Positions 1-25,575 of a DNA stretch of 25,575 nucleotides are shown here, piece after piece; the stretch's first letter is position 1; each line of letters opens with the position of its first letter. This stretch comes from Candidatus Bathyarchaeota archaeon. GTDB taxonomy: Archaea > Thermoproteota > Bathyarchaeia > 40CM-2-53-6 > RBG-13-38-9. The stretch covers positions 1-25,575 of the forward strand of contig JAGLGJ010000001.1 of NCBI GenBank assembly GCA_023144075.1. The letters are read 5' to 3'. The position numbers and the translations under genes were made by a program. Below the pieces are notes generated by a model. That model did not search any database. It had not been told where the DNA came from and saw only the letters and a program-made list of their open reading frames with translations.

Positions 1-132
1 CTTAACGTAAGCGCCATAATCTGAAATTCTTGTCACAGTGGCTATTACTATATCACCGAATTCAGGATATTCTTGTGTGGAGATACTGTTCTCCTCTTTA
101 TCACCGGATTCAGGATTTTTTTGTGTGGAGAT
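1..132 (-). CDS. eif2a: Translation initiation factor aIF2 alpha subunit, 5' end (partial, runs off window start; start codon non-canonical/uncertain: ATC at 132-130 or 84-82)
   Basis: Manual translation of the minus strand 144->1 gives EENSISTQKNPESGDKEENSISTQEYPEFGDIVIATVTRISDYGAYVK. YPExGDxVIATVxxIxDYGAYV is the S1-domain start of a/eIF2-alpha. It lies directly after rpl44e-rps27e, the conserved archaeal L44e-S27e-aIF2alpha order. Confidence 0.9.
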   Translation of the reverse strand, partial: MSTQKNPESGDKEENSISTQEYPEFGDIVIATVTRISDYGAYVK

Positions 133-144
133 ACTGTTCTCCTC
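49..144. repeat. Tandem direct repeat, 2 x 48 bp (49-96 and 97-144), 4 mismatches, covering the aIF2-alpha initiation region
   Basis: tatatcaccgaattcaggatattcttgtgtggagatactgttctcctc versus tttatcaccggattcaggatttttttgtgtggagatactgttctcctc. The last 24 nt are identical. Confidence 0.95.
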
Positions 145-339
145 CTAAGTTAAGTTCTGTAAAATTTCACCTTTTATCGACGCTTTTCCACCAGAGGGTT
201 CAGAGATGACTTCGTCACATACATTGCATTTAATTGTTATTGAGGATCTATCGAATATTATTTGTTCATTAGAGCATTTTGAACAACGTACTTGGAGAAA
301 AATACTTTCAGGTTTTGGGATAAGGCCTTTCTTCACCAT
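145..339 (-). CDS. rps27e: Ribosomal protein S27e (eS27)
   Basis: PKPESIFLQVRCSKCSNEQIIF...IKCNVCDEVISEPSGGKA, a C4 zinc ribbon. ATG at 339 preferred over the TTG at 348. Confidence 0.95.
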   Translation of the reverse strand: MVKKGLIPKPESIFLQVRCSKCSNEQIIFDRSSITIKCNVCDEVISEPSGGKASIKGEILQNLT

Positions 340-344
340 TATTC

Positions 345-623
345 TCAAGCTCCAATCTCTAATTTTCGTAATCTAATACCAGGGCTTTGAAATATATAAC
401 TACAGTTTTTGCATCGATACTTCAAAACTTGTTTCTTTGTAGTCTTTGCTGTACGTTTTAATTCAGGCCATTTTTGCCCACCATACCCATGTTTCTCTCG
501 TTCATGTCTTCTTACTCCTCCAGCCAATGCTCTTTCTCGGCCTTTCTTATAGAGGGTGATAGCATGGGGAGTATGATGCTTACATTTGGGACAGAATTTA
601 TTGAGTTCTTTCCTCATTTTCAT
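345..623 (-). CDS. rpl44e: Ribosomal protein L44e (eL42)
   Basis: FCPKCKHHTPH...HGYGGQKWP...KTTKKQVLKYRCKNC...GIRLRKLEI. Confidence 0.96.
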   Translation of the reverse strand: MKMRKELNKFCPKCKHHTPHAITLYKKGRERALAGGVRRHEREKHGYGGQKWPELKRTAKTTKKQVLKYRCKNCSYIFQSPGIRLRKLEIGA

Positions 624-746
624 ATATTATGCACCAAGCCGAGGCATAGTAACACCTCTAAGCCTTCTATTTATTCATTTTTACTGAGAGTCATGTATTA
701 CAGTAAGATTATTCATTCTGGCTGAAAACTTCTGTTGAATCTATCA

Positions 747-1304
747 TCATATTCTTATCTCTATTGCAGCTTTTTGTCGAATTAGGGCTTCAGCATTTTC
801 TCTGGGCAGGGTTGCAATATCTTCAGGTTCAAAAGGTCCATAATTCTTCATATCAACTCCAACTATCAACGGAATCTTAGTCATGAATCTAACCAGAATT
901 CTTTCGCGTTTTTTTGTTGATGAAACACTGGAATCTATACTTTTTCCCTCTAGAATTACTGTTTTCATATTTTCATATTGATCTATGATTTTCGTAACTG
1001 TCTCGTATATTTCAATCTCTTCATTAGAAAGATGATTGTGTGAAATATTTCTTTTATCAAGAACTGTATCTAGAATTTTTTCAATCCTTTTTTCAAGAAT
1101 TGATAATGTGAGTTTCTGAGCTTTTTCAAGCTCGATATTGAGAATTCGATATTTTAGAGTCTTATTATCTAGTATTCTGATTTCTTCAAGTAATTTTTTT
1201 AGATATTGGCCTATATCATTAAAAAAACTCGGTTCTAATTGTTGCAATTCGTCTTTGTCAAATACCTCTTGCCGCCATGTTTGAAAAAGTTTCTCATACA
1301 TCAA
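747..1304 (-). CDS. GINS complex subunit, Gins51/Gins15 type
   Basis: Helical A-domain followed by a C-terminal B-domain (VRFMTKIPLIVGVDMKNYGPFEPEDIATLPRENAEALIRQ). 4-bp ATGA overlap with priS, matching the conserved priS-gins-L44e synteny. Confidence 0.88.
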   Translation of the reverse strand: MMYEKLFQTWRQEVFDKDELQQLEPSFFNDIGQYLKKLLEEIRILDNKTLKYRILNIELEKAQKLTLSILEKRIEKILDTVLDKRNISHNHLSNEEIEIYETVTKIIDQYENMKTVILEGKSIDSSVSSTKKRERILVRFMTKIPLIVGVDMKNYGPFEPEDIATLPRENAEALIRQKAAIEIRI

Positions 1305-2554
1305 TTCATCACCGGATGAGCTCTTCTTTTACATAGAAGAAGTAAAGCCGCCGAACGCGGGAGTTTTTCATTCACATTATTATATGGGCCATACTCTTGA
1401 TCACCAAGCATGAATCTCGGAGCTTCTTCAATGTGTATGGTTTCATAACCATCAAATGCAACAGCTTGCTTGAATGGATTGAATTCAGGAAGTTCTTCAA
1501 TTTCTATCTTCATTGCCTTGAGACCAGTTTTACCGTTAAGAGTACCTGCAACCCTAATTAATCTATGAATATCAGTTGTTACAACAGTATCTATTCCAAC
1601 CGATTCCAGGGCAATTGCCCTCTGAATTAGAATATTCCATGTATGTTTACCAGTACCTTTGATCATTCTCCAACTAGTATCTTGATTTGTATTACTATTG
1701 TAAGTTTGTAAGCTCAAAATAGAATCGATCGCTTGAGGCTTCAATCCTATACTCTTAAGCGTTTCTTTATCTGCATCAGAAAATATTCTAATAATTCGTT
1801 TGGCCAATCTACCCCTCCATCCAGGGTCATTAGGGCTAAGACCACCAATTGATTTTATCTTTCCACTTGCTTCCCATATATCAAGTAGATTTGTGTCTAA
1901 TCCAGTACCTACTATGTAATCTACTATTTCTTTCCTATCTTCTGTGTCAAGATTTCTTACTTGTTGGGAATCAATATGAAGGTGATATCCTCTATGACCA
2001 GAAAAATTTACTCGTATATTTTCAAGGTTTATTCCAAAATCTAGATGGATCAGGTCTATTAATTTTAAAATTTCTTCTTTTGCTTTTTCTAAACAATGAC
2101 TACACATCCACGAATTTTGATTGAACTTAAATCCGCCACATTTGGGGCAGTACTGAGGAGGTTTACCAAGACCTGAGATTTTACAATCGATGCATGACCA
2201 TGTATCATGTTTCTTCTTGCATTCAGTTTCTATATGGTCAGCATCTATATCAAATATGAGATCTGAACCTTTCCATCCTTTTTTGTCCATAGGGGCTTCT
2301 GGGTCATTATAGTAAGCAGCAGAATGATAGACATCTGATGGTACAATATTTGTAATAAAATTTCTTAACTCTAAAATTTTTTGGAAGGTTTTATGTCTTA
2401 TCACAATATTTTCAGCAAACAAAAAGAATCCAAACTCTCTATTTTCTATCGAGCTTGGAGCCAGAATGGTATTCTTATTTTTAATATAATACTCAGAGAA
2501 TTTACTCCTTATGAATGTTTGAGTTATCTTCTTGAACTCTTTTAAACTGTTCAT
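1301..2554 (-). CDS. priS: DNA primase small (catalytic) subunit
   Basis: REFGF, DVYHSAAYY, DLIFDIDAD, FSGHRGYH and DIHRLIRVAGTLNGKTG motifs, plus a Cys-rich Zn insertion and a GINS-B-like C-terminal domain. Confidence 0.95.
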   Translation of the reverse strand: MNSLKEFKKITQTFIRSKFSEYYIKNKNTILAPSSIENREFGFFLFAENIVIRHKTFQKILELRNFITNIVPSDVYHSAAYYNDPEAPMDKKGWKGSDLIFDIDADHIETECKKKHDTWSCIDCKISGLGKPPQYCPKCGGFKFNQNSWMCSHCLEKAKEEILKLIDLIHLDFGINLENIRVNFSGHRGYHLHIDSQQVRNLDTEDRKEIVDYIVGTGLDTNLLDIWEASGKIKSIGGLSPNDPGWRGRLAKRIIRIFSDADKETLKSIGLKPQAIDSILSLQTYNSNTNQDTSWRMIKGTGKHTWNILIQRAIALESVGIDTVVTTDIHRLIRVAGTLNGKTGLKAMKIEIEELPEFNPFKQAVAFDGYETIHIEEAPRFMLGDQEYGPYNNVNEKLPRSAALLLLCKRRAHPVMN

Positions 2555-2685
2555 GTCATTCGTCTGCTTTTAGATCTTGAACCTAAATTAGTGGTCTAAG
2601 ATGAATTAAGTTAAATTATTTTTATACTATTGTGATTTATATCCTCTCTGTCATTTGAAAAGTTCTTGACTTTTACGAATGGGAT

Positions 2686-3708
2686 TTATTTCTTTAGGGC
2701 CTTTATCTTCAACCTGTAATATGTTAGTGGATGTGCTATTCTGTTACAGATTTCATCAGGTGAGAAACATAATCCATGAGTCTTAAGAGTATCACATTTT
2801 GGTGGTTTATATTTAGTTTTACCACCCTTTCTTCCGCTTATATGCTCAATCTGGTACTTTGTTTTATTTTCATCAAAGTCTGATGCAGATTTAAAAAAGT
2901 TCATAACATCTTCTTCTGTGGCTCCTGCATTTACGAGAAAGGAAGTTAATGTAAACCTTCCAAGATGTGAAAGTCTACCACCAGCAGACAGAGTATCAAA
3001 CAATTTCTTAATACATGGTGGCATATTCTCAACTTTAATTCCCGATGGCGTGTCAAAAGTATCGAATACAGGCTTTTCCATAGTGATTTGTTTTATAGTT
3101 TCTAAAATCTCTTTAAGAGCTTTAGGAGGTTCAATTTTTCTTTTAGTCTTTTCAAGTATCTTGCTTTGTACCTCTTCTTCGATTAAACGTGCTGCTTCAT
3201 TCTTAGTGATTTCTACATAACCATCTTTAAGATAACGATTTGTCAGTTTCCATTTAAGATCATTCATGTTCTTGATATTCTTTATATAATCTATGAAATG
3301 CAAGAAGATTTCATATGTTTCTCTTAGATTCTGACCTTTCGATTTGATATTCCAATCAAAGGTTCCCTGAGCTATTCCAATTACTTTTTCCAAGGATTCG
3401 TCTTTGAGCTTCTTAGAGAAACCCTTCGATTCAGCAACAGCATATCGTCTTTTAACATTTTCATTATCGATACAGGCCATCAACATGATAGCTGTTGGAA
3501 AAGACAGGATCTCTATGCTTGGATCCTGTTCCTGAGGCGCTAGATCATCAGGTTTGAGTAATGCTTGTCTGATTCTTTCTTCTGCTCTCTTAAGAATCGG
3601 CTTATAAGGGTCTGTTATTAAATCGTCTATTTCTATTCTTAGTTTTTTCACATAATCTGCGGCTTCAGTTGTAAATGGATATCTTGCTTTATCTCGTTCT
3701 GAGATCAT
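2686..3708 (-). CDS. priL: DNA primase large subunit
   Basis: ARYPFT N-terminus and an Fe-S domain (MPPCI...LSHLGRFTLTSFL...YQIEHISG...YKPPKCDTLKTHGLC...IC..IAHPLTYY). Confidence 0.95.
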   Translation of the reverse strand: MISERDKARYPFTTEAADYVKKLRIEIDDLITDPYKPILKRAEERIRQALLKPDDLAPQEQDPSIEILSFPTAIMLMACIDNENVKRRYAVAESKGFSKKLKDESLEKVIGIAQGTFDWNIKSKGQNLRETYEIFLHFIDYIKNIKNMNDLKWKLTNRYLKDGYVEITKNEAARLIEEEVQSKILEKTKRKIEPPKALKEILETIKQITMEKPVFDTFDTPSGIKVENMPPCIKKLFDTLSAGGRLSHLGRFTLTSFLVNAGATEEDVMNFFKSASDFDENKTKYQIEHISGRKGGKTKYKPPKCDTLKTHGLCFSPDEICNRIAHPLTYYRLKIKALKK

Positions 3709-3717
3709 TTAAGATTC

Positions 3718-4473
3718 TTACTCTGCCTCTATACGAGGTGCCAAATAATACATTAGCTTACCTTGTTGTGACATTTCGAATTCAAGTCTTATTGGCATAT
3801 TAGTTGAGAATTCTATGGTGGCTACTTCTGAAGTAGCAGATCCAGCCTTTACCATCTGGCCAAAATAGTTGAGGTTGAATGTAGCATCAGAGTCTTCCTT
3901 AATGTCCAATTCTAGCAGAGCTCCATCGGTCTTACTCAATTCCATACCAACATTACTTAATTCGGAGCTGGCTTTAACGAGCAGTTTATCTTCCTTTGCT
4001 TTGAAACTGATATTATCGCTAACAGTTTCACTATCTTCTACAATTTCCTTCAAAGTTTCAGACATCAATTTTACTCGGGCATTAAAAGATAACTTGGGTG
4101 TAGGAACTTCCTCCTCAACAGATTCAAGTGTTGGCATTGTGAATTTTTTTAAGATTTTACCTCGTAGAGTTAGTTCTACTTTCTTGCTCTCCTCATCATA
4201 AGATATCTCTAAACTTTCTTCACTCTTACTTCTTCTCAAGAGTTTGAGCATTGTAGTGATATTAACCCTGATATTTGTAGGCTTGTCGCAAACGTATTCC
4301 TCAAAAGCTTCTTTTGACCATTCAAAATCTACCATTGCGACATGAGATGGATCCATCGATCTTAACTTCAATCCTTCTTCTGTCGTATTGAAATCAGCTT
4401 CTTCGATCAAGGTAGATATGGCCGTTAAGAGGTTTTTCCAAATCTTTGCATCTTGAACTACAGCTTTAAACAC
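3718..4473 (-). CDS. pcn: DNA polymerase sliding clamp PCNA
   Basis: LRSMDPSHVAMVDF and C-terminal YYLAPRIE; 251 aa; GTG start. Confidence 0.97.
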   Translation of the reverse strand: MFKAVVQDAKIWKNLLTAISTLIEEADFNTTEEGLKLRSMDPSHVAMVDFEWSKEAFEEYVCDKPTNIRVNITTMLKLLRRSKSEESLEISYDEESKKVELTLRGKILKKFTMPTLESVEEEVPTPKLSFNARVKLMSETLKEIVEDSETVSDNISFKAKEDKLLVKASSELSNVGMELSKTDGALLELDIKEDSDATFNLNYFGQMVKAGSATSEVATIEFSTNMPIRLEFEMSQQGKLMYYLAPRIEAE

Positions 4474-4536
4474 AATTATCCCACGGTAATTCTTTATACT
4501 ATTTCATAGAACAGACTCTTCTCAGTTTCGGTTTAT

Positions 4537-4860
4537 TTATGACATTTCACGCCATGTAGATGCACAGCGAGTACATCTAAGGAATTGAGTTGATGATTCA
4601 TCAGCCCCGCGTGTCTGAACAAGCCAGTAGAATGCCTCTGGATGACCACATTTTGGACATACAGCAGAAGTCTTTGGTAGGGTTCGAATTTTTTGTTCTT
4701 CTTTTCCGATGACTATTATCTTCTCTTTATCATGTTTTATTTTCGATACTTCTTTTGTCCCTTTCTGTGTTTCATAATTGCATTTGGGGCATACTATAGA
4801 AATTTTATTTTCTTTCTTTGTGGGTATCAGAGTCGTTCCACAGTTAGGACAAAAATTCAT
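4537..4860 (-). CDS. tfs: Transcript cleavage factor TFS / RpoM family
   Basis: MNFCPNCG..CPKC N-terminal ribbon and CPKC...QTRGADES..FLRCTRC..TWRE with the acidic DE hairpin intact. ATG at 4860 preferred. Confidence 0.92.
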   Translation of the reverse strand: MNFCPNCGTTLIPTKKENKISIVCPKCNYETQKGTKEVSKIKHDKEKIIVIGKEEQKIRTLPKTSAVCPKCGHPEAFYWLVQTRGADESSTQFLRCTRCASTWREMS

Positions 4861-4939
4861 CTTTTGGAGCAACCGTCGGTGCCATTACTTAATAAGAAGA
4901 ATTTAAGGATTACTGGAGTATTGTGACCTGAATGTAATT

Positions 4940-5539
4940 TTATTTTGATATTGTCTCGGGCATTTGATGAACTAATGTTCTAGCAAGTAGCCGTGCAACC
5001 CTTAATGGTTCTGGAATGCTTCCATTTAAGGTAAATTTATTGAGGGCCTGAATCGCATCTTCTCTATCCAGCCCTAGATATCTGCCGAAAATTCTCTTTC
5101 CTGTATGTAGCTTAAATTCTTCTCTCTCACCATTTTCTTTGTATTTAGCAATTCTATCTTCTGCCTTGGGACCAAAATATTCAGTAAGATATTTTTCCAG
5201 ACCTTCTGATTTTTCATAAGTAATACAAATGATAGGTCGCGCTATATCTCTATAAACTCTTTTTAAATCTATGATGTTAAACCAGCTGATAATACATCCA
5301 TTCAGAAAAACAAGATTGATGTCTTCTCTCCCAAGTTTCTGGTAGATCTCCAAAACACTTTCTGTTGCATCCATCCCCCCTACTGTTGTCTTTGAAAAAG
5401 AAAACCCATCTATTACCAGATCTGCGCGCATTATTAAACCGGTTAAAATGGATTTTTTACTCTTATTTTTTATGAAGCTCTCTGAGATTCCGAGAACTCT
5501 TATTCCTTTTTTATCGACATGCGGTATAGGTGGCAGCAA
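4940..5539 (-). CDS. DUF99 family protein (endonuclease V-like fold)
   Basis: RVLGISESF...GLIMRADLVIDG...TVGGMDAT...REDIN...GCIISWFNIID...IPEPLRVARLLA. Confidence 0.85.
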   Translation of the reverse strand: MLPPIPHVDKKGIRVLGISESFIKNKSKKSILTGLIMRADLVIDGFSFSKTTVGGMDATESVLEIYQKLGREDINLVFLNGCIISWFNIIDLKRVYRDIARPIICITYEKSEGLEKYLTEYFGPKAEDRIAKYKENGEREEFKLHTGKRIFGRYLGLDREDAIQALNKFTLNGSIPEPLRVARLLARTLVHQMPETISK

Positions 5540-5585
5540 GATCTTTGACCATTGATAATCATTAGGGTTTAGTCACTATCTCTTG

Positions 5586-5978
5586 TCAGTCAGTTTTAAT
5601 TGGCCTTGATTTTTTGTCTATCGTCATCACTCTCTTTGTGGCTTCTAAAGTTAAATCTGTAAATGCAGTGCATGGATTTGGATTTTTTTTGAGTATATTA
5701 ATTGCTTCTTCTGTTTTCATAAGTTCTTCTCGCCATACGTATACAATTAGTGCTTCGACTGCATTTGCGATATCATCTCTTCTAGTTCGTTTAGCGAGTA
5801 AATCTTTTAAGCCGGATTTCTTGGCTGCATCTGCTAAGATGCGGTCACTGACTTTGATTCCTGTAGGTTTACCTTCAATTTCGGTAAGTACTAGAGAATA
5901 TATGAAATTGACATATGCATCACCGAGTTTTGCAAGACCTTTATCTGTAAGAATTCTTTTTAGTAGTCCTGCGCACAT
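5586..5978 (-). CDS. Archaeal ribonuclease III-like small protein
   Basis: DKGLAKLGDAYVNFIYSL...G.KVSDRILADA...ANAVEALI resembles the RNase III helical domain. TAATG overlap with rpoL. Confidence 0.75.
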   Translation of the reverse strand: MCAGLLKRILTDKGLAKLGDAYVNFIYSLVLTEIEGKPTGIKVSDRILADAAKKSGLKDLLAKRTRRDDIANAVEALIVYVWREELMKTEEAINILKKNPNPCTAFTDLTLEATKRVMTIDKKSRPIKTD

Positions 5979-6262
5979 TACTTTGTTCCTGTAGCTTTTT
6001 TAAACTCTGAGAGAAATTCGTCTGTTCTCTGATTTATTTTCTTTAATGCACGTTCGAGTACTTTTCTAGGGTTACCATCTTTCTTTACTTTGATATAGAT
6101 TATTGATTTTTCAGTTAATGGATGTGGAGTGTCATAACCAGCATTCGTTACGCTTCGATCTTCAACCAAAGTATTTTGAAGTAGATTACAGAAGGTGTGT
6201 CCTTCGCCTTCTATCTCTAACTTTAATTCATCTTTTGATTTTTTAATTGTTTTAATTCTCAA
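5978..6262 (-). CDS. rpoL: RNA polymerase subunit L (Rpo11)
   Basis: LEIEGEGHTFCNLLQ...AGYDTPHPL. TTG at 6262 preferred as start (ORF track starts at 6274). Confidence 0.95.
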   Translation of the reverse strand: MRIKTIKKSKDELKLEIEGEGHTFCNLLQNTLVEDRSVTNAGYDTPHPLTEKSIIYIKVKKDGNPRKVLERALKKINQRTDEFLSEFKKATGTK

Positions 6263-6285
6263 ACTGTTCTCCAATCCTATGAATA

Positions 6286-6840
6286 CTAATCTCGAGCTAA
6301 TTTTCTCTTTTCAATATTTTTGCATCTCTCACATTTTAACACTGGTCTCTCTAATGATATTCGATATCCACAATTTGAACAGAAAGTTTTCAATACTCCT
6401 AAATTATGATCAGAAGTCATTAGTCTGATAATCCCACCTGATGTGCTTATGATCTTCGCTCTTATTCGATCCATCGGCTTACAGATCTCTCTCATGTTCT
6501 TAGCGTATCGTGGGCTTGATGCTGAGATATGTAAAAATCCAGTGAGTGGTTTTGAAAGCACATTATTTCCAATCTTGATTATGTTTATTACGGCCAATTT
6601 TTCCTGTACAACTTCTACAACCCCTATTATCTCTTGGCCCTCCAATGGATAAATTGGTGAAATTTTTGGTCTAATGGAAACAGTTCTGTATTTTGAGTCT
6701 GTTCTCGCGTCTCCAATAAACTGTGAGTATATGATGCCGTCTATTTCATATGTGCCGTGGCCAGCCATAAATTCTTCGATAACTCCTATTTTCGAGCCTG
6801 GGACTACAAATTTTTCTTTGATGGCACTCTTGTTAGACAT
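6286..6840 (-). CDS. csl4: Exosome RNA-binding subunit Csl4
   Basis: FVVPGSKIGVIEEF..G.GTY N-domain, S1 domain (LHIS...DRIRAKII) and Zn ribbon CSNCG...CERC...EKRKLA. Confidence 0.93.
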   Translation of the reverse strand: MSNKSAIKEKFVVPGSKIGVIEEFMAGHGTYEIDGIIYSQFIGDARTDSKYRTVSIRPKISPIYPLEGQEIIGVVEVVQEKLAVINIIKIGNNVLSKPLTGFLHISASSPRYAKNMREICKPMDRIRAKIISTSGGIIRLMTSDHNLGVLKTFCSNCGYRISLERPVLKCERCKNIEKRKLARD

Positions 6841-6896
6841 TAGATAATTACCTGGACCTTGCTAAGTCTTGTTGCGCTCCTCGTTAATCTTGGGTA

Positions 6897-6906
6897 CTTA
6901 TAAAAA
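6897..6906 (-). promoter_or_regulatory. Putative TATA box upstream of csl4
   Basis: TTTTTATAAG on the minus strand in the intergenic gap, about 55 nt upstream of the ATG. Confidence 0.4.
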
Positions 6907-6932
6907 CTATGTTATAGGAGAACAATAAGAAT

Positions 6933-7550
6933 TCATAGATTTTTTAAACTTATAATGTAAAGATCAATATCAACAATGTAACTCTTCCTATTATGAAATT
7001 CATATGTTTTAGGTATCTTAAATTGCATTTCGTAGAGCCCATCAATCTTTCCAGATTTACTTTCAATAAATTTCATCAAGTAATTTCGTGTCGTACGTTT
7101 ATGTAATGAAATCGTAACATTAGCAATTGATAGAGCTTTTAACAGGAATCTGCTGTCGGCATGTCTAATCTTTGTGCCGAAGGGCGGATTCATTATTGCG
7201 GTATCAAATACTCCTTGTATTGCACTAATATCGGAATTGATCCAAGATATTTTGTTTTGAACTTTCAATAATCTTGCATTTTTATTAGCGGTTTCTATGG
7301 CCAAGGGATCTATATCTACGGCTAAAACTTTTTCTGCTCCAAGAATACAAGACCCAATAGCAAGTCTTCCTGTCCCGCATCCAAGATCCACTATGTTTTT
7401 GTCTTTTATACTATTGTGGATGTCTGACGCTATAGATAACATCTCAGCAGCTATCAAAGAAGGGATAGTATATTGCTCAAGCCAGAACTTAGGTTTTGGA
7501 TGGGACGATATTTTCTCAAGTACAATTTCAAGTTTTTTTCTCCGAATCAT
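6933..7550 (-). CDS. METTL5-family SAM-dependent methyltransferase (putative rRNA m6A)
   Basis: LEQYTIP, VDLGCGTGRLAIG and IMNPPFGTK (NPPF amino-methylase motif). ATG at 7550 preferred. Confidence 0.9.
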   Translation of the reverse strand: MIRRKKLEIVLEKISSHPKPKFWLEQYTIPSLIAAEMLSIASDIHNSIKDKNIVDLGCGTGRLAIGSCILGAEKVLAVDIDPLAIETANKNARLLKVQNKISWINSDISAIQGVFDTAIMNPPFGTKIRHADSRFLLKALSIANVTISLHKRTTRNYLMKFIESKSGKIDGLYEMQFKIPKTYEFHNRKSYIVDIDLYIISLKNL

Positions 7551-7581
7551 CAGTAATGATTTTCTCCATTCCAAATGTAAT

Positions 7582-8601
7582 TTAGAGAATACCTGTATCG
7601 AGTAGGTTTTCCCATTCCATTTTTCCTATAGCGACAAGAATCTCTTTTGGCAATAGAATTGAGTTATTGAATTTTGCCGCATCATCAATAGCAAGTCTAG
7701 GACAGGCAGTATTGACGAAGATATCTACTTCTTGAAAGTTACTCAGAGAGTCAGGTGAGATTTCATCTGCGGATATCATAGTTACGTCTTTTTCCTTTCG
7801 TGAAATCTCTTTCTTAAGCATCTCTGCTGTTTTAGGATCATATTGTCCGACTTTTGTACTAAGCAATATTGCAAAGTTATTTGATTTCTTTGCTTTTTCA
7901 ATAGCTGTGTATCGACTAACAATGAGTGATTTTCTAATATCTTTCAGGTTGATTACCTCGTTTGTATAGGGATCTGCTTGTATGATTGGTTTATTGACAG
8001 CTAAACAAGCGCCCAAACTATGAAATTTACTTCCAATAATAAAGAAGCAATCAACATAATTGGATATCTTCTTCAGTGGAGTGTAATCACATCCAATTAT
8101 TTGTCCTGAATAATAACTGTGCCCTTCCTTGGGAGTGATTATTGCATTGAGTCCTAAATTTTTTAGATGTTTTTCTACAATTGTTAATTCATCTATATGT
8201 TGAATAGTTGTAGCGATTCCAATATCATGTCCAATTAGCTTATTCTCTGCTTTTTTGAGAACAGAATTCAAATCGAGAAATGACTTTGCTGAAAGAAATA
8301 TTGTAGGGATTTCAAGTTCGGATCGGAATGGCGTATGACCATAATGGACTATTAAATCTACATTCAGAATTCTTGCCTGATTTATTGCTATGTCGCACCC
8401 ACCATAACAAGGACTTGCAGATAAGAACACCTTTGTTTTTGTATTCTTTTCAATGGTAGTAGCAAGAGTGAATGCTTGCGGTTTGAGTCCATCAGGGATC
8501 TGAATTAAAATTCGTTTCGCATTACATCTGTTTATCTCTTTTAGTACTCTATCAAGTTCAAAATTATAAGATAAAGTCAATACTAGGCACTTCAGCCTCA
8601 A
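7582..8601 (-). CDS. dph2: Diphthamide biosynthesis enzyme Dph2
   Basis: LIQIPDGLK, PCYGGCD, VHYGHT, GQIIGCD and NTACPRLAIDD; the three Fe-S Cys are present. Alternative TTG start at 8580. Confidence 0.94.
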   Translation of the reverse strand: MRLKCLVLTLSYNFELDRVLKEINRCNAKRILIQIPDGLKPQAFTLATTIEKNTKTKVFLSASPCYGGCDIAINQARILNVDLIVHYGHTPFRSELEIPTIFLSAKSFLDLNSVLKKAENKLIGHDIGIATTIQHIDELTIVEKHLKNLGLNAIITPKEGHSYYSGQIIGCDYTPLKKISNYVDCFFIIGSKFHSLGACLAVNKPIIQADPYTNEVINLKDIRKSLIVSRYTAIEKAKKSNNFAILLSTKVGQYDPKTAEMLKKEISRKEKDVTMISADEISPDSLSNFQEVDIFVNTACPRLAIDDAAKFNNSILLPKEILVAIGKMEWENLLDTGIL

Positions 8602-8653
8602 GTCTAGTTAATTTAACATCAGAACAATAAAAATGTATTATGTATCGTTAAAA

Positions 8654-9175
8654 TCAAGCTTCTATTTGTTTAGGAGCCTCATTAATTCTCTCAACAGTAA
8701 TACTGCATGTCATTGGCAGTTTTTTTGAGCAGGCTGTCAAAGCTTTTTTCGCGAGTTGTAGAGAGCTTTCATTCACGAAGACATCTATCAATTCTTGGTT
8801 CTGTTTGATTCTTGCACCTCGGCTTGTAGGTTTTCCAAACGCTCTTCTCATGCCTTCTTGAAGCCTATCAGCACCCGCAGTTGCGATCATTTTGTTCTCT
8901 CTGAGTATAACATGGGGATAGACTCTGATACGCATTAGATAACCCGTGTCTCCAAGTTTATCTGATAAGACTTTGTTTGCTGAAATTCTGGCAGCTTCTA
9001 AAGCATTATGACGCACTTGAATCTTCATCTGAGAAATCAGTGTTATCTTGTAATCATAATTTACTTTTGTGTCACCCATACTGAATTTCACAATTTTTGA
9101 AACTGGGTTGCCATGAATGTATTTAGCTCTTGTGTATACATTTGCCTTGCTTATACGATAATTTTTACCCTTCAT
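8654..9175 (-). CDS. rpl10e: Ribosomal protein L10e (uL16)
   Basis: RHNALEAARISANK...RVYPHVILRENKM..AGADRLQEGMRRAFGKP. Confidence 0.97.
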   Translation of the reverse strand: MKGKNYRISKANVYTRAKYIHGNPVSKIVKFSMGDTKVNYDYKITLISQMKIQVRHNALEAARISANKVLSDKLGDTGYLMRIRVYPHVILRENKMIATAGADRLQEGMRRAFGKPTSRGARIKQNQELIDVFVNESSLQLAKKALTACSKKLPMTCSITVERINEAPKQIEA

Positions 9176-9212
9176 GTTGGGTCGCCGTTTGCAAAGAATG
9201 AATGGTCAGTAT

Positions 9213-9225
9213 TATTTAAACATCC
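9213..9225 (-). promoter_or_regulatory. Putative TATA-box region upstream of rpl10e (GGATGTTTAAATA)
   Basis: TTTAAATA about 38 nt upstream of the ATG; the identical 13-mer occurs upstream of htpX. Confidence 0.5.
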
Positions 9226-9260
9226 GTGCTGGTCATCAAGTCCTCTTATTAAGGTCTTAG

Positions 9261-9986
9261 TTAGTGGTTATCTATTCTCTCTATAGCTCTTCTAAATACT
9301 CCAGTCATCAAACTTGCTTCTCTTGTGGAGATTAAGCCACGCGAAATCACATTAGAGAATGCTGTCCTCGCAAGTGGTATTTTATAGGCTGGTATACATA
9401 CTTTCTTTGATAGGTCTTCGAATTTATGGATAAGTCTTAACCTAGTTTCTTTGTCAGCTCGCTCAAAATAACTCATGCTCATGTTTTGTGCAGTTCTAAG
9501 TTCATATAGTGTTATTGAAACTGCTGTTGCGATATTCAGAGTTTTGTACTCACTATTTGTCGGAATTGTCATTACAAATTCGCATCTTGTGATCTCTTTA
9601 TTGGTTAATCCTCTACTTTCTCTACCAAATATTATTGCGATTTTTCCCTCAATGATTTTCACTCTTTCAGCAAGCTCTCTAAGAGTCAATGATTTTCTGT
9701 TTAGATTTGACGGTTTTTTCCCGATTATAGCTGTAGTTGCAACAGAGTAGTCACAATTTCTCAGTGGGCGGTCTAGATTCTGCACTATTCTTGCTTTTAC
9801 CAACAGTTCTTGAGCATGGCTTGCTAATGCTCTTGCTTCTGGTCCAAGTCTGGTTTTTGGGTTGACTAACCAGAGATTCTTGTATCCAAAATTTTTCATA
9901 ATTCTTGCAATAAGACCTATATTGCCTTCATGTTCCGGTTCTACGAGGACTATGTGAATCTCCAAAGTATTATCACGGAACGACAC
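9261..9986 (-). CDS. trmJ: TrmJ/LasT-family SPOUT tRNA methyltransferase
   Basis: IVLVEPEHEGNIGLIARIMKNFG, IIFGRESRGLTNKEI and YKTLNIATAV. Confidence 0.88.
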   Translation of the reverse strand: MSFRDNTLEIHIVLVEPEHEGNIGLIARIMKNFGYKNLWLVNPKTRLGPEARALASHAQELLVKARIVQNLDRPLRNCDYSVATTAIIGKKPSNLNRKSLTLRELAERVKIIEGKIAIIFGRESRGLTNKEITRCEFVMTIPTNSEYKTLNIATAVSITLYELRTAQNMSMSYFERADKETRLRLIHKFEDLSKKVCIPAYKIPLARTAFSNVISRGLISTREASLMTGVFRRAIERIDNH

Positions 9987-9995
9987 TATGATTTG

Positions 9996-10793
9996 TTATA
10001 GAACTTTAACTTTGATGAGATTTTTGGTCAACTGCTCAAAATCCTCCACGGTCATCTGATATACTCTTTTATCAGGGATTTCTATATTCAAAATTTCCAT
10101 TGGAAAGTAAGGAATTTCCTTATCGATATAATGCTTGAGAGAACTTCGAAGTTTTCTTCTTCTTTGAGTAAATAATCCTCGCACAAGATCTGAGAAGAGT
10201 TTCTCGTCGACTGTCTCATTGTATTCCTTTGGTATAATCTTGACTATCACGGAATCAACCTTAGGCTGGGGTCTGAAAGACTTCTTAGGAATGTTCTCTA
10301 ATAATTTTGGTTTCGTTTTACGGTTGATCATGACCGTCAATCTCCCATAATTCTTTGTCCCAGGTTTCGAAACTAATCTATCGGCAAATTCTTTCTGAAA
10401 TGTTAGGACGATAACTCGATAGCTTCTTTGGATGAGTTGGAATAGTAGTTTTGAGGATATATTGTATGGTGGGGTTGCTACAACTTTATCATATTCTGGT
10501 AATGTTTGATCTAAAACATCCCCCATGATTATCTCAACTTTAGGATTTGTTTTGAATTTTTCTTGAAGAAACTCAGCTAAAACTGGGTCTTTTTCTATGG
10601 CAATGACTCTTCGAGCCTTTGCTTGGATAATTTGTGTCAGTGCTCCAAAACCAGGTCCGATTTCTAGCACGATTTCTGTAGGTAATATTTCTGCATGGAA
10701 TACAATTTTCTTTAATAATCTACTGTCTATGAGAAAATTTTGGCCAAGTCTTTTTTTTGGAACGAATGAGTAATGGGTTCCTCTTTTGTCCAT
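9996..10793 (-). CDS. rsmA: 16S rRNA adenine dimethyltransferase KsgA/RsmA
   Basis: KKRLGQNFLID, VLEIGPGFGALT, PYNISS, QKEFADRL, YGRLTV and FRPQPKVDS. Confidence 0.95.
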   Translation of the reverse strand: MDKRGTHYSFVPKKRLGQNFLIDSRLLKKIVFHAEILPTEIVLEIGPGFGALTQIIQAKARRVIAIEKDPVLAEFLQEKFKTNPKVEIIMGDVLDQTLPEYDKVVATPPYNISSKLLFQLIQRSYRVIVLTFQKEFADRLVSKPGTKNYGRLTVMINRKTKPKLLENIPKKSFRPQPKVDSVIVKIIPKEYNETVDEKLFSDLVRGLFTQRRRKLRSSLKHYIDKEIPYFPMEILNIEIPDKRVYQMTVEDFEQLTKNLIKVKVL

Positions 10794-11428
10794 CAGGTTG
10801 CCCTTATAAAAAGTCTGTACTTTGATTCGCCTGTCAATTCTTCTATTATTCTTCGAACTATGATCTTTACAGGGTCAGATATTCCAGTTCTAGATTTAAT
10901 GTCAGTGAAGTTTTCAAATGGTTTACTCTCTCTAGTATTGATGATCTGCCACATTGATTTTTTTCCTATCCCTGGCAGGAGCTCAAGAGAATGCATTCTA
11001 GGTGTTATTGGTTGCGTCTTGTTAAAAAACTCTACAAAGTTATTTTCTCTCTTCTTAATAAGTTCTTCAAGTATAACTGGAAGCTCAACCTTGGCCGTAG
11101 CTGTCAATTCGTCGTAGTTAATCCTTCCGACGATTCTTTCAACTTTATCACGTTTATCTTTTCCAACATATAATTTCTCATGTAGAGTTACAGTTGCTCC
11201 AAATTTAAGCTCTAGGTCAAGTAATGTATAATGCTCTTCTCCAACGACTTGAACTGTCGGTGCAGCAATGTGTCTTTGGCGGTCATACGTATGTTTCCCA
11301 GTTGGAAGAAAGTCAAGCACGTAAGCATTTTCTTCGTACATTCGAGCACGATCTAAAGTCTCATAATTAGATCGCCTATGTTGCAGTTCTCTACCTCCAT
11401 ATCTTTTGGTAGGAATTGACATCCTCAT
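10793..11428 (-). CDS. DUF655 family protein (putative RNA-binding)
   Basis: EENAYVLDFLP...QVVGEEHYTLL...LTATA..EL...RMHSLELLPGIGKK...F..F.DI. ATG at 11428 follows CAGGAG. TGATG overlap with ksgA. Confidence 0.9.
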   Translation of the reverse strand: MRMSIPTKRYGGRELQHRRSNYETLDRARMYEENAYVLDFLPTGKHTYDRQRHIAAPTVQVVGEEHYTLLDLELKFGATVTLHEKLYVGKDKRDKVERIVGRINYDELTATAKVELPVILEELIKKRENNFVEFFNKTQPITPRMHSLELLPGIGKKSMWQIINTRESKPFENFTDIKSRTGISDPVKIIVRRIIEELTGESKYRLFIRAT

Positions 11429-11641
11429 TGTCTCCTGTAGATGAGCTAGTAGAAATATTTCAAGAACTAAAGCATAGAATATTGAATTCATTACTTATAG
11501 GAATCTGTTCGATGTACGAGGATGCTTTCAAAAGTTATACTTCCAGAATTAAGATTACATATTCATCCAAGAAAAGGTTTTCCTTACTATTAACAAGACT
11601 AAGTGAATTGGTCATAGAGTATCTTCAAATTAACACTTTTC

Positions 11642-12187
11642 TTATGAATTACGATGATTTTTTGAACTGCCAATTTTTCTATATTTTTTCATAACTTTTC
11701 TCTTGAGTTCAGTTCCGCATACTTCACATAGACGTCTTGTGTAGCTATGAACATATCTCCGGAAACATGCTGGACAATATATGGACCAGTTAAATTCGTA
11801 AGTGATACCAAAAGTTGCAAGAAAAGTGTAGTTTATGCCAAGATGTTCCGCTACATTTTGTATGGCATAATCATCACTAACTATAGTTGGGTTCATTCCT
11901 TTTAATCTCAGGTCCAGACCTAAAGCAAGAATCTGCAGGTCAGCTTTAGATAGGGATAACCTTTCCCCTAGTTTGAGAGAGGCCTTCCTAACCATATCGT
12001 TCGAAGTTTGTCTGGGTGATTGCACTAATAGAATACTGCTATCTCTAGATGTGGCGAAACGCAAGGCTGCCATGCTATCGGAGGGTAATTCTAACTCGAC
12101 TTCTGGTACGGAGTAAACATCTCCTTTAATTATTGATGGATTAACGCCCATGACTAGAGCTGAAGTGTCAAGAATATACGCTATCAT
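11642..12187 (-). CDS. nob1: Nob1 PIN-domain endonuclease (rRNA maturation)
   Basis: ILDTSA, LSKADLQILAL, VSDDYAIQNVA and Zn ribbon CPAC...CEVCG. Confidence 0.92.
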   Translation of the reverse strand: MIAYILDTSALVMGVNPSIIKGDVYSVPEVELELPSDSMAALRFATSRDSSILLVQSPRQTSNDMVRKASLKLGERLSLSKADLQILALGLDLRLKGMNPTIVSDDYAIQNVAEHLGINYTFLATFGITYEFNWSIYCPACFRRYVHSYTRRLCEVCGTELKRKVMKKYRKIGSSKNHRNS

Positions 12188-13032
12188 CCTCTCTCAGGCC
12201 CCAATTTATGACGGGTCAGGCTTCGACTCCAGAAGGAAGAGTTCAGTCTGACAAATACAGCTCTATTCTTTGATTTTCTAATAATGATGGATTCTTCGGG
12301 AGCGAGCTGTTTTGTATATCGACCGTCAACAATCAAGAGTGCTCCCATATTAGTGCCTGTCAATTTGATGCTGAGATCATCGGTGGAAGATAAGACCAAT
12401 GAACGCATATAATCTGTAGGTGAAATGAACACTACTACGAAAGCATCAAGAGACGTTTCAAGAATTGGGCCTCCAGCTGAGAAAGAATGAGCCGTCGAGC
12501 CAGTTGGGGTTGCAACTATCAAGCCGTCAGCTCTTTGTTCGATTAATTTATGCTTATTTTGCTTAAGTATAAAATTTAGCATCTTCCACGATGTTGCCGG
12601 CGTTAATAGTGCTTCATTCACACCTTCGGCAATATGTTTGTCTCTGAAATAGACAGATAACTTGTAGTGCTCCTCAAGATCATATTTTCCTTGTAGGCAC
12701 TCTTCAAGAGCTATTATTGCCTGATCGGGCTCGACTTCTGTCAAGTATCCACGTCTACCCATATTAATAGCTAATATCGGTGTCTCAGGTTTTGGAATAT
12801 TCATACTGGTTTTAAGGACTGTCCCATCTCCTCCAATTGTTATTATCAAATCGACCTCCATCTGTGATAGAGATACTCCTTGTCCAATACGATTGTTTTT
12901 GGCAAATTCAATCTCAGGAAAAGTATCAATCTTCCTTGATTTCAGATATTGACAAATTTTAATCGCGAGTTTTAAAGCATCATCACTATCGAGACGAGGA
13001 ACGATCCCAATGCTTTTAAACAAGAGTATCAC
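12184..13032 (-). CDS. nadK: NAD(+) kinase
   Basis: IGGDGTVL, INMGRRGYL, NE and ADGLIVATPTGSTAHSFSAGGP. Confidence 0.94.
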   Translation of the reverse strand: MILLFKSIGIVPRLDSDDALKLAIKICQYLKSRKIDTFPEIEFAKNNRIGQGVSLSQMEVDLIITIGGDGTVLKTSMNIPKPETPILAINMGRRGYLTEVEPDQAIIALEECLQGKYDLEEHYKLSVYFRDKHIAEGVNEALLTPATSWKMLNFILKQNKHKLIEQRADGLIVATPTGSTAHSFSAGGPILETSLDAFVVVFISPTDYMRSLVLSSTDDLSIKLTGTNMGALLIVDGRYTKQLAPEESIIIRKSKNRAVFVRLNSSFWSRSLTRHKLGPERG

Positions 13033-13149
13033 CTACTGCCTAAAGAAAAACTGAGTTATAGTTATTTTAATGATCTTATGAGGTTATAGCAGGAGGCTTC
13101 CAGTAAATCTTTTAGCTGGTATGAATGTAAAAGTCATAGTTTCGAGGAG

Positions 13150-13548
13150 ATGATGATGAGCAAACCCGTTGACTTAGGTAGCATAAAAGTAGGTCAATAC
13201 ATTCTCGTTGATGATGAACCATGTAGAGTAGTAGAATATGAGAAAAGTAAGCCAGGTAAACATGGATCTGCGAAGGCCAGAATAGTAGCTATGGGATTTT
13301 TTACTGAACAAAAAAGAAATGTAGTAAGTCCTGTTGATGCAAAAATCGAAGTTCCAATTATAGAAAAACGTACTGGCCAAATCATTACCACTATGGGCGA
13401 GAATGTTCAGATAATGGATCTAGAGAGCTATGAAACCTTTGAGATGCCTTTACCCAAAGATGATGAGCTTAGATCGAAGCTCGAAAGTGGAATAGAAGTG
13501 GAATATTGGAAGCTGTCTGGTAGATCTAAGATTATTAGGACTAAGTGA
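13150..13548 (+). CDS. eif5a: Translation factor aIF5A
   Basis: KSKPGKHGSAKARI hypusination motif. Three tandem ATGs (13150/13153/13156) follow GAGGAG. Confidence 0.97.
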   Translation: MMMSKPVDLGSIKVGQYILVDDEPCRVVEYEKSKPGKHGSAKARIVAMGFFTEQKRNVVSPVDAKIEVPIIEKRTGQIITTMGENVQIMDLESYETFEMPLPKDDELRSKLESGIEVEYWKLSGRSKIIRTK

Positions 13549-13591
13549 TTAGTTAGCCATAACGTAGGGTTACACTCAAGGTCGAGAATAG

Positions 13592-14506
13592 ATGCCCTAT
13601 GTAAAACAAATGAAGATACGTCATCGAATGCGCATCGCAGATATTGCATTTGAGATGAAGAAAGCTGGTGTTTTAGGTGCAGGAAAATTTGCTCAAGCAG
13701 CTGATATAACAAAATATATCTTTTTTAAAAAATATACATGTTTTCTCTCATTGGCTGGACCAATGGTTGCTGGTGGATTAAGGCAAATAATTCGTGACTT
13801 AGTCGATGATGATTATGTGAATGTCATCATATCAACTGGAGCCAATGTTACACATGATCTGATTGAGGCGTTAGGATATAGACATATAATTGGTACATCC
13901 AAGGCTAATGATATTAAATTAAGGAAAAGTGGTATCGGCAGAATCTATGATATCAATATAGGAATGGAAGCCTTTGAAGGATTAGAAAAATGGGTCTATC
14001 AAATTCTAAACGGATTGAATATTGAGACAAAAAAGAATTTGGCCGGATATGAGCTACTCTGGGAATTTGGAAGGAAACTGAAAGATAATAATTCAATTTT
14101 GAAAACATGCTATAAAAAAAAGGTCCCAATTATATGTCCAGGTATACAAGATTCAATGCTTGGAATGAACCTTTGGACATATAGCACATTTAACAAATTG
14201 ATGATAAATTCACTTAAAGATCTTTCAAAATTAACTGAGATCTCTCTTGAGTCAAAAAGAATTGGCGCAATAATAATTGGAGGTGGATTACCAAAACATC
14301 ATCTTCTGATGGCTAATACTATTAGAGGTGGTGTGGACGCTGCAATTCAAATAACTATGGATAGACCAGAAGCTGGTGGGTTAAGTGGGGCACCTCTCGA
14401 GGAAGCAATAAGTTGGAGAAAGATCAGAAACGAAAGAAAAGTTGCTAATTTAGTAGGCGATGCAACAATACTGTTCCCCTTAATAGTGGCCGCAGCTTTG
14501 GATTAA
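13592..14506 (+). CDS. dys: Deoxyhypusine synthase
   Basis: STGANVTHDLIEALG, GGGLPKHH, GGLSGAPLEEAISWRK and GDATILFPL; adjacent to its substrate aIF5A. Confidence 0.9.
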   Translation: MPYVKQMKIRHRMRIADIAFEMKKAGVLGAGKFAQAADITKYIFFKKYTCFLSLAGPMVAGGLRQIIRDLVDDDYVNVIISTGANVTHDLIEALGYRHIIGTSKANDIKLRKSGIGRIYDINIGMEAFEGLEKWVYQILNGLNIETKKNLAGYELLWEFGRKLKDNNSILKTCYKKKVPIICPGIQDSMLGMNLWTYSTFNKLMINSLKDLSKLTEISLESKRIGAIIIGGGLPKHHLLMANTIRGGVDAAIQITMDRPEAGGLSGAPLEEAISWRKIRNERKVANLVGDATILFPLIVAAALD

Positions 14507-14531
14507 CAAGATAGAAGTATCTTTCAAATAG

Positions 14532-15884
14532 ATGGGAAGTGAAAAATTACCATTGAGTGCACTCGAAGGTCTGGGCAAGTCACTTAGTAACTCTGTAAGA
14601 AAACTTATGCGTCTTCCGATTGTTGATGAAAAAGCTATAAAAGAATTAGTAAAAGATCTTCAACGAACACTACTTGCATCGGATGTTAATGTAGATCTTG
14701 TCCTCAATATATCAAAGAACGTTGAAGAAAGATCTATCAAAGAGACTTTACCACCGGGCATCTCGAGAAGAGAACATGTTATAAAAGTGCTTTATGAAGA
14801 GATCACAAAGTTTCTGGGCGATAAGCCAGCCAAGCTCTCTCTCGATCCACAGGAAAAACATGTAATAATGCTAGTAGGGATTCAAGGAAGTGGAAAGACA
14901 ACTGGCACAGTGAAACTTGCACGATTCTATCAGAAACGTGGCCTAAAGGTGGCTATAATCTGTACAGATACATATAGGCCAGGGGCATTTGAGCAGTTAA
15001 AGCAACTTGCTGATAAAGCGAATATAATTACTTTTGGAATGAAGAATGAGAAAAAACCTGATAAAATCGCTCAAAAAGGATTAACTGCATTGAGGCAAGA
15101 AGGCTTTGATATTATTATAGTTGATACTGCAGGACGACATAAAAATGAAAGAGATCTTATGGATGAAATGAGTAAACTCACGGACACAATAAAACCCGAC
15201 GAGGTCATTCTTGTAATAGATGGAACGATTGGTCAACAAGCAGCGTTACAGGCCTCAGCATTCAAACAAGCTACTCAGATGGGATCAATATATGTAACGA
15301 AGCTAGATGGTTCAGCCAAAGGAGGCGGTGCTCTATCGGCTGTCGCTGCCATAGACTCAAAGATAAAATTCATTGGTACTGGAGAGAAGATCGATGATAT
15401 TGAACAATTCATACCGGCTAATTTTGTTAGCAGACTTATGGGTATGGGTGACATACAAACTCTTATTGAACGTGTAAAAGAAGCAGAGCTTACTATTCCA
15501 AAAGGTAAAACTAAAAATATTCTCCACGGAAGATTCACACTCAGAGACATGTACGAACAAATGGAAGTCATAAGAAAGATGGGACCATTACAAAAGATAT
15601 GGAGTATGGTACCTGGAGGCTCCAATATGCCTGACAATATGTTTGACATTGCCGAAAACAAAATGGACTCATGGCGATTTATCATTCAATCAATGTGCAA
15701 GAACGAAATAGAAAATCCAAAAATCATGGATTCATCAAGAATTAGACGGATTGCCAGGGGTTCTGGAAGAAGTGAAAAAGATGTAAAAGAACTTTTCAGC
15801 CAATATGGGTCTATGAGGAAAATGATGAAATCAATGAAAAGGCAGAAATCCAAATTTATGAGGCGATTACCCGTACAGTCATGA
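14532..15884 (+). CDS. srp54: Signal recognition particle 54 kDa protein
   Basis: [22 protein letters not shown] and [11 protein letters not shown] motifs, plus an M-domain with [11 protein letters not shown]. Confidence 0.97.
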
Positions 15885-15909
15885 AGCAATATTGAAATCA
15901 TAAGAATTG

Positions 15910-15917
15910 TTTATAAG
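15910..15917 (+). promoter_or_regulatory. Putative TATA box upstream of rpl21e-rpoF
   Basis: TTTATAAG in the srp54-rpl21e gap. Confidence 0.35.
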
Positions 15918-15979
15918 TTGAATAAATAGAAGTGGATGAAACTCCTCGATCTAAAGTAAATAGGCGAGATGATCTGCAA

Positions 15980-16276
15980 ATGGTAAGAAAATCTAAAGGA
16001 TATCGTGCAGCTACTAGGGCATTATTCAGGAAGAAGCCTCGCCAAAGAGGTAAGATTGGTTTGAGTAGACTCCTTCAATCATATCAAGTTGGAGATCGTG
16101 TAGTCATAAAAATTGAACCTAGCGTCCACAAAGGTATGCCGCATAAAAGATATCATGGAAAAGTAGGCGTTGTTAAAGAACGTAGGGGTAGAAGCTATAT
16201 GATATCAGTTTCAGCTGGTAAAAAAGAAAAGAGTGTAATTGCACGTCCTGAGCATATAGTGTTATTTAAGGGATGA
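15980..16276 (+). CDS. rpl21e: Ribosomal protein L21e
   Basis: MVRKSKGYR..TR..F.K...GDRVVIKIEPSVHKGMPHKRYHGKVG...RPEH. ATG at 15980 preferred over the GTG at 15932. Confidence 0.96.
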   Translation: MVRKSKGYRAATRALFRKKPRQRGKIGLSRLLQSYQVGDRVVIKIEPSVHKGMPHKRYHGKVGVVKERRGRSYMISVSAGKKEKSVIARPEHIVLFKG

Positions 16277-16281
16277 AGCTT

Positions 16282-16620
16282 ATGCCAAGAAAAGTTCTTG
16301 AAAAAAATGAAACCACGATAGCAGAAGCTGGAAAGATACTTGGTCGGGTTAAAGAGGATGAGATGGGGGAATTTCAACGCAGAGTCTTAGAATACACACA
16401 AAAATTTACGAGAATATCGGCAGATAAGGCAAAAAAACTTACTAAAGAGTTGAACTCAAATTTCGAAATTGAGAGAAAAGAAGCTGTACAAGTTGTGAAT
16501 TGCATGCCTGAGACTATTGGAGAGCTAAGGTCTACTTTATCTACCAAGGGGAAAATCCTTTCTACTGAGCAGCTTGAGGCGATGCTCAAGATCATTGATA
16601 AGTTTAGGGAAAAAAAATAG
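16282..16620 (+). CDS. rpoF: RNA polymerase subunit F (Rpo4)
   Basis: TIAEA..IL...FQRRVLEY..KF...A.KL..EL...AVQVVNCMPETIGELR. Follows rpl21e; alternative ATG at 16273. Confidence 0.92.
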   Translation: MPRKVLEKNETTIAEAGKILGRVKEDEMGEFQRRVLEYTQKFTRISADKAKKLTKELNSNFEIERKEAVQVVNCMPETIGELRSTLSTKGKILSTEQLEAMLKIIDKFREKK

Positions 16621-16657
16621 ACGATAAGATTCATATCAATTTATCATCTTACTGAAT

Positions 16658-17206
16658 TTATTCAGGGAGTAGATTTCGTATCATTTCAATTCCGTAATAT
16701 CCACCATAAGCGAAAGCAACTAGCATTACTGTCTTACCAATTATTGAAGCGGCAAGGGCTTTCTTTTTTGGATATTTCATCATACCTAAAGGAATCCATA
16801 TTATATCATCTGGCGAGAATGGTGTTACTGCAAAAAGAAAAATTAGTATGGTGCCATATTTTTCAACTCTAGGCTTCCAAGTGTCGATTCGCTTTCGATA
16901 TTTTTCAGAAATCACATATCTTCCACCCTCACCAATGTAGTAATGGGTGTATTGACCAATTCCAGCACCAATACCCGCTAGTATACCTAGGAAAAGTGGG
17001 TTAAGACCAAGAGCTGGGTCACTCAACAGAAATACGATGATCTGAGGTGGAAAGATCGATATCATAAGAGAACTTGTTCCTATAAATCCAGAGATTAAGG
17101 CTCCAGCATATCCTAGACTCAGTACAAATGAATAAAGACCATGAACACCCACCACTGCAAGTATTGCTGAAATAGTTATTATTATTGTTGCTATGGCAAT
17201 TACCAC
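16658..17206 (-). CDS. DedA/VTT-domain (SNARE-associated) membrane protein
   Basis: Multiple hydrophobic segments, GIGAGIGQ...YYIG..GR and LFAVTPFSPDDIIWIPLG. True start may lie further upstream (see findings). Confidence 0.82.
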   Translation of the reverse strand: MVIAIATIIITISAILAVVGVHGLYSFVLSLGYAGALISGFIGTSSLMISIFPPQIIVFLLSDPALGLNPLFLGILAGIGAGIGQYTHYYIGEGGRYVISEKYRKRIDTWKPRVEKYGTILIFLFAVTPFSPDDIIWIPLGMMKYPKKKALAASIIGKTVMLVAFAYGGYYGIEMIRNLLPE

Positions 17207-17242
17207 TAGTTTGTTCAGAGTCTTTCGCCTACGTGAAAGCTT

Positions 17243-18430
17243 TCATAAGTTAAATTGTTCCAGCTGTTTGAGCACATACTGTCTTATCTGTTCTGGCTTC
17301 GGCATATCCTCAACAATCTTACCATTTCTTATTATTGGTTTAAGCATAGGATCGGTTGTCTCTCCACATACAGCACAGTTTGAAGCCTGATTATTAGCCA
17401 GAGATACTTTGTCAGTCATACATTTATTGCATCGCCACACTTGTTTCCTACCACTGAGTTTACCTCTCTTGGCGTCGGGTTTCCCATTCTTTTCTACGAT
17501 ATCTAAAGCAAAATCTATTGTCGGAGCATTACTAATGGAAGTTCCAACTCCAAATCCCACTGCTCCTGCATTAGATAGTTCTTTGATGTTGTTCTCATTC
17601 AATCCACCTGAAACGTAGATCTTTACTTTTTCGTATCCTCTTACATTGAGTTCCCATCTTACTTCTCGAATTAGTTCGGAGAAATCACCTCTTCTAGATG
17701 ATGGCGTATCAAGTCTAACTCCATGTAGTTTTCCTTTGAAGCTCTCTGCGGCCAGTATAGCTTCAGTTTTTTCGTCACTGTATGTATCTACTAAAGCAAT
17801 TCTAGGTATATCTTGAGGCATGACTTCATCGAAAGCCTTCCAAGCTTTGATTTGACTATCAAAAGATATGATGAGAGAATGAGGCATTGTTCCTATTGGC
17901 TCTTTATTGATTGTGTCAGCCCCAGATAGACTTGAAACTCCGTCTAAACCTCCGATATATGCTGCTCTATCAACCATTTTGGAAAGTCCTGGGTGGACTC
18001 TTCTTATACCAAAAGATATCACCATTTTGTCTGAAGCTGCTTTGCGAACTCTTGCTGCTTTTGTAGCTATACCTGAAGAATGACAGATTAACCCAAGAAG
18101 TGGGGTTTCAAGATGACAGAAATTCCTGTAATCTCCTTCAATGCTAAGGATAGGAAGACGTAAACCATTGACATCACGTTGTCTGAATATTGTTCCCTCG
18201 TTAAATGAATAGATATTTACAGGTAAATCTTCGAAAAGATATGCAATTTCATCAATACCACATAGTACAGCCCACGGCCAGGAATTAGGTAATGCGCCAG
18301 CTGTAGCCTCCATTACAACATCGATTTTTCCTACTTTTGCCGAAAGGATTTCTTTGGTCCTCATGAAGTAAACATCAGTTGTTCTCCCCTTCTTGATCTC
18401 TTCATCAGATGAAAGATGAAATCTTCCCAT
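17243..18430 (-). CDS. pncB: Nicotinate phosphoribosyltransferase
   Basis: TTDVYFMRT, SFGIRRVHP, GTMPHS, LVDTYSDE, GVRLDTP, SGGL, FGVGT and a C-terminal Zn ribbon. ATG at 18430 preferred. Confidence 0.92.
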   Translation of the reverse strand: MGRFHLSSDEEIKKGRTTDVYFMRTKEILSAKVGKIDVVMEATAGALPNSWPWAVLCGIDEIAYLFEDLPVNIYSFNEGTIFRQRDVNGLRLPILSIEGDYRNFCHLETPLLGLICHSSGIATKAARVRKAASDKMVISFGIRRVHPGLSKMVDRAAYIGGLDGVSSLSGADTINKEPIGTMPHSLIISFDSQIKAWKAFDEVMPQDIPRIALVDTYSDEKTEAILAAESFKGKLHGVRLDTPSSRRGDFSELIREVRWELNVRGYEKVKIYVSGGLNENNIKELSNAGAVGFGVGTSISNAPTIDFALDIVEKNGKPDAKRGKLSGRKQVWRCNKCMTDKVSLANNQASNCAVCGETTDPMLKPIIRNGKIVEDMPKPEQIRQYVLKQLEQFNL

Positions 18431-18503
18431 AACTAGATCATTTCCTCTCAGAACTTTGATTGAATTCAATTATCAATTAATTATCTAGAAGTCGAAAGGG
18501 CGA

Positions 18504-18516
18504 GGATGTTTAAATA
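18504..18516 (+). promoter_or_regulatory. Putative TATA-box region upstream of htpX (GGATGTTTAAATA)
   Basis: TTTAAATA about 44 nt upstream of the ATG; the identical 13-mer occurs upstream of rpl10e. Confidence 0.5.
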
Positions 18517-18559
18517 GATTAATCTTGGTTCTTTATCTTGCAAAAATAGTGATAAGATT

Positions 18560-19525
18560 ATGACTCTGCTGAAACTTCGCATGTCAATTATTGGAACAGT
18601 TGCATTATTGATAGCTATCTCAACATTATTTTTCACAATTATTTTAAGTATTGTTGGGGTCACAAATATTGTCGCCCTAATATTTTTCGTAATCTTATTC
18701 AACATAGTCCAATGGCTCCTAGCTCCTTATCTGATAAATTCAATGTATCAAACCAAAGAAGTGCCCAAATCAGATAAACTATACAGCATGGTTGCACGAC
18801 TTAGCCAGAAACTTGATCTTAAAATGCCAAAAGTCATGATAGCAAATATGCCTATTCCAAATGCATTTGCTTATGGTTCACCTATTGCAGGGAATAAGGT
18901 AGCAGTGACTAAAGGACTACTCAATGAACTTGAAGAAGAAGAGATCGAAGCAGTAGTTGGTCACGAGCTCGGCCACATAAAAAATAGAGATGTACAGGTA
19001 ATGATGTTTGCCTCAATATTACCAGCAATATTCTATTTTATTGGATTCTCATTCATGATGTCTTCATTTTATGGGGGAGCTAGACAAAGGCAAGGTGGAG
19101 GTGCAGCACCAATCCTTATCGGAATGGGTTGCATGGCAATTTATTGGATCCTGACACTTTTTACACTCGGTCTAAGTAGATTACGAGAATATTATGCCGA
19201 CAGAAGAAGCTGCTCTATTGTAGATGATGGACCACGGAAACTTTCAGAAGCATTGGCAAAGATTGTATCATCAAGTAGTAAGCTGAAACATAGCCGTAAA
19301 ACAAAAAGCAATCTTAACAGCTTCAAAGCTCTATTTATCGAAGATCCAGATAGCGCTGATCGAGACGAGGTTGCCATATCAGAAGCTAGAATGTTCAAAA
19401 CAGATCAACAGCTAGTGAATAAGATATTGGCAAAGAAGGTTAGCTCAACTGATAGGTTACTAGAATTATTGTCAACGCATCCAAATATAGTTAAGCGCAT
19501 CCAAACTTTACAGAAATTGCCTTAG
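18560..19525 (+). CDS. htpX: HtpX membrane zinc metalloprotease (M48)
   Basis: PNAFAYG, HELGH (HExxH), SRLREYYAD and STHP motifs with TM segments. Confidence 0.95.
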   Translation: MTLLKLRMSIIGTVALLIAISTLFFTIILSIVGVTNIVALIFFVILFNIVQWLLAPYLINSMYQTKEVPKSDKLYSMVARLSQKLDLKMPKVMIANMPIPNAFAYGSPIAGNKVAVTKGLLNELEEEEIEAVVGHELGHIKNRDVQVMMFASILPAIFYFIGFSFMMSSFYGGARQRQGGGAAPILIGMGCMAIYWILTLFTLGLSRLREYYADRRSCSIVDDGPRKLSEALAKIVSSSSKLKHSRKTKSNLNSFKALFIEDPDSADRDEVAISEARMFKTDQQLVNKILAKKVSSTDRLLELLSTHPNIVKRIQTLQKLP

Positions 19526-19547
19526 ATTCTCCTGTTCTCTCATTTTT

Positions 19548-20141
19548 TCAACTGATTTTCCCTATTGGAATTATATAAAGTGGTTTTTCTTCCGGATTGA
19601 GATTGAGAATCTGAACTACTTTTTCATCATGAAATGCTCCAACAGTGACAACCCCAAGATTAAGAGCGGTTGCTTGTAGACAGATATTTTGAGCAGCGTG
19701 TCCTACTTCTATGTGAACATATCTGACCCCACGGTCACCATATTTGCCAGTTGTCCGCTCATATATTGCCGTAATAACAATATTGATAGCGGCTTTTTCA
19801 ACCCAATCTTGTCCTAATGCAGCATCAGCAATATCAGATCTTTGGTCGCCATCAACAGTTTTCAGTAGATTATTTTCTATTGGCATATAATGATAAACTC
19901 CTGCTTCCAGACCTTCCACATCTCCAACAACCAAATACAATTCGAGAGGATAAAAACCCCCAGCAGAAGGCGCAGTTCTCAATCTTTTCTCATGTGTTAT
20001 ACCTTGAGCCGACCACAATATCTGTGATATCTCATCTAATGTTAATGGGTCCCCGCTATATTCTCTTGTTGACCTCCTTTTCAACAAAGCTTCTTCCATT
20101 GAAAAACTACTTTCATGTGATGGTTCAGGTAGAGATATCAA
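19548..20141 (-). CDS. SagB/ThcOx-type FMN nitroreductase-family oxidoreductase (core domain; hidden N-terminal anchor to about 20276-20280)
   Basis: RRSTREY, LSQILWSAQG-like helix, RTAPSAGGFYPLELY and EVGHAAQNICLQATALNLG..VGAF. Confidence 0.9.
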   Translation of the reverse strand: MISLPEPSHESSFSMEEALLKRRSTREYSGDPLTLDEISQILWSAQGITHEKRLRTAPSAGGFYPLELYLVVGDVEGLEAGVYHYMPIENNLLKTVDGDQRSDIADAALGQDWVEKAAINIVITAIYERTTGKYGDRGVRYVHIEVGHAAQNICLQATALNLGVVTVGAFHDEKVVQILNLNPEEKPLYIIPIGKIS

Positions 20142-20376
20142 AACATTTGAAATGAATGTTGAGGATGTATTTACTTGGTTTCCACCTTTATGCCAGAGTG
20201 CAGCATATAGTAATATTGAAATGAAGATGATTGATGAAATGAATATTATTCCAATTATTTTCCTTTTCGATTTTTTTCACCTCTCACTTGGTGATTATTG
20301 ATATAATCTAAAAATATGCTCTTTTCTAGGATTATTAGTTAGTATTTCATTTAACTTAGAAACAGTATAGGTCTAC

Positions 20377-20730
20377 TTAGGATTTCAAATACTCTATTAT
20401 TGCAGTAATTTCTTCAGGGGTTAAAACTTTACCCCATGATGGCATACCCTTTTCTGGTCTCCCCCTCTCGATCGCCGTTCTATTGACATTTTTTGCTGAT
20501 AAAGTGGGAGCTTGACTAGGTTTTTCGGGGAGCGGTACCATACGTTTCTCACCGTGGCATACAACACAGTTACCTTTGAACAATTCCTCTCCATTTATTA
20601 TTCCGGGTACAGATGTTGTAAATGACGGAGAATTTGATATTTCAGAATCAAATGAATCATAAAAACAGTAATAATATACAACTGACAACATTATGATACT
20701 AATTAAAACTACTATGGTTAACTGTCTCAT
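20377..20730 (-). CDS. Membrane-anchored monoheme class I cytochrome c
   Basis: N-terminal hydrophobic helix, S/T/P-rich linker, GEELF..NCVVCHG heme motif, distal Met in KGMPSW and a C-terminal EEITAIIEYL helix. Confidence 0.88.
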   Translation of the reverse strand: MRQLTIVVLISIIMLSVVYYYCFYDSFDSEISNSPSFTTSVPGIINGEELFKGNCVVCHGEKRMVPLPEKPSQAPTLSAKNVNRTAIERGRPEKGMPSWGKVLTPEEITAIIEYLKS

Positions 20731-20877
20731 CTATGACGCCACACTAGTGATAATACAATTAATTTTGAATTCTTACAATCATTTTAATATTTTTTAAATC
20801 TAGAAAATTTAAAGGAAACCAATAAACAAAAAAGGGGCTGTCATAATCTTTTTTCCTTCAATGGTTGAAAGTCCACA

Positions 20878-22101
20878 ATGAGAATTCTGATAGAATCACC
20901 TTTCTTATTGGCTGGAGATAACTTAGATCTCTTCAAGAATGCATATGTATTAATAGATAATGAACTGATTGCGGAAGTCGGAACTGGGGAAAGACCTCAA
21001 GCTGAGAAGAAAATCTCATTTAAAAACGAGTTAATCATTCCTGGTTTGATTAATGCTCATGTTCATATTGGAGACTCTGCATTCAAAGACCAAGGACTTG
21101 AAAAATCTGTTAGTGAACTCTTTAAACCTCCAAACGGTTTGAAACATAAGCTATTAGAACATACTGAAACAAAGATATTGGTACAAGCAGTAAAAGATAG
21201 CCTCAATGATATGTTGCGTTGTGGGACCACAACTTTTGCAGACTTTCGGGAAGGATCAATAAAAGGAGCACAAATACTACTTGAGGCCCTAAGAAATAAT
21301 AGCATAAGGGCTTTAATCTTGGGCCGTCCAGATCATGTTTTTAGTAAATCCCAAATAGAAAAAAATCAAGGTAAAATTCCATCAAATTCTCTAGCTCAAC
21401 TAAATGAATTGCTTGATTTGACACAAGGTCTAGCTCTAAGCAGTCCTAATGATATGACTGATGAAGCAATGCGACAACTTGCAGACCTTGCCATAAAATA
21501 TAACAAATTTAGAGCGATTCATGCCTCTGAAGCGCCGAATTCGAAAGATATCTCTGTTGAAAGAAGTGGTCTCACAGAGATAGAGAGGGCTATTAGATTT
21601 TTTAACGTTAACCTCCTCGTTCATTTGACCTATGCTTCGAGAGAAGATTTGGATAAAGTGGCTAAAGAAGAAACACCTGTTGTTATATGTCCAAGGGCAA
21701 ATGCGTCCCTAGGTCTAAAGCTCCCGCCTATTACCAAAATGCATGACCTTGGCATTACAGTGTGTTTAGGTACAGATAATGTAATGATTAATCAACCAAA
21801 TATGTTTAGAGAAATGGAATTCACTTTAAAGGCATATCGAATTGAGAGAGCTTCAAGCCAATATCCTAGCCCGAGAGATATCTTATGTATGGCTACGATT
21901 AATGGAGCCAGAGCCTTGGGGATAGGTCACAAAACAGGTTCCATAAAAGAAGGAAAATCAGCAGATCTTGCTATCATTAATATGAATAAAAATCTCAGAA
22001 ATGTTAATGATATTTACTCAGCACTTGTACACAGGACAGGAGCAGAAGATATTCTGACTGTTCTTTTGAGAGGCAAATTTTCTTATGGTTACAAAATATA
22101 G
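20878..22101 (+). CDS. Metal-dependent amidohydrolase (chlorohydrolase/nucleoside deaminase-like)
   Basis: PGLINAHVHIGD (HxH), IHASE (HxxE), LVH, CPRAN and LGTDN. Confidence 0.9.
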   Translation: MRILIESPFLLAGDNLDLFKNAYVLIDNELIAEVGTGERPQAEKKISFKNELIIPGLINAHVHIGDSAFKDQGLEKSVSELFKPPNGLKHKLLEHTETKILVQAVKDSLNDMLRCGTTTFADFREGSIKGAQILLEALRNNSIRALILGRPDHVFSKSQIEKNQGKIPSNSLAQLNELLDLTQGLALSSPNDMTDEAMRQLADLAIKYNKFRAIHASEAPNSKDISVERSGLTEIERAIRFFNVNLLVHLTYASREDLDKVAKEETPVVICPRANASLGLKLPPITKMHDLGITVCLGTDNVMINQPNMFREMEFTLKAYRIERASSQYPSPRDILCMATINGARALGIGHKTGSIKEGKSADLAIINMNKNLRNVNDIYSALVHRTGAEDILTVLLRGKFSYGYKI

Positions 22102-23305
22102 AATTGAATATTCTTCGATTCCATATTCTCATAATAAAATCGATGAAATATTGAATAAAGCTCGAGGTGGAGTACAACCGGAAAAAGATGAAGCTATTTT
22201 ATTAATCAAATCACATAGACGTGACCTCAGGAAGATAGTCTCAGCCGCATCCGATATTAGAGAAAAAGTAAAAGATCGGCAAATAACCTATTCAAAGAAT
22301 GTTTTCATACCTCTAACAAATATGTGTCGAAATGAATGCGCCTATTGTGGTTTCAGAAAAAACCCAACAGATCCTGAAGCTAGAATATTGACTACAGAAG
22401 AAATAATGAAAATTGTAAAAATTGGTGAAGAAGCTGGATGCAGAGAAGCCTTATTTGTTATGGGTGAGAGGCCAGAGGTTATCTATCCAAAAGCTAGAAG
22501 TCAATTGAAGAAATATGGTTATTCAACAATCATAGACTACCTTAAAGATATGTGTGAAATGGTAATTGAGAAAACACAACTTATACCACATAGCAATTTA
22601 GGAATTCTTAAAAAAGAAGAATTGAAAACTCTGAAACAGGTCAACGCAAGTTTAGGTTTGATGTTAGAGAGTTCAAGTATAAGACTATGTAATAATGGTG
22701 AACCACATCAACTTAGCCCTGGAAAAGATCCACGTCGAAGATTAGAAACAATAGAGAAAGCTGGAAGCCTCAAAATACCATTTACAACCGGCATTTTAAT
22801 AGGAATTGGCGAAACGCTCGACGAACGTATCGATTCATTATTTCACATAAAGCGATTAAATGACAAATACAACCACATTCAAGAATTAATAATTCAGAAC
22901 TTTAACTCACAACCTAATACAGCAATGCAGAATTATCCTGAACCTCAACTAGATGATATAGTAAAAACTATTGCTGTAAGCCGTATCATCTTTCAAGGAA
23001 GCATAAATATTCAGGCACCACCAAATCTGCTTCCTGGGACTTACAAATCAGTTTTGGAAGCAGGCATAAATGATTGGGGAGGAATTTCGAATATTACATA
23101 CGACCATATAAATCCACATGCGCCTTGGCCCGATATAGAAGATCTAAGGGCATTAACAATGAAGGCTGGTTTTAGTTTAAAGATGAGATTACCGGTTTAT
23201 CCAGAATATATAAGAAAAATTAGTGGATTTTTACCAAAGAAACTTAAACACAAGATTACATCACAAGTTGATGATGAGGGATTCGTGCGAGAGGACAAGT
23301 TTTGA
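22085..23305 (+). CDS. cofG: FO synthase subunit 1 (F420 biosynthesis, radical SAM)
   Basis: ITYSKNVFIPLTNMCRNECAYC, PFTTGILIGIGET, IQELIIQNF, IQAPPNL, GINDWGGIS, DHINP..PWP and RLPVYPEY. Confidence 0.93.
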   Translation: MVTKYRIEYSSIPYSHNKIDEILNKARGGVQPEKDEAILLIKSHRRDLRKIVSAASDIREKVKDRQITYSKNVFIPLTNMCRNECAYCGFRKNPTDPEARILTTEEIMKIVKIGEEAGCREALFVMGERPEVIYPKARSQLKKYGYSTIIDYLKDMCEMVIEKTQLIPHSNLGILKKEELKTLKQVNASLGLMLESSSIRLCNNGEPHQLSPGKDPRRRLETIEKAGSLKIPFTTGILIGIGETLDERIDSLFHIKRLNDKYNHIQELIIQNFNSQPNTAMQNYPEPQLDDIVKTIAVSRIIFQGSINIQAPPNLLPGTYKSVLEAGINDWGGISNITYDHINPHAPWPDIEDLRALTMKAGFSLKMRLPVYPEYIRKISGFLPKKLKHKITSQVDDEGFVREDKF

Positions 23306-24474
23306 AACAAGAAGCATTACACTGCTCTTTTTCTTTAGAATCACTGTTCAATGATATCTTAAAATCCGCGGATCCTTTAGTCTCAAAAATTTTTAATAAT
23401 GCTCTTGACGGAAAAGAGCTCTCAGAAAAGGATGCTCTAGAACTTTTCAAAACATCAAAAGTAGAACTGTTAATGCTTGGGCTAGTTGCTGATGAAATTA
23501 GACGAAGAACAGTAGGAGAGACCGTGACTTTTGTGATTAATCGCAACATCAATTTCACAAATATCTGTTCAAATCGATGTAAATTTTGTGCCTTTAGAAG
23601 GAACCAAAATGATCCTGATGCATACATATTATCAATAGAAGAAATAGTCAGAAGATCTGGAGAGGCATGGAGAAATGGTGCTACTGAGGTGTGTATTCAA
23701 GGTGGATTGAATCCAAATATCGAGGGATACTTTTATCCTAAGATCTGTGAAGCAATAAAGAAGAAGACACCGCATATTCATATTCACGCCTTCTCACCTA
23801 TGGAGATCGTCTTTGGAGCCAGAAAATCTCAATTAAATATCAGGGAATTTCTTAAGATGCTGAAAGAAGCTGGATTAGATAGCCTGCCTGGAACAGCTGC
23901 AGAGATACTTGATGACAATCTTAGAAGGACCATTTGTCCAGAAAAAATTGATGTCAAGACTTGGATTGATGTTATAAAAACTGCACATAATTTAGGAATT
24001 CCGACAACGTCTACTATGATGTATGGACATGTAGATGGACCTCAACAATGGGCAAATCATATTCGTACAATAAGGGATATTCAGAAGGAAACTAATGGAT
24101 TTACAGAATTTATACCCTTGAGTTTTGTTCATCCTAACACTGAATTATATAGAAGTGGGGGTGCCCGACCTGGAGCAACTGGAACCGAAGATGTAAAGGT
24201 ACACGCCATTTCAAGACTAATGTTGAACAAACATATCAAGAATATTCAAGTTTCATGGGTTAAACTGGGATCAAAGATGACTGAGATATGTCTGCTAGCT
24301 GGTGCAAATGATCTTGGTGGAACCTTGATGGAAGAGAATATTTCAAAAACTGCAGGAGCCACTACTGGCCAAAGAATGGAACGCTTAGAGATGGAGAAAA
24401 TGATTCGCAAAATTGGGCGAGTTCCTGCACAACGCGACACTACTTATAATATATTGAATTTCCAGAAAACTTGA
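23302..24474 (+). CDS. cofH: FO synthase subunit 2 (radical SAM)
   Basis: VTFVINRNINFTNICSNRCKFC, HIHAFSPMEI, PGTAAEIL, TSTMMYGHVD, NIQVSWVKLG and GANDLGGTLMEENIS; immediately after cofG. Confidence 0.9.
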   Translation: MKQEALHCSFSLESLFNDILKSADPLVSKIFNNALDGKELSEKDALELFKTSKVELLMLGLVADEIRRRTVGETVTFVINRNINFTNICSNRCKFCAFRRNQNDPDAYILSIEEIVRRSGEAWRNGATEVCIQGGLNPNIEGYFYPKICEAIKKKTPHIHIHAFSPMEIVFGARKSQLNIREFLKMLKEAGLDSLPGTAAEILDDNLRRTICPEKIDVKTWIDVIKTAHNLGIPTTSTMMYGHVDGPQQWANHIRTIRDIQKETNGFTEFIPLSFVHPNTELYRSGGARPGATGTEDVKVHAISRLMLNKHIKNIQVSWVKLGSKMTEICLLAGANDLGGTLMEENISKTAGATTGQRMERLEMEKMIRKIGRVPAQRDTTYNILNFQKT

Positions 24475-24538
24475 TCAAAATAGAAATAACATCAAAATCT
24501 ATGCATCTCATATTCGAAATCTCGGGGGATGCTTTTAA

Positions 24539-25054
24539 TTGAATAACTCAAATTGGACTTTATCAAGAAAGATAGCGGCAACCACAGTTTTAGCTGCAGC
24601 CGCAATAGTATTATCTCCTTTCTCTTTTCCAATTGGTCCAACAAAAATCTACCCTGCACAACATATGATCAATAGCATAAGTGGAGTTTTACTAGGTCCT
24701 TGGTACGCAATTTGTGTAGCTGTAATAGCTGGTATAGTTAGAAATGCGTTGGGAACAGGGACGATTTTTGCCTTTCCAGGAGGAATCCCAGGAGCACTAG
24801 TAGTTGGTATTGTTCATCGATATATTTGGAAAAAGAATTATGCAGCCCTTACAGAGCCGATAGGCACTACGTTTGGAGCAGTTATTAGCGCCTTATTAGT
24901 TTTGCCTATGGTTTTCAATCTTAACTTGTCAACTGTAGCCCTTTCCATGGAAGCTTTCATTATAGCTTTCCTGATTAGTAGCATACCAGGATCAATTCTT
25001 GGTTTCATAATATTAATGGTGCTATCAAAGAGAAGTAAATGGATGAATCTGTAG
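24539..25054 (+). CDS. thiW: ECF transporter S component ThiW (thiazole precursor)
   Basis: PAQHMINSISGVLLGPWY...R...GTGTIFAFPGGIPGA...ALTEPIGT...FLISSIPGS; TTG start after GGGGGA. Confidence 0.9.
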   Translation: MNNSNWTLSRKIAATTVLAAAAIVLSPFSFPIGPTKIYPAQHMINSISGVLLGPWYAICVAVIAGIVRNALGTGTIFAFPGGIPGALVVGIVHRYIWKKNYAALTEPIGTTFGAVISALLVLPMVFNLNLSTVALSMEAFIIAFLISSIPGSILGFIILMVLSKRSKWMNL

Positions 25055-25091
25055 CGCGACAGCTACTATAGATCTAGATAAGTGAAGAAAG

Positions 25092-25575
25092 ATGTCATCT
25101 AAGATCCGAAAAGAATCAAGTATTCTAAGAGATTTGGCGCGAACAGAACTTTCAGTAAAATATCAGAATTTTTCACACATTCAGAAGATGACAATCATCT
25201 TAGGTGATATCTCAACAGGAAAGACCACTATTACTGCTTTACTAATTATAGATTCTTTAAAGTCAAACAGTTCGAATAATATCACAATTATTGATATGGC
25301 ACCGAAGAAAACTATCTATAAAGAAAACATAATTGGTGGCAGAATTTCCGATATTATCAAATTACCCTCTGGGATTAGGCTTCTTCAACCTAAAAAAATC
25401 CATTCTCCCCGATATTCTGCAAAAGATAAAGATGAGTTACTAAATCTCGTAGAAGAAAACAAAAAATCAATTGATACCATTTTAAATCATTATATGAACA
25501 ATCCTACACCTATCTTATTCATAAATGATCTTTCAATATATTTCCAATCAGGGAAATGGGAGAAGGTTTTTAATG
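25092..25575 (+). CDS. Uncharacterised P-loop NTPase (partial, runs off window end; not in ORF track)
   Basis: Manual translation MSSKIRK...MTIILGDISTGKTT (Walker A)...ITIIDMAP...GGRI...ILFINDLSIYFQSG (Walker B-like); open to the end of the window. Confidence 0.75.
   Translation, partial: MSSKIRKESSILRDLARTELSVKYQNFSHIQKMTIILGDISTGKTTITALLIIDSLKSNSSNNITIIDMAPKKTIYKENIIGGRISDIIKLPSGIRLLQPKKIHSPRYSAKDKDELLNLVEENKKSIDTILNHYMNNPTPILFINDLSIYFQSGKWEKVFN

Follow-up and report, generated by a model that had tools for sequence, protein, structure and literature searches.

A conserved near-cognate codon at the probable start of aIF2-alpha in two families of Bathyarchaeia

In the genome of a Candidatus Bathyarchaeota archaeon, the reading frame of the initiation factor aIF2-alpha has an ATC where the initiator methionine is expected, a Shine-Dalgarno (SD) sequence shortly before it, and no usable canonical codon between the preceding gene and the first conserved domain. 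The sequence-only reading with which this analysis began had taken the ATC for the start codon, and very probably it is: it aligns with the ATG or TTG of other Bathyarchaeia, has an SD at 7-8 nt and has been kept in two families. I consider it likely that aIF2-alpha synthesis begins at this near-cognate AUC by way of the SD, and that the weak codon serves as a fixed translational step-down. A review of archaeal translation lists AUG, GUG and UUG as start codons (PMC7531240), and ribosome profiling in Haloferax set near-cognate initiation sites aside as possible false positives (PMC7261190). The literature searched contained no description of an AUH start (AUC, AUU or AUA) for a/eIF2-alpha.

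The locus and its start region

The window, by which I mean the whole stretch of DNA analysed, comprises positions 1-25,575 of contig C1 in the MAG G000 (1.30 Mb in 251 contigs, 77% complete, 37% G+C). It carries the gene string L44e-S27e-aIF2alpha-Nop10, which is conserved in archaea and was recognised here from the ORF list and from related loci (Table 1). The contig end splits aIF2-alpha; C1 (window 1-21) and C35 (1-21) share a 21-nt overlap, and the joined gene encodes a normal protein with the C-terminus ...GHKIN. Homologues carry the Pfam domains S1 (PF00575) and EIF_2_alpha (PF07541), and residues 20-270 of a 275-aa query match PDB 1yz6 with E = 3.6e-57, with further matches to 3aev and 2aho. 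The match in another genome of the same genus, G001, was left out of the comparisons; it is a 26%-identical gene beside masked N.

Table 1. Features of the aIF2-alpha junction in the window, and other genes of the same MAG with putative near-cognate starts
Feature	Position	Strand	Description
rpl44e (eL42)	345..623	-	First gene of the string, ATG start; ORF list; Pfam Ribosomal_L44 in related loci
rps27e (eS27)	145..339	-	ATG 339-337, TAG 147-145; in the aIF2-alpha frame; Pfam Ribosomal_S27e in related loci
Shine-Dalgarno AGGAGGAG	139..146	-	Overlaps the rps27e stop (T-AGGAGG), 8 nt before ATC 132-130; the clade's ancestral layout
Tandem duplication	49..144	-	48 nt, in frame, 2.0 copies; SD, 6-nt spacer, ATC and 12 codons
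aIF2-alpha, 5' part	1..132	-	44 codons from the first ATC; remainder on contig C35 (L001:22-711)
ATC copy 1	130..132	-	More likely start in the genus; would add a 16-residue N-terminal extension
Second, weaker SD-like GAGGAG	91..96	-	6 nt before ATC 84-82; decayed to GAAGAG in G002 and G003
ATC copy 2	82..84	-	Counterpart of the ATG/TTG in other Bathyarchaeia; matches the N-terminus of solved aIF2-alpha in alignment; possible second start
GTG, first canonical in-frame codon	34..36	-	ACT GTG ACA (V of 'ATV'), inside S1 strand 1
GATase	C31 (L166:57-638)	+	Putative CTG start
uL13	G000:C67:623-1057 (L168:24-458)	-	Putative ATC/ACG start; no canonical start before residue 28
Histone-deacetylase-family gene (HDAC)	C112 (L172:43-1101)	-	Putative CTG start
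DsbD-like gene	C230 (L173:20-655)	-	Putative ATC start
GT4	C81 (L167:22-1101)	-	Putative ATA start

Read on the minus strand past the rps27e TAG, the junction runs GAG GAG AAC AGT ATC(132-130)...GAG GAG AAC AGT ATC(84-82) TCC ACA CAA GAA TAT CCT GAA TTC GGT GAT, and AGGAGG occupies 146-141, overlapping the TAG. As the sequence-only reading had stated, the frame holds no ATG, GTG or TTG from TAG 147-145 to GTG 36-34, and GAGGAG (96-91) lies 6 nt ahead of an ATC (84-82) at the expected Met position. Its premise that a/eIF2-alpha proteins begin a few residues before the conserved motif is borne out as well, residue 5 of the P. abyssi protein 1yz6 (REYPE) aligning with QEYPE of the query; a start is therefore expected 3-4 residues ahead of EYPE.

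That reading had asked for proof of the ATC at both 82-84 and 130-132. An independent DNA contig of 945 nt (run X11) bridges the break between C1 and C35, covering window positions 1-661 and 284 nt beyond position 1, and differs from the window by a single mismatch at position 555, far from the junction. Contigs from the RNA libraries X15 and X16 are unchanged at 82-84 and 130-132, and a 729-nt RNA-library contig, which resembles the sister species G003, takes in part of rpl44e, rps27e, the junction and aIF2-alpha. The stretch was found in at least 14 DNA runs from about ten studies (cold seeps, marine sediments, a vent and the subsurface) and in metatranscriptome runs, and none of the runs checked had other letters at the two places. 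Both ATCs are thus confirmed by the independent DNA contig and by the RNA-library contigs. An assembly or strain artefact near the contig end can be rejected, since the duplication and both ATCs recur in G002, G003 and the X11 contig. RNA editing to AUG was also rejected: the RNA-library contigs retain the C, an observation to be read with the reservation that contigs hide rare variants and that carry-over of DNA is possible. In run X5, the Logan contigs break inside the 48-nt repeat.

The junction has two ATCs because of the 48-nt in-frame tandem duplication (93% matches by TRF; 4 differences in 48 nt by manual count), which, together with both ATCs, is common to the three species G000, G002 and G003. 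Between the ATCs these species differ at three places (GAG/GAA, AAC/AAT, AAA/AAG), all synonymous in the aIF2-alpha frame. I somewhat favour the upstream ATC (132-130) over the downstream one (84-82) as the start in this genus, because the TAG-SD-8 nt-ATC layout is kept there, because the second SD has decayed in G002 and G003, because the differences between the ATCs are synonymous, and because a public protein of the sister species G003 (P0001, 275 aa; source of the call not shown) is called from the first ATC. The downstream ATC could serve as well in G000. Copy 1 of the repeat in G003 carries the letters of copy 2 (GAA TAT, not AAA AAT), which suggests gene conversion between the repeat copies.

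Start codons across Bathyarchaeia

The comparison of junctions took in 40 relatives, 80 named Bathyarchaeia loci and complete samples of three families. All 20 readable junctions of families f1 and f5 have a codon other than ATG at the start position: ATC in 16, ATT in two, ATA in one and TTC in one. In f1 (16 species genomes, 8 genera) it is AUH in 15 of 15 readable junctions, with ATC in 12, ATT in G014 and G011, and ATA in G008; in f5 four of the five genomes have ATC and G019 has TTC. Most other Bathyarchaeia have ATG or TTG at this position. The near-cognate codon is therefore conserved in f1 and f5, and the relatives are not all ATG, an outcome that the sequence-only reading had named as favourable to its idea. 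The surrounding alignment reads I-S-x-Q-x-Y-P-E in f1 and M-S-T-Q in other families, with ATC-TCN opposite ATG/TTG-Ser. A tree of 90 aIF2-alpha rows groups f1 and f5 in one clade (UFboot 93, SH-aLRT 76) that has ATG at the start position in 0 of 18 rows, and 67 rows of the tree have a canonical start (44 ATG, 21 TTG, 2 GTG); tree rows are related, and such counts overstate their independence. No canonical alternative start whatever is available in 15 of the f1 and f5 rows.

The AUH codons are also the isoleucine codons, so that a conserved AUH could by itself be either a start or an internal isoleucine; the case for an AUC start rests on the absence of a usable upstream start and on a bias in the third base. 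Over 20 rows from f1, f5 and f6, this base is C in 17, T in two, A in one and G in none. Adjacent synonymous sites in the same rows are mixed (Pro T6/G8/C3/A3; Ser T11/G6/C2), with G in 30-40% of rows, and genome-wide ATT and ATA outnumber ATC (37% G+C). The C bias is not what would be expected of an ordinary isoleucine codon in such a genome. Of the AUH rows, 70% have an SD match of at least 5 nt; among ATG and TTG rows the shares are 16% and 33%. AGGAGG or GAGGTG stands 7-8 nt before the start codon across the clade. SD cores are otherwise rare in G000, where they precede about 5% of early ATGs (background 2%).

Family f6 retains the ATC with canonical codons beside it. Canonical codons near the ATC include a TTG two codons upstream (G004), a TTG directly after the stop (G005) and ATG GTG before the ATC (G028), and some have been gained, as a new ATG beside the SD at L161 and as an indel with a new in-frame ATG at L163/L164. 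In G019 (L014/L134) the SD-defined start position is occupied by TTC, which differs from ATG at two bases and falls outside the AUC-start model. Three genomes of family f7 carry CTG at the place of a congener's ATG, CTG TCC standing against ATG TCC (L142 of G035, L029 of G021, and L113, against L141 of G029), and G035 has no canonical alternative. Judged from these alignments, the f7 CTG is probably an independent near-cognate start in aIF2-alpha.

Were translation to begin instead at the internal GTG 36-34, or at some other downstream codon, the product would be a 243-aa factor without its first S1 strand, a loss that the sequence-only reading had pointed out and with which the 1yz6 alignment agrees. 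This GTG is the first canonical codon, and 17 public protein clusters of the genus are called from it, but ATC is not among the starts that these gene callers accept, the position reads GTC, GTA or GTT in relatives, and the GTG has no SD. Furthermore, the stretch of 20-plus codons upstream of it shows conservation of its protein sequence, which matches solved aIF2-alpha from residue 5 onward, and I regard such a start as very improbable. Even less credit is due to readthrough or pyrrolysine decoding of the TAG, by which an S27e-aIF2alpha fusion would be made and no start codon would be needed. The rps27e TAG does lie in frame, four codons before the ATC, in most f1 and f5 genomes, and aragorn run without introns calls a tRNA-Pyl (CTA) at G000:C157:758-847. 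Once introns are allowed, however, aragorn turns this gene into a tRNA-Arg (TCT) with a 12-nt intron, and no PylS reached the family cut-off in G000, G003, G004, G013 or G027, whereas the Methanosarcina control did. The common 12-nt spacing from stop to ATC arises because the SD overlaps the stop. Moreover, the G007 junction reads TAG GAG GTG GCC TGA ATC, with a second stop directly before the ATC, and the rps27e stop is out of frame in G006, G012 and G011 and is TGA in G005 and G008.

Initiation at the AUC, the reading preferred here, bears on existing annotation. In at least one relative the NCBI pipeline already reads the ATC as M (P0021, an NCBI-named protein). Most public calls in the clade are short by 16-32 residues and lack the first S1 strand, and alignments, structure models and marker-gene sets that use the truncated calls inherit the error.

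Starts of other genes

Across five genomes of the clade, ATG is the start codon of both aIF1 and aIF2-beta, and aIF2-gamma starts with TTG in f1 and with ATG in f5. The aIF2-gamma TTG (L156-L159) lies two or three codons past an upstream in-frame TGA in G000, G003 and G013; G004 also has TTG. All 20 rows of the AUH clade (f1 and f5 plus f6) have ATG at the start of L44e, and S27e starts are canonical. At the other end of aIF2-alpha, the TTG of Nop10 overlaps the TGA as TTGA (L001:~700-720), as it does in almost every Bathyarchaeia locus examined. Such overlaps are typical of termination-reinitiation, and translation of Nop10 is therefore probably coupled to that of aIF2-alpha.

I screened G000 for genes whose Pfam model extends far upstream of the first canonical codon and begins immediately behind a near-cognate codon that is itself preceded by an SD-like motif. 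At least five other genes need near-cognate starts (Table 1), and the start of aIF2-alpha is not exceptional in its genome. In the GATase, HDAC, DsbD-like and GT4 genes, the Pfam model starts 14-35 residues ahead of the first canonical codon. In uL13, the genus has ACG, preceded by ATC or ATA, behind TGAGGTGA, and this position aligns with the ATG/TTG of other genera (L174-L189); across f1, ACG is found only in this genus, CTG in two other genera (G004, G007), and ATG/TTG elsewhere. With several such genes in G000, it seems that the lineage tolerates near-cognate starts generally. Furthermore, uL13 is a highly expressed ribosomal protein whose start is apparently near-cognate, so that near-cognate need not mean low output in this lineage. 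Among the starts examined, that of aIF2-alpha is the only near-cognate one conserved across families. Two further candidates, CarA (C197) and Cdc6 (C206), were rejected; canonical starts suffice for them.

Over the whole genome, ATC, ATT and ATA are not enriched behind SD cores (ATC 1.7% against a background of 2.2%; in a second count, 5.1% against 3.4%); CTG (10%) and ACG (14%) are somewhat raised there, on small counts. At 20271-20280 of the window (minus strand), a GTG is followed by an A7 run, and a membrane-helix frame opens after an in-frame TGA without a canonical start. A run of A6 would join this frame to the GTG, and a homopolymer indel or slippage seems likelier here than a near-cognate start. 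Many tRNAs of the G000 MAG carry introns; aragorn recovers only 6-16 tRNAs from the assembly (77% complete), none of them tRNA-Met.

Proposed role and known systems

I infer from sequence comparison that the AUC initiates, that output from it is low, and that low output is the selected function. The AUC would be read by initiator Met-tRNA, with the 30S subunit placed by a strong SD that overlaps the rps27e stop (UAGGAGG, 8-nt spacer). Ribosomes terminating 12 nt upstream may add to initiation; in H. volcanii, 40-60% of reinitiation is retained at 13-14 nt (PMC10666635). The 48-nt duplication would have given the genus two SD-AUC units, of which the upstream one (132-130) is the likelier start. 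Within the rpl44e-rps27e-aIF2alpha-nop10 messenger, the weak codon would act as a step-down that keeps aIF2-alpha below the ribosomal proteins, and Nop10 output would likewise be lowered through the TTGA overlap with the aIF2-alpha stop. The f7 CTG, and the frequency of TTG as the start of aIF2-alpha in the class, would fit a general selection for weak initiation. An unavoidable by-product would be that aIF2-alpha synthesis depends on how strictly AUH codons are rejected, which in archaea is set by aIF1. In S. solfataricus aIF1 blocks AUU but not AUG complexes (PMC4705826), and aIF2-alpha output should therefore fall with rising stringency.

The sequence-only reading had gone further and proposed a feedback loop on initiator-tRNA stringency. 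In a widened form of this proposal the AUH start would tie aIF2-alpha synthesis to start-codon stringency, with homeostasis of aIF2 or of the aIF1:aIF2 balance, much as the AUU start of infC does in bacteria. Mutations in yeast eIF2-alpha (SUI2) relax start selection. The gene concerned encodes an initiation factor and has retained its near-cognate start at family level, with C retained and G absent at the third base, and this start reaches across two families where the near-cognate starts of uL13 are only genus-deep; in addition to the aIF1 block on AUU, there is the precedent of infC, whose AUU start gives autocontrol (PMC4705826). Yet the known discriminator, aIF1, has ATG here, near-cognate starts also occur in genes of the same genome that have no part in initiation, and the feature is confined to one clade while most Bathyarchaeia have ATG or TTG. 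RNAalifold gave no pairs, and hence no conserved RNA structure, around the start. Nor does simple negative feedback follow, since less alpha would mean less ternary complex and lower AUC initiation, from which positive feedback is predicted. The other near-cognate genes, the ATG of aIF1 and the logic of the ternary complex thus weaken the specific loop, which is not supported so far, and I think autoregulation unlikely. An equally unlikely variant would make the AUH start a sensor that couples the output of aIF2-alpha (and of Nop10 through the TTGA) to aIF1-controlled stringency, an archaeal counterpart of infC; were this true, the clade would be forced to keep initiation permissive, which would explain the scattered near-cognate starts in other genes. 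I give slightly less weight again to a neutral relic, in which start-codon selection was relaxed in the lineage, the ATC arose once by drift, and a strong SD suffices with no selected role. Several G000 genes do need CTG, ATC, ACG or ATA behind SD-like motifs, and canonical replacements do occur (L161, L163/L164). However, C stands at the third base in 17 of 20 rows and G in none, in 37% G+C genomes, while neighbouring synonymous sites are scrambled, and SD strength rises with codon weakness, which looks like compensation under selection.

A fixed step-down at the AUC is thus the reading I retain. At this junction a gene of the core translation apparatus has retained a near-cognate codon on the evolutionary time scale of families, under a constraint on the particular base and with an SD that compensates, and the comparative evidence argues strongly that archaeal ribosomes use AUH codons in vivo. 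The junction is also a defined sequence from nature on which the handling of near-cognate codons by aIF1, aIF1A and aIF2 could be tested.

The nearest proven parallels, infC and Deinococcus dnaA, are both bacterial. Going by secondary accounts, infC (IF3) has an AUU or AUA start: like aIF2-alpha it encodes an initiation factor, its AUH start is conserved, its operon also contains ribosomal-protein genes, and gene finders mis-start it. The difference, as those accounts give it, is that IF3 itself rejects AUH, and that changing the AUU to AUG abolishes control (Butler et al., 1987, as cited in PMC4705826 and PMC2830850), whereas aIF2-alpha is not the known discriminator in archaea, which is aIF1. 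Furthermore, the AUH start is conserved in two families for aIF2-alpha but in most of a domain for infC, and the archaeal machinery consists of aIF1, aIF1A and aIF2 with unformylated Met-tRNAi. In eukaryotes, the poor-context AUG of eIF1 and the uORF of eIF5 likewise tie synthesis of a factor to start-site stringency (Ivanov, 2010; Loughran, 2012; both as cited in PMC4705826). As described there, however, eIF1 uses an AUG in a poor Kozak context, initiation involves scanning, and the regulated factors are themselves fidelity factors.

In Deinococcus, dnaA (like rpsL with its CTG) offers a parallel at the level of the codon: it has ATC-Ser, conserved among congeners, with ATG elsewhere, in a lineage with several non-canonical starts (PMC2830850). 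That case is bacterial, is of genus or family scale, and has its start proven by N-terminal proteomics, whereas the start of aIF2-alpha is placed by sequence comparison. Within G000 itself, uL13 and the GATase, HDAC, DsbD-like and GT4 genes resemble aIF2-alpha in having a near-cognate codon behind an SD, at the place of the ATG in relatives, and a protein truncated by gene callers; those five are sporadic, whereas the AUH of aIF2-alpha spans two families with a base-specific constraint (C, never G).
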